Shown here: in pieces, positions 1 through 64,000 of the stretch
Position numbering within the stretch: position 1 is the first letter of the stretch
How the letters are laid out: each line of letters opens with the position of its first letter
Source: Alphaproteobacteria bacterium
GTDB taxonomy: Bacteria; Pseudomonadota; Alphaproteobacteria; GCA-2731375
NCBI GenBank assembly: GCA_965232515.1
Contig: CBDDPY010000002.1
Location: 6,336,001-6,400,000 of the forward strand
Reading direction: 5' to 3'
Length of the DNA: 64,000 bases
Translations under genes and position numbers: made by a program
Notes under the pieces: model-generated
Told to the model about the DNA's origin: nothing
The model's input: only the letters and a program-made list of their open reading frames with translations
Database searches by the model: none

Positions 1-695
1 TAGCCGGCGGCGAGCGTATCGGTCGCCCGGCGCACCTGGGCGGTGCGCTCCTTCTGTCGGGCGGCCGCCCCTGAAATCAGCGTTTCGACGATCGCCGGAT
101 CCGCTGTCTCCGGCGAGCCGGCGTTGAACGGCGGGTCGGGGGCGTATTCGATGCCGAGCTGTACGGCCTGGGCGACGGCCGGTCCACGAACTTCGGCGAT
201 CACCCGCAAGCCGAAGTCGATGCCGGCGGTGACGCCACCGCCGGTGATCAGATTGCCGTCCACCACCACGCGCTCGGCCACCGGCTCGGCCCCGAACGCG
301 GTCAGCATGTCGCGCGACATCCAGTGCGTCGCCGCCCGCCGTCCCTTCAGCAAGCCGGCGGCGCCGAGCACCAGCGAGCCGGTGCAGACCGACGTGATGT
401 ACGACACCTTGGCCGTTTGCTCGCGCAGGAAGTCGAGCACCTCCGCGTCGGTCAACAGCCGGTTCATGCCTGGGCCGCCCGGGACGCAGATCATGTCGAG
501 CGATGGGCAGTCGGCCATGGTCGTCGTCGGCGTGATCGTCAGGCCGGTGTCCGAGGTAACCGGATCGAGCGTGTGTGCAATGAGGTGTGTTTTACAGCCC
601 GGCATGCGCGCCAGCACCTCGAATGGGCCGGTCAGGTCGAGCTGTGTCAGATCGGGGAACAGCAAAAAGCCGACATGAAACGGTTGGTCAGACAT
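1..695 (-). CDS. DJ-1/PfpI family protein (isonitrile hydratase InhA-like); stop codon cut by window edge
   Basis: Not in ORF track. Translated by hand from ATG at 695: MSDQPFHVGFLLFPDLTQLDLTGPFEVL...ICVPGG...TSVCTGSLVLGAAGLLKGRRAATHW. AGGAG RBS upstream; 231 codons then TA at window end. Confidence 0.9.
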   Translation of the reverse strand, partial: MSDQPFHVGFLLFPDLTQLDLTGPFEVLARMPGCKTHLIAHTLDPVTSDTGLTITPTTTMADCPSLDMICVPGGPGMNRLLTDAEVLDFLREQTAKVSYITSVCTGSLVLGAAGLLKGRRAATHWMSRDMLTAFGAEPVAERVVVDGNLITGGGVTAGIDFGLRVIAEVRGPAVAQAVQLGIEYAPDPPFNAGSPETADPAIVETLISGAAARQKERTAQVRRATDTLAAG

Positions 696-789
696 GACGA
701 ACGGTCTCCTCGAATTGCCGATCCAAGCATATGCCGGCCGGCCGCGCGATGAATGACAATCCGGCCACGGTTTCTGCCAATGACAACGA

Positions 790-2367
790 CTAGAACTGTT
801 TCTGCATGCGGCGAAATCGACGCGCCTTCCGCGATATCCGCAGGGCGTCGCCCAGCGTGTGCACGCCGTGTTCTTCCGCCAGGTCCAGCAGTTTCAGGAA
901 CACCGCCGCCGTGACCCGCGCATCGCCGAGGGCGGTATGGCGGTCCGTCACGTCGATGTCGAAACGCTCGGCGATCGAATCCAAACGATGGTCGTGCTCC
1001 TTCCGGGAGAGTACGGCGGACAGCAACAGCGTGCAGAGCACCGGTTGGTCGAAGCGAACGCCGCTGGCATCCTCCTGCAGCGACAGGAACTTCATATCGA
1101 AGGCGGCGTTGTGGGCGACTAGGACGTCGTTGTCGCAGTAGGCGTGGAATTTCGGCAGCACATCTGCCGCGCCAGGGACGTCGGCGACCATCTCGTCGGT
1201 GATGCCGTGGAACTTGATCGAGGCCGGTGGGATCGGCATTCCGGGGTTGACCAGGCTCTCGAAGGCATCGTCGGCATGAACGCCCTGCCCGTCGACGCGC
1301 AAGCCGGCGATCTGCACAATTCTGTCACCGTGCGATGGCCGTAGGCCGGTGGTCTCGGTATCGAAGACCACGAAGCGCAATGACCGCAACGGGCGATCGG
1401 CCAGATCGAGCAGGTCCGGTTCCGGCGGCAGCTCGCCCGGATGATAGACCGGCCGCTCCGGCAGCGGTGGTCCGTTGCGTCTCGGCATCAGCCGCACGAT
1501 GACAGGATGCTCCCATAGTGACGGCAGCGCGACGCCGGCCATGACCAACAGCACGGCGGCGAGATCCGTCGGCGTTACGGTCTCGCCGAGGAAGATCGCC
1601 GCCATGGGGATCGCCAACGGTCCGACCAGGGCAGGAAACAGGCTGATCCGGCCGACGGTCAGGTGCCGCAGCGCGAAGTTGTAGAGCAGGAACGGACCGG
1701 CCGTGGCGGCCGCGCCGAGATAGAGGATCAGAAGCGTCGTGTCGGTATCGAATCCCTGCAGCGGCTGTGCCGGCCGTTCGATGGCGATAAACGCCAGAGC
1801 CGCGATCACGATGGCCATGGACATCTGATAGGCGGTGACCACCATCGGCTCGGCCTGCGATTGCGCGACGCGCCGCGCGATCAGCGCGTTCGCGCAGGCG
1901 CAAAGCACGCCGGCCATCGCCAGCACATCGCCGAAGAGCGAGCCTTGCCCGAGGTCGCTCTGGTTCCAGACCAGCAGCATCGTGCCGCCGAACGCCAGGC
2001 AGGCGCCCAGCATGATGCTCATCTGCAGCCGTTCGTGCAGGAAAATCCGCGCCAGGATGGGCAGCAACAGGGGCATCAGGCTCCAGAACACGGCCACATT
2101 GACGGCGACCGTGTGCGACAGGCCCCAGATCATGAACAGCGAAACCAGGCCCGGGTCCAGCAGACCCATCAGCAGCGGCCGTTTGCCGACCTGGTTCAAC
2201 CCTGCGCGCCGGCGGGTCGCCAGCACGAGAAGCCAGAGCGCGCCCGCCGCGAACAGGAACCGGCCAGCCGCCACCTCGGTGACGGCAAGCGTCGCGACGG
2301 CGACCTTGCTGCCGACCACCGACGACGACCACAGCAGGGTCGCGAGCAGCATCGCGAGCACGGGCAT
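790..2367 (-). CDS. EamA/DMT family transporter fused to C-terminal DEDDh (DnaQ-like) 3'-5' exonuclease domain
   Basis: N-terminal ~285 aa with ~10 hydrophobic helices and EamA repeats (IFLHERL, GDVLA, IFLGET). C-terminal FVVFDTETTG, LVAHNAAFD, HTALGDA motifs (ExoI/II/III). Confidence 0.85.
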   Translation of the reverse strand: MPVLAMLLATLLWSSSVVGSKVAVATLAVTEVAAGRFLFAAGALWLLVLATRRRAGLNQVGKRPLLMGLLDPGLVSLFMIWGLSHTVAVNVAVFWSLMPLLLPILARIFLHERLQMSIMLGACLAFGGTMLLVWNQSDLGQGSLFGDVLAMAGVLCACANALIARRVAQSQAEPMVVTAYQMSMAIVIAALAFIAIERPAQPLQGFDTDTTLLILYLGAAATAGPFLLYNFALRHLTVGRISLFPALVGPLAIPMAAIFLGETVTPTDLAAVLLVMAGVALPSLWEHPVIVRLMPRRNGPPLPERPVYHPGELPPEPDLLDLADRPLRSLRFVVFDTETTGLRPSHGDRIVQIAGLRVDGQGVHADDAFESLVNPGMPIPPASIKFHGITDEMVADVPGAADVLPKFHAYCDNDVLVAHNAAFDMKFLSLQEDASGVRFDQPVLCTLLLSAVLSRKEHDHRLDSIAERFDIDVTDRHTALGDARVTAAVFLKLLDLAEEHGVHTLGDALRISRKARRFRRMQKQF

Positions 2368-2441
2368 GCTTGGATCTCAAATCGCTTCCGGGATCACCAG
2401 CATAAGCGCCCCGGCGTACACGCGATAGAACGGCTGTTGGC

Positions 2442-5018
2442 CTATTTTGTCTGCATCGTCCAGACGCCGTCCCAGTCGTCGCCCGGCGGGCTTTGCTGAT
2501 AGTGCTGAATGCGCGCCAGATAGAGCTGCGCCAGTTTGTCTTCGGGCAACAGCGTGGCGGCGCGCTCGAACAAGGTTCTGGCGCCCTGCCAATCCCGGCG
2601 TCGGAACGCGGCCATACCGTCGGCCTGGAATTCGAACGCCCGTCGACCGTCATCGCCGACCTGGTCGGCGCGATAACCGAACGCCTCGAAGATTCGGACC
2701 GGCTCGGCTTTGCCTTTCACCCGCAGCATATCGATTTCGCGGAAGTGTCTACGGTCCTTTACGCGGTCAAGCGTGTATTCGCTGACCAGGATCGGCGTGC
2801 CGTAGTATTTGGTCGCGCTTTCGAGACGCGCGGTCAGGTTCACCGCGTCGCCGATCACGGTGTAGTCCATCCGCTTCGGCGAGCCGATGCTGCCGGCAAC
2901 CGCCTCGCCCGTATTGATGCCGATGCCGTGTTCGATCATCAGCTTGCCGGCATCCGCGCGCCGGGCGTTCAGGGCCGCCAGCGCCAGCATCATCTCGTTT
3001 GCCGCGTCGACCGCGTTCTGCTCGTCCGCCTCGCTTTCGAACGGCGCGCCGAACGCCGCCATGATCGCGTCGCCGATATACTTGTCCAGGATGCCGTGCC
3101 GATGGTCGATGATGTCGACCATGTCGGTAAAATACTCGTTCAGCATGGCGACGGTGGCGCGGGGGCCGATCGTCTCCGAGATCGAGGTGAAGCTGCGGAT
3201 GTCGGTGAACAGCAGGGTGATGCGCTGGGCCCGTCCCTCGAGCACGTCGCGATGCCCTTCCAGCACCCGGTCGACGACCTGCTTCGGCATGTAGCGCGCC
3301 ATGGTGCCGCGCACCCGCTTCTCGGCCGACAGGTCCTCAAGGATCAGCATCTGGCCGATGAACTCCTCGTTCACGCTGATCAACGGTACCGCGGCCAGAT
3401 TGACCGAGACCTTGTTGGCGTCGGCGGTCGCGACGTCGACATCGAGCGAATGATCGCTCTCGCCGCTCGCGGAGACACGTTCCAGGATCGGCAGGATCCA
3501 GTCGTTGCCGGGGCCGAACACGGCGGCGGCGTCGCTGCCGACGACATCTTCCTCGGACCAGCCGAGAATGCGCTGGGCGGCCGCATTCACCTTCGCCACC
3601 CGCTGATCGCTGTCGAACGAAATGACGCCGTTGCTCAGGCTCTTGAGGATGCTCTCGTCATAGTTTTTCAGATTCAGAATATCCTCGAACATCTGGGCGT
3701 TCTCGATGGCGATCGCCGCCTGCGCGCACATCGCCCGCAAACGCCGTTCGTCGCGCTCGCCGAATACGTCGCCGTTCTTGTTCAGAACCTGAATGACGCC
3801 GAGGCACTTGTCGGTCTTGTTTATGACCGGCATGCACAGCATGTTGCGGGTCTGAAATCCCGTCTTGCGATCGAAGTCGCGGTTGAAACGCGGATCGGCA
3901 TAAGCGTCGGTCAGATTGATGGTTTCGCGGCCGCTAAACGCGGCGCCCGCCAGACCCGAGTCCGGCGACAGATAAATAATCTCCGAATCGATCCCTTCGG
4001 CGACACGTGACCAAAGCCGGCCCTGCTTCTCGTCAAAGAGAAACAAGGTGCTGCGTTCGGCGTCGAGCAGCTGCGTCGCGCCGTTGGTGATCTGGGTCAG
4101 CAGCTTGTCGAGGTGGAGTTGCTCCGATATGGCGCTGGTAATCTCCAGCAGCTTTGCTTCGCGCCGTTCGCGCTGGACCAAGCCTTGGCCCATGTCGCTC
4201 AAACTGCGGGCCACCAGGCCCAATTCGTCGGGCCGCGAACCGTCGAGGCTGATATCGAATTTGCCGTTGGCCACGTCGGTCAACGCGCTGCGGATCGAGT
4301 CGCAGTCCTCGTGCAACGCCCGGCCGTAGCGCGAAGCGACAATTAGGGCGGTGCCGACAAAGACGACGCCGACGAAGGCCACCTCGATTGCGTCACCTAG
4401 TTGTGCATGACCCTGATAGACCATGCGGAACATCAGCATGACGAGGATAATCGATGGCACCAGCGTGAAGACCGCATAGCTCTCCATCAGTCGTTGCGTA
4501 ATACGTTCGACAGCCCGTACCGCAGCCGATGCACCTGCCGACCGGCGACGGAAGTACCGCTCGAGAGCGATGTACTCCAACTGCGACAGGATGCCGCCGC
4601 CCAACGCCCAATAGCCCGACAGCAGCTTGGCGTGGCTCTCGACCGGGAAGTCGGGGTAGAGCGATATGTGCAGGCCCATGGCCAGCACGCCGGCGACCAG
4701 CCAGGATAGAACCGACAGATACATGCCGTGCCGCGCCACCGACGCCTGTCCCCAGGGCGACGGGAGCAGTCGATAGAGCGCCTCGCGCAGGCCGATCTGC
4801 ACCAGGCAGATCGCGCCCAACCCGGCCAACAGACGGGCCAGCGAAAGGCTGTCGACAAAGGGACAGACCAGTCGCCCATAGAAACTCAGAAACAGCACGG
4901 CGGCGACAGCGATCAGATGCAATTGCCAGCGGGTTTGCCAATCCACGGCGTCGAGGGTTGGGCGGCCACTTGCGGCCGTTGGTCCGGCATTTCCGGTTTC
5001 AGTCGCGATTGACGACAT
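2442..5018 (-). CDS. Membrane-anchored class III adenylate cyclase (TM-HAMP-GAF-PAS-cyclase-TPR-like tail)
   Basis: [19 protein letters not shown] and [17 protein letters not shown] catalytic motifs; GAF motif DAYADPRFN...INK...F...DE; HAMP '[12 protein letters not shown]'. Start taken at ATG 5018 (MSSIATE). Confidence 0.9.
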
Positions 5019-5191
5019 GGCGCAGCGTCCTGGATGGTCGGTCTGGTGTATCGAGTATAGACGATCGGCGGGCGATCTCGTGTGATCGCATTCATATTGT
5101 GGGAAAAGCGCCGGTATTTGCGGCGCGCCGGCGATTGCGCCAGGCCTGTCGATTGGATACAAGGGCGCCGGTTTCGACAGCGGAGCGGGCA

Positions 5192-6874
<1,683 letters not shown>

Positions 6875-6888
6875 GGGAGCGCTAACGC

Positions 6889-7512
6889 CTACTGATTTCT
6901 AAGTTCGTCGAGCTTGAGCTTCAGCTCTTCGATCAGCCCGTCGACGCTGCCGCCTTTCCGCTGAATGACGGATGCGAACTCCGCGCGTTGAGTCAGCGCC
7001 AAGCTGACCCCTTCGACGACGACATCGACGATCTTCGGACCGTTGTTGGTGCCGCGTACCCGCCAGTGCACCGTTACCGGCGCCCCGTCGGGCGAATTGA
7101 CGCGGCTTTCGACGATGGCGCCGCGCGGTCCGTCGGTGCGCTCGTTGACGACCTGGAATGTCTGTCCACTGTAGCGGCCCAAATTCGCCACCAGATAGTC
7201 GATGACATACTCGACGAACAGGGTCTGATATTCGGTCTGTTGGGTTTCGGTCGAGACCCGCCAGTAACGACCCAGAACGAAGCGCGAGATCGTGTTGACC
7301 GCGAACCCCTTTTTGAGCAGGCGACGAACCTCACGCTGCTGCTCGTCGCGCGCCATCTCTTTGTTGGTCAGCAGGCCGAGCGTCTCGCTTCCGAGCTGCT
7401 CAATCAGTTCGGCCGCTTCGCCCGTATCGAGCGATTCGGAATGTGCCGCGACTCCGGAACATACCACCCAGACACCGATGATGGCCGGCAGTACATGCCG
7501 GCAGGCGCGCAT
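6889..7512 (-). CDS. mlaC: MlaC/Ttg2D family periplasmic phospholipid-binding protein
   Basis: Signal peptide; SRFVLGRYWR and KIVDVVVEGVSLALTQRAEF motifs; directly downstream of mlaA. Confidence 0.85.
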   Translation of the reverse strand: MRACRHVLPAIIGVWVVCSGVAAHSESLDTGEAAELIEQLGSETLGLLTNKEMARDEQQREVRRLLKKGFAVNTISRFVLGRYWRVSTETQQTEYQTLFVEYVIDYLVANLGRYSGQTFQVVNERTDGPRGAIVESRVNSPDGAPVTVHWRVRGTNNGPKIVDVVVEGVSLALTQRAEFASVIQRKGGSVDGLIEELKLKLDELRNQ

Positions 7513-7528
7513 GAGAGCGGAAGCCGAC

Positions 7529-8479
7529 CTACTCGGTTTTCGCGGAGACCCGCTCCTGCTCGTCGTCATCCTCGAATTCGATGGAGATTTCCGGAATGGG
7601 AGTGTCGTCGGCGTTGTCATTCAGAATTTGGGAACGACGGAACTGTCTGTAAAGGCTTCGGACGGTGGCGTAGTAGTCGATCGACGTGCGTTCGATCTCG
7701 TCGAGCGTTTCGATGTTCCGTGAGCGGCGGTCCAGGCCCTCGACGCCAAACCGGGCAATGCTTACGCCGGTTGACGTTACGTATCCCAGCGGATCGAGGA
7801 ACGTGTCCACGACCAGTCCGGTTGCGTCGCGCGGATTCGACGGTCCCAGAATCGGTAGCACCAGATAAGGGCCCTCCGAGACCTCGTAGACGCCGAGCGT
7901 TTGTCCGAAATCCTCGTCGTGGAACGGGATCCCGCCCTCGAGATCCGGATTGTCGCCGGCCGCCACATCGAACACACCGCCGACGCCGATGAACGTGTTG
8001 GTGGCGAACCGGCCGAAGGTCTGACTGGCGCGTTCGGTCTCGCCCTGGAAGACATCGTTGGCGAAGATCACCGGCGAGCGCAGATTGACCAGGAAGTTCC
8101 GCACGCCGTCGCGCACGGGCAGGGGCAACGTGCCGCGGTAGATCTCTGCGGCCGGCCGCAGAAACAGCCGGTCCAGGCCCAGGTTGACTTCGAAGAAATA
8201 GCGATTCAGTGGCTCGATCGGGTCGTTCGCTTCCTCAAACGCCGCCATCGCCTCTTCATCGTCGGCTGGGGGCGGCGTAGCGCAGGCCGACACCGAAACG
8301 ATGAGCGTTGCGGCGGCAAACAACTGCCACGGCTTGTAATTCTCTACACGCCGCCTCGATTTATCGAAAAGCCTGGATGTCACAATCGCCTCAACTGCCG
8401 TTTCACGCGAGCATTCGGTTGCGCCGATATTGTCATTATCGCTGGAAGAAAAAGTTAATCGGACCCGTCGAGACGTCAA
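7529..8479 (-). CDS. mlaA: MlaA/VacJ family lipoprotein (true start probably further downstream)
   Basis: Lipobox VSAC; NDPIEPLNR, EDFGQTLG, GPYLVLPILGPSNPRD motifs. Confidence 0.9.
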   Translation of the reverse strand: MTSRRVRLTFSSSDNDNIGATECSRETAVEAIVTSRLFDKSRRRVENYKPWQLFAAATLIVSVSACATPPPADDEEAMAAFEEANDPIEPLNRYFFEVNLGLDRLFLRPAAEIYRGTLPLPVRDGVRNFLVNLRSPVIFANDVFQGETERASQTFGRFATNTFIGVGGVFDVAAGDNPDLEGGIPFHDEDFGQTLGVYEVSEGPYLVLPILGPSNPRDATGLVVDTFLDPLGYVTSTGVSIARFGVEGLDRRSRNIETLDEIERTSIDYYATVRSLYRQFRRSQILNDNADDTPIPEISIEFEDDDEQERVSAKTE

Positions 8480-8650
8480 CTATTAACCCCAGCTTGATAC
8501 GGCGTTGGTATCACAATGCAATTGCGTTGACTAGAAGTCGGGAATGAAGCCGTGAAGGTTCCGCAACGATTGTGGCGGAAATGTCGCGCGTGTGCCGGTT
8601 GACCGCGGTCCCATCTTTCGCGATGTTAGCGACCTGTTAACTTGAAAAAT

Positions 8651-8670
8651 ATATAAAGATATGTTTATGT
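8651..8670. promoter_or_regulatory. Probable SahR operator overlapping the sahR-metF-metH promoter
   Basis: ATATAAAGATATGTTTATGT is a 20-bp near-palindrome (16/20) lying between TTGAAA (8642) and TATGTT (8666). It resembles the ATAAAG-N4-CTTTAT type SahR site. Confidence 0.7.
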
Positions 8671-8764
8671 TTGTAGCGCTGCCCTGGTCCGGACGCTCAC
8701 CGGCCAGATGCCGCCCGGTAGGCCGATTGCCGGTTAGCGCTTGGGAGTACTTCGGAGCTTAGTC

Positions 8765-9739
8765 ATGGATCGTCTGTTGACCGGGTTGCGGGCCGCGGCG
8801 GAGCCGACGCGATTGAGATTGCTGGCGCTGTGCGCGCACTCCGAGTTGACCGTTACCGAGCTCACGCAGATTCTCAGCCAGAGTCAGCCGCGCGTCTCCC
8901 GGCATCTGAAGTTGTTGTGCGAGGCCGGCCTGTTGGACCGCTTCCGCGAGGGCACTTGGGCGTTCTACCGACTGGCGGAAGACAGCTCGTGCGCCTATCT
9001 GGCACGCACGCTGATCGACCTCATTCCTGAGGACGACCCGGCGCTGGCGCGCGATCTTGAACGTTTGCAGCGGATCAAAGAGGCCCGGGCCCGGGCGGCG
9101 GCCGAATACTTCCGGGCCAATGCCGAAAGCTGGGACGAGATTCGCGCAATGTATGTGGCCGATGCCGATCTGGAGCAAGCCATGCTCGAGGCGGTCGGCG
9201 ATCAGAAGATCGAAGACTTTCTCGATATCGGCACGGGAACCGGGCGTATCCTCGAGGTGTTCGCGCCGCTCACTCGCCGCGGCCTCGGCGTTGATCTGAG
9301 TCACGAGATGCTTCGCGTGGCGCGCGCCAATCTGGAGAAAGCCGGCTTCCGCCATTGCCAGGTCCGGCAGGGCGATATGTATAACCTGTCGCTCGACAAC
9401 GCGAGCTTCGACCTCGCGATCATTCACCATGTGCTGCATTTCGCCGAGGACCCCCGGCAGGTCATTGCCGAGGCCGGTCGCGTGCTACGGCCCGGCGGAC
9501 AGCTCATCATCGCGGATTTCGCACCCCATACGCAGGAGTTCCTGCGCGACGAGCATCAACATCGCTGGTTGGGCTTCGACGAGGCCGAGGTGTCGCGCTG
9601 GTGCCTGGCGGCGGGTCTTGAGCCCGGTCCGGCCCGCCGGCTCGACGGTTCGCATTTGAACGTGCTGCTGTGGCGGGCGCGACGGCCGAACCGGACGGGC
9701 CGTGGTGCCGCTGCGGCGCGAACCATTCAGGAGACATGA
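8765..9739 (+). CDS. sahR: ArsR-family HTH plus SAM-methyltransferase-like regulator of methionine metabolism (SahR)
   Basis: ArsR HTH (SQPRVSRHLKLL) plus MTase domain (LDIGTGTG); overlaps metF start (ATGA). Confidence 0.85.
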   Translation: MDRLLTGLRAAAEPTRLRLLALCAHSELTVTELTQILSQSQPRVSRHLKLLCEAGLLDRFREGTWAFYRLAEDSSCAYLARTLIDLIPEDDPALARDLERLQRIKEARARAAAEYFRANAESWDEIRAMYVADADLEQAMLEAVGDQKIEDFLDIGTGTGRILEVFAPLTRRGLGVDLSHEMLRVARANLEKAGFRHCQVRQGDMYNLSLDNASFDLAIIHHVLHFAEDPRQVIAEAGRVLRPGGQLIIADFAPHTQEFLRDEHQHRWLGFDEAEVSRWCLAAGLEPGPARRLDGSHLNVLLWRARRPNRTGRGAAAARTIQET

Positions 9740-10689
9740 GTATGACCTTACGCCGTTCCTCCGGGACGCCTTCGTCGCAGATGCCGGTTGATGTCCTGAC
9801 CCACGGCATGCAGGTCTCGTTCGAATTCTTTCCGCCGAAGAACGCCGATGCCGAGGCGTCGCTTTGGCGCGCGGTGCAACGGCTTGCGCCACTGTCGCCG
9901 CGTTTCGTTTCGGTGACCTACGGCGCCGGCGGCTCGACCCGAGAGCGGACCCATGCGACGGTCAAGCGCATCGGCGCGGAGACCGCGCTGACGCCGGCCG
10001 CCCACCTGACCTGCGTCGGCGCCAGCCGGGACGAGATCGACGCGGTGGCGCGCGACTACTGGTCGGCCGGGATCCGGCACATCGTCGCCCTGCGTGGCGA
10101 TCCGCCCGACGGCGAAAGCACCTATCGTCCGCACCCCGACGGCTACGCCAATGCGGCGGAGCTGGTCACGGGCCTGAAGCGGGTCGCGGACTTCGAGATC
10201 AGCATCGCCGCCTACCCGGAAATCCACCCGGATTCGACCGGCAGCCAGGCCGACCTCGACAACCTGAAGCGCAAGCTCGACAACGGCGCGGCGCGCGCGA
10301 TCACGCAATACTTTTTCGATCCGGAGGTGTTCCTGCGTTTCGTCGACCGGGCGCGGGCCGCGGGTATCTGGGCGCCGATCGTGCCTGGCATCCTGCCGGT
10401 AACGAATTTCGCCACCGTGGTGCGCTTTTCCGAGATGTGCGGCGCTTCGGTGCCGGCTTGGCTCGCCCACATGTTCGAAGGTCTCGACGACGACCCGGAG
10501 ACACGCAAACTGGTCGCGGCGACGGTGGCCGCCGAGCAGTGCCGCAGCCTGCAAACGGCCGGCGTGAACGAGTTCCATTTTTATACGCTGAACCGCGCCG
10601 ACCTGACGCGGGCGATCTGTCACATCCTGGGCATGCGCCCTCAGGCAGACACGGCCGATCGGGCCGCGCCCGACGGTCTCGTCGCCTGA
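9736..10689 (+). CDS. metF: 5,10-methylenetetrahydrofolate reductase
   Basis: SFEFFPPK, VSVTYGAGGS, ALRGDPP, FHFYTLN motifs. Confidence 0.97.
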   Translation: MSMTLRRSSGTPSSQMPVDVLTHGMQVSFEFFPPKNADAEASLWRAVQRLAPLSPRFVSVTYGAGGSTRERTHATVKRIGAETALTPAAHLTCVGASRDEIDAVARDYWSAGIRHIVALRGDPPDGESTYRPHPDGYANAAELVTGLKRVADFEISIAAYPEIHPDSTGSQADLDNLKRKLDNGAARAITQYFFDPEVFLRFVDRARAAGIWAPIVPGILPVTNFATVVRFSEMCGASVPAWLAHMFEGLDDDPETRKLVAATVAAEQCRSLQTAGVNEFHFYTLNRADLTRAICHILGMRPQADTADRAAPDGLVA

Positions 10690-10716
10690 CCGAGACCTGT
10701 CTGGAACGACCTTGAT

Positions 10717-13700
10717 ATGAGTGATTTGCTGCAAGATCTTCGTGAACGGGTGCTGTTGTGCGACGGCGGCATGGGCAGCCGCGTACAGGCCACCGATCTC
10801 GATGTGGACAATGATTTTCTAGGTAACGAGAACTGCACGGAAATCCTGAATCTCAGCCGGCCCGATCTCGTCCGCGATATCCACCTCGGCTATCTCCAGG
10901 TCGGCGCCGACATTCTCGAGACCAACAGTTTCGGCGGTTCCTCGATCACGCTCGGCGAGTTCGGCCTGCAGGAAGATGCCTTCGAGCTGAACAAGCGCGC
11001 GGCCGAACTGGCCCGCGAAGCCATTGCCGAGTTCGCCCATGACGGCCGGCGGCGCTTCGTCCTGGGCGCGATCGGTCCCGGCACCAAGCTGCCGAGTCTT
11101 GGGCAGGTCGACTACGACAGCCTGGAAGCCGCGCTGAAGCAGCAGGCGTCCGCCTTGATTGTCGGCGGCGTCGACGCCTTCATGATCGAGACGGTCCAGG
11201 ACACGCTGCAGATGAAGGCGGCGGTCAACGGCGCCAAGCTGGCGATTGCCGAGGCCGACCGCACACTGCCGATCCTGGTTCAGGTCACGGTCGAGACCAC
11301 GGGCACGCTGCTGGTCGGCGCCGACATCGCGGCCGCGGCGACCGTCGCGCACGCCTTGTCGGTCGACAGCCTGGGCCTGAACTGCGCCACCGGCCCGCAG
11401 GAGATGGCCGAGCATGTGAAGTGGGTCAGCGAGAACTGGCCGGGCATCACCTCGGTGATGCCGAACGCCGGCCTGCCGGAGTTGGTGAACGGCGAGCCGA
11501 GCTATCCGCTGACGCCCGACGAGCTGGCGAAATGGCTCGAGCGGTTCGTGCGCGAGGACGGCGTGAATCTCATCGGCGGCTGCTGCGGTACGACGAACGC
11601 ACATATCGCCGCGCTGGACGAGATGCTGCGGCGGGTGGGCGACGGCGACAGGCCGATACCGGTCCGGCGCACGCACCATTGGGTGCCCGGCGTCGCGTCG
11701 CTCTACGGCCATGTACCCTATCGGCAAGAGAACGCTTACCTGTCGATCGGCGAACGCTGCAACGCCAACGGCTCGAAGAAGTTCCGTGAGCTGCAGGCGG
11801 CCGAGGACTGGGAAGGCTGCGTCGCCATCGGCCGCGAGCAGGTCAAGGAAGGCAGCCACACGCTCGACGTCTGCACGGCCTATGTCGGCCGCGACGAGAT
11901 CGCCGACATGACGGCCGTGGTCGGCCGTTTGCGCGGCGCGGCCAACGCGCCGCTGGTGATCGACTCGACCGAATACCCGGTGCTGGAAGCCGCCATGAAG
12001 CTCTATGGCGGCAAGCCGATTATCAACTCGATCAACTTTGAGGACGGCGAGGAGCCGCCGGCCAAGCGTCTGGAACTGGCCCGCAAGTTCGGCGCCGGCG
12101 TCATCGCGCTGACCATCGACGAAGACGGTATGGCCAAGGACGTCGATGGCAAAGTGCGCATCGCGCAGCGGCTCTACGACTTCGCCGTCAACAAATACGG
12201 CCTGCCGCCGCAGGACCTGCTGTTTGATCCGCTCACCTTCACGATCTGCACCGGCAACGACGACGACCGCAAGCTCGGCCTGAACACGCTCGACGCCATC
12301 GAGCGCATCGCCGAGGAGCTGCCGGACTGCCAGATCATCCTGGGCCTGTCGAATATCTCCTTCGGCCTGAACGCGGCGGCCCGGCACGTACTGAATTCCG
12401 TGTTCCTCGACCATGCGCTCAAGCGCGGCATGACGGGCGCGATCCTGCACGTAAGCAAGATCATGCCGCTGCACGCCATTCCCGAAGAAGAAGTGCGGAT
12501 CGCCGAGGACCTGATCTTCGACCGCCGGTCCGACGGTTACGATCCGCTGCATGCCTTTATCGAGCTGTTCCAGGACCGGACCGCGGCGAAGACCGAAAAG
12601 GTCCGGCCCGAGACGGTCGAGGAGCGCCTGAAGCTGCGCATCATCGATGGCGACCGGCAGGATCTGGAGGCCGATCTCGACGAGGCCATGCAGATGCATC
12701 CGCCGCTCGACATCATCAACACCTTCCTGCTGGACGGTATGAAGGTGGTCGGCGAACTGTTCGGCGCCGGCAAGATGCAGTTGCCCTTCGTGCTGCAGTC
12801 GGCCGAGACCATGAAGGCTGCGGTCGCCTACCTTGAACCGCACATGGACCGGATCGAGGGGCAGGAGAAGGGCATCATCGTGCTGGCCACGGTGAAGGGC
12901 GATGTGCATGACATCGGCAAGAACCTGGTCGACATCATCCTCACCAACAACGGCTACAAGTGCGTCAATCTCGGCATCAAGCAGCCGATCTCGAACATCC
13001 TCACCGCCGCCAAGGAACACAAGGCCGACGCCGTCGGAATGTCGGGCCTGCTGGTCAAATCGACGGTGATCATGCGCGAAAATCTCGAGGAGATGACGCG
13101 CGAAGGTCTCGATATCCCGGTCATGCTGGGCGGCGCTGCGCTCACCCGGCGCTATGTCGAGGAAGACTGCCGTGCCGCCTATGCCTCGGGCGAGGTAGCC
13201 TATGCGCGCGACGCCTTCGACGGCCTGGAAATGATGTCGCAGATCGTCGACGGCACGTTCGCCGAGACACTGTCCAAGCAACAGAAGAAGCGCAACGGCC
13301 GGCCGGTGAACGGGCGGCGCAAGCTCGGTGAGCCGACCCTGCTGCCGCGGCCGGTCGATGCCGAGGAAATCCGCATCAAGCGCGAGGAGCTGGCGAACGG
13401 CGTCGACGTGCCGCGGCCGCCGTTCCTGGGCGACCGGCTGATCGACCGTGTCGAGCCGCGGGCGCTGCTGCCGTTCCTTAACGAGCGCATGCTTTACCAG
13501 TTCCATTGGGGCTACCGGAAGCAAGGCCGCCGCCTGGACGAGTACATGGAATGGTCGCGCAAGGAGCTGCGGCCGATCATGAACGACCTGGTCAGCCGCT
13601 GCGAGGACGAGGACATCCTGCATCCGCAGGCAGTCTACGGCTATTTCCTGGCCGCCGGCGACGGCAACGATCTGGTGCTGTTCGCCGAGGATGGCGAGAC

Positions 13701-14199
13701 TGAGCTGGCGCGGTTCGCGCTGCCGCGGCAGGACCGGGCGGGCGGCGTCTGCATCGCCGACTTCTTCCGCGATGTCTCGGCCGGCGAGCGCGACGTGATC
13801 GCGCTGCAGGCGGTGACCGTCGGCCAGCATGCCTCCGAAGTGGCCCGCGAGTGGTTCGAGCAGGACCGCTATCAGGACTATCTCTACCTGCACGGTCTCG
13901 GCGTCGAGATGGCCGAGGCCCTGGCCGAATACGTGCACAAGCGGATCCGCGGCGAACTTGGCTTCGCGCAGGACGACAGCCGTGACAAGGAGGCCCTGTT
14001 CAGCCAGGGCTATCGCGGCTCACGCTACTCCTTCGGCTATCCGGCCTGCCCCAATCTGGCCGACCAGCGCGTCCTGCTCGACCTGCTGAAGGCGGACCGG
14101 GTCGGGCTCGACATGGCCGACGAAGACCAGCTTCACCCCGAGCAGTCGACCAGCGCCATCGTCGTGCACCACCCGCAGGCGAAGTACTTCAGCGTCTAA
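10717..14199 (+). CDS. metH: Cobalamin-dependent methionine synthase
   Basis: GGCCGT, IGERCNANGS, B12-binding DVHDIGKN, RYSFGYPACP. Confidence 0.97.
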   Translation: MSDLLQDLRERVLLCDGGMGSRVQATDLDVDNDFLGNENCTEILNLSRPDLVRDIHLGYLQVGADILETNSFGGSSITLGEFGLQEDAFELNKRAAELAREAIAEFAHDGRRRFVLGAIGPGTKLPSLGQVDYDSLEAALKQQASALIVGGVDAFMIETVQDTLQMKAAVNGAKLAIAEADRTLPILVQVTVETTGTLLVGADIAAAATVAHALSVDSLGLNCATGPQEMAEHVKWVSENWPGITSVMPNAGLPELVNGEPSYPLTPDELAKWLERFVREDGVNLIGGCCGTTNAHIAALDEMLRRVGDGDRPIPVRRTHHWVPGVASLYGHVPYRQENAYLSIGERCNANGSKKFRELQAAEDWEGCVAIGREQVKEGSHTLDVCTAYVGRDEIADMTAVVGRLRGAANAPLVIDSTEYPVLEAAMKLYGGKPIINSINFEDGEEPPAKRLELARKFGAGVIALTIDEDGMAKDVDGKVRIAQRLYDFAVNKYGLPPQDLLFDPLTFTICTGNDDDRKLGLNTLDAIERIAEELPDCQIILGLSNISFGLNAAARHVLNSVFLDHALKRGMTGAILHVSKIMPLHAIPEEEVRIAEDLIFDRRSDGYDPLHAFIELFQDRTAAKTEKVRPETVEERLKLRIIDGDRQDLEADLDEAMQMHPPLDIINTFLLDGMKVVGELFGAGKMQLPFVLQSAETMKAAVAYLEPHMDRIEGQEKGIIVLATVKGDVHDIGKNLVDIILTNNGYKCVNLGIKQPISNILTAAKEHKADAVGMSGLLVKSTVIMRENLEEMTREGLDIPVMLGGAALTRRYVEEDCRAAYASGEVAYARDAFDGLEMMSQIVDGTFAETLSKQQKKRNGRPVNGRRKLGEPTLLPRPVDAEEIRIKREELANGVDVPRPPFLGDRLIDRVEPRALLPFLNERMLYQFHWGYRKQGRRLDEYMEWSRKELRPIMNDLVSRCEDEDILHPQAVYGYFLAAGDGNDLVLFAEDGETELARFALPRQDRAGGVCIADFFRDVSAGERDVIALQAVTVGQHASEVAREWFEQDRYQDYLYLHGLGVEMAEALAEYVHKRIRGELGFAQDDSRDKEALFSQGYRGSRYSFGYPACPNLADQRVLLDLLKADRVGLDMADEDQLHPEQSTSAIVVHHPQAKYFSV

Positions 14200-14214
14200 A
14201 CGTCAGTCGTTTGC

Positions 14215-14901
14215 CTACCAGGCGATCTCGCTGCCGTCGTAGTTCAGGAATTGCCCGTTGTTGGCCGGCGCCAGGCCGGCGATAACGCCGCGCATGCCGG
14301 TGACGCTGTCGTTTGGCGTCACGGGCGCGGCCGACCCGCCCATGTCTGTCTGCACATGGCCAGGATGGAACACGACAGTGACGACGCCGCGGTCGGCGAG
14401 CTCGTTGGACAGGCATGCCATCACCATGTTCACGGCCGCCTTGGACGAGCGGTAGACGATCGACCTGTCCTTGGCGTTGGCGATCGAGCCCATGCGGCTC
14501 GAGATGGTGATCAGCTTCTTCTCGCCGGCGAGCTGTCCAACGAACGCGTCGGCGACCCGCATGGGTCCAAAGACGTTGGTGTTCATGGTCGCCGCCCAGG
14601 CGTCATAGTCCATGTCGCCCAGACCGTCGCCGCGCGCGCCGATGATGCCGGCATTGTTAATCAGCACATCGAAGGTTTCGCTCGCCAGTTCCGCGTGCAA
14701 AGCGGCCACGGACGCGCCGTCGTCGACGTCCAGAGTGTGAACGGTCACGCGGCCCTCCGAGGCGGCGGCCAGCGCGTTGAGCTCCTCGGCCGCGGCCGGA
14801 TTCCGGCAACAGGCGAAGACGCGCCAGCCGTCGGCGGCGTACTGCCGGACGAATTCGCGGCCGATACCGCGGCTGGCGCCTGTGATGAAGATGTTTGGCA
14901 T
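14215..14901 (-). CDS. SDR oxidoreductase (CsgA/C-factor-like)
   Basis: TGASRGIG, NNAG, YRSSK, HPGHVQTDMGG motifs. Confidence 0.9.
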   Translation of the reverse strand: MPNIFITGASRGIGREFVRQYAADGWRVFACCRNPAAAEELNALAAASEGRVTVHTLDVDDGASVAALHAELASETFDVLINNAGIIGARGDGLGDMDYDAWAATMNTNVFGPMRVADAFVGQLAGEKKLITISSRMGSIANAKDRSIVYRSSKAAVNMVMACLSNELADRGVVTVVFHPGHVQTDMGGSAAPVTPNDSVTGMRGVIAGLAPANNGQFLNYDGSEIAW

Positions 14902-14959
14902 GGCGCGGTTATGCCTTATGCGCGCCACGGCGTAAACGCCCGATCTGGGCGTTGCGCGT

Positions 14960-15886
14960 CTAAATGACCCGGCGATAGATCGGCAACGCGATCAGCGGCA
15001 GCATGTACATCGGCAACTGCGCGATGGCGAAGTAGATCACCAGATCCATCGGCGCCGTGTCGACCAATGTCGCCAGCAAGATGCCCATGTTGCAGTTGCC
15101 GGCCATCAGGCCGATGGTCAGCGCGGGACGGCGGCCGATCTTCCAGAACGCGACCGCGCCGAACGCTTGCAGGGCGCCGTTGGCGACGAAGGCCAGCGTC
15201 ACGGTCAACAGCACGTAGCCTGGCTGCGCGATGGCGAACTCGGTGACGCCGGCCATGATCGCGGTCGCGAAATAGACCAGACCGATCACGGCCAGGCCGT
15301 CGATGCGCCGCGCGTTGCGCACCAGGAACGCTTCGGACACCAGCCACTTGCGGATCACGAAGGCGATCGCGAAGGCGATGCCGATCACCAGACCCAGCCG
15401 CAGCATGAGTTCGCCAACGCCGATATCGAGCTCCATGCCCAGGAGCCAGAGCGCCATCACGGGCAGCGTGAAGGGCACGATCGCGTGGGTCGCCACGACG
15501 ACGAAGATGGCAAGCGCCGCGTCCAGGCCCAGCAGCAACGCGAAGGCCGCGGCGGACATGATCGGTGGCGCCGCGGCCATCAGCACGACGGCGGCATGCA
15601 GGCCGAGCGGCAGGCCGAACGGCTGCATGATCAGCGAGACGGCGACAGGGCAGATCAAGAGCAGGAAGACGATGTTGGCGCCGATCAGATAGGGCCGGTT
15701 CAGATAGGAACGCACCTCGGTCAGGTCGAGCCGCAGCAGCGCCACGACCAGGTTCACCACGACGAAGGTCGTCAATCCCGGCCGCAGCAAATCCGCGAGC
15801 GGCGGTATGGCAAGGCCAAGAAAAACCGCGCCGGCCAACAGTTTCGTGGCATGGCGCGCCAGCCACTCGAGGAACGCTCCGATCAC
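14960..15886 (-). CDS. Bile acid:Na+ symporter (BASS)-like membrane transporter
   Basis: ~9-10 TM helices; AAAPPIMS and GNCNMG motifs typical of the family. Confidence 0.7.
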   Translation of the reverse strand: MIGAFLEWLARHATKLLAGAVFLGLAIPPLADLLRPGLTTFVVVNLVVALLRLDLTEVRSYLNRPYLIGANIVFLLLICPVAVSLIMQPFGLPLGLHAAVVLMAAAPPIMSAAAFALLLGLDAALAIFVVVATHAIVPFTLPVMALWLLGMELDIGVGELMLRLGLVIGIAFAIAFVIRKWLVSEAFLVRNARRIDGLAVIGLVYFATAIMAGVTEFAIAQPGYVLLTVTLAFVANGALQAFGAVAFWKIGRRPALTIGLMAGNCNMGILLATLVDTAPMDLVIYFAIAQLPMYMLPLIALPIYRRVI

Positions 15887-15953
15887 GTTTCCATCCGCCG
15901 GCGCGCATCGAGACGCCGTTTGTTATCGGCCCCGTGCGGGCCTGTTGTATCGC

Positions 15954-18900
15954 CTACTCGGCCGCGACTCGGGCCCCGACCGGCTCGCCGTAGCCGCCGC
16001 CCCCGGGCGTCTCGATCACGAAGGTGTCTCCCGCCGCCATCTCGACCTGATCGCAGCCCGACAACTCCTCGACGCCGCCGTCGGCACGCTCGACGGCGTT
16101 GCGCCCGCACTTGCCCGGCCCGCCGCCGTTCAGCCCGAAGGGCGCGATGCGGCGGTGGCTCGACAGGATTGCCGCCGTCATCGGCTCCAGGAACCTGACC
16201 CGTCGGACAATGCCGTCGCCGCCATGCCAGCGGCCAGGGCCGCCCGAGCCGTGACGGACGGCAAAGCTCTCGAGCAGCACCGGGAACCGCCATTCCAGCA
16301 CTTCCGGATCGGTCAGGCGGGTGTTGGTCATGTGCGTGTGCACGGCGCTGGCGCCGTTGAAGCCGTCGCCGGCCCCGGCGCCGCCACAGATGGTCTCGTA
16401 GTACTGGTACGTGTCGTTGCCGAAGGTGAAGTTGTTGTTGGTGCCCTGGGCGGCGCCGACCGCGGCGAACGCGCCGAACAGCGTATCGGTGATGCACTGT
16501 GAGGTCTCGACGTTGCCGGCGACGACGGCGGCGGGGTACTGCGGCCGCAGCATACAGCCCTCGGGCAGGATCACATCAATCGGCTTCAAGCAGCCGGCGT
16601 TCAACGGGATGTCGTCGTCCACGAGGCAGCGCAGCACGTAGAGGATGGCCGCCATGCACACGGCGGTCGGCGCGTTGTAATTCGTCTCGCGCTGCGGCGA
16701 CGTGCCACTGAAATCGAGCGTCGCGCGCCGGTTTTCCGGATCGAGCCGTACTTCCACCTTGATTACCGCGCCGTCGTCCATTTCGTAGGCGAACCGGCCG
16801 GGCTTCAGGCGGTGCAGCAGCCGGCGCACGCTCTCCTCGGCATTGTCGCGGACATAGGCCATGTAGGCCTGGACCACGTCGATACCGAAATGCGCGACCA
16901 TCTTGTTCAGCTCGTCGACGCCCTTGGCGTTGGCTGCGATCTGGGCCTTGAAGTCGGCGATGTTCACGCGCGGGCTGCGGGCCGGGTAGGGGCAGTCGGT
17001 GAGCAACCGCATGGTCTCGGCTTCCAGGAAGCGTCCCTGGTCGACCAGCTGGAAGTTGTCGATCAGCACGCCTTCCTCGTCGACCGTCCGGCTCCACGGC
17101 GGCATCGAGCCCGGCGTGATGCCGCCGATGTCGGCGTGATGGCCGCGCGAGGCGACGAAGAAGCGCAGTTCCTTGCCCGTCTCGTCGAACACCGGCGTGA
17201 TCACGGTGACATCCGGCAGATGCGTGCCGCCGTTGTAGGGCGCATTCAGCATATAGACGTCGCCCGGCCGCATCTCGCCGGCGCGCTGGCGTGCGATCGA
17301 CTCGACGCTCTCGCTCATCGAGCCGAGATGCACCGGGATATGCGGCGCGTTGGCGACCAGTTGCCCATCGTGATCGAACAGCGCGCAGGAGAAGTCCAGG
17401 CGCTCCTTGATGTTCACCGACGACGCCGTGTTCTCCAGCGCGACGCCCATCTGCTCGGCGATCGACATGAACAGATTGTTGAAGATCTCCAGCATCACCG
17501 GATCGACGTCGGTGCCGACGGCGACCCGGCGTGGCAGCGCCACCACCCGGGTCAGAACGAGATCGCCGCGGCCGGTCAGCACGGCCTGCCAGCCGGGCTC
17601 GACGATCGTCGTGCCCGTGCTCTCGACGATGACCGCCGGGCCATCGATGCGGTTGCCGGACGTCAATCGGTCGCGGTCGTACACCGGCGCCTGCCGCGTC
17701 TCGCCATCGAGATAGGCCGCGACCTGGGCGATCGGCGCCGCCTCGGCATTCGCCGCATCGTCCCGGCTGGTCTCCAGCGCGTCGTCGATCGACTCGCCGC
17801 CACCGACGACCTCGACCGAGACCGCTTCGACGATGTGCGCCTTGCTGTCGTCGGTGAAGCCGAACTGCTGCCGATGGGCCGCATCGAAGGCGGCGCGGAT
17901 CTCGGCGAGCGCGCCGTAAGGCACGACAAGTGCCGTGTCCGATCCTTCGTAGCGCAGATGCACACGCCGAAGGACATCGATGTCTTCGGCCGCGACGCCC
18001 TGGCCTTCCACCTCCGCCCGACCGTCGGCGGCGAGCGAGTCGAGCGTTGCCGACAGCTCGGTCACCAGCCCGTCGTCGAGCACCGCTTCGACGGCGCGTT
18101 CGCGCATCGCCGTGATGTCGGCGAGGCCCATGCCATAGGCCGACAGCACACCGGCATAGGGGTGGATCAGTACCTGCTTCATGCCCAGCGAATCCGCCAC
18201 CAGACACGCATGCTGGCCGCCGGCGCCGCCGAAGCAGGTCAGGACGTATTCGGTGACGTCATAGCCGCGTTCGATCGAGATCTTCTTGATGGCGTTCGCC
18301 ATGTTCTGCACGGCGATCTTCAGGAAGCCGTCGGCGATTTCCTCAACGGTCTTGGTCTCGCCCGTCGCTTGGGCGACCTCGGCCGCGAGGTCCGCGAACT
18401 TCTCGGCGACGACGGCGGCGTCCAGAGCCTCGTCGCCGTTCGGCCCGAACACCTTGGGAAAGAAATCGGGGTTCAGCTTGCCCAGCATGACGTTGCAGTC
18501 GGTGACCGTCAGTGGGCCGCCGCGGCGATAGCAGGCCGGGCCGGGATTGGCGCCGGCGCTGTCCGGGCCGACCCGGAACCGGCTGCCGTCGAAGTGCAGG
18601 ATCGAGCCGCCGCCGGCTGCCACCGTATGGATGTCCATCATCGGCGCCCGCATGCGCACGCCGGCGACCTCGGTCTCGAAGGCCCGTTCGAAGACGCCGG
18701 CATAGTGCGAGACGTCGGTCGACGTGCCGCCCATATCGAAGCCGATGATTTTGTCGAAACCCGCCGCCGAGGTTGTGCGCACGGCGCCGACCACGCCGCC
18801 GGCCGGGCCAGAGAGAATGCAGTCGCGGCCCTGAAACAGTCGGGCGTCGGTCAGGCCGCCCGACGATTGCATGAACATCAGGCGCGTACCGCCAAGCTCG

Positions 18901-19610
18901 GCCGCGACCTGATCGACGTAACGCCGCAGGATCGGCGACAGGTAGGCGTCGACCACGGTCGTGTCGCCGCGGCTCACCAGCTTCATCAGCGGACTGGTCT
19001 CGTGGCTGGTCGACACCTGCGTGAAGCCGATCTCACGCGCCAGCTCGGCGATGCGGGTCTCGTGTGCCGTGTGCCGGTAGCCGTGGATGAAGACGATGGC
19101 GCAGCCGCGGATACCGTCATCGAACGCCGCCTGCAGGTCGCGTCGCGCCCCCTCGACATCGAGCGGCGTGATCTCGTTGCCGTGCGCGTCGATCCGCCCG
19201 GCGACCTCGATCACCTGCTCGTACAATAGTTCCGGCAGCTCGATGTTGAGCGCGAACAGCTTGGGCCGGTTCTGATAGCCGATCCGCAGCGCGTCCCGGA
19301 AACCGCTGGTCGTGACCAGCAGCGTGCGCTCGCCCTTGCGCTCCAGCAGCGCGTTGGTGCCGACCGTGGTGCCCATCTTCACGCTGGCGATACGTTCGGT
19401 GGGGATCGCCGCGTCACGCGAGATCTGCATCAGGTCACGGATGCCCTGCAGCGCCGCGTCGGCATAGTGCTCCGGGTTCTCCGACAACAGCTTGTGGGTG
19501 GTGTGGCTGCCGTCCGGTCGCCGGGCGACGATATCCGTGAAGGTGCCGCCACGGTCGACCCAGAACTGCCAGCGGCTATCCGCCGCCGATTCCACCACTG
19601 TTTCAGCCAT
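15954..19610 (-). CDS. ATP-dependent 5-oxoprolinase / fused hydantoinase A+B
   Basis: [47 protein letters not shown]. Start at ATG 19610 (MAETVV). Confidence 0.93.
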
Positions 19611-19790
19611 ACGCCGGGCTCCCAACCAAATTCGCCCGCAGTATACGCAGAATGCGATGCGCGGGAAGGTGCCTGCACGGCCACATTGCTGCCGCATTCC
19701 ATCGCGACGTTCGCCCGCGTTCCGCGCCGTCTGGCATGGCGGCGGCGCTGGCGGTATTGTCCTGGCCATGACCGATCGACGAACAGCGCG

Positions 19791-20519
19791 ATGAGCATTT
19801 GGGGGAAGATAATCGGTGGTGCGGCCGGCTTCGCGCTGGGCGGGCCGTTGGGCGGCCTGCTGGGCGGCCTGGCGGGCCATGCGGTCGATCGCCTGTCCGG
19901 TCCGGGCGAGGAAGGAGCCGACGGCACCAAGCAGATCGCCTTCACCATTGGCGTGATCGTGCTGGGCGCCAAGATGGCCAAGGCCGACGGGGTCGTCACC
20001 CGCGACGAGATCCAGGCCTTTCGCGAGGTCTTCTCGGTGCCGCAGGACGAGATGGAAAATGTCGGCCGCGTGTTCAATCTGGCGCGCCGTGACGCCAGCG
20101 GCTTCGAGCCCTATGCCCGGCAGATCGCACGCCTGTTCCAGGAGAACAAGCAACCGCTGGAAGATCTGCTGCACGGCCTGTTCCACATCGCCAAGGCCGA
20201 TAACGTGGTGCATCCGGCCGAGCTCGAGTTCCTGAAATCGGTGGCGGAGATCTTCGGCTTCAGCGAGGCGGATTTCGCGCGCATCCGCACCTATCACATG
20301 CCGCCCGACGCGCAGGACCCGTACATCATCCTCGACGTCGCGCACGATGCCAGCGACGACGACGTCAAGCGGGCCTACCGGCGGCAGGTGCGGGAGAACC
20401 ATCCCGACAAGCTGATCGCCGAGGGGTTGCCGCAGGAATTCGTCGACGTGGCGAACGAGAAGGTCGCGGCCATCAACGAAGCCTACGAGTCCATCGCCAA
20501 ACAGCGCGGTCTGAATTGA
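19791..20519 (+). CDS. djlA: Co-chaperone DjlA (TerB plus J domain)
   Basis: MSIWGKIIGG; AKMAKADG; J-domain HPD motif. Confidence 0.92.
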   Translation: MSIWGKIIGGAAGFALGGPLGGLLGGLAGHAVDRLSGPGEEGADGTKQIAFTIGVIVLGAKMAKADGVVTRDEIQAFREVFSVPQDEMENVGRVFNLARRDASGFEPYARQIARLFQENKQPLEDLLHGLFHIAKADNVVHPAELEFLKSVAEIFGFSEADFARIRTYHMPPDAQDPYIILDVAHDASDDDVKRAYRRQVRENHPDKLIAEGLPQEFVDVANEKVAAINEAYESIAKQRGLN

Positions 20520-20529
20520 CGGGGCTGAC

Positions 20530-21276
20530 GTGAGCGGCGGCATCATCGACCGGCCTTCGCCCAATCACAACGAGCGGCCGGCCGACGCCGCCATCGACAT
20601 TCTCCTGCTGCATTACACCGGCATGCCGACCGCGGCGGGCGCGCTGGACCGGCTCTGCGATCCGGCGGCCAAGGTCAGCGCCCACTATCTGATCGACGAG
20701 GACGGCACGACCTACGCGCTCGTCGATGAAGACCGGCGCGCCTGGCATGCCGGCGTCAGCTATTGGCAGGGGGAGCGGGACATCAATGGCCGGTCGGTCG
20801 GCATCGAGCTGGTCAATCCCGGCCACGAGTTCGGTTACCGACCGTTTCCCGAGCCGCAGATCCGGGCGCTGATCGGGCTTTGCCACGACATTCTGGCGCG
20901 GCATGCAATCCCGGCCGCGCGGGTGCTGGGTCATTCCGACGTCGCGCCGGCGCGCAAGGAGGATCCCGGCGAGCTGTTCGACTGGCCAAGGCTGGCAGCC
21001 GAAGGCATCGGCCTCTGGCCAACAGACGCACCATCGGTCTCGGCACGGCAGACAGTGGCGCCGGGGGCGGCGGGACCGGCTGTGCAGGAATTGCAACGGA
21101 CGCTTGCGGCATACGGTTACGAGGCCGCGGGCGATGGGCTCTACGACACCGGCCTCGCCTTCATCGTCAAAGCTTTCCAGCGACATTGGCGGCCAAAGGG
21201 TGTTGACGGGGTCGCCGACGGCGAGACCCAGGCCATCCTCCACCACCTGCTTGACCGGGTCGGAGATGCGGCTTAG
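20530..21276 (+). CDS. amiD: N-acetylmuramoyl-L-alanine amidase (Amidase_2 plus PG-binding; AmiD-like)
   Basis: LLHYTGM, VSAHYLI, RAWHAG, GHSDVAPARKEDPG, AFQRH motifs. Confidence 0.9.
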   Translation: MSGGIIDRPSPNHNERPADAAIDILLLHYTGMPTAAGALDRLCDPAAKVSAHYLIDEDGTTYALVDEDRRAWHAGVSYWQGERDINGRSVGIELVNPGHEFGYRPFPEPQIRALIGLCHDILARHAIPAARVLGHSDVAPARKEDPGELFDWPRLAAEGIGLWPTDAPSVSARQTVAPGAAGPAVQELQRTLAAYGYEAAGDGLYDTGLAFIVKAFQRHWRPKGVDGVADGETQAILHHLLDRVGDAA

Positions 21277-21286
21277 CTAATACCTA

Positions 21287-21680
<394 letters not shown>

Positions 21681-21696
21681 CGCCCGCCTCGCCGCC

Positions 21697-22518
21697 TTAG
21701 CGCCGGGCCGTCCAGCGCGCGCCGCCGAGGCGGCCCGTTTCGATGGCTTCGACAAAGAAAATGTAGGCGTCCACGTAGGCGGCGTGCCGTTCGGGTCCGA
21801 ACTGGGCCACGGTGTCTTCGCGCATCGAACGGTACATCTCCAACCGCTCGCGCAGGATACGCCGCCACATCGGCGACAGGTCCTGCATGGCCACGTCCCG
21901 AAAGCCCGCTGCCTCGATGAACCGCCGGTAGCTGCCCGCGTCGTGGATCGCGATGGCGGCGATGCCGTCGGCGAGCCGGGTGCGGTCGCTGTCGCCGAGC
22001 GCGGGCCCAGCAAGCCAGTCGGTGAACGCCAGCTTTCCGCCGGGCCGCAGAACGCGATGGCACTCGGCGAAGAGGGCGGATTTGTTGGCGATGTGCAGGA
22101 ACGCTTCCTGCGCGATCACCGCATCGAAGCTGGTCCCGGGGAGTGGCAGAGCGGTGGCGTCGCCGCGGGCGAACCTGACCCGATCCTGCAGGCCGACCAT
22201 GGCGGAAAGCCGCGTGGCGCCACGCACCCGGCTGTCGTTGAGATCGATCCCGACAACCTCGGCGCCGTACCGTTCGGCCAGAAATCGGGCTGGGCCGCCC
22301 ATGCCGCTGCAAACATCGAGCACCCGGCTGCGCGCCGCGACGCCGGCACCGTCGGCCAGCGCGGCGACGGCATCGAGTCCGCCATAATGGTCCTGATCGA
22401 AGTCGTAGAGGTCGGTCGGGCTCAGGGCGTCGGGGTCTTTCCCGGCCCGCTCGAGCGCGGATCGGATCTGCAATTCGTTGATCGGGTGCTCGTCGTAGAA
22501 GGCAACGACCGGGTCCAT
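21697..22518 (-). CDS. Class I SAM-dependent methyltransferase
   Basis: DQDHYGG, VLDVCSGMGG, RVLRPGG motifs; resembles the sarcosine/sterol/tocopherol MTase-like group. Substrate unknown. Confidence 0.85.
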   Translation of the reverse strand: MDPVVAFYDEHPINELQIRSALERAGKDPDALSPTDLYDFDQDHYGGLDAVAALADGAGVAARSRVLDVCSGMGGPARFLAERYGAEVVGIDLNDSRVRGATRLSAMVGLQDRVRFARGDATALPLPGTSFDAVIAQEAFLHIANKSALFAECHRVLRPGGKLAFTDWLAGPALGDSDRTRLADGIAAIAIHDAGSYRRFIEAAGFRDVAMQDLSPMWRRILRERLEMYRSMREDTVAQFGPERHAAYVDAYIFFVEAIETGRLGGARWTARR

Positions 22519-22639
22519 GGCGGCCTCTGATTGGCGTGCAAATTCGGCAATGCGGGTTCAATTCCGGGATGCCGTGAATTCTGTCCCGACCATGCTAGAG
22601 CCGATCCGCGGCGGTCGCGAGTCCATCCCTCTATTTTGA

Positions 22640-22654
22640 GAACATAAAAAGAAC
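22640..22654. promoter_or_regulatory. Alphaproteobacterial LexA (SOS) box
   Basis: GAAC-ATAAAAA-GAAC, i.e. GTTC-N7-GTTC on the minus strand, with an AT-rich spacer. Confidence 0.65.
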
Positions 22655-22778
22655 ATAGTTCTGCCGCAATTTGCAACTATGCCGGTTCTTGACCTTTAGC
22701 CGATCACTGCCGACGCGGGTTCGTGATGTCCCTCCGAAGACTTCCGTGGAACACAAATTTGACTTGGATTTGGGGCGT

Positions 22779-22836
22779 TTAACCATTTGCTTACCATTGA
22801 CGACCATACCATCCCATGCTATCCCATGTTGTCCCA
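22779..22836. promoter_or_regulatory. mraZ/dcw promoter repeats (MraZ-binding array) with CtrA-type half site
   Basis: TCCCA at 22812, 22822 and 22832, plus CCAT at 22783, 22794 and 22804 (~10-bp period; TGGGA on minus strand). TTAACCAT at 22779. Confidence 0.7.
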
Positions 22837-22916
22837 ACGAAAGCCCTTGTCTGGGCAGGGTCGGGCAATAAAGCGACCCGGGCGGCTGACCGGGCCGACA
22901 CAGACAGAGGTTTCGC

Positions 22917-23393
22917 GTGGCCTTTTTCATTTCGCGGTTCGACAACAAGGTCGACAAGAAGGGTCGGGTGTCGGTGCCTGCCTCTTTCCGCGCGGAGCTG
23001 GCCACGCAGCCGTTCGCCGGGATTGTCGCCTTTCCGTCGCCCGTGCTGAACGCGATCGAGGCCTGCGGCATGGATCGGCTGAAGGAAATGGCGGCCCATC
23101 TCGACACGATGAATCCCTATGGCGGCAACCGCAACGCGTTTGCCAATGCCATGTTGACGAAGAGCCATCAGCTCACCTTCGACAGTGAGGGGCGCGTCGG
23201 CTTGCCGGAGCGACTGCTGAAGCATGCCGGCATTTCCGCCATGGCGACGTTCGCGGGAACCGGGCCGACATTCCAGATCTGGAATCCAGATACCTACGAG
23301 GAGTTCGAGCGGGAGGCCGAGGCCCAGGCCAGCGAGATGGCGGCGCGCGGCGAGCTGCCCTGGTACAAACCAGTGGGCGACGCGGCGCAATGA
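22917..23393 (+). CDS. mraZ: Division/cell wall cluster transcriptional repressor MraZ
   Basis: [14 protein letters not shown] and DSEGRVGLP motifs; first gene of the dcw cluster. Confidence 0.95.
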
Positions 23394-24364
23394 CCGATGA
23401 TCGGCACATCCCGGTGATGGTCGACGATGTCGTCGAGGCGCTGGCGCCTGCCGGTGGCGAGGACGTCGTCGACGGCACCTACGGCGCCGGCGGCTACAGC
23501 CGTCGTCTGTTGCAGGCCGCGGATTGTCGCGTCTGGGCCATTGACCGCGACCGTCAGGCCATCGATGCCGGTCAGGGCATGGTCGCCGAATTCGCCGGCC
23601 GACTGACCCTGCTGGAAGGCCGGTTCGCCGACATGGACGTTCTGCTCGCCGCCCACGGCGTCGCCCGCGTCGACGGCGTCGCGCTCGACCTCGGGGTATC
23701 GTCGATGCAGTTCGACGATGCCGAGCGTGGTTTCTCGTTGCAGCAGGACGGCCCGCTCGACATGCGGATGGGTCCGTCCGGCCCCACCGCCGCCGACATC
23801 GTCAACGGCATGGACGAGGCGCCGCTCGCCGACCTGATCTACCGATATGGCGAGGAGCGTCGTTCACGGGCCGTCGCCCGCGCAATCGTCAAGGCGCGGC
23901 AGGTCGAGCCGATCGAGCGCACGCTGCAGCTCGCCGAGATCGTCGCGCGGGTGGTGCGGGGTGCCGGCAAGCTGCATCCCGCGACGCGCACGTTTCAGGC
24001 GTTGCGGATTTACGTCAACGATGAATTGACCCAGTTGTCCGATGGCTTGGGCGCCGCCGAGAGATTGCTGTCGCCCGAGGGCCGACTCGCCGTGGTCTCG
24101 TTTCATTCGCTTGAGGACCGGACGGTGAAGAGGTTTCTCGACGCGCGCAGCGGCGTGGCGGACCGGGGGTCGCGGCATCTTCCTCCCAATGCCGTCGATC
24201 CCCGGCCGCCGACGTTCCGTCTCCCGAGTCGTCGCGCCCGAAAGCCGCGTGATAGCGAGGTCGAGCGCAATCCACGGGCGCGGTCGGCCCGGTTGCGCGT
24301 CGCCGTCCGCACCGATGCGCCCGCCTGGGCCGATACGCCGACGCCGCAAAGCGAGGCCGTGTGA
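23390..24364 (+). CDS. rsmH: 16S rRNA m4C1402 methyltransferase
   Basis: [41 protein letters not shown] motifs. Confidence 0.97.
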
Positions 24365-24759
24365 TGAAGCGCCGTGTCGTCATCGCCGCGCTCGCCGTTG
24401 TTGGCCTTCTGTCGACTGGCCTCTATTTCCTGGAATACGAGGTTAAGCAGATGGAGCGCCAACTGGCCCGGCTCGATGATGGCTTGCGGCAGGACCGCCA
24501 GGCCATCCAGGTGCTGCGGGCGGAGTGGAGCTACCTCACCACGCCCGACAGGCTGCAGAAGCTGGCGGCGAAGCATCGCCGGTCATTGGATCTGTCGCCG
24601 GCGTCGCCGGTGCAGATCGCGGGGCTCGCCGATCTGCCGGTGCGGCCGGAGCCAATCATCGTCGCCCAGTCCGGTGACGGCACGTGGCCGGTGCCGATGG
24701 TGAAGCCGATGTATCTGCGACTGGGGATTGCCGGCCGCGGCACGGGGCGCGCGCAATGA
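24361..24759 (+). CDS. ftsL: Cell division protein FtsL
   Basis: TM plus coiled coil, [14 protein letters not shown]; located between rsmH and ftsI. Confidence 0.9.
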
Positions 24760-26507
24760 CCGATCGCCACCCGCCGCGCCCGATGTCCGACGTCATGGCC
24801 GTCGACCCGAATGCCGCGCCGACCATCCAGCTGGTCGGCATGCACGAGCAGACCATGCGCATCGGCCGCAGCCGGCTGATCATCATCGGCATGCTGTTCG
24901 CCGCCTGCTTCGCGCTGATCGCCGGCCGCCTGGTCGAACTGTCGGTGCTCGGCGGCGATCGCGGCTCGCGGTTCGACCGACTGGCCACGTCGGGCGCGGC
25001 GCCGAGCGAGCGGGCCGACATCGTCGATCGAAACGGCAAGCTGCTGGCGACCAACCTGCAGACGGCGTCGCTCTATGCAAACGCGCGGGTGGTGCCGGAG
25101 CCCACCGACGTCGTCGACCGGCTGATGCGCGTGCTGCCCGGGCTCAACCGGGCCGAACTGCTCGCCAAGCTCACGTCGCGGAATGGCTTTGTCTGGATCA
25201 AGCGGAACCTGTCGCCGCAGGAGCAGTATGACGTCAACGGCCTCGGCATTCCGGGGCTTGGCTTCCAGCAGGAACAACGGCGGATCTACCCGCACGGCCG
25301 GCTGACATCACACGTGCTCGGCTATACCGATGTCGACAACAACGGTATCGCCGGCATCGAGAACTATTTCGATGCCGAGCTGAAGCGCCGGGCCGCCAGC
25401 GGCGAGCCGATCGAACTCTCGCTCGACCTCCGTGTCCAGCACGCGGTGCGCGACGAACTGCGCCGCGCCATGCGGACGTTCTCGGCCAAAGGCGCCGCCG
25501 GCGTGGTGATGGACGTCAACACCGGCGAAGTGCTGGCCATGGTGTCGCTGCCGGATTTCGATTCCAATCACGCCGGCAGCGTGGTCGGCGACGCGCGGTT
25601 CAATCGGGTTTCGCTCGGAGTCTATGAGCTCGGGTCGGTCTTCAAGATCTTCACCACCGCCATGGCGCTCGATACCGGCACGGTGAATTTCCGCAGCGGC
25701 TATGACGCGACCAAGCCGATCCGCGTTTCCCGCTTCATCATCAACGACGATCATCCGAAGAACCGTTGGCTCTCGGTGCCCGAGATCTTCATGTTCTCGT
25801 CCAACATTGGCGCCGTGAAGATGGCGCTGGATGTCGGCGCCGAGACGCAGCGGGCGTTCATGGACCGGCTTGGCATGTTCCGGCAGCCCGGCATCGAACT
25901 GCCCGAAATCGGCCGGCCGCTGGGGCCCGAGCCGTGGCGCGAGGTCAGCACCATGACCGTCTCGTTCGGCCATGGCTTGGCGGTCAGCCCGCTGCAACTG
26001 ACTGCCGGTGTCAGCGCCATCGTCAATGGCGGGCTCTACCGCCGGCCGACGTTGGTCAAGCAGGACGAGGGGCCGTCGGTGGCGACGCGGGTGATTTCGG
26101 ACCGCACGTCGGAGCGCATGCGCCGCCTGATGCGTCTCGCCGTCACGGCCGGCACCGGTCGGCAGGCCGACGTGCCCTACAGCCTCGTCGGCGGCAAGAC
26201 GGGCACGGCGGAGAAGGCGAAGGGCCGGCGTTACGACCGCCGGGCATTGCTGTCGTCCTTCGTCGCCGCCTTTCCCATGCACGCGCCGCGCTATGTCGTC
26301 TATGTGTTGCTGGACGAGCCACGGGGGACCGCCAAAACGCACGGCTTCGCCAGCGCTGGCTGGACCGCGGCGCCGACGACCAGCCATGTCATCGCGCGCA
26401 TCGGGCCGATCCTGAAGGTGCCGCCGGTCGACCCGGCCGAGCCGGCGATCCGCGAGGCGATGAAGGTCGCCATTCCGGGCCAGGGGGCGAAGTATGCGTC
26501 TTTCTGA
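24756..26507 (+). CDS. ftsI: Penicillin-binding protein 3 (FtsI)
   Basis: RADIVDRNG, GSVFK, SSN and KTGT motifs. Confidence 0.95.
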   Translation: MTDRHPPRPMSDVMAVDPNAAPTIQLVGMHEQTMRIGRSRLIIIGMLFAACFALIAGRLVELSVLGGDRGSRFDRLATSGAAPSERADIVDRNGKLLATNLQTASLYANARVVPEPTDVVDRLMRVLPGLNRAELLAKLTSRNGFVWIKRNLSPQEQYDVNGLGIPGLGFQQEQRRIYPHGRLTSHVLGYTDVDNNGIAGIENYFDAELKRRAASGEPIELSLDLRVQHAVRDELRRAMRTFSAKGAAGVVMDVNTGEVLAMVSLPDFDSNHAGSVVGDARFNRVSLGVYELGSVFKIFTTAMALDTGTVNFRSGYDATKPIRVSRFIINDDHPKNRWLSVPEIFMFSSNIGAVKMALDVGAETQRAFMDRLGMFRQPGIELPEIGRPLGPEPWREVSTMTVSFGHGLAVSPLQLTAGVSAIVNGGLYRRPTLVKQDEGPSVATRVISDRTSERMRRLMRLAVTAGTGRQADVPYSLVGGKTGTAEKAKGRRYDRRALLSSFVAAFPMHAPRYVVYVLLDEPRGTAKTHGFASAGWTAAPTTSHVIARIGPILKVPPVDPAEPAIREAMKVAIPGQGAKYASF

Positions 26508-27951
26508 GCTCACCGAAGGTCGGGTCACGGGCGCGGCGGGCGACGTCGAGATCGCCGGCCTGACCGCCGACAGTCGCGAGGTCGAAGCCGGTTTCCTGTT
26601 TGCCGCCATGCCGGGCACGCGCCTGGACGGCGCCGCGTTCGCGGCCGAGGCCGTGGCCAAGGGCGCGGTTGCGGTGCTGGCGTCGCCGGACGCGAAGCTT
26701 TCGGCGATCGACGTCCCGGTCATCGAGGACGCCGACCCGCGCCGGCGTTTCGCGCTGTTCGCCGCCCGCTTCTTCGGCGCGCAGCCGGCGGTGGTCGCCG
26801 CCATCACCGGCACCAACGGCAAGACATCTGTCGCCGATTTCACCCGTCAGATCTGGGCGCGCCTCGGTTGCCGCGCCGCGAGCCTCGGCACGCTCGGCGT
26901 CATCGGGCCCGACGGCCATCAGCCGCTTGCCCATACCTCGCCCGAACCGGCGCAACTGCATCGCCTGCTGAAGGAGCTGGCAGACGACGGCGTCGACCAT
27001 CTGGCGATCGAGGCATCGAGCCACGGCCTCGACCAGAGCCGGCTTGACGGCCTGCGCGTGACGGCCGCCGCCTTCACCAGCTTCAGCCGCGACCATCTGG
27101 ACTATCACGACACCGCCGAGGACTACCTCGCAGCCAAGCTGCGCTTGTTCGGTGCCGTGATGGATGTCGGCGGCAAAGCCGTGCTGAATGTTGATATCGA
27201 CGAGCACGACGAAATCGTTTCGGTCTGCACGCGGCGCAAGCATGAGATCATTACCTATGGTGCCGCTGATTCGGATCTGCGCCTCCATCGCCGCGTCAGT
27301 CTCGCGAGCGGTCAGCGGCTCGAGCTTGAGGTGTTCGGCATCCGGTCTGAAATCGAACTCCCCCTCGTTGGCGATTTCCAAGCCATGAATGCTTTGTGCG
27401 CGCTTGGGCTGACGATCGCCTGCGGCGCGGATCATGACCGCGCACTTGCCATCCTTTCGCAGCTGAAGGGCGTGCCCGGCCGTCTCGAGCATGTCGCCAA
27501 TCATCCTTCGGGCGCCGCCGCCTATGTGGACTACGCGCACACGCCGGACGCGCTGGAGCGCGCGCTGCAGGCCCTGCGGCCGCACACCGACGGCCGGCTG
27601 ATCGTGGTTTTCGGTTGCGGCGGTGACCGTGATCGCGGCAAGCGGCCGCAGATGGGCGCCATCGCGGCCAGGCTTGCCGACGTGCCGATCGTCACCGACG
27701 ACAATCCGCGCAGCGAGGATCCGGCCGCGATCCGCGCCGAGGTCATGCCGGCCTGTCCCGGCGGCGTCGAAATCGGAGACCGGGCCGAGGCGATCCGGGC
27801 CGGCGTCAGCCGGCTGGCCGCGGGCGATGTGCTGCTGGTCGCCGGCAAGGGCCACGAGCAAGGGCAGATCGTCGGCGACGAGGTGCGGCCGTTCGACGAT
27901 GCGGCAGAGGTTCGGCGCGCGGTTGCCGAGCTGGCGGGAGGGGGTCGATGA
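26494..27951 (+). CDS. murE: UDP-MurNAc-tripeptide synthetase (DAP-adding)
   Basis: TGTNGKTS, VDYAHTPD, DNPR, AGKGHE motifs. Confidence 0.97.
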   Translation: MRLSELTEGRVTGAAGDVEIAGLTADSREVEAGFLFAAMPGTRLDGAAFAAEAVAKGAVAVLASPDAKLSAIDVPVIEDADPRRRFALFAARFFGAQPAVVAAITGTNGKTSVADFTRQIWARLGCRAASLGTLGVIGPDGHQPLAHTSPEPAQLHRLLKELADDGVDHLAIEASSHGLDQSRLDGLRVTAAAFTSFSRDHLDYHDTAEDYLAAKLRLFGAVMDVGGKAVLNVDIDEHDEIVSVCTRRKHEIITYGAADSDLRLHRRVSLASGQRLELEVFGIRSEIELPLVGDFQAMNALCALGLTIACGADHDRALAILSQLKGVPGRLEHVANHPSGAAAYVDYAHTPDALERALQALRPHTDGRLIVVFGCGGDRDRGKRPQMGAIAARLADVPIVTDDNPRSEDPAAIRAEVMPACPGGVEIGDRAEAIRAGVSRLAAGDVLLVAGKGHEQGQIVGDEVRPFDDAAEVRRAVAELAGGGR

Positions 27952-29372
27952 CGGAACAAAGGCTCTGGACGTCCGAAACCGCGGACAAGGCGACCGGCGG
28001 CAAATCGACCCGAACCTGGCAGTCCGACGGCGTCTCGATCGACAGCCGCACGGTCGAGACCGGTGATCTGTTCATTGCGTTGCAGGGCCCGAACTTCGAC
28101 GGCCACGATTACGCCGCCGCCGCGCTGCGTGCCGGCGCCGCTGCCGCCGTGGTCAGCCGGCGGCCGAACGACGTTAGCGACGACGCAGCACTGTTGGTGG
28201 TCGACGACACCATGACAGCGTTGGAGGGCTTGGGCCGGGCCGGTCGAGCCAGGATTCAGGCCCGCGTCACCGCGATCACCGGCAGCGTCGGCAAAACCGG
28301 CACCAAGGAGGCTCTGAAGCGTGCGCTCGAGGGCCAGGCCGCGACGTACGCCAGCCTGGGCAATCTCAACAATCACTGGGGTGCGCCGCTCAGCCTGGCG
28401 CGGATGCCGTCGGACACGGGCTACGCCATCCTCGAGCTCGGCATGAACCATGCCGGCGAAATAGCGCCGCTGAGCAAGCTCGTCCGGCCACATGTGGCGA
28501 TCATCACTACTGTCGAGGCGGTGCACCTGGAATACTTCAACTCGGTTGCCGAAATCGCGGACGCGAAGTCCGAGATCTTCGTCGGGTTCGAGCCGGACGG
28601 CACCGCGATCATCAATCGCGACAATCCGCACTACGAGCGGATGCGCGCCGCGGCCGAGGCTGCCGGCGCGGCGCGGATCATGACGTTCGGTGTGCATCGC
28701 GAGGCCGATGCGCGGCTGATCAATCTCGTTCAGCACCCGACGTGCAACTGCATCTCCGCCGATATCGACGGGCAGGCCGTGACCTACAAGGTCGGCGCGC
28801 CCGGCCGGCATTGGGCCATGAACAGCCTTGCGGTGCTGACCGCGGTTCGCGCGCTGGACGCCGACCTCGGTCTCGCCGCCCTGGCGCTGGCCGATATGGC
28901 GCCGTCGAAGGGCCGCGGCCGTCGGCATCGCGTCGACATGCCGGCCGGCAGCTTCCACGTGATCGATGAGAGCTACAACGCCAGTCCCGTGGCCATGCGC
29001 GCGGCGCTGGAGCTGCTGGGCGCCGCGGCGCCGGCGGCACGGGGACGGCGCATCGCCGTGCTGGGCGACATGCTGGAATTAGGCGAATCCGCGCCGCAGC
29101 TGCATGCCGAGCTGGCCGAAGACCTGCTGGCGAACCGGGTTGATCTGTTGTTCGCCTGCGGACCGCATATGGCGCATCTCTATGACGCGGTGCCGCGCAA
29201 CCGGCGCGGCGCTTATGCACCGGACGCCGAACAGCTGCTGAACGGCGTGCTTGCCGAGGTGCGGCCGGGCGACGTCGTTATGGTCAAGGGCTCGCTCGGC
29301 AGCCGCATGCAACCGATTGTGCAGGCCTTGCTCGACCGTGGCGAGCGGCCGCAGGTCGCCGTGAACGGTTAG
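27948..29372 (+). CDS. murF: UDP-MurNAc-pentapeptide synthetase
   Basis: [26 protein letters not shown] motifs. Confidence 0.97.
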
Positions 29373-29380
29373 CGCTCGAT

Positions 29381-30469
29381 ATGCTGTTCAACATCTTCAG
29401 CCCGCTCGGCGACGAGATCATCGTCTTCAACCTGTTCCGTTACCTGACGTTCCGGACGGGCGGCGCGATCCTGACCGCCCTGTTGATCAGCTTCATTCTC
29501 GGACCGTCGATCATCCGCTGGCTGAAGAGTAAGCAGGGCAAGGGGCAGCCCATCCGCGACGATGGGCCCGAGCGCCACATCATTGCCAAGCAGGGCACGC
29601 CCACCATGGGCGGGTTTCTGATCCTGCTGGCGCTCAGCGTTGCCACGCTGCTTTGGGCCGATCTGACGAACCGCTATGTCTGGGCCGTCCTGATCGTCAC
29701 CATCGGCTTCGGGTTGATCGGCTTCGCCGACGATTATCTGAAGGTGACGCGGGCGAATACCCGGGGCGTTCCCGGCAAGATCAAGCTGGTGTTCGAAATC
29801 GGCATTGCCGCCGCCGCCGGCTGGTGGGTGATGGATATCCTGCCGCCGGCGATCGCCACGTCGCTCGCCGTGCCGTTCTTCAAGGATCTGCTGATCGACT
29901 TCGGCTGGCTGTTCATCGCCGTCGCGATCCTGGTGATCGTCGGCGCCTCGAATGCCGTCAACCTGACGGACGGCCTCGATGGGCTCGCCATCGGTCCGGT
30001 GATCATCGCGGCCTCGACATTCGCCATGATCACTTATCTTGTCGGCAACGCGGTGTTCGCTAACTACCTGCAGGTCAATTTCGTCCCCGGCGCGGGCGAA
30101 CTCGCGGTCTATTGCGGCGCCTTGATCGGCGCCGGCCTGGGATTCCTTTGGTTCAACGCGCCGCCGGCCATGGTGTTCATGGGCGATACCGGCAGTCTCG
30201 GCATCGGCGGCGGCATTGGCGCCGTCGCCGTCGTCAGCAAACACGAGCTGGTGCTGGCCATCGTCGGCGGCCTGTTCGTGCTGGAGACGGTATCGGTCAT
30301 CGTCCAGGTCGCGTCGTTCAAGATGACCGGCCGACGCGTATTCCGCATGGCGCCGCTACACCATCATTTCGAGCAGAAGGGCTGGGCCGAGCCGACGATC
30401 GTCATCCGGTTCTGGATTATCGCCGTCATCCTGGCCCTGTTCGGCCTGGCGACGTTGAAGTTGAGGTAG
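29381..30469 (+). CDS. mraY: Phospho-MurNAc-pentapeptide transferase
   Basis: [35 protein letters not shown] motifs. Confidence 0.98.
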
Positions 30470-30476
30470 CGGCCGC

Positions 30477-31868
30477 GTGATCCCGATCTCCGCATATGCC
30501 GGCAAATCCGTCGCCGTTTTCGGTCTTGGCAAGAGCGGCGCGTCCGCTGCCCGCGCGCTCGCCGCCGGCGACGCCGAGGTGCTGGTCTGGGATGACGATC
30601 CGGCGCGCCGCGCGGCGCTGGAGGGTGAGCGCATTCTGGCCGCCGAACCGTCGGCCAAGACCTGGGCCGATGTCGAAACCGTGGTGCTCAGCCCCGGCGT
30701 GCCGTTGACGCATCCCGAGCCGCACGCGGTTGTTCGTCTGGCTGAAAAGCTCGGCGCGGAAGTGCTGGGCGACATCGAGCTGTTCGCGCGCACGCGCCCG
30801 TCGGGTGCCGTCGTGTCGATCACCGGCACCAACGGCAAGTCGACGACGACGGCGCTGATCGGTCATCTGCTGGCGGCGACTGGCCGTATGGTGCAGGTCG
30901 GCGGCAATCTCGGTACGCCGGTGCTCGACTTCGATCCGCTCGGCGCCAACGGCGTCTACGTGCTGGAGATGTCGTCCTATCAGATCGACCTGACCCGAAG
31001 CTTGCGCCCCAAGGTCGTGGTTCTGCTGAACATCACGGCCGATCACATCGACCGGCACGGCTCGATGGATGGCTATGTCGCGGCCAAGCGCCGCTTGCTG
31101 GAGATGGCGCCGGCGGATGCGGCGCTAGTTATTGGCATCGACGACGCGCCGTGCGCCGGCATCGCCGCCGCCATGCGCGATGCCGGACGTCGGGTCATGG
31201 AGGTCACCATCGGACGGGTGCCGACGATCGGCTATGCCGCCTCGGACGGGACGGTCTTCCGTGATGGCAAGCAGGTGGCCGACCTCAACGGCATCGACAG
31301 CCTGCGCGGCGCGCACAACTGGCAGAACGCGGCCTGCGCCTTCGCCGCCGTGGCCGCGATGGGCGTGCCGGACGCGGAGATCGCCGAGGCGATGCGCAGC
31401 TTCCCGGGGCTGGCGCATCGCATGGAGCCGATCGGCACGGTCGACGGCGTCGCCTTCGTCAACGACAGCAAGGCCACCAATGCCGAAGCGACCGCCAAGG
31501 CGTTGGCGAGCTACGACCATATCTACTGGATCGCCGGCGGCCTGGCCAAGGCGGGCGGCATCGACCCGCTGCGGCCGCTGTTCGACCGCATTTCCAAGGC
31601 TTTTCTGATCGGCGACGCCGCGACGGATTTCGCCGTCACGCTCGACGGCGATGTCGCCAACGAGATCTGCGGCGACCTCCCGACCGCTGTGCGCGCGGCG
31701 CATGCTGCCGCGCTCGGCGACCGTGGCGGCGTGGTGCTGCTCTCGCCGGCCTGCGCGTCCTTCGACCAATTCCCCAACTTCGAAGCGCGCGGCGACGCGT
31801 TCCGGGCGCTGGTCGCAGCTCTCGCCACTGCCGGAAACGGCCCGCAACGTGTGGGAGGCGCGCGCTAG
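30477..31868 (+). CDS. murD: UDP-MurNAc-L-Ala:D-Glu ligase
   Basis: TGTNGKSTT, NDSKATN, LSPACASFDQF motifs. Confidence 0.97.
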   Translation: MIPISAYAGKSVAVFGLGKSGASAARALAAGDAEVLVWDDDPARRAALEGERILAAEPSAKTWADVETVVLSPGVPLTHPEPHAVVRLAEKLGAEVLGDIELFARTRPSGAVVSITGTNGKSTTTALIGHLLAATGRMVQVGGNLGTPVLDFDPLGANGVYVLEMSSYQIDLTRSLRPKVVVLLNITADHIDRHGSMDGYVAAKRRLLEMAPADAALVIGIDDAPCAGIAAAMRDAGRRVMEVTIGRVPTIGYAASDGTVFRDGKQVADLNGIDSLRGAHNWQNAACAFAAVAAMGVPDAEIAEAMRSFPGLAHRMEPIGTVDGVAFVNDSKATNAEATAKALASYDHIYWIAGGLAKAGGIDPLRPLFDRISKAFLIGDAATDFAVTLDGDVANEICGDLPTAVRAAHAAALGDRGGVVLLSPACASFDQFPNFEARGDAFRALVAALATAGNGPQRVGGAR

Positions 31869-32993
31869 ATGGCGACGTTGACCCGCATGGACACGAGCGT
31901 TATCGGCCAATGGTGGTGGACGGTCGACCGCTGGACGCTGCTGGCGATTGGCCTGTTGATTGCCATCGGCGGGCTGATGACCCTGGCGGCGAGCCCGGCC
32001 GTGGCCGAACGCATCGGCTATACGTCGTTTCATTTCGCGCAACGCCAGTTGATCTACATGGCGCCGGCGTTGGCGGCGATGTTCGCGATCTCGCTGATGA
32101 CGCCGCGCGGCATTCGCCGGCTTTCGGCGATCGGCCTGGTCGTGGCGCTTATCCTGACGCTTGCGACGCTGTTCCTGGGGCCGGAAACCAAGGGCGCGAC
32201 ACGCTGGCTTTCGCTCGGCCCGCTGTCCGTGCAGCCGTCGGAGTTCGTCAAGCCGTTCTTCGTCATCTTCGCGGCTTGGATGTTCGCCGAGCAGAAGCGT
32301 AACGAGGGCCTGCCCGGCAACCTGATCGTTATCGCCGTCTTCGCCGTCATCATCCTGCTGCTGCTGGCGCAACCCGACGTCGGCATGGCCATCGTCGTGT
32401 CCGGTGTCTGGTGCGCGCAGTTCTTCATGGCCGGCCTACCGGTGTTCTGGGTCGGCGGGCTGGCCGGCCTGGCCATTGTCGGCGTGGTCTGCGGTTATTT
32501 CTTCATTCCACACGTCACCAGCCGCATTGACCGGTTCCTCGATCCGGCGAGTGGCGACAGCTTCCAGATCGACACCGCGCTCGCCGCCTTCGGCAATGGC
32601 GGTTTGCTCGGCCTGGGTCCGGGCGAAGGCGTGGTCAAGCGGGTGCTGCCTGACGCGCACTCGGACTTCATCTTCGCCGTCGCCGGCGAGGAGTATGGCC
32701 TGTTCGCCTGCCTTTCCATCGTCGCGCTGTTCGCGTTCGTCGTGTTGCGTGGCCTCGCCCGGCTGTTGGAGGAAGAGAATCTGTTCCATCTTCTGGCGGC
32801 CGGCGGTCTGTTGATCCTGTTTGGCCTGCAGGCGGTCATCAACTTAGGCGTCAACCTTCATCTGCTGCCGACCAAGGGCATGACCCTGCCGTTCATTTCC
32901 TATGGCGGGTCGTCGTTGATGGCGCTGGCCATCGCCATGGGCATGTTGCTGGCGCTGACCCGCAAGCGGCCGCGCGTCGGAGGTTTGTCATGA
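31869..32993 (+). CDS. ftsW: SEDS peptidoglycan polymerase FtsW
   Basis: QPSEFVK, LPDAHSDFIF, PFISYGGSS motifs. Confidence 0.96.
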   Translation: MATLTRMDTSVIGQWWWTVDRWTLLAIGLLIAIGGLMTLAASPAVAERIGYTSFHFAQRQLIYMAPALAAMFAISLMTPRGIRRLSAIGLVVALILTLATLFLGPETKGATRWLSLGPLSVQPSEFVKPFFVIFAAWMFAEQKRNEGLPGNLIVIAVFAVIILLLLAQPDVGMAIVVSGVWCAQFFMAGLPVFWVGGLAGLAIVGVVCGYFFIPHVTSRIDRFLDPASGDSFQIDTALAAFGNGGLLGLGPGEGVVKRVLPDAHSDFIFAVAGEEYGLFACLSIVALFAFVVLRGLARLLEEENLFHLLAAGGLLILFGLQAVINLGVNLHLLPTKGMTLPFISYGGSSLMALAIAMGMLLALTRKRPRVGGLS

Positions 32994-34105
32994 GCGCTGG
33001 CATCGTGCTTGCGGCCGGCGGCACCGGCGGCCATCTGTTTCCGGCCCAGGCGCTGGCCCAGGCATTACGCGGCCGCGGTCACCGGCTGACGCTGGTGACG
33101 GACGCGCGCGGTGGCGGTTATGGCGAGATGTTCGACGGCATCGATATTGAGATCGTCGCCGCCGCGACACTCACCGGCCGCAGCTTGCTGGGCCGGGTCT
33201 CAGCGCTGTTCGATATCGCCCGCGGCGTCACCCAGGCCCGACGACTGCTGAAGCGGCTGCGCGCTGCCGTCGTCGTCGGTTTCGGCGGTTATCCGGCTCT
33301 GCCGACCATGCTGGCGGCAATCAGCCTGCGTCTACCGACCCTGATCCATGAACAGAATGCCGTTCTCGGCCGGGTCAATCGGCTGTTGGCGCCATTCGTC
33401 ACCGCCATCGCGGCGTCATTCGCGCGGACATCGGGCATTCCGCCGCGTCATCACGGCAAGGTCACAGTGACGGGCAATCCGGTGCGTGCCGAGGTGAAGC
33501 GAATTGGCGAACAGGACTATGCGCCGCCGGAAGCCGACGGTGCGATCCGCCTACTCGTTTTTGGCGGCAGCCAGGGCGCCAGCGTGCTGAGCGACGTGGT
33601 GCCGGCTGCGATCCTCGGCCTCGACGACGACCTCGCCGAGCGGATCAGCCTGACCCAGCAGTGCCGGCCAGACGATTGTGAGCGCGTCGCCACGCTCTAT
33701 CGTTCGGCGGGCATCGCGGCCGAGGTTGGCGCATTCTTTGACGATCTGCCGGACCGGCTGGCGAACGCGCATCTGGTCATTGCCAGGGCCGGCGCCGGCA
33801 CGGTGAGCGAGCTGGCCGTCGCCGGTCGGCCGGCCATCCTGGTGCCCTATCAGCACGCGACCGACGACCATCAGACCGCGAATGCCGAAAACCTGGTGGC
33901 GGTCGATGGTGCGATCCTCCTCGCCCAGCAGGCATTGGAACCGCTTGACCTGACGCGGCGGCTGCAGGATCTGGCGCGGCACCCGGAACGTCTGGCGGCG
34001 CTGGCGCGAAACGCCCGTCTGGCCGGCCATGCCGACGCCGGGGAGCAGCTGGCCGATCTGGTCGAGGTGACTGCCGCCGGTGGAACCGAGGGAGCGCCCG
34101 CATGA
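32990..34105 (+). CDS. murG: Lipid II GlcNAc transferase
   Basis: [26 protein letters not shown] motifs. Confidence 0.97.
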
Positions 34106-35538
34106 GAGCGTTGCCCCTCGACATCGGCACGATCCATTTCGTCGGCATCGGCGGCATCGGCATGAGCGGCATCGCCGAGGTCATGCACAATCTCGGCTAC
34201 AAGGTGCAGGGCTCCGACCAGTCAGAGAGCGCCAACGTCCAGCGTCTGCGTGGTCTCGGTGTTCACGTCGATGTCGGACACGACGCCAAGAATGTCGCCA
34301 GTGTCGAGGTCGTGGTGATTTCGTCGGCCGTCCAGCCCGACAACGCCGAGGTCGTGGCGGCCCGCGAGCGCCTGGTGCCGGTCGTCCGGCGGGCCGAGAT
34401 GCTGGCCGAATTGATGCGCCTGAAATGGGCCATCGCGGTGGGCGGCACGCACGGCAAGACCACGACCACATCGATGGTCGCCTCGCTACTCGACGAAGCC
34501 GGGTTCGACCCCACCGTCATCAATGGCGGCATCATCAACGCTTACGGCACCAACGCGCGTCTCGGCGCCGGGGACTGGATGGTCGTCGAGGCCGACGAGA
34601 GCGACGGCAGCTTCGTCAAGCTGCCGGCGACCATCGCCGTTGTCACCAACATCGATCCCGAGCACCTCGACTTCTACGGCGATTTCGACGGTGTGCGCGC
34701 CGCGTTCCGCAGCTTTGTCGAGAATCTGCCCTTCTACGGCGTCGGCGTGCTCTGCCTCGATCACCCGGAAGTGCAGGCGATGCTGGGCCGGATCACCGAC
34801 CGGCGTCTGCTGACCTATGGCTTCAGTCCGCAAGCCGATGTGCGCGCCATCGACCTGACCGCGTCGCCGGCCGGCATGAAGTTCGACGTTACGCTGTCCG
34901 AACGCGTGCCGAACGGCGCGCGCACCATTGACGGCATTGAGATGCCGATGCTGGGACAGCACAACGTGCAGAACAGCCTGGCCGCGTTGGCGGTGGGGCT
35001 GGAGATGGGCATCTCCGATCAAAAGCTGGTGAAAGCATTGGCCGGCTTCCGCGGCGTGCGCCGGCGTTTCACCAAGACCGGCGAGGCCAACGGCGTCACG
35101 GTGATCGACGACTACGGCCACCATCCGGTCGAGATCACGGCCGTGCTAAAGGCGGCGCGCGTGGTCTGCGACGGCCGGCTGATCGCCGTCGTTCAGCCGC
35201 ACCGGTACTCCCGGCTGCAGGGATTGTTCGAAGAATTCTGCGCCTGCTTCAACGACGCCGACAGCGTCGTCGTCGCCGATGTGCATGCGGCCGGCGAAGA
35301 GCCGATCGAGGGCGTCGACCGCCAGGCCCTCGTCGATGGCTTGAAGAGCCATGGACATCGCCATGTCCTGTCGCTTGACGGACCCGACCACCTTGCCGAT
35401 CTGGTCGCCGGCATCGCCAAGCCAGGCGACATGGTGGTCTGCCTTGGCGCCGGCACGATCACGCAATGGGCAAATGCGTTGCCCGGGCAGCTGGAGCAGG
35501 CGTTCGGACAGAGCGGCGCGACGGAGGCGGACCGATGA
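34102..35538 (+). CDS. murC: UDP-MurNAc:L-Ala ligase
   Basis: [31 protein letters not shown] motifs. Confidence 0.97.
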
Positions 35539-36479
35539 TGGCCCCGCAGACGCGCGATACCGGACTTCTGGGGCGCCTGCCCGCCGTTCGCGGACGCTAT
35601 CGCGAGAACGTCTCGCTGGCCGGCGTCACCTGGTTCCGCGTCGGTGGCGAAGCCGAAGTGGTGTTCCGGCCGGCCGACGCCGACGATCTCGCCGAGTTCA
35701 TGGCGAACCGGCCGGCGGACGTTCCGGTCACGGTGTTGGGCGTCGGTTCCAATCTGCTGGTGCGCGACGGCGGCATCGACGGCGTCGTGATCCGGCTCGG
35801 CCGTGGGTTTGTCGAGGTGACGTCTGACGACGGTCGTGTGACCGCGGGCGCGGGCGCCCTTGACGTCAACGTTGCGCTCGCCGCCCGCGAGATGAGCCTC
35901 TCCGGCCTTGAATTTCTGCGCGGCATCCCCGGCACCATCGGCGGTGCGCTGCGCATGAATGCCGGCGCCTATGGCAGCGAAATCAAGGACGTGCTGATCG
36001 AAGCGCAAGCCGTCGATGCGGCCGGCGTGAAGCATAGGGCCGATGTCGCCGCGCTCGGCATGTCCTACCGCCACAGCAGCGCGCCGGCCGACTGGATCTT
36101 TACCGTCGCCGTCCTGCGGGCGCAGCCCGGCGACGGCGCAGCGATCGGACGGCGCATGGACGAGATCAACGCCGCGCGCGAGGCGAGCCAGCCAATCCGG
36201 TCCCGGACCGGCGGCAGCACCTTCAAGAACCCGCCGGGGCGCAAAGCCTGGCAGCTGATCGACGAGGCCGGCTGTCGTGGGCTGCGTCGCGGCGGCGCCA
36301 TGGTCTCCGAGCAGCACTGCAATTTCCTGATCAACACCGGCGACGCCACCGCGGCGGATCTCGAGGCGTTGGGCGAGGAAGTTCGCCGTCGGGTCGCCGA
36401 CGCCACCGGCATCAGCCTGGAGTGGGAGATCAAACGCGTCGGTCGGCATGCCGGCAATGCCATCGGGGAGGCCGGCTGA
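35535..36479 (+). CDS. murB: UDP-N-acetylenolpyruvoylglucosamine reductase
   Basis: [32 protein letters not shown] motifs. Confidence 0.97.
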
Positions 36480-37390
36480 TGGCGAAGCATGTGGCCGTGC
36501 TGATGGGCGGATGGTCGTCGGAACGCGAGGTTTCGCTGGTAACCGGCAAGGCCTGCGCCAAGGCGCTGCGTGACGTCGGCTATCGCGCCACCGAGGTCGA
36601 TGTCGGCCGTGACGTCGCGCAGGTGTTGACGAAACTCAAACCCGACGTGGCGTTCAACGCGCTGCATGGGCCCTGGGGCGAGGACGGCTGCATTCAGGGC
36701 CTGCTCGAGATTCTCGACATTCCCTATACCCATTCCGGCGTGCTGGCCTCGGCCGCGGCTATGCACAAGGCCACGGCCAAGGACATCTTCGCGCGCGCCG
36801 GCATCCGCTGTCCCGAGGGCCGGGTGATGCCGACCGCGGCGATCAACGCGGCCGATCCGTACGAGCGGCCCTACATCGTCAAGCCGATCAGCGAAGGCTC
36901 TACCTGCGGCGTGCGTATCGTCAAGGCAGGCGACAACGAACCGCCGGTCGGCGCGGACTGGACCTACGGCGACGACGCCCTGACGGAGGTCTTCATTCCC
37001 GGCCGCGAGCTGTCCTGCGCCGTGATGGACGGCCAGGCGTTGGGCGTGGTCGAAATCCGGCCGCGCAGCGGCTTCTACGACTACGAGGCCAAGTACACCG
37101 AGGGCAAGACGGACCATGTCATGCCGGCGCCGATCGACGCCTGCAGTTATGACGAGGCCATGCAGATGTCGGCGCTGGCGCATGAAGTGCTTGGCTGTCG
37201 CGGCGTCAGCCGGGCCGACCTGCGCTATGACGACACCGCGGGCGAGCCCGGTACGCTTTACCTGTTGGAGGTCAATACGCAGCCGGGCATGACGCCGCTC
37301 AGCCTGGTGCCCGAGATCGCCGCCGATCAGGGCATGGATTTCGGCGCGCTGGTCGGATGGATGGTGGAGGACGCCACATGCGGCCGCTAG
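36479..37390 (+). CDS. ddl: D-alanine--D-alanine ligase
   Basis: GGWSSEREVS, LHGPWGEDG, FYDYEAKY, EVNTQPGMT motifs. Confidence 0.97.
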   Translation: MAKHVAVLMGGWSSEREVSLVTGKACAKALRDVGYRATEVDVGRDVAQVLTKLKPDVAFNALHGPWGEDGCIQGLLEILDIPYTHSGVLASAAAMHKATAKDIFARAGIRCPEGRVMPTAAINAADPYERPYIVKPISEGSTCGVRIVKAGDNEPPVGADWTYGDDALTEVFIPGRELSCAVMDGQALGVVEIRPRSGFYDYEAKYTEGKTDHVMPAPIDACSYDEAMQMSALAHEVLGCRGVSRADLRYDDTAGEPGTLYLLEVNTQPGMTPLSLVPEIAADQGMDFGALVGWMVEDATCGR

Positions 37391-38229
37391 GCAAGGGCCG
37401 TGACCAGAAGCGTCGCACGACCGGCCGGCGGCGGCCGGCGTCGCGTTGGCGCCGGGCGACCTATTTCGCCGGCGGTGCCGGCCTCGCGGTTGCGGCCTTG
37501 ATCGCGACGGGCAACTGGATGTGGCAGGCCGGCCACGTCGGCCGCGTCCAGGCATCGATCGACGCCTGGCTGGGCGATCTCGTCGCCGGGGCGGGCCTGA
37601 CGGTCCGGGAAGTCTATGTCACCGGCCGCGTGAACACGACGACTCGCGAGCTGCTGCAGGCGCTGGCCGTGGATCGGGGCGATCCGATCCTGGCCTTCGA
37701 TCCGGACGAGGCGCGCAAACGTCTGTTGCGCCTCGACTGGATCAAGTCGGTCGAAGTGTCCCGCCGACTGCCCGATCTGATCGACGTCCGGCTGCAGGAG
37801 CGCGAGCCGTTGGCGCTGTGGCAGCGCGGCAAGCGTTTCGTGCTGGTCGACCGCGAAGGCGAGCCCATCACCGGGAATGACGTCGGGCGTTTTCGCGACC
37901 TGCCGATCGTGGTTGGCAAGGACGCGCCGCAGCATGCCGCCGACATCATCGAGCTGCTGGCGGCGGACGGCGCGCTATTCCAGCAGGTCCACGCGCTGGT
38001 GCGGGTAGGAGGGCGTCGCTGGGACGTCCAGCTCGATACCGGGATCGAGGTCCACCTGCCCGAGACCGATGCGGGCGAGGCTTGGTCGCAACTGTCTGCG
38101 TTGCAGGCCGAAGAGGGCATCTTTGATCGCGATATCGCCATTATCGATCTGCGCCGGCCGGGTCACCTGGTCGTCCGCCTGACGCCCGAGGCCGCCGCCA
38201 GACGGCGCGACCCCGGCGAGAACACGTGA
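37378..38229 (+). CDS. ftsQ: Cell division protein FtsQ
   Basis: TM plus POTRA domain; RRWD and IDLR motifs; position in cluster. Confidence 0.93.
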   Translation: MRPLGKGRDQKRRTTGRRRPASRWRRATYFAGGAGLAVAALIATGNWMWQAGHVGRVQASIDAWLGDLVAGAGLTVREVYVTGRVNTTTRELLQALAVDRGDPILAFDPDEARKRLLRLDWIKSVEVSRRLPDLIDVRLQEREPLALWQRGKRFVLVDREGEPITGNDVGRFRDLPIVVGKDAPQHAADIIELLAADGALFQQVHALVRVGGRRWDVQLDTGIEVHLPETDAGEAWSQLSALQAEEGIFDRDIAIIDLRRPGHLVVRLTPEAAARRRDPGENT

Positions 38230-38270
38230 AGGGGGCCCATGCATTCTGGTTCGTATTGGGAGTCTGGACG

Positions 38271-39512
38271 GTGCCTGTAGGGCGTAACGCATTGATCGCG
38301 GCACTCGATGTCGGGTCGACTAAGGTCTGCTGCTTCGTCGCCCGGCCCGAGCCCGGCGGCGCGCGCGTCGTCGGCATCGGCCACCAGGTCTCGCGCGGCA
38401 TGCGGGCCGGCGCCGTGATCGACATGGAAACGGCCGAGACGGCCATTCGGGCGGCCGTCGACACGGCGGAACGGATGGCCGGCGAAACCGTGCATCGGGT
38501 CTACGTCAACCTGACCGGCGGCCGGCCGCACTCACAGCTGGTCGGCGTCGAGATGGCGATCGCCGGCCACCAGATCAGCGACGGCGACATCCGGCGGGTT
38601 TTGAACCAGGCCCAGGCCCGGACCGATCTCGGCGACCGTCAGGTCATCCACGCCGTGCCGACCGGCTACTCGATCGATGGCAGCCGCGGCATTCACGATC
38701 CGCGCGGCATGTATGGCTCGCGTCTCGGCGTCAACCTGCATGTCGTCGCCGCGGCCACCGGTCCGCTGCAGAATCTGAAGGTCGTGGTCGAGCGCTGCCA
38801 TCTCGAGGTGGCCGACTTCGTGGTCTCGCCCTATGCGTCGGCGCTCTCGACGCTGGTCGAGGACGAGAAGGATCTCGGCGTCACGCTGATCGACATGGGC
38901 GGCGGCACGACCAGCATCGCCGTGTTCTACGACGGCGCGCTGGTGCATGCCGATGTCGTGCCGGTCGGCGGCGCCCACGTCACCAACGACATCGCCCGCG
39001 GCCTGTCGACCCCGATGGCCGACGCCGAACGCATGAAGACGCTTTATGGCAGCGCCATCGTCGGTCCGGCCGACGAACGCGAGATGGTCTCGGTGCCGCA
39101 GATCGGCGAGGCCGGCGAGGACAGCGTTCAGCAAATTCCCCGATCGATGCTGATCGGCATCATTCAGCCCCGTATCGAAGAGACCCTGGAACTGGTGCGC
39201 GACCGCCTGAAGGAGAGCAACGCCGACCGTTTGGCCGGCCGTCGCCTCGTGTTGGCCGGTGGCGCCAGCCTGTTGACCGGCGTGCGCGAGCTCGCCGCCC
39301 GGGTCCTCGACAAACAGGTTCGTATCGGCCGGCCGTTGCGTGTTCACGGTCTCGCCGATGCAACGGGCGGGCCGGCCTTTGCCGGCTGCGCCGGTCTCCT
39401 GGCCTATGCCATGCGCAAGCCGGAGGAGGCAGAACAGGTGCCGCCGCCCGCGGTGCTTGAGGCGACCGGGCGCATGGCTCGCATCGGCGCTTGGATACGG
39501 GAGAACTTCTAA
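38271..39512 (+). CDS. ftsA: Cell division protein FtsA (start GTG 38271 after GGGAG; alternative GTG 38226)
   Basis: [18 protein letters not shown]-terminal amphipathic WIRENF. Confidence 0.95.
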
Positions 39513-39591
39513 TGCTTCACCAGCACGAAGCAGTGGGACGGGCACGTTTCAGTCAGCAACAGCAATCTCAGGCTTAGCCCAGGAGGCGAAA

Positions 39592-41301
39592 ATGAGCATT
39601 ACCTTCACGCCACCGACCACCACCGAGCTGAAGCCGCGCATTGTCGTGATCGGCGTTGGCGGCGCCGGCGGCAACGCGGTCAACAACATGATCAGCTCGG
39701 GGCTCGAGGGCGTCGAGTTCCTTGTCACCAACACCGACGCCCAGGCGCTGGCGCAAAGCCAGGCCGAGCGCAAGATCCAGCTCGGCGTGACCATCACCGA
39801 GGGCCTGGGTTGCGGCGCCCGTCCCGATATCGGCCGCGCGGCGGCCGAAGAGGTGATCGAGCAGATCATCGATCACCTGTCGGGCACGCACATGGCGTTC
39901 ATCACCGCCGGCATGGGCGGCGGCACCGGCACCGGCGGTGCCCCGGTGATCGCCCAGGCCTGCCGCGATCAGGGCATCCTGACGGTCGGCGTCGTCACCA
40001 AGCCCTTCCATTTCGAGGGCACGACGCGCATGCGGATCGCCGAGGGCGGCATCGAGGAGCTGCAGAACTTCGTCGATACGCTGATCATCATTCCGAACCA
40101 GAACCTGTTCCGGGTCGCGAATGAGAAGACGACCTTCGCCGACGCCTTCGCCATGGCCGACGACGTCCTGCATTCGGGCGTGCGCGGCATCACCGACCTG
40201 ATGGTCATGCCGGGTCTGATCAATCTCGACTTCGCCGACGTGAAAACGGTGATGGGCGAGATGGGCAAGGCCATGATGGGCACCGGCGAGGCCGAGGGCG
40301 AGAAGCGGGCGCTGGACGCGGCCGAGGCGGCGATCTCGAACCCACTGCTGGACGAGGTCTCGATGAAGGGCGCCAACGGCGTGCTGATCAATATCACCGG
40401 CGGTCTGGACCTCACGCTCTACGAGGTCGACGAGGCCGCGAACCGCATCCGCGAGGAGGTCGATCCCGACGCCAACATCATCGTCGGCTCGGCGCTGGAC
40501 GAGAACCTCGCCGGCCTGATGCGGGTTTCGGTGGTGGCGACCGGCATCGATGCCGAGGCGGCGGCCGAGCCGCGACCGAAGGCGATGCCGCGTCTGTATG
40601 CGGTCGGCGGCAACACGGCGACGGAGCCGGCGGCCGAGGAAGCCTCGGAAGCACCTGCCGCGGCGATGCCGGAGGGGATTGTCGAGGACCCCGGTACCCC
40701 GGCCACGGTCGCGGTCGGCGCCACGAACGAAGCGCTCGATATCCGCACGGAGCCGTTGGCGGTCGCGGAGCCGGCCTTTGAACCGGAGCCGCAGCCGGAG
40801 CAGCCGCCGCTGCTCGAGAACACTGTGATGCCGGTCGGCAACACGGTGCCGCAGCCCAAGCCGCTGATGCCGGAGCGCGATCCGATGCTCGATGCGCAGG
40901 CCACGGCCGTGGAAGAGGTGAGCAACGAGCCGTTCATCGCGCCGCCGCCGGTCAAGCCACGTTCGGCCCGCGATCTGCTGCGGCGTCCGCACCCCATCGC
41001 GGAAGCCGATGCCGTGAATGCGGATGGTCAGCGCGAGAACAGGCGGCAGCGGGGTCTCGGTCTGTTCGCGCGTATGACCAGCGCCGCCCGGCCGACGCCC
41101 GAACCGGCCGCCGAAGCGCCGGCGCAGCCGGCTCAGCAGCCGCAGTTGCGGAGCGAGCCCGTCGAACCGGCGCCCGCGGTCGAGACGCAGCCGGCCCCGG
41201 AGACCGCCGCGTCACCGGAACCGGCGGATCAGCTTGCGCCGCCGCGGCAGGATGAGGACCTGCTCGAGATCCCGTCGTTCCTGCGGCGCCAGGCCAACTG
41301 A
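39592..41301 (+). CDS. ftsZ: Cell division protein FtsZ with long Pro/Ala/Glu-rich linker
   Basis: [24 protein letters not shown]; C-terminal [12 protein letters not shown]; AGGAGG RBS. Confidence 0.98.
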
Positions 41302-41335
41302 AGCCGGCTGGCGTTCTCTCGTCTCCGCATTTCCG

Positions 41336-41380
41336 CACCCGGCCGTCCCGAGGTTTCACGAACCGAGAGGCGGCCGGGTG
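41336..41380 (+). terminator. GC-rich hairpin after ftsZ (terminator or processing site)
   Basis: CACCCGGCCGTC...GGCGGCCGGGTG stem. A T-rich tract follows about 20 nt later rather than immediately. Confidence 0.45.
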
Positions 41381-41414
41381 GGGTGCGGCGAGTGCCTGTT
41401 TGTTTCGTGTTTGA

Positions 41415-41429
41415 TTAAGAGCTCATTAA
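41415..41429. promoter_or_regulatory. CtrA-type box upstream of lpxC
   Basis: TTAA-GAGCTCA-TTAA is an exact TTAA-N7-TTAA in an AT-rich intergenic region. Confidence 0.6.
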
Positions 41430-41592
41430 ACAAAAATTGTATTTCGGCAAGAGACGAACAGGGGAAATAAAATGTAACAACTAGTGATTTGAGGCCGTTA
41501 GGCGATGTTGTTAATAACAATCGTCGGCTAATTGTACTTGCTAAGCTTTCGCGTTTTGGGAGGAACCGGGAGCCGAAGCTGGGGAAATCTGT

Positions 41593-42555
41593 ATGAATCG
41601 TTTCGAAGGTGTTGCTGCGGATGGCCGCGGTCATTTCCAGCATACACTTAAAAATCCGATCAACTGTACCGGGATCGGGTTGCACAGCGGGCAGAAGGTC
41701 AAGATGGCGTTGCATCCGGCCGAGCCCGGAACCGGCATCTGCTTCCGCCGTGTCGACCTTCCCGGCCCGGATCGCGACATTCCCGCACGCTGGGACGCTG
41801 TCAGCAACACCCTGATGTGTACGACGATCGCCAATGACGCCGGCGCGTCGGTGGCGACGATCGAGCATCTGATGGCGGCGCTTGCCGGCAGCGGCATCGA
41901 CAATGCGTTGATCGAGGTGAACGGGCCGGAAGTGCCGATCATGGACGGTTCGTCGGCCCCGTTTGTGTTCCTGATCGAATGCGCCGGACGACTGGAGCAG
42001 TCCTTGCCGCGTCAGGCGGTGCGCGTGTTGAAGCCGATCGAAGTCGGCGATGCCGACCGCAGCGCCACGCTGCTGCCGTCCGACGGTTTCTCGGTGCATT
42101 TCGAAATCGATTTCGACAGCACGGCCATCTCCCACAAGTCGGGGCGCTTCGATCTCTCCAACGGCGCCTTCAAGCGCGAGATCTGTCGCGCCCGAACCTT
42201 CGGCTTCGAGAGCGATGTACAGAAGTTGTGGGATCTGGGGCTGGCCCGCGGCGGCTCATTGGACAATGCCGTCGTGGTCGGCGATGACGATCGGATTCTG
42301 AATGACGGCGGCCTGCGCTACGACGACGAATTCGTCCGCCATAAGGTATTGGATTCGGTCGGCGATCTTTATCTGGCCGGCGGTCAGCTGCTGGCCCAGT
42401 TTCACGGCGTGCGCTCGGGCCACGCGCTCAATCACCGGCTGCTGCTGGCCCTGTTTGCCGATGATTCGGCCTGGGAAATGACGACGGATGTTCCGCGTTC
42501 GGTACCGCTCGCGCCGATCCAGCTGCCGCCAAGGGCTGTCGCGGCATCGGTATAG
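41593..42555 (+). CDS. lpxC: UDP-3-O-acyl-GlcNAc deacetylase
   Basis: [30 protein letters not shown] motifs. Confidence 0.97.
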
Positions 42556-42591
42556 CGACTGTTGTCGTTGTCTTCACAAGGCATGTGAAAA

Positions 42592-42622
42592 TGAACAGGG
42601 GCGCCGACGGCGCCCCTGTTCA
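42592..42622. terminator. Probable bidirectional terminator between convergent lpxC and XRE genes
   Basis: Perfect 14-bp stem TGAACAGGGGCGCC-GAC-GGCGCCCCTGTTCA; on the minus strand it is followed by a short U run. Confidence 0.65.
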
Positions 42623-42653
42623 CATCGATCGCTGTGTGACGCGATAGTCGTTG

Positions 42654-43034
42654 CTACATGCCGGTGCCGTTGCGGGCACTGAGGCTCTTGACGAGCCCAC
42701 TGACCGCGGACCGGATAGCTGGATCGCCGATATCGGAGAAATTCCGTACGAGTTCGATCGTCGACCGGTTCCGACCACCATGTTCCAAAGGATTGACATC
42801 GCTCTCTTCGTCCAATCCTTCGAAGAAGTAGGAGACGTCCACGTCGAGCTTGCGGGCCACCTCATAGAGGCGACCGGCGCTCACCCTGTTCGCGCCCGTT
42901 TCATACTTCTGAACTTGCTGGTAGGAGATATCTAGTGCACTTGCCAAGTGCTCTTGGGTCAAACCAAGTACTGTACGGCGCTCCCGAATACGCTCCCCGA
43001 CATAGGCATCAACACGCTTTGCCAGCCTTCCCAT
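42654..43034 (-). CDS. XRE-family HTH transcriptional regulator
   Basis: VGERIRERR..LGLTQEHLA..LDISYQQVQKYETGANRVSAGRL; GAGGG RBS. Confidence 0.9.
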   Translation of the reverse strand: MGRLAKRVDAYVGERIRERRTVLGLTQEHLASALDISYQQVQKYETGANRVSAGRLYEVARKLDVDVSYFFEGLDEESDVNPLEHGGRNRSTIELVRNFSDIGDPAIRSAVSGLVKSLSARNGTGM

Positions 43035-43429
43035 ATTGCCCTCAGTGTTCTGTTGTCACAACGGTCCCGCGGGACCGTCCTGAAGGCCGATCATCACCCC
43101 ACCTTCCGGCGGATATAATTTGCTATTTCCTCGCCGCACTTGTCAACAAATCCCGAGATTTAGGAACAACATTTGCGACCCAATCTCAACGTGATGTATC
43201 CATATCTCGACGCTACTGGCCGCCTGGCGCTAAGTTGAAAGCCGGGAGTGTTGGTCGCGCGATGCGCTTCGATACCCGCGACAGGCCGGGATTCGGCGTG
43301 GAATTCAAGCTGTCGAAATCGACCGATTGGGAATGCGTTGTTGGGCTAAACATTCGATCTTCGGCACAGTATGTTAGGCGATGACAGGCTGGCCGTTCGC
43401 GCCGCGACGCAGCCGTTGATGAGATCGTC

Positions 43430-44293
43430 ATGGCGCCAGGTCTGGGATTTGGGAAGGTGAGCGTGCAGATCACAGCGAAGATCCGTCGCCGTTGGTCGGT
43501 GCCGATCGCGGCCCTGACCGTCGTCTTGCTGATGGCGGGCTGTGAAACGAACGAAGAGCCGGAGTATGTCGAGCGCTCCGTTGAAGAACTCTATAACCAG
43601 GCCATGGACCAGTTGCTGGCCGGCAATGCGGACGAGGCGGCGAAGAATTTCGACGAGGTGGAGCGTCAGCACCCCTATTCCGTCTGGGCCCGCAAGGCCC
43701 AGCTGATGGCGGCCTACGCCTACTATCAGGTCAACGAGTACGACGAGGCCATTCTGGCGGCCGAGCGCTTCCTGCAGCTGCATCCCGGCAACAAGGATGC
43801 GCCCTACGCCCACTACCTGATCGCAATCTCATACTACGAGCAGATTGCCGACGTCGGCCGGGATCAGAAAATCACCCAGCAGGCCCTCAAGGCGCTCGAC
43901 GACGTCGTCGACCGTTATCCCGAATCGGAATATGCGCGCGACGCCCGGCTGAAAATCGATCTGGCGAGCGACCACCTGGCCGGCAAGGAAATGGAAATCG
44001 GCCGCTATTATTTGAAGCGCGGCGAATATGCCGCCGCCATCAACCGGTTCCGCAACGTAATCGAATCCTACCAGACCACGACACACGTGCCGGAAGCGCT
44101 GCATCGTCTGACCGAAGCCTATCTCGCACTCGGCGTGACGACCGAGGCGCAGACCGCCGCCGCCGTGTTGGGCTACAATTATCCGGGCAGCCGCTGGTAC
44201 CAGGACAGCTATGTGCTGTTGACCGGCGAAAACCTCGAGCCGGCCGAAGACCGGGATTCTTGGATCAGCCGGCTTTGGGCCCAGGTGTTCTGA
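43430..44293 (+). CDS. bamD: Outer membrane assembly lipoprotein BamD (start may be a few codons later)
   Basis: Lipobox MAGC; ERQHPYS, RDQ, LAGKEMEIGRYY, EALHRL motifs; precedes recN. Confidence 0.95.
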   Translation: MAPGLGFGKVSVQITAKIRRRWSVPIAALTVVLLMAGCETNEEPEYVERSVEELYNQAMDQLLAGNADEAAKNFDEVERQHPYSVWARKAQLMAAYAYYQVNEYDEAILAAERFLQLHPGNKDAPYAHYLIAISYYEQIADVGRDQKITQQALKALDDVVDRYPESEYARDARLKIDLASDHLAGKEMEIGRYYLKRGEYAAAINRFRNVIESYQTTTHVPEALHRLTEAYLALGVTTEAQTAAAVLGYNYPGSRWYQDSYVLLTGENLEPAEDRDSWISRLWAQVF

Positions 44294-44302
44294 CGCCGCG
44301 GA

Positions 44303-49680
<5,378 letters not shown>

Positions 49681-49681
<1 letters not shown>

Positions 49682-51495
49682 CAGTCGGCCGACCGGGTCG
49701 CCTTCGCCAGCCAATCCTGGCTGGCAGCATCGATCTGCGGCGACAGGATGGCCCGGACGTCAGCGTGGTAGGCGTTTAGCCAGGCCTTTTCGTCATCGCT
49801 CAGCATGTCGGGTTCGACCAAATTCAGATCGATCGGCGCGAAGGTCAGCGTCTCGAACTTCAGCATCGGGCGTTCGGCGTCCGCCATCTCGTCGGCCGTC
49901 ACCACCGCCACCAGGTTCTCGATGCGGATACCGTAGCCGTCGGTCTTGTAGTAGCCCGGCTCGTTCGAAACGATCATCCCGGGTTTCAGCGCCACGGTAT
50001 TGCCGACCTTCGCCACGCGCTGCGGTCCCTCGTGAACGCCGAGATAGCTGCCGACGCCATGGCCGGTGCCGTGATCGAAGTCGAGGCCCGCCTGCCAAAG
50101 CGCATGCCGGGCCAGCACGTCGATCTGCGATCCGGTCGTGCCCTCGGGAAACCGGCAGGTGGCGATGGCGATGTGGCCTTTCAGCACCCGCGTAAACCGG
50201 TCGCGCATCTCGGCCGTCGGTTCGCCGACGGCGATGGTCCGCGTGATATCGGTCGTGCCGTCGAGATACTGCGCGCCGGAGTCGACGAGGTAGAGGGTGC
50301 CCGGTTCCAGCTTGCGGTTGCTCTCGGGCGTCACGCGGTAGTGCACGATCGCGCCGTTCGGACCGGCGCCCGAGATGGTATCGAAGCTGAGGTCGCGGAA
50401 CAGGTCGTTCTCGGCCCGCAGGCCGGCCAAATGGTCGGCGGCGGCGATCTCGTCAATCGCGCCGCCGGCCGCGTTTTCGTCCAGCCATTGCAGAAAACGC
50501 GTGACGGCGGCGCCGTCGCGCCGGTGGGCGGCGCGGGTGCCGTTCAGCTCGGTTTCGTTCTTGCAGGCCTTCGGCAATTGGCAGGGGTCGGCCCCGCGCA
50601 CGATCTTGGCGCCCGCCTTGTCCAGCCGATCGAATACCCAGTTTGCCGACACCGCCGGATCCGCCAGCACGGTCTTGCCGTCCTGACCCAGCTTGTCGAG
50701 CGCCGGGCCGAAGCTGTCCGGCGTCTGGATCGCCACTTCGTTGCCGAGATGGGCGTCCAGGCCCTCGCTGCGTTTGGCGCCGTCGAGGAAGAAGTCGACC
50801 TGGGCGTCAGCGTGCAACACAGCCAGCGACAGCGGCAGCGGCGTGTGCGACACGTCATCGCCACGTACGTTCAGCAGCCAGGCGATGGAATCGCTGGCGG
50901 TGACGACGGCGGCATCGATGCCGTCCTTGCGCAGCTGTTCGGCCAGTTGCGCCCGCTTCTCGGCAGATGGTTGGCCCGAATAGGCGACGTCGTGGGGTAC
51001 CACCGGCGCCATTGGGGCCGGCGGCTGGTCTGTCCAGATAACGTCGATTGGATTGCCGTCCACCGGCGTCAGCGCGCCGCCGGCCTTCTCGGCCGCCTCG
51101 GCGAACCGGCGGACGCCGTCGGCCGTGAACAGCCAGGGGTCGTAGCCCAGCTTGGCGCCGGCCGGCAGATGCTCGCCGATCCAGTCGGTTGCCGGCGCGT
51201 CGACAATGTGCCTGAGGTCGTAGAGATCGCCATCGACCTGGTCGGCGACCTGCAGCGTATAGCGCCCGTCGGTGAATACGGCCGCGCGTTCGGTTAGCAC
51301 GACGACGAGGCCGGCGGAGCCGGTGAAGCCCGTTAACCATTCGATGCGTTTCGCCCGCAGCGGCACGTATTCGTTCTGGTACTCGTCCGCCATCGGCACC
51401 AGAAAGCCGTCCAGGCCGCGGCGTTCAAGCTCGGCCCGCAAATCTCGCAGCCGGTCGGCGCTAATGGTCTGCTTGGGTACTGCCTGGGCGGTCAT
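49681..51495 (-). CDS. pepP: Aminopeptidase P (M24B)
   Basis: DSGAQYLDGTTDITRT, HGTGHGVG..L.VHEGP, SNEPGYY, IRIEN motifs; GGAGA RBS. Confidence 0.93.
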
Positions 51496-51700
51496 GCTGG
51501 TGGTGTCTCCGTCGTTGATAAGGCGCGGGCCGCGATTATGCCCAGGCCTGGCCGTCCGCCGCAATCGGCCCATGCATCGGCCGCAATGCTGCACTGCAAA
51601 ATAAGAAAAAGACAGTGGGGCTCTACCGACCCATATAGCGGTCTGAGAGTGGGATAACAGCCACGCGCGGCCCCATGGGCCAGTTTGACGGTACAGTAAG

Positions 51701-52201
51701 ATGACGACACAAAAGACGCTCGAAACCCGGTATCCCCAACTTAGGGACACTGATGTTCAGGCCGTGCTCGCGACCGCCCGCAAGGTCCGGGCCGAGACGG
51801 CGGAACGATATCTGCGCGACGGTGGCCGTTTCCTGATCGAGGTGATTGGCGGACTGTTCGGTGGTCTCGCCAAGCTGATCAGGCAGCGCGCCGCCATTCG
51901 TGAGCTGCAGCAGCTTGATGACCACATGCTGGCCGATATCGGCCTCAGCCGGTCGCAGATTACGGCTGCCGCCACCGGTCGCCTTCCGCATCCGCGCCTG
52001 TTGCAGGATGCCGGTCGGATCGTGAGCCGCTTCGCCCATCGGCTGGCTGATTGGGAGCGTGCGAACCACGCGAACGATTATCTCCGCCGGATGGACGATC
52101 GGTTGCTGGCCGATATCGGGCTGACCCGGGGTGATATCCGGCTTGCCGAGGGCAGCGACGGCACCGAGCCGGCCAAGCGCCGCGATCGGGACGCTGCCTA
52201 A
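51701..52201 (+). CDS. Protein with two DUF1127 domains
   Basis: RELQQLDDHMLADIGLSRSQI and DYLRRMDDRLLADIGLTRGDI both match the L.D..L.DIG..R.(D/Q)I signature. Confidence 0.85.
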   Translation: MTTQKTLETRYPQLRDTDVQAVLATARKVRAETAERYLRDGGRFLIEVIGGLFGGLAKLIRQRAAIRELQQLDDHMLADIGLSRSQITAAATGRLPHPRLLQDAGRIVSRFAHRLADWERANHANDYLRRMDDRLLADIGLTRGDIRLAEGSDGTEPAKRRDRDAA

Positions 52202-53082
52202 GACAACTTACGCCGGCGCAACGCCAGGGTTGGCCAGTCGCCCAGCGTGATCCGACGCCAAAACGAGAATCCAAAGGAGCGGTAGGCCGAAAGGACCTGC
52301 CGCTCCTGGCTTTTCAGCAACCCGCTCAGGACGATGTAGGCATCCGGGTCGGCCACGGCCGAGACAGTCGGCGCCAATCGGACCAGCGGCCGCGCCAGGA
52401 TATTGGCGACGATCAGGTCGTGCGTCCGGCCGCGCCGCGGTGCGATGCCGTCCGCCGCGAACGTTCTGACCAGCCGGCCAACGCCGTTCCGGCGGGCATT
52501 CTCTTGCGCGGTTGCCACCGCAATCGGGTCGATATCGCCGGCCTCAACAGGCCGTCGCCAGCAACGGGCCATGGCGATCGCCAGAACGCCCGAGCCGCAG
52601 CCCAGATCGAGGCACTGACGATAGCGCGCGCGGCGGGCCAGCCGGTCCAGCATCAGCAGGCAACCCCGCGTGGTCTCGTGCTGGCCGGTGCCGAACGCAC
52701 GTCCGGCCTCGAGCTCGATGGCGATCGCGCCGTGCGGCGCCGTGCCGCGGTCGTGCCGGCCGTGGACGTAGAACCGGCCGGCCGCGATCGGCGGCAGCGC
52801 TTCCTGCGACCGCGAGACCCAATCGACATCCGGCACGGCCGTCAGGCGCAGTTCCGGCGGCGGCATGTCCCGCGCCGCGGCGATGGCGCAGGCGCGTGAG
52901 TTGAGCGCGACGACGTCGGGCGGCTCGACGAACCAGGCATCGATTTGCCACAGATCGCCGTCACCGGTTTCGAACGACGACAGGCCGGCCGCCGTGTCGA
53001 CGGCGGCCTCGAATGCTTCGGCCGCGGATTTCGGTACGATCAGGCTGACCTGCCAGGACGGCTGAGGCAGCAATTTGTTCAT
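52198..53082 (-). CDS. prmA: Ribosomal protein L11 methyltransferase
   Basis: AFGTGQHETT, LDLGCGSGVLAI, DLIVANILA, LSGLL motifs. Confidence 0.92.
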   Translation of the reverse strand: MNKLLPQPSWQVSLIVPKSAAEAFEAAVDTAAGLSSFETGDGDLWQIDAWFVEPPDVVALNSRACAIAAARDMPPPELRLTAVPDVDWVSRSQEALPPIAAGRFYVHGRHDRGTAPHGAIAIELEAGRAFGTGQHETTRGCLLMLDRLARRARYRQCLDLGCGSGVLAIAMARCWRRPVEAGDIDPIAVATAQENARRNGVGRLVRTFAADGIAPRRGRTHDLIVANILARPLVRLAPTVSAVADPDAYIVLSGLLKSQERQVLSAYRSFGFSFWRRITLGDWPTLALRRRKLS

Positions 53083-54032
53083 GCCGCGCCGCCGCGCGGC
53101 GTAATCGCAGTCTCGATGAAAACCTGTTCGTCGGTCGCGCGCCCCTCGACCTGACCGCGCCAAGTCAGCCGCAGGATCGACCGCAGCACCAGGCCGGTCT
53201 CCAGATCATAAACCGCGTGGCCGGCGATCTGCAGTGTCATACGGTCAGATCCGTTCACGAACAGCATCCCACCGTCGTAGACGGCGAGCAGCGCCGCGCG
53301 GTCGGCGTAGCGCGTCGGCCCGGCGACGCGGGTGCGGATGTCGTCGCGTTCGACCTTGGCCGAGGTTCGCGCCGTCAGGCGTCGCACGGCTGACGGCGGG
53401 CCAAGATTATCGCCTGCCGCGACGGTATTCGCCGGTAACGGCGCGGCCAGATAGCGCAGGCTGTCGGCCAGTGTCTCGTATTCTGCGTCGCCGCGCGCGG
53501 GCAGGGCGGTCCCACGCGCACGCAGGGCCGGAAAATCCAGCACCACGCCACGGACGGCGCCGGTCTCTGTCGTTGTCATCCGTCCGGCCGCGAGTGGTGG
53601 CCGCAGCGCCGACAGGCGGCGTCGGCGGTCCTCGAAGGTCAGGATCGACAGGTCCCACAGCACGTCGGCGCCGACCCGAACGGCCTTTCCCAGACCCTGC
53701 AGGCTGTAGTCGTTGCGGCTGCCCGTGACCCGGACCGACATGGCGAACTCGTTCGGCGCGACGAAATGCAGCCGTACCGGCTTTGCCGCCTCGTCGACCG
53801 GACCGGCGTAACCGCCGAGCCTGTTGTCGACATCCGGCTGGTCGCCGCGGCCAAACGCCATCTCCGGCAGCAAATCACTGGCGGCATAAGCGTCGCCGTC
53901 GCCGGACGGCAGGCTCAGGTCCGGAAGCGACATGTCCTTGAATGGATTCAGGCTGTCGAGATCGGTGCTTTCGCACCCCGACAGCAGGCAGCCGCCGATG
54001 ACGACGGCCTTAAGGCCCCACCGATTGCTCAT
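53079..54032 (-). CDS. Hypothetical lipoprotein
   Basis: MSNRWGLKAVVIGGCLLSGC lipobox; 4-nt overlaps with both the uvrD stop and the prmA start. Confidence 0.7.
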   Translation of the reverse strand: MSNRWGLKAVVIGGCLLSGCESTDLDSLNPFKDMSLPDLSLPSGDGDAYAASDLLPEMAFGRGDQPDVDNRLGGYAGPVDEAAKPVRLHFVAPNEFAMSVRVTGSRNDYSLQGLGKAVRVGADVLWDLSILTFEDRRRRLSALRPPLAAGRMTTTETGAVRGVVLDFPALRARGTALPARGDAEYETLADSLRYLAAPLPANTVAAGDNLGPPSAVRRLTARTSAKVERDDIRTRVAGPTRYADRAALLAVYDGGMLFVNGSDRMTLQIAGHAVYDLETGLVLRSILRLTWRGQVEGRATDEQVFIETAITPRGGAA

Positions 54033-56317
54033 ACGCGCTCGACGAAGGAATCGATGACTTTCTTGCTGCCGGCCTTGTCGAAATCGATCTGCAGCTTGTT
54101 GCCCTCGATCGTCTTGATGTGGCCGTAGCCGAACTTCATGTGAAAGACCCGGTCGCCAACGACGAAGCTGCTGGCGTCGGGGTCGCTGGTCACCAGCGTT
54201 TCCGCATGACCCTCGATATAGCCGGGACCGCCGCGGCCGGCTTGCGCCCGCATGCGGTTGCTGCGCCCGCCCCAGTAGCCGTCGGCGAACGCGCCCTGCA
54301 TGGCGACGAAGCCGCCGTCCGACAAGCCCTGGTCGGCGCTGCGCTCGACATGCTGCTCGGGGATCTCGCCGATGAACCGTGAGGGCAGGGCGTTCTGCCA
54401 GCGGTCGAACACTCGGCGGTTGGCGGCATAGGTGACGACGGCGCGTTTGCGGGCGCGGGTCAGGCCCACATAGGCAAGGCGGCGTTCTTCTTCCAGGCCG
54501 GCATTGCCGGATTCGTCGAGGGCGCGCTGGTGCGGGAAAATGCCTTCCTCCCACCCCGGCAGGAACACCGAGTCGAACTCCAGCCCCTTTGCGCCGTGCA
54601 ACGTCATCACGTTGACGGCATCGTCGGCCGCGGCCGTCTCGTTCTCGTTCACCAGACTGACATGCTCCAGGAAGCCTGCCAGGTTCTCGAACTGGCCGAG
54701 CGCGTGGATCAGTTCCTTTAAGTTCTCGAGTTTCGATGGCGCGTTCGCCGACTTGTCCTGCTGCCACATCTCCGTGTAGCCGCTCTCGTCCAGGATGGTC
54801 TCGACCAGTTCGGGGTGTGGCATGCCGTCCAGCAGGCCGCGCCAGCGGTCGAAGCTCATCATCAGATCGAGCAGGCTCTTGCGCGCCCGCGGCTTCAGGT
54901 CCTCGGTTTGGGTCAGCAGTTGCGCCGCCGCGGTCAATGGGATGCCCTGGCTGCGGGCGGCGTGGTGCAGCGCCTGCAGCGTCGCGTTGCCGAGGCCCCG
55001 CTTCGGCTTGTTGACGATGCGCTCGAAGGCGAGATCGTCGGCCGGCTGCGCGATCACCCGGCAATAGGCGATGGCGTCGCGGATCTCCTCGCGTTCGTAG
55101 AACCGGAAGCCGCCGATCAGACGATAAGGAACGCCAAGCGTGATGAAGCGTTCCTCGAACTCGCGGGTCTGAAAGCTGGCCCGCACCAAGATCGCGATGT
55201 CGTTCAGCGGATGCTCGTCGCGCTGCAGCGCCTCGATCTCGTCGCCGACGACGCGGGCTTCTTCCTCGCCGTCCCAGACGCCGCGTATCGTGATGGTCTC
55301 GCCGCCCAGCGCCTCGGTCCACAGCGTCTTGCCGAGCCGATCCTGGTTATGCGCGATCAATCCGGAGGCCGCGCCCAGAATGTGCGTCGTCGAGCGGTAG
55401 TTGCGCTCCAGCCGGATGACCTTGGCGCCCGGGAAGTCGGTCTCGAAGCGCAGGATGTTGCCGACCTCGGCCCCGCGCCAGGAATAGATCGATTGGTCGT
55501 CGTCGCCGACGCAGCAAATGTTCTTGTGCTTCTGCGCCAACAGCCGCAGCAGCAGGTACTGCAGCACGTTGGTGTCCTGATACTCGTCGACCAGGATGTA
55601 GCGGAACTGATCCTGGAACCGCTCCAGCACCTCCGGGTTTTCGGTGAAGATGGTCAGGCAGTGCAGCAGCAGGTCGCCGAAGTCGCAGGCGTTCAGCGTC
55701 CGCAGGCGTTCCTGATAGGCCTTGTAGAGCTCGGCGCCGCGGCCGTTGGCAAACGCCTCGGCGTCGTGCGGCGGCACCTTGTCGGGCGTCAGGCCCTTGT
55801 CCTTCCAGCGGTCGATGACGGCGGCCAGCATCCGCGGCGGCCAGCGCTTCTGGTCGATATCCGCCGCTTCCAGCAGCTGCTTTATCAGACGCTGCTGGTC
55901 GTCCGGGTCGAGAATCGTGAAGTTCGACTTCAGGCCGACCAGCTCGGCATGCCGCCGCAACACCCGCACCCCGATCGAATGGAACGTGCCGAGCCAGATG
56001 CCCTCGACCGCTCGGCCGACCAGGGCGGCCACCCGTTCCTGCATCTCCCGTGCCGCTTTATTGGTGAACGTTACGGCCAGGATCTGGCTGGGCCAGGCCC
56101 GCCTGAGGTGCAGGATATGCGCCAGCCGCGTCGTCAGCACCCGCGTCTTGCCGGTGCCGGCCCCGGCCAGCACCAGAACCGGACCATCGACGGCCTCGAC
56201 GGCCGCGCGCTGCTCCTCGTTCAGCGCGGTGACATAGGGCGCCGGTGCCAGCGCGACATCCTGCGATGCCGGCGCGGCCGGTTCCTCGACACTGCCAAGA
56301 TCGAATGGGTCGGACAT
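54029..56317 (-). CDS. uvrD: SF1 DNA helicase UvrD/PcrA
   Basis: AGAGTGKT, VDEYQD, GDDDQSIY, NYRS, EERRLAYV motifs; C-terminal Tudor-like domain. Confidence 0.96.
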   Translation of the reverse strand: MSDPFDLGSVEEPAAPASQDVALAPAPYVTALNEEQRAAVEAVDGPVLVLAGAGTGKTRVLTTRLAHILHLRRAWPSQILAVTFTNKAAREMQERVAALVGRAVEGIWLGTFHSIGVRVLRRHAELVGLKSNFTILDPDDQQRLIKQLLEAADIDQKRWPPRMLAAVIDRWKDKGLTPDKVPPHDAEAFANGRGAELYKAYQERLRTLNACDFGDLLLHCLTIFTENPEVLERFQDQFRYILVDEYQDTNVLQYLLLRLLAQKHKNICCVGDDDQSIYSWRGAEVGNILRFETDFPGAKVIRLERNYRSTTHILGAASGLIAHNQDRLGKTLWTEALGGETITIRGVWDGEEEARVVGDEIEALQRDEHPLNDIAILVRASFQTREFEERFITLGVPYRLIGGFRFYEREEIRDAIAYCRVIAQPADDLAFERIVNKPKRGLGNATLQALHHAARSQGIPLTAAAQLLTQTEDLKPRARKSLLDLMMSFDRWRGLLDGMPHPELVETILDESGYTEMWQQDKSANAPSKLENLKELIHALGQFENLAGFLEHVSLVNENETAAADDAVNVMTLHGAKGLEFDSVFLPGWEEGIFPHQRALDESGNAGLEEERRLAYVGLTRARKRAVVTYAANRRVFDRWQNALPSRFIGEIPEQHVERSADQGLSDGGFVAMQGAFADGYWGGRSNRMRAQAGRGGPGYIEGHAETLVTSDPDASSFVVGDRVFHMKFGYGHIKTIEGNKLQIDFDKAGSKKVIDSFVERV

Positions 56318-56357
56318 GACTAAGACGCTATATAGCACGGCCGGCGCGGCGTGCGAC

Positions 56358-56372
56358 GTTCGGTTTTCGTTC
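56358..56372. promoter_or_regulatory. LexA (SOS) box upstream of uvrD
   Basis: GTTC-GGTTTTC-GTTC is an exact GTTC-N7-GTTC about 40 bp upstream of the uvrD start. Confidence 0.75.
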
Positions 56373-57267
56373 AATCATTTCGCCGGCCCAGAAGGCGCGG
56401 TTCGCAGGCCCGAAATTCGCGTTTGATCCAGTCGGCCACCTGTCGCACCCAGGGCAAACGCGCCAGATCCCGGTGCACGATCAGCCAGTAGTCGGCGAGC
56501 AGATCGTCGATCGGTGCGCTCACCCGCATCATCCGGCGATCCGCGTCGCCGAAATAGCAGGGCAGGATGCCGAGGCCGGCGCCGGCCGCGACCGCGTCGC
56601 GAATCAGGTTGGTTTGCGACAGCCGCACGGCGACAGGTTTGCCGCCGAGGCGCTCGGCCAGCCAGCGTTCCGAATAGTAGTGCGCCTGCGCCTCGCTGAA
56701 TGCGATCCAGTCGCAGGTTTCGTATCGGGCTTCGGTCGCCGACGCCGGGTGCCGCTCGACATAGTCGCGGCCGCCATAGATGGCGCTCGCCATGTAGCCG
56801 ATTTTCGCGGTGACAAAATCGCCCGTGACCGGCAAGCCGTGGCGCACGGCGATGTCGGCGTCATAGCGCGCGAGGCTGCTGGTGCGCTCGGAGACCGTGA
56901 TCTCCACGTCGATGCCCGGCAGGTCCCGGCGCAGAACGGCGAGCCGATCGGCCAGGAACAGGGAGGTCCATTCGCTGACGGACAGTCGGACGTTTCCCGT
57001 CGCCTCATCGGCCAAGCCGTGGCGTTTGCGGTTCAGGTCGCCGGCGGCCGTTGCCATCGCTTCCGCCGCCGGCAGCAGTTCGGCCCCAGCGCTGGTCAAC
57101 CTGTGGCCGTCGCGCCTGCGTTCGAACAGCGGCAGCCCCAGGGAAGCTTCGAGCGCCTGCAGGCGTCGGCCGACGGTTGGCTGACTGACGCCAAGCTCGC
57201 GCGCCGCCGACCGCAGGCTGCCGCTGCGGGCCACCGTCAGAAAAGTCCGGACATCGCTCCATTCCAT
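56371..57267 (-). CDS. LysR-family transcriptional regulator
   Basis: W.DVR.F..VARSGSL..AARELGVSQPTVGRR HTH; divergent from a DMT gene. Confidence 0.95.
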   Translation of the reverse strand: MEWSDVRTFLTVARSGSLRSAARELGVSQPTVGRRLQALEASLGLPLFERRRDGHRLTSAGAELLPAAEAMATAAGDLNRKRHGLADEATGNVRLSVSEWTSLFLADRLAVLRRDLPGIDVEITVSERTSSLARYDADIAVRHGLPVTGDFVTAKIGYMASAIYGGRDYVERHPASATEARYETCDWIAFSEAQAHYYSERWLAERLGGKPVAVRLSQTNLIRDAVAAGAGLGILPCYFGDADRRMMRVSAPIDDLLADYWLIVHRDLARLPWVRQVADWIKREFRACEPRLLGRRND

Positions 57268-57384
57268 GACGATGCCTCCACGTGAAACAAATTTGTATCG
57301 TAACGTACCAAATTAGGCGATATCGACACGAATTTTTGCCATCTAGATTGCGCTGACGCGAGGACGACGACAGCGGAGGCTTGG

Positions 57385-58311
57385 ATGATGAACGTCACGA
57401 AAGGCGGAATGGTGACGCTGGCGGCAGTGGGTTCCTGGGCCCTGCTGCTGGTGGTCAGCCGGGCGCTGCTGCTGGCTTGGGACCTCGATCCCTGGGCGTT
57501 CAGCTTCATCCAGCTCATCAGCGGCGGTCTGTTCCTGCTGTTGCTGTCCTCCGGCGGCTCGGCGCCGGTGTCGGCCCTGCGTCGCCTGGACACCTGGATC
57601 TTCGGCGGATTGCGGGTGTTGACCGCGTCCGCCTTCACCGCCGCGCTTGTGCATGTCAGCGTCCTGCAGGTGGGCCTGCTCGGCGTCATGAACGTGCCGA
57701 TGGCGGCGTTGGCGGTCTGGTTCGTCTTCGGCCGCGTGCCCGGGCGTCGCGAGTTGCCGGGCCATCTTGCGATCCTGACCGGCATCGCCCTGTTGATCGC
57801 CCGGCTGGACGGCGGTCTCGCCAATCCGGCGGTCTGGCTGATCGTGATTTCCGAGATCGCCGTGGTCGCCTCCAGCCTGATCGCCGAGGCGCACCCCAAC
57901 AATCAGGGGGACGGCCTGCGGGCGCGCCTGCGCTTTACCGGCCTGACACTGGTCGTAACGGCGCTGATCTTCCTTGTCGTCCGCGCCGGCCAATCGGTGT
58001 TGACCGGCGACGGCGGCGCGCTCGGCCTGGACGGGCTGACGTCACCGTCGCTGTGGCTCGCCGGCCTCGTCGTCGGCGTCGCCTTGCGGGGACCGTCGAT
58101 GTACCTGACCTTCTGGTCGATCAACGCCGTCGGCACGCACAACTATCTCGCCGCCGTGGCGTTCCTGCCGTTGGTGGGCCAGGCCTTCGAATATCTGCTG
58201 GCGCTCGGCGGCTGGCTGCCGATGCCGGCCGTCGACGTCTATGACGTCGGCCTGATCGCTGCCATCATCGGCGGCGCCTGTCTGATCCTGCGGTTAAGAA
58301 GGGCCGGCTAG
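57385..58311 (+). CDS. DMT/EamA-like multipass membrane transporter
   Basis: ~10 hydrophobic segments in a ~300-aa protein; GGAGG RBS; divergent from the LysR gene. Confidence 0.65.
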   Translation: MMNVTKGGMVTLAAVGSWALLLVVSRALLLAWDLDPWAFSFIQLISGGLFLLLLSSGGSAPVSALRRLDTWIFGGLRVLTASAFTAALVHVSVLQVGLLGVMNVPMAALAVWFVFGRVPGRRELPGHLAILTGIALLIARLDGGLANPAVWLIVISEIAVVASSLIAEAHPNNQGDGLRARLRFTGLTLVVTALIFLVVRAGQSVLTGDGGALGLDGLTSPSLWLAGLVVGVALRGPSMYLTFWSINAVGTHNYLAAVAFLPLVGQAFEYLLALGGWLPMPAVDVYDVGLIAAIIGGACLILRLRRAG

Positions 58312-58314
58312 CGC

Positions 58315-59703
58315 TTAGTTGGCCGGCAGCATCTTGCCGGGATTCATGATGTTCTGCGGGTCAATCGCCGTTTTCAGCGCCCGCATGACGCTGATCGCCG
58401 GCCCGTGCTCCTCGGTCATGTATTTGATCTTGCCCAGGCCGACCCCGTGCTCGCCGGTGCAGGTGCCGTCCATCGACAGCGCCCGGGCGACCAGCCGCTC
58501 GTTGATGCGCTCGGCTTCCTTGACCTCGTTCTCGTCGTTCATGTCCAGAACGAAGGCGATGTGGAAGTTGCCGTCGCCGACATGGCCGACGATGGGCGCG
58601 ATCAGGAACGACTCCTCAAGATCCTGTTTGGTCTCGAGAATGCATTCTGCGAGGCGCGAAATCGGCACGCAAACATCAGTGGCCCAGACCTCGCAACCGG
58701 TCCGGAGCGCTTTTGCCGCATAGGCCGCGTCGTGCCGGGCCTGCCAGAGCTTGTTGCGCTGTTCCGGATTGGTCGTCCATTGGAAGTCCGAGCCGCCGAG
58801 ATCGTCGGCGAGCGCTTTCACCATCTCGGCCTGTTCGGCGACGCCGGCGTCGGTGCCGTGGAACTCCAGGAACAGCGTCGGCTTCACCGGATAGTCCAGG
58901 CCGGAAAACTTGTTGACGGCGTCGAGCTGCACCTCGTCCAGCAGCTCGATGCGGGCGATCGGGATGCCGGACTGGATGGTCAGGATCACCGTGTTGACCG
59001 CGCCTTCCAGGTCGTCAAAGGCGACCACGGCGGACGAGATTGCTTCCGGAATCCCGTAGAGCCTGAGCGTGATCTCGGTGATGATGCCGAGTGTGCCCTC
59101 CGAGCCGACGAACAGCCGGGTCAGGTCGTAGCCGGCCGAGGATTTCTTCGCCCGCCGGGCGGTCTTGATGATGCGGCCGTCGGCCATGACCACGGTCAGG
59201 CCCAGCACGTTCTCGCGCATGGTGCCGTAGCGCACGGCGTTGGTGCCGGACGCCCGCGTCGCCGTCATGCCCCCCAGGCTGGCGTCGGCGCCGGGATCGA
59301 TCGGGAAGAACAGGCCGGTGTCGCGCAGGTATTCGTTCAGCTGCTTGCGGGTGACGCCCGGCTGCACCCGGCAGTCCAGGTCCTCGGCGTTCACCTCCAG
59401 CACCTCGTTCATGTTCATGAGGTCGATGGAGATGCCACCTTTTGGCGCGTGCACATGGCCTTCCAGCGACGTGCCGGTGCCGTAGGGGATCACCGGCGTG
59501 TCGTGGGCGGCGCAGATCTTGACGATCTCGGCCACTTCCTCGGTCGAGTTGGCGAAGGCCACCCCGTCGGGCGCCATGGTGGCGTAATAGGCCTCGTCCG
59601 TGCCGTGCCGGTCGCGCACCGCCTGCGACGTGCTCAGGCGGTCGCCCAGCAGCGCCTTCAGCTCGGTGATTACGCTGTCGATTTCCAGCGGCGCAACGCT
59701 CAT
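58315..59703 (-). CDS. FAD-linked oxidase, D-lactate dehydrogenase (cytochrome)/GlcD family
   Basis: GTGTSLEGH, FPIDPGADA, GSEGTLG, GHVGDGNFH, GEHGVG motifs. Confidence 0.93.
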   Translation of the reverse strand: MSVAPLEIDSVITELKALLGDRLSTSQAVRDRHGTDEAYYATMAPDGVAFANSTEEVAEIVKICAAHDTPVIPYGTGTSLEGHVHAPKGGISIDLMNMNEVLEVNAEDLDCRVQPGVTRKQLNEYLRDTGLFFPIDPGADASLGGMTATRASGTNAVRYGTMRENVLGLTVVMADGRIIKTARRAKKSSAGYDLTRLFVGSEGTLGIITEITLRLYGIPEAISSAVVAFDDLEGAVNTVILTIQSGIPIARIELLDEVQLDAVNKFSGLDYPVKPTLFLEFHGTDAGVAEQAEMVKALADDLGGSDFQWTTNPEQRNKLWQARHDAAYAAKALRTGCEVWATDVCVPISRLAECILETKQDLEESFLIAPIVGHVGDGNFHIAFVLDMNDENEVKEAERINERLVARALSMDGTCTGEHGVGLGKIKYMTEEHGPAISVMRALKTAIDPQNIMNPGKMLPAN

Positions 59704-59860
59704 CGTTTCCCACTCCTGTCAGGCGACCCCAGATGTCCTTGCCGACAATGTACGTTCCGGTCTGCCTCCCGGCAACTCCGGCACCCCCGAACCGGCTTGA
59801 GTGAATTGGTTAATCCTGCTTCGATGACGGCATAGGTTAACCAGTCATCAGGAGAGCGCC

Positions 59861-60640
59861 ATGGCCGCGACCGGCAACGTCACCCCGATCCCCAAGGGCA
59901 TGACCCCGGAAGAATGGCAGACCCGCTGCGAGCTCGCGGCCTGCTATCGGCTGACCGCGCTCTACGGCTGGACCGACCTCACCGGCACCCATATCTCGGC
60001 CCGGATCCCCGGCACGGACGAGTTCCTGCTCAATCCCTTCGGCATGCTGTTCGACGAGATCACGGCCTCGGCGCTGATCAAGGTCGATCACGAGGGCAAG
60101 CTGCTGAGCGAGAGCGACTTCCCCATCAACCCGGCCGGCTTCACCATTCATTCGGCCGTGCACATGGCGTCTGCCGACATGAACTGCGTGATGCACACCC
60201 ATACGCGCGCCGGCAACGCGGTCGCCATGCTGAAGGAAGGCCTGCTGCCGCTGAACCAGAAGGCCCTGCTGATCCTCGGCTTCGTCGCCTATCACGACTA
60301 CGAGGGCGCGGCGCTGGATCTCGACGAGCGCGAGCGCATCGTCCGCAATCTCGGCGACAACCGGATCCTGTTCCTGCGCAACCACGGCCTGCTGACGGTG
60401 GGCAAAACCATCGGCGAGGCCTTCGTCTGGATGTACCGGGCCGAGACCGCCTGCCAGTTCCAGGTCGACGCGCTGTCCTGCAGTCGCGAGCTCAACGCGC
60501 TCAGCCAGGAAACCATCGACCACGTCATCGCCCAGGGCCGGGAGATCTTCGCCGAAGGCGGCTTCGCCGCCGCCGGCCACGAATGGCCGGCCCTTATCCG
60601 CCAGCTCGAACGCGAAATCGGCACCGACTACCGGACCTGA
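59861..60640 (+). CDS. Class II aldolase/adducin family protein
   Basis: THISAR, NPAGFTIHSAVH, HTHT, LRNHG motifs. Confidence 0.93.
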   Translation: MAATGNVTPIPKGMTPEEWQTRCELAACYRLTALYGWTDLTGTHISARIPGTDEFLLNPFGMLFDEITASALIKVDHEGKLLSESDFPINPAGFTIHSAVHMASADMNCVMHTHTRAGNAVAMLKEGLLPLNQKALLILGFVAYHDYEGAALDLDERERIVRNLGDNRILFLRNHGLLTVGKTIGEAFVWMYRAETACQFQVDALSCSRELNALSQETIDHVIAQGREIFAEGGFAAAGHEWPALIRQLEREIGTDYRT

Positions 60641-60660
60641 CGGCCAGTCGTTGGCCGTTT
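60641..60660 (+). terminator. Small hairpin plus U run after the aldolase gene
   Basis: CGGCCA-GTCGT-TGGCCG-TTT. Confidence 0.4.
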
Positions 60661-60760
60661 GCTGGCTGGGCGCAGGGCACACTGCAGAAGCAAGGGTAGA
60701 AAAAACCTGAGATTGTGCTATTTTAACGAATAACGATCCGATTGCTTGAGGAAGCAAGCG

Positions 60761-60877
60761 TTGAGATTTTGCGGATACTTTACGACGACCTGCGGCCCGG
60801 CCCGATTAACGTCGGTCGGGCGTCGCGCCCCGAGCCTTCCGCGCATCATGCCGGGTGGTTCTGACGACGGGCTTTGA
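60761..60877 (+). CDS. Putative 38-aa leader peptide (uORF) of the RNA-repair operon
   Basis: GAGGA (60748-60752) lies 8 nt before TTG. Open frame MRFCGYFTTTCGPARLTSVGRRAPSLPRIMPGGSDDGL*; in-frame ATG at 60848. Confidence 0.4.
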   Translation: MRFCGYFTTTCGPARLTSVGRRAPSLPRIMPGGSDDGL

Positions 60878-60905
60878 TCCGAACGAGATCGACCGCCGTC
60901 GAAGG

Positions 60906-60939
60906 ACCCTCCCACACAGACGTGCTGGGAGGGTTTTTT
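60906..60939 (+). terminator. Intrinsic terminator immediately upstream of the nucleotidyltransferase (attenuator-like position)
   Basis: ACCCTCCCA/TGGGAGGGT stem with inner CAC/GTG, ending in TTTTTT (60934-60939), ~30 nt before ATG 60968. Confidence 0.85.
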
Positions 60940-60967
60940 GATCGTGGCGTCGTTGATGGAAAAACAG

Positions 60968-61777
60968 ATGGCCAACACGAACGACAGTCAAATTGAGCCT
61001 GATGTGCGTGCGGAGATCGAACGTCGCCTCGCCGAGATCGAGGCGTCAGAGAATGTGCGTGTGCTGTTGGCGGTCGAGTCTGGCAGCAGGGCCTGGGGGT
61101 TTCCGTCGCCGGACAGCGATTACGATGTCCGCTTCGTCTATGCCCGTCCGGTCGATTGGTACCTGTCGATCGACCGCCGCCGCGACGTCATTGAACGGCC
61201 GATCGATGGCGACCTGGATATCAATGGCTGGGATCTCAAGAAGGCGTTGCAGCTTCTGATCAAGCCAAATGCGGTAATGCACGAATGGCTGGAATCGCCG
61301 ATCAAGTATCGAGAGGAGGCGGCTGCCACGGCACGGCTGCGTGCGCTCGCGGACGAAACGCTGCATCGGATACCGGCGACCTATCACTATCTGCATCTGG
61401 GCGAGGGGCAGTGGCGGCGCTTTATCGACGGCCGTGATCGTGTCGCCGTCAAGAAGTACTTCTATGTGCTGCGACCGGCGTTGGCTTTGTGCTGGTTGCG
61501 CCAGAATGATGACGATCGGGTGCCGATGAATATCGCGGAACTGCGGGCCGGCTGTGATTTGCCGGCCGATGTTGATGCCTTCCTCGACGACCTGATCGAA
61601 CGTAAGCGCAGCACCAAGGAGCTCGGGCAAGGACCGCGGATTCCGGCTCTCGACCGATTTGTTACGGCCGCGTTCGCGGCAGCGCGAGAGCGCGCGTACT
61701 CGCCGCGGCGGCCGGTGAAGGGCCTATTCGAGCAGGCAAACCAGTTGTTCCGCGATCTCGTGCTCGATCAAAGGTGA
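60968..61777 (+). CDS. Pol-beta superfamily nucleotidyltransferase, RlaP/YcgL (Nuc-transf) family
   Basis: ESGSRAWGFPSPDSDYDVRFVY, DINGWDLKKAL, EWLESPI.Y, KKYFYVLRP motifs. Confidence 0.88.
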   Translation: MANTNDSQIEPDVRAEIERRLAEIEASENVRVLLAVESGSRAWGFPSPDSDYDVRFVYARPVDWYLSIDRRRDVIERPIDGDLDINGWDLKKALQLLIKPNAVMHEWLESPIKYREEAAATARLRALADETLHRIPATYHYLHLGEGQWRRFIDGRDRVAVKKYFYVLRPALALCWLRQNDDDRVPMNIAELRAGCDLPADVDAFLDDLIERKRSTKELGQGPRIPALDRFVTAAFAAARERAYSPRRPVKGLFEQANQLFRDLVLDQR

Positions 61778-61788
61778 GGTAGGCTCAA

Positions 61789-63183
61789 GTGCTGCTGACC
61801 ATTTCCACCGATCATCGGCCGGCGACGGATCTCGGCTTCCTGCTGATGAAGCATCCGGATCGTGTGCACGCGCGCGAGCTGGCGTTCGGCACGGCGACGA
61901 TCTTCTATCCCGAAGCGGCGGCCGAGCGCTGCACGGCGGCACTTACGCTGGATATCGATCCCGTCCGTCTCGTGCGTGGCGGCGGCGCGCGGGTGGGAGG
62001 GCTGTTCGACCAATACGTGACCGATCGCCCGTATGCCGTATCGTCATTTCTGTCGGTCGCCATCTCCCGGCTGCTCGGCACGGCGATGGGTGGGCGCAGC
62101 CGGGAGCGGCAGGAGCTGGCCGATACGCCGATACCGCTGACGGCGATGCTGACACCGCTGCCCTGCCGGGGCGGTCCGGAGATCCTGGAACGTCTGTTTA
62201 CACCGCTCGGCTACGAGGTCACAACGCGGCGGCACGCGCTCGATCTGCATCATCCCGATTGGGGCGACAGCGTCTATGTGACCGCGACCCTGTCGGGCCG
62301 TGTCCGGCTGGCCGATCTGCTGACGCACCTCTTCGTGCTGGTGCCGGTGCTCGACAATCAAAAGCACTACTATGTCGGCACGGACGAGGTCGAAAAGCTG
62401 TTGGCGAAAGGGCAGGGCTGGCTCGAACACCACCCAGCCAAGCAGTTGATTGCGCGGCGTTACCTCAAGCACCGGGCCGGCTTGACGCGTGCCGCGCTCG
62501 AGCAGTTGGCCGAACAAGTTGAGCCGCAGACCCCGGAACTCCACGAAGCCCAGGAGGCCGAAGAGGAGGCGTTGGAGGTGCCGATGCGCCTTAACGACCT
62601 TCGCCTGGAGGCGGTGACCGAAGCACTGCTGGCGACGGGCGCCGCGCGCGTGCTCGATCTCGGCTGCGGCGAGGGCAAGCTGTTGCGGCGACTGCTGCGT
62701 GAAAAGCAGTTCGTACGTCTCGTCGGCGTCGATACGGCGCCGAAGGTGCTGGAGCGGGCTGCCCAGCGACTGAAGCTGGAACAGATGCGCCCGCGGCAGC
62801 GCGAACGTATCGAGCTGCTGCAGGGCTCCCTGGTCTATCGTGATGAACGCCTCAATGGCTTCGATGCCGCCGCCGTCATTGAAGTCATCGAGCACATGGA
62901 TGTCGAGCGCCTGCCGGCGTTCGAGCGGGCGCTGTTCGGCGACGCGCGGCCGCAATCCGTCATCGTGACCACGCCGAACCGCGAGTTCAACGCGACGTTC
63001 GAACGCTTGACGTCGGACCGACTGCGCCATCCGGACCATCGTTTCGAATGGACGCGGGCCGAGTTTGCGGCCTGGGCGACGGCGGTGGCCGACCGCTATC
63101 AATACGCCGCCCACTTCGACGGGATCGGAGAGCCGCATCCCGACCATGGCGCGCCGACACAAATGGCGGTCTTCTCGCGATGA
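61789..63183 (+). CDS. hen1: Bacterial Hen1 (3'-terminal RNA 2'-O-methyltransferase and Pnkp ligase activator)
   Basis: MLLTIST...ATDLGFLLMKHP, YVTDRPYAVSS, LDLGCGEG, EVIEH, TPNREFN, RHPDHRFEWTRAEF motifs. Confidence 0.96.
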   Translation: MLLTISTDHRPATDLGFLLMKHPDRVHARELAFGTATIFYPEAAAERCTAALTLDIDPVRLVRGGGARVGGLFDQYVTDRPYAVSSFLSVAISRLLGTAMGGRSRERQELADTPIPLTAMLTPLPCRGGPEILERLFTPLGYEVTTRRHALDLHHPDWGDSVYVTATLSGRVRLADLLTHLFVLVPVLDNQKHYYVGTDEVEKLLAKGQGWLEHHPAKQLIARRYLKHRAGLTRAALEQLAEQVEPQTPELHEAQEAEEEALEVPMRLNDLRLEAVTEALLATGAARVLDLGCGEGKLLRRLLREKQFVRLVGVDTAPKVLERAAQRLKLEQMRPRQRERIELLQGSLVYRDERLNGFDAAAVIEVIEHMDVERLPAFERALFGDARPQSVIVTTPNREFNATFERLTSDRLRHPDHRFEWTRAEFAAWATAVADRYQYAAHFDGIGEPHPDHGAPTQMAVFSR

Positions 63184-64000
63184 CAAGCCACACGATCTCC
63201 ATCCCGGAATACTGCCTGGTGCTGCTGGTCGGGGCGTCAGGATCGGGCAAGTCGACGTTCGCGGCGCGGCATTTCAAGCCGACCGAGATCATTTCCTCGG
63301 ACCGCTGCCGCGCCGTTGTCGCCGATGACGAGTCGGACCAATCGGCCACGGCGGACGCGTTCGAGCTTGTCCATTTCATTGCCGAGAAGCGACTGAACGC
63401 GCGACGGCTGGCGGTCATCGACGCCACGAACGTTCGGCCCGAGGACCGGCGCTCATTCGTCGATCTGGCGAAGCGCTACCACGCGTTGGTCGTGGCCTTC
63501 GTCTTCGATATGCCGGAAGCGCTGTGTCACGAGCGGAACGCCGGACGGCCCGAGCGCGACTTCGGCCGTCACGTCGTCAGCAACCATCTGCGCGCGCTGA
63601 AACGCGGCATCAGGCGCATGGACCGGGAAGGCATTCGCTTCGTCTACCGTTTCTCGGAGCCAGCCCGGGTCGACGAGGCAATCGTCGAACGCCAAAAACT
63701 CTGGGTCGACAAGCGCGATGAAGGCGGGCCGTTCGACATCATCGGCGACGTGCACGGCTGTGCCGATGAGCTCGAGAAGCTTCTGACAAACCTTGGATAT
63801 CGCATTGATATCGAAGGAACATCGTCCGGATCGAAATACTCGGTCATACCGCCGGTAGGGCGCAAAGTCGTCTTTCTCGGCGATCTTGTCGACCGTGGCC
63901 CGCGCGTCCCGGACACCTTGCGGCTGGCGAAGACCATGGTCGATGCGGGCCAGGCGCTCTGCGTCCTCGGCAATCATGAAGCCAAGCTGGTCCGGAAGCT
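63180..64000 (+). CDS. pnkp: Polynucleotide kinase-phosphatase (Pnkp), 5' part, runs off the window
   Basis: Not in ORF track. Hand translation: MTSHTISIPEYCLVLLVGASGSGKSTFA...SSD...IDATN...FDIIGDVHGC...FLGDLVDRGP...GNHE. ATGA overlap with hen1. Confidence 0.95.
   Translation, partial: MTSHTISIPEYCLVLLVGASGSGKSTFAARHFKPTEIISSDRCRAVVADDESDQSATADAFELVHFIAEKRLNARRLAVIDATNVRPEDRRSFVDLAKRYHALVVAFVFDMPEALCHERNAGRPERDFGRHVVSNHLRALKRGIRRMDREGIRFVYRFSEPARVDEAIVERQKLWVDKRDEGGPFDIIGDVHGCADELEKLLTNLGYRIDIEGTSSGSKYSVIPPVGRKVVFLGDLVDRGPRVPDTLRLAKTMVDAGQALCVLGNHEAKLVRK

Follow-up and report, generated by a model that had tools for sequence, protein, structure and literature searches.

In the trp attenuator of enterobacteria the terminator is the most stable of the alternative hairpins, and hence the choice between termination and read-through is kinetic. 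To our knowledge the in-cell triggers of bacterial RNA repair (Pnkp/Hen1, RtcB, RlaP) are known only for the enterobacterial rtcBA operon controlled by RtcR, and we know of no described regulation of Pnkp/Hen1. The name RlaP reportedly goes back to Burroughs and Aravind 2016, as stated in passages of a preprint. Two further groups of systems provide close comparisons. First, published work describes the leaders of Listeria hflXr/lmo0919 type and of ABC-F genes as uORF attenuators that respond to translation stress or antibiotics (PMC6310831, PMC12421871), and the toiL uORF of E. coli as similarly responsive to translation stress and working through Rho (PMC12121999). Secondly, according to three further papers, rtcBA of E. 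coli and Salmonella is controlled by RtcR, a sigma-54 activator with a CARF domain, and is induced by tRNA fragments and by ribosome-targeting antibiotics (PMC7790460, PMC9650030, PMC12606134).

The locus described here lies near the right end of the 64,000-nucleotide stretch of alphaproteobacterial DNA that was analysed (the window), and the element of interest is a leader in front of a set of RNA-repair genes. We consider it to be a leader-peptide (ribosome-dependent) transcription attenuator that gates an RlaP-Hen1-Pnkp operon, and put the probability of this reading at roughly 0.6. The genes behind the leader are as follows.

60968..61777, + strand: RlaP nucleotidyltransferase (PF10127, Pfam E = 2e-83), the first gene of the operon, with its ATG at 60968 or possibly 60956
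61789..63183, + strand: Hen1, with a Hen1_L domain and a methyltransferase (Pfam PF12623, E = 1.8e-106)
63048..63998, + strand: N-terminal part of Pnkp, with a kinase (AAA_33) and a metallophosphatase by Pfam, in a frame that continues past the window end

The RlaP gene, the Hen1_L and methyltransferase gene and the kinase and phosphatase gene are adjacent and co-directional, and by their Pfam domains form a Pnkp/Hen1 operon with RlaP, which has genes for an aldolase and an FAD oxidase as neighbors. Pnkp is assigned from its kinase and phosphatase domains, the ligase domain being expected beyond the window end, and its translation probably starts downstream of 63048, homologues aligning by tblastn from about residue 40–50 of the frame onward. 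In contigs of a related strain a TAA occupies 60953-60955 and one A is inserted after 60959, and the RlaP start at 60968 is therefore favored. A search of this genome (96% complete) gave no match to RtcR (PF06956), while the E. coli control was matched.

The leader and its putative promoter comprise the following features.

60716..60724, + strand: extended -10-like TGcTATTTT, from the sequence, a putative leader promoter
60742..60757, + strand: 5' hairpin TTGCTT-GAGG-AAGCAA, from folds, with the Shine-Dalgarno-like GAGG in its loop
60761..60877, + strand: uORF of 38 codons plus TGA with a TTG start, from ORF and folds, with an in-frame alternative TTG at 60746
60832..60840, + strand: segment 1 (GAGCC/TTCC), a candidate anti-antiterminator that in MFE folds pairs with segment 2 in a hairpin spanning 60832-60861
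60853..60861, + strand: segment 2, the G-rich GGGTGGTTC within the final third of the uORF, in folds the 5' strand of the antiterminator base
60865..60901, + strand: stop hairpin CGACGG...CCGTCG with an inner TTGATCC/GATCGA stem, from the fold, with the stop codon (60875-60877) near its apex
60906..60939, + strand: intrinsic terminator, with its 5' arm (segment 3) at 60906-60917, loop at 60918-60921, 3' arm (segment 4) at 60922-60933 and T-run at 60934-60939

Most of these elements had been proposed in a sequence-only reading of the window, and several are borne out directly. The TGcTATTTT is present where an extended -10 site had been placed, with its promoter role putative, and a sigma-70 consensus scan of 60000-61500 reported no promoter. 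Homologous leaders have, by eye, a clear CTTGAC -35 and a ATCATAAC-like -10 at matching distance, and the window leader does not. RNA evidence is available as contigs from four runs on a strain that is about 96% identical, and these inform on neither RNA ends, strand nor level. One contig spans 60300-60842 and thus connects the upstream gene with the leader, such that read-in transcription is possible; three others, all from a single study, start at 60916 and enter RlaP. The interval 60843-60915 is left uncovered by these contigs, a gap that carries no evidential weight. The 5' hairpin with a Shine-Dalgarno sequence in its loop is likewise found as proposed, the GAGG sitting 9 nt upstream of the TTG at 60761, and the fold of the whole leader (~210 nt) has a z-score of -3.3 relative to shuffles.

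The terminator is strong, as had been supposed, and sits just before the first gene. It consists of an 8-bp G+C stem with three further inner pairs and a T6 run; the stem by itself has a predicted energy of -19 kcal/mol, and inclusion of its flank brings this to -24 kcal/mol. A consensus scan of 60000-61500 did not report it because the loop exceeds the rule used by the scan. The motif occurs only once in the 7.4-Mb genome, and the identical stem sequence is present in 19 further leaders, which together with that of the window we refer to as group 1. The spacer between terminator and first gene is 15–27 nt before RlaP in the window and 17–95 nt in relatives (17–18 nt in L012 and L025), and is often so short that there is too little room for a separate promoter in front of the first gene.

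The same layout is found at 28 loci (27 distinct) in the Alphaproteobacteria, where it heads RNA-repair operons that open with RlaP, RtcB (as in L006 from Pelagibius marinus, L013 and L114), Hen1, or a small ORF (L025). A blastn-type search of 60 relatives with the window leader gave only two short, chance-level matches, and the homologous leaders were reached through similarity of the RlaP protein. Among loci retrieved in this way the terminator stem is present on the gene strand of 5/80 genome loci and 1/80 metagenome loci, all belonging to the closest RlaP relatives, and on the minus strand of none of the 80 genome and 80 metagenome loci. A covariance model (R1) scores its seven training leaders at 77–120 bits and 28 control loci with unrelated CCCTCCC terminators at 25 bits or below; it finds a single copy in each of three genomes with a group-1 leader, and matches 14 of 127 genomes of one order, once each, with the match directly preceding RtcB in 12 cases, RlaP in one, and in one more a remnant of RtcB that is followed by RlaP. 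Of 401 genomes in the class, 27 contain the bare terminator motif, and no repair gene lies within 1.5 kb of it at any of 29 control loci from other genomes. R1 is blind to diverged versions, scoring L119 at 19 bits and L211 at 10.7 bits and missing group 2 and L054 altogether, and these were identified by their layout instead. A search for group 2 covered 151 genomes from the family to which L012 belongs and returned one partial match, L209, in which the terminator pattern found no terminator and which is left out of the locus count. Most of the RlaP and RtcB operons examined have no such leader. The fold z-score, the genome-unique motif and the recurrence in front of RNA-repair operons elsewhere place the layout beyond chance. 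An Rfam scan, which the sequence-only reading had proposed, gave no fitting match in 60000-61500 at E <= 10; 10 homologous loci scanned at E <= 0.1 likewise gave none, and no known standalone sRNA or riboswitch family was matched.

A second copy is present in the same genome, whose only RtcB gene carries a diverged leader of the same layout. This has a 37-codon uORF that stops 33 nt short of the terminator arm, and a terminator 54 nt before the ATG; it is 83% identical in a genome of the same genus, with the uORF intact.

The 38-codon uORF with its TTG start is present as proposed, and codon counts in the neighboring genes agree that its AGA, CGA and TTA codons are rare: AGA accounts for 1/165 and CGA for 10/165 Arg codons, and TTA for 1/243 Leu codons. 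Rare codons make up 9/37 in the uORF versus 5.3% in the neighbors, the reference being 2038 codons from six neighboring genes. Comparison with the homologous upstream regions shows that a uORF of conserved length, stopping at the antiterminator apex, is kept in each of the 25 leaders whose upstream sequence is complete, the length ranging from 31 to 46 codons and the end lying 25–43 nt upstream of the terminator arm. An ORF ending within this distance is found in 20/20 group-1 leaders, as well as in L012, L018, L054 and L211. A comparable ORF arises in 14–20% of dinucleotide shuffles per leader, and the product over seven leaders is 4e-6, a figure that overstates the significance because these leaders are related. 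Within subgroups there are no uORF indels (lengths of 120, 120 and 117 nt), and TAG, TAA and TGA exchange at a single stop position. The encoded peptide, judged from these alignments, evolves almost freely and its protein-coding signature is slight: pN/pS is 0.49–0.64, the variable sites are spread evenly over the codon positions in the three subgroups (12/16/17, 2/2/6 and 11/14/14), and 11 of the 13 uORF codons that differ between two leaders of the same genus are changed nonsynonymously. A Shine-Dalgarno core of 4 nt precedes only 7/20 uORFs, and a Pfam search with the uORF peptide gave no match. No single-codon runs or clusters of cognate-amino-acid codons are visible in the uORF peptides inspected (group 1 and other leaders), and a specific sensor codon therefore cannot be named.

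The sequence-only reading had also proposed that the end of the uORF pairs with the 5' arm of the terminator, and this holds in part: such a pairing is available, though in the window it is weak. When the whole window leader is cut just past the terminator 5' arm, the arm pairs with the uORF end with a probability of 0.71 at best. Locally, the fold favors the 60832-60861 hairpin over the antiterminator, with the CCTTCC segment, for which the sequence-only reading had proposed GAAGG (60901-60905) as partner, pairing with the G-rich segment instead, and the antiterminator engages no more than about 4 nt of that arm and is missing from the local MFE structure, as it is in L114. As modeled, the window antiterminator is the weakest of the leader set. 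Across that set, the MFE structure of the region from the last 16 codons to the terminator 5' arm is a single stem-loop joining uORF end and arm in 22/24 instances, with the stop codon in or beside the upper hairpin in each of these 22; folds also show the stop hairpin arrangement recurring in other leaders, and in alignment A4 89% of the cells of the antiterminator base are paired. The strands of this base occur in six complementary versions (uORF end:arm), namely GGGAGGG:CCCTCCC, GAAGGGTTTCAA:TTGAAACCCTTC, GGGTGAAA:TTTCACCC, GGGCGAAG:TTTCGCCC, GGCAGG:CCTGCC and GGAGGG:CCCTCC, and the retention of complementarity through these sequence changes means that lineages differ by compensatory changes. 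Within group 1 the arm is invariant, and hence the base helix there shows no covariation. After mononucleotide shuffling, the G-rich segment still pairs with the arm at close to its native frequency (control fraction 0.05–1.0), which is not significant for any one sequence, and thus the signal is one of composition and conservation rather than a per-sequence statistic.

The effect of a ribosome on this pairing was simulated as a footprint on 12 leaders, with the transcripts cut after the terminator 5' arm. In 10/12 instances the predicted pairing between arm and uORF is high when the leader is free of ribosomes or carries one early in the uORF, and collapses only under a footprint over the last ~12 codons; in L006 and L054 the ribosome-free fold has segment 2 captured by segment 1.

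When the complete terminator is included its predicted probability is at least 0.9 in 12/12 leaders and is high at almost every ribosome position. A thermodynamic switch is thus ruled out, and since the terminator wins at equilibrium the control would have to be kinetic.

The leader therefore has a terminator before the first gene, an antiterminator that uses the terminator 5' arm, and a suitably placed short ORF, as expected of an attenuator. In the mechanism we propose, a ~210-nt transcript starting about 230 nt upstream of RlaP would carry the 38-codon uORF, and segment 2 could pair with the start of segment 3 and its flank to give a long antiterminator stem-loop with the uORF stop in its upper part. 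A ribosome on the last dozen codons at the time when the polymerase makes the terminator would hold segment 2 inside it, leaving segment 3 to pair with segment 4, and transcription would stop 27 nt before the RlaP start codon. Where ribosomes are absent, slow, or stalled early in the uORF, the antiterminator would form first and the polymerase would enter the repair genes. A C-rich segment 1 lying further upstream could, in some relatives, capture segment 2, as in the classical four-segment logic. The physiological trigger may be damage to the translation apparatus, such as cleaved tRNA or rRNA, or translation inhibitors. The core of this model, in which a uORF ribosome melts the antiterminator and impaired translation leads to read-through into NTase-Hen1-Pnkp, agrees with that of the sequence-only reading, and is supported by the conservation of the uORF, the six versions of the pairing, and the footprint simulations. 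The cis switch of terminator and antiterminator is well supported; we infer its ribosome dependence because the uORF is conserved and the geometry fits, and hypothesize that the signal sensed is damaged tRNA or ribosomes.

Three other explanations need to be considered. The antiterminator could instead be stabilized by a bound factor, for which a protein, a small ligand, or a tRNA that is damaged or uncharged (compare T-boxes) would be candidates, with the ORF incidental or tuning RNA stability. We regard this as unlikely. The dominance of the terminator in all 12 leaders is reminiscent of systems that need a partner to stabilize the antiterminator, and the barely constrained peptide and the 13/20 uORFs that lack a clear Shine-Dalgarno core point the same way; however, an ORF of similar length ends at the antiterminator apex in 25/25 complete instances, across lineages with barely alignable 5' halves, and its stop varies in identity while remaining fixed in position. 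The long structured leader, with conserved 5' hairpins and compensatory changes between leaders of the same genus, would also suit a bound factor, as would the resemblance of the GGGTGG in segment 2 to T-box sequence, a resemblance checked against Rfam; yet the Rfam scans, which include T-boxes and known riboswitches, matched nothing in 60000-61500 or the 10 homologous loci, and ARAGORN found no tRNA-like fold in 60500-61100. There is also no adjacent conserved regulator gene, the neighbors varying between loci.

Secondly, the ~210-nt transcript could be a stand-alone sRNA with a function in trans or a role in support of the repair enzymes, the operon then depending on leaky read-through or on a different promoter. 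Y RNAs accompany Rsr and RtcB, and the trp attenuator RNA of Sinorhizobium is reportedly an attenuator transcript that also acts in trans, such that trans activity of an attenuator would have a precedent within the Alphaproteobacteria. The promoter-like elements of the relatives, the strong terminator, and the presence of one copy per repair locus would all fit a separate gene, but the spacers of 15–27 nt in the window and 17–18 nt in L012 and L025 provide no room for a promoter of the operon's own, and the conserved complementarity between uORF end and arm would serve no purpose in a plain sRNA. With no Y RNA-like or other Rfam sRNA match in 60000-61500 or the 10 homologous loci, and no tRNA-like domain found by ARAGORN in 60500-61100, we think this improbable. 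Thirdly, a small-protein gene (~38 aa) with its own terminator that merely neighbors the repair operons, the complementarity being coincidental, is very improbable, for although the ORF is conserved in presence and length, has a pN/pS below 1 and shares some C-terminal residues between subgroups, the peptides are otherwise nearly unrelated between subgroups, change mostly nonsynonymously between same-genus copies, have no Pfam match, and recur in residues that fall on RNA-constrained nucleotides of the G-rich segment and stop hairpin.

For the ribosome-dependent attenuator, the occurrence of the leader across Alphaproteobacteria suggests that RNA repair is turned on when translation falters. 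A broader proposal, which we offer tentatively and consider less likely than not, is that the leader is a translation-coupled RNA-damage alarm, independent of RtcR and present in several alphaproteobacterial orders, which through paralogous leaders joins the RlaP-Hen1-Pnkp and RtcB loci in one regulon; ribotoxins, anticodon nucleases or inhibitors would slow the uORF ribosomes, the antiterminator would form, and the RNA-repair enzymes would be transcribed. If true, the alarm would be an RtcR-independent answer to the same problem. Our search of the literature found no description of such a leader or of Pnkp/Hen1 regulation. A conserved uORF attenuator provides a hypothesis that can be tested by mutation, that expression of the repair operon is coupled to the performance of translating ribosomes, and fusions of the leader to reporters offer a handle on the natural inducers of RNA repair. 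The leaders also represent a new alphaproteobacterial family of cis-regulatory RNA, absent from Rfam and with at least six sequence variants, which are useful for annotation and for studying attenuator evolution.

With T-boxes the element shares a leader of ~200 nt, a terminator with a less stable antiterminator, and a G-rich antiterminator 5' strand (GGGTGG-like in the window, L004 and L005). It differs in having a conserved uORF, which T-boxes do not have, in giving no match to RF00230 (window 60000-61500 at E <= 10; 10 loci at E <= 0.1), and in that no specifier-loop or Stem I architecture was identified. As with RtcR, according to the papers cited, expression of an RNA-repair operon would be tied to damage of the translation machinery, which for the leader is a hypothesis; RtcR, however, is a protein activator of a sigma-54 promoter, whereas the leader is proposed to be a cis RNA switch acting after initiation, in a genome with no RtcR match. 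The likeness to hflXr/lmo0919, the ABC-F leaders and toiL, as the cited papers describe these, is that a uORF senses the general state of the ribosome and frees genes that help the translation apparatus, as we infer for the leader. The leader differs from the Listeria and ABC-F type in that its genes encode enzymes of RNA end-healing, sealing and modification rather than ribosome-protection or efflux proteins, from toiL in having an intrinsic terminator rather than acting via Rho, and from both the Listeria-type and E. coli systems in its alphaproteobacterial host.

The amino-acid-operon attenuators of enterobacteria (trp, his, leu, thr, ilv and pheA) share most with the leader: a short leader ORF (whose translation would have to be presumed here), mutually exclusive antiterminator and terminator hairpins with an intrinsic terminator before the first structural gene, a terminator that is the most stable hairpin with a kinetic choice, and, in L006 and L054, a segment 1 that captures segment 2 without a ribosome. 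No sequence or Rfam relationship connects the two, and the leader has no run of codons for a single amino acid. Its uORF is longer (31–46 codons), crosses segment 2, and stops at the antiterminator apex, whereas the amino-acid-operon ORFs stop before segment 2. Without a ribosome the antiterminator is predicted in most of the leaders, in contrast to the terminator in the amino-acid operons, and while the classical attenuators govern amino-acid synthesis, the leader would govern RNA repair genes.

The features of the window leader, a candidate uORF plus terminator/antiterminator element of about 210 nt, are as follows (window coordinates):

59861-60640: class II aldolase gene, upstream neighbour of the leader
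60641-60967: intergenic interval holding the leader, between the aldolase gene and the RlaP-Hen1-Pnkp operon
60716-60724: -10-like TGcTATTTT, putative promoter element, read from the sequence
60742-60757: 5' hairpin with GAGG inside its loop, read from the sequence
60761-60877: uORF, TTG start, 38 codons plus TGA
60906-60939: terminator, a strong hairpin followed by T6
Downstream: operon of RlaP (PF10127), Hen1 (Hen1_L plus methyltransferase) and Pnkp (kinase plus phosphatase; continues past the window end)

The -10-like site, hairpin, uORF and terminator all lie where the sequence-only reading had placed them, and the leader fold beats 200 of 200 shuffles (z = -3.3). Its impression that the uORF is rich in locally rare codons also held, with 9 of 37 such codons compared with 5.3% in six neighbouring genes (AGA 1/165, CGA 10/165, TTA 1/243). 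In the window leader a consensus scan picked up no promoter and no terminator; the terminator was missed because its loop falls outside the scan rule, and the promoter is putative only. On the minus strand the hairpin has no trailing T-run, and the terminator therefore functions in one direction only. An Rfam scan, suggested earlier as a check, gave only four chance-level matches for the window leader at E <= 10, with no family matching it or, at E <= 0.1, any of 10 homologous loci; ARAGORN found no tRNA-like gene at the window leader, and small frames of the region had no Pfam match on either strand.

Several observations concern the neighbouring genes. A 6-bp hairpin (CGGCCA..TGGCCG, 60641-60660) directly after the aldolase stop is followed only by TTT, a weak terminator-like site, despite which an RNA-library contig extends from the aldolase gene to 60842; these contigs come from a related strain and carry no information on RNA ends. 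In this ~96%-identical strain, seen in three RNA-library runs, TAA replaces TTG at 60953-60955 and an extra A follows 60959, which puts the ATG at 60956 out of frame, so that RlaP probably starts at the ATG at 60968. The Pnkp frame (63048-63186 region) begins 135 nt ahead of the stop codon of Hen1 (63183), but alignments to homologues set in only at residue 40-50 or so; its true start probably lies close to that stop codon, an arrangement that would point to translational coupling.

Because a DNA-level search with the window leader found no relative among 60 related genomes, loci were reached through RlaP protein similarity (the top 80 genome loci and the top 80 metagenome loci). The shared terminator stem (ACCCTCCC, loop, GGGAGGG, T5-6) is present on the gene strand in five of the 80 best genome loci (L004, L005, L006, L013, L025) and one of the 80 best metagenome loci (L114), all six belonging to the closest RlaP relatives among these. 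In every case the leader opens the repair cluster, regardless of whether the first gene is RlaP (window, L004, L005), RtcB (L006, L013, L114) or a 122-aa ORF without assignment (L025). This ORF, between leader and RlaP (L025:2608-2976), and a 256-aa ORF between RtcB and RlaP (L013:2234-3004) have no Pfam match, and are candidate RNA-repair accessory proteins. The terminator motif occurs once in the window's 7.4-Mb genome, and in bare form in 27 of 401 genomes of the class; in 29 bare-motif loci retrieved from other genomes no repair gene lies within 1.5 kb, and the linkage is thus not inherent in the motif.

R1, a covariance model covering the 136 positions at the 3' end and built from seven of the leaders that share this stem (group 1), scores its training leaders at 77-120 bits and 28 control loci with unrelated CCCTCCC terminators at 25 bits or less. 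It finds exactly one copy per genome in all three group-1 genomes tested, and in the order containing L006 it matches 14 of 127 genomes once each, always directly 5' of RtcB (12), RlaP (1), or a remnant of RtcB with RlaP after it (1). At L201:1697-1900, 3' of an intact leader, all that is left of RtcB is two short pieces (residues 1-47 and 381-404) ahead of RlaP, a case in which the gene has been lost and its leader retained. A weak second match (27 bits) was seen in the genome of L005 (G432:C5:92189-92316, minus strand).

Diverged versions came to light when other operon heads were scanned for a terminator adjoining the first gene. The same layout with other sequence is found in Hen1-first operons of Sphingomonadales (L012, L017, L018, L125), in an RtcB-RlaP operon (L054), and in an RtcB-RlaP-Hen1-Pnkp operon (L119; R1 score 19 bits); the majority of scanned loci have no such terminator, so only a minority of RNA-repair operons carry the leader. 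A second leader is present in the window's own genome, before its only RtcB gene:

G000:C2:4298105-4298425, minus strand (locus L211, about 2760-3080): second leader

It has promoter-like boxes (CTTGAC, TGTATC), a 37-codon uORF whose stop lies 33 nt before the CCCCTCCC terminator arm, and 54 nt from terminator to RtcB ATG, and scores only 10.7 bits with R1. Its counterpart in a same-genus genome (L213) is 83% identical with promoter boxes, uORF and terminator intact. The RtcB gene of L211 seems to be transcribed alone (monocistronic), the next gene downstream being CoA-ligase-like and convergent, and a 30-nt, 90% match to this leader occurs elsewhere in the genome (G000:C2:3657736-3657765). 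The total is 28 loci with 27 distinct sequences, three loci being cut 5' by a contig end.

The sequence-only reading had proposed that the uORF end pairs with the terminator 5' arm. Folding from 16 codons before the stop through the arm gave one long stem-loop in 22 of 24 distinct instances, with the G-rich uORF end paired to the arm at its base and an upper hairpin whose loop contains or adjoins the stop codon. The proposal fares worst in the window itself, which with L114 is an exception: the G-rich segment is taken by a local hairpin (60832-60861 in the window), and the antiterminator uses only ~4 nt of the arm. These, together with the putative promoter, the TTG start of the uORF and RNA-library contigs that reveal no RNA ends, are the window's weak points. 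Across group 1, 89% of cells show the seven base pairs as formed, compared with 51-60% in slid controls. Covariation is absent within group 1, where the arm does not vary; from one lineage to another the two strands change in concert, with six complementary versions read from the folds (e.g. GGGTGAAA:TTTCACCC in L012 versus GGGCGAAG:TTTCGCCC in L017). Since shuffling the G-rich segment hardly lowers how often it pairs with the arm, the evidence is conservation and compensation and not a per-sequence statistic.

Ribosomes were simulated as a 27-nt footprint blocked at successive codons of 12 leaders. When the complete terminator is included, it prevails at equilibrium in all 12 and at nearly all footprint positions, which excludes a thermodynamic switch; the decision would have to fall during transcription, as it does in the trp leader. 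In transcripts cut just 3' of the arm, the arm pairs with uORF nucleotides without a ribosome or with an early one, and in 10 of 12 leaders a footprint on the last ~12 codons abolishes this; the pairing never arises in L114, and L054 is erratic. In L006 and L054 an early ribosome is needed to release the G-rich segment from an upstream partner, similar to classical four-segment attenuators.

The uORF itself recurs throughout: an ORF of at least 25 codons ends 25-36 nt before the arm in 20 of 20 group-1 leaders, and the distance is 30 nt in L012 and L018 and 43 nt in L054. Measured from the conserved start, the uORFs span 31-46 codons, mainly 37-39. When each upstream region is shuffled with its dinucleotides preserved, 14-20% of the shuffles contain an ORF of 31 codons or more that stops in this zone; the product over seven leaders is 4e-6, which overstates significance because these are related. 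Plain inheritance of a chance ORF is unlikely, given how poorly the 5' halves align (mean column identity 54%). Within three subgroups (120, 120 and 117 nt) the uORF has no indels, the stop alternates among TAG, TAA and TGA at one position, pN/pS is 0.49-0.64, indicating a hardly constrained peptide, and variable sites by codon position number 12/16/17, 2/2/6 and 11/14/14. Between L211 and L213, 11 of 13 changed codons are nonsynonymous and indels fall solely outside the uORF. A 4-nt Shine-Dalgarno core precedes only 7 of 20 uORFs. As a sequence pattern this fits a frame that needs translation and whose product is irrelevant, and is not proof of translation. The stop-to-arm spacing of 25-43 nt is the geometry that the ribosome model requires, in which a terminating ribosome would open the antiterminator and leave the arm uncovered.

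We conclude that the terminator/antiterminator leader very probably regulates its operon in cis, and that ribosome-dependent attenuation is the best reading (probability roughly 0.6), preferred because nothing else explains the conserved frame together with the stop placement. An antiterminator stabilised by a factor is unlikely and a stand-alone sRNA more so, both leaving that frame and stop unexplained. A small-protein gene is most improbable for so unconstrained a peptide, conserved frame notwithstanding.

Ribosome-dependent attenuation is an established class of mechanism; for these RNA-repair operons no Rfam family and no earlier description was found, full-text searches on Pnkp/Hen1, RlaP and RtcB operons giving no riboswitch, leader peptide or attenuator, and PMC4007540, the one paper with the relevant terms, treating them separately in the passages concerned. 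RlaP is reported to add nucleotides to damaged RNA 3' ends (10.64898/2025.12.29.696909). According to PMC7790460 and PMC12606134, enterobacterial rtcBA is induced via RtcR by damaged tRNAs and ribosome-targeting antibiotics. RtcR was not found in the window's genome, which is 96% complete, and we speculate that a uORF that registers ribosomes slowing or stalling would link repair to this kind of stress independently of RtcR.
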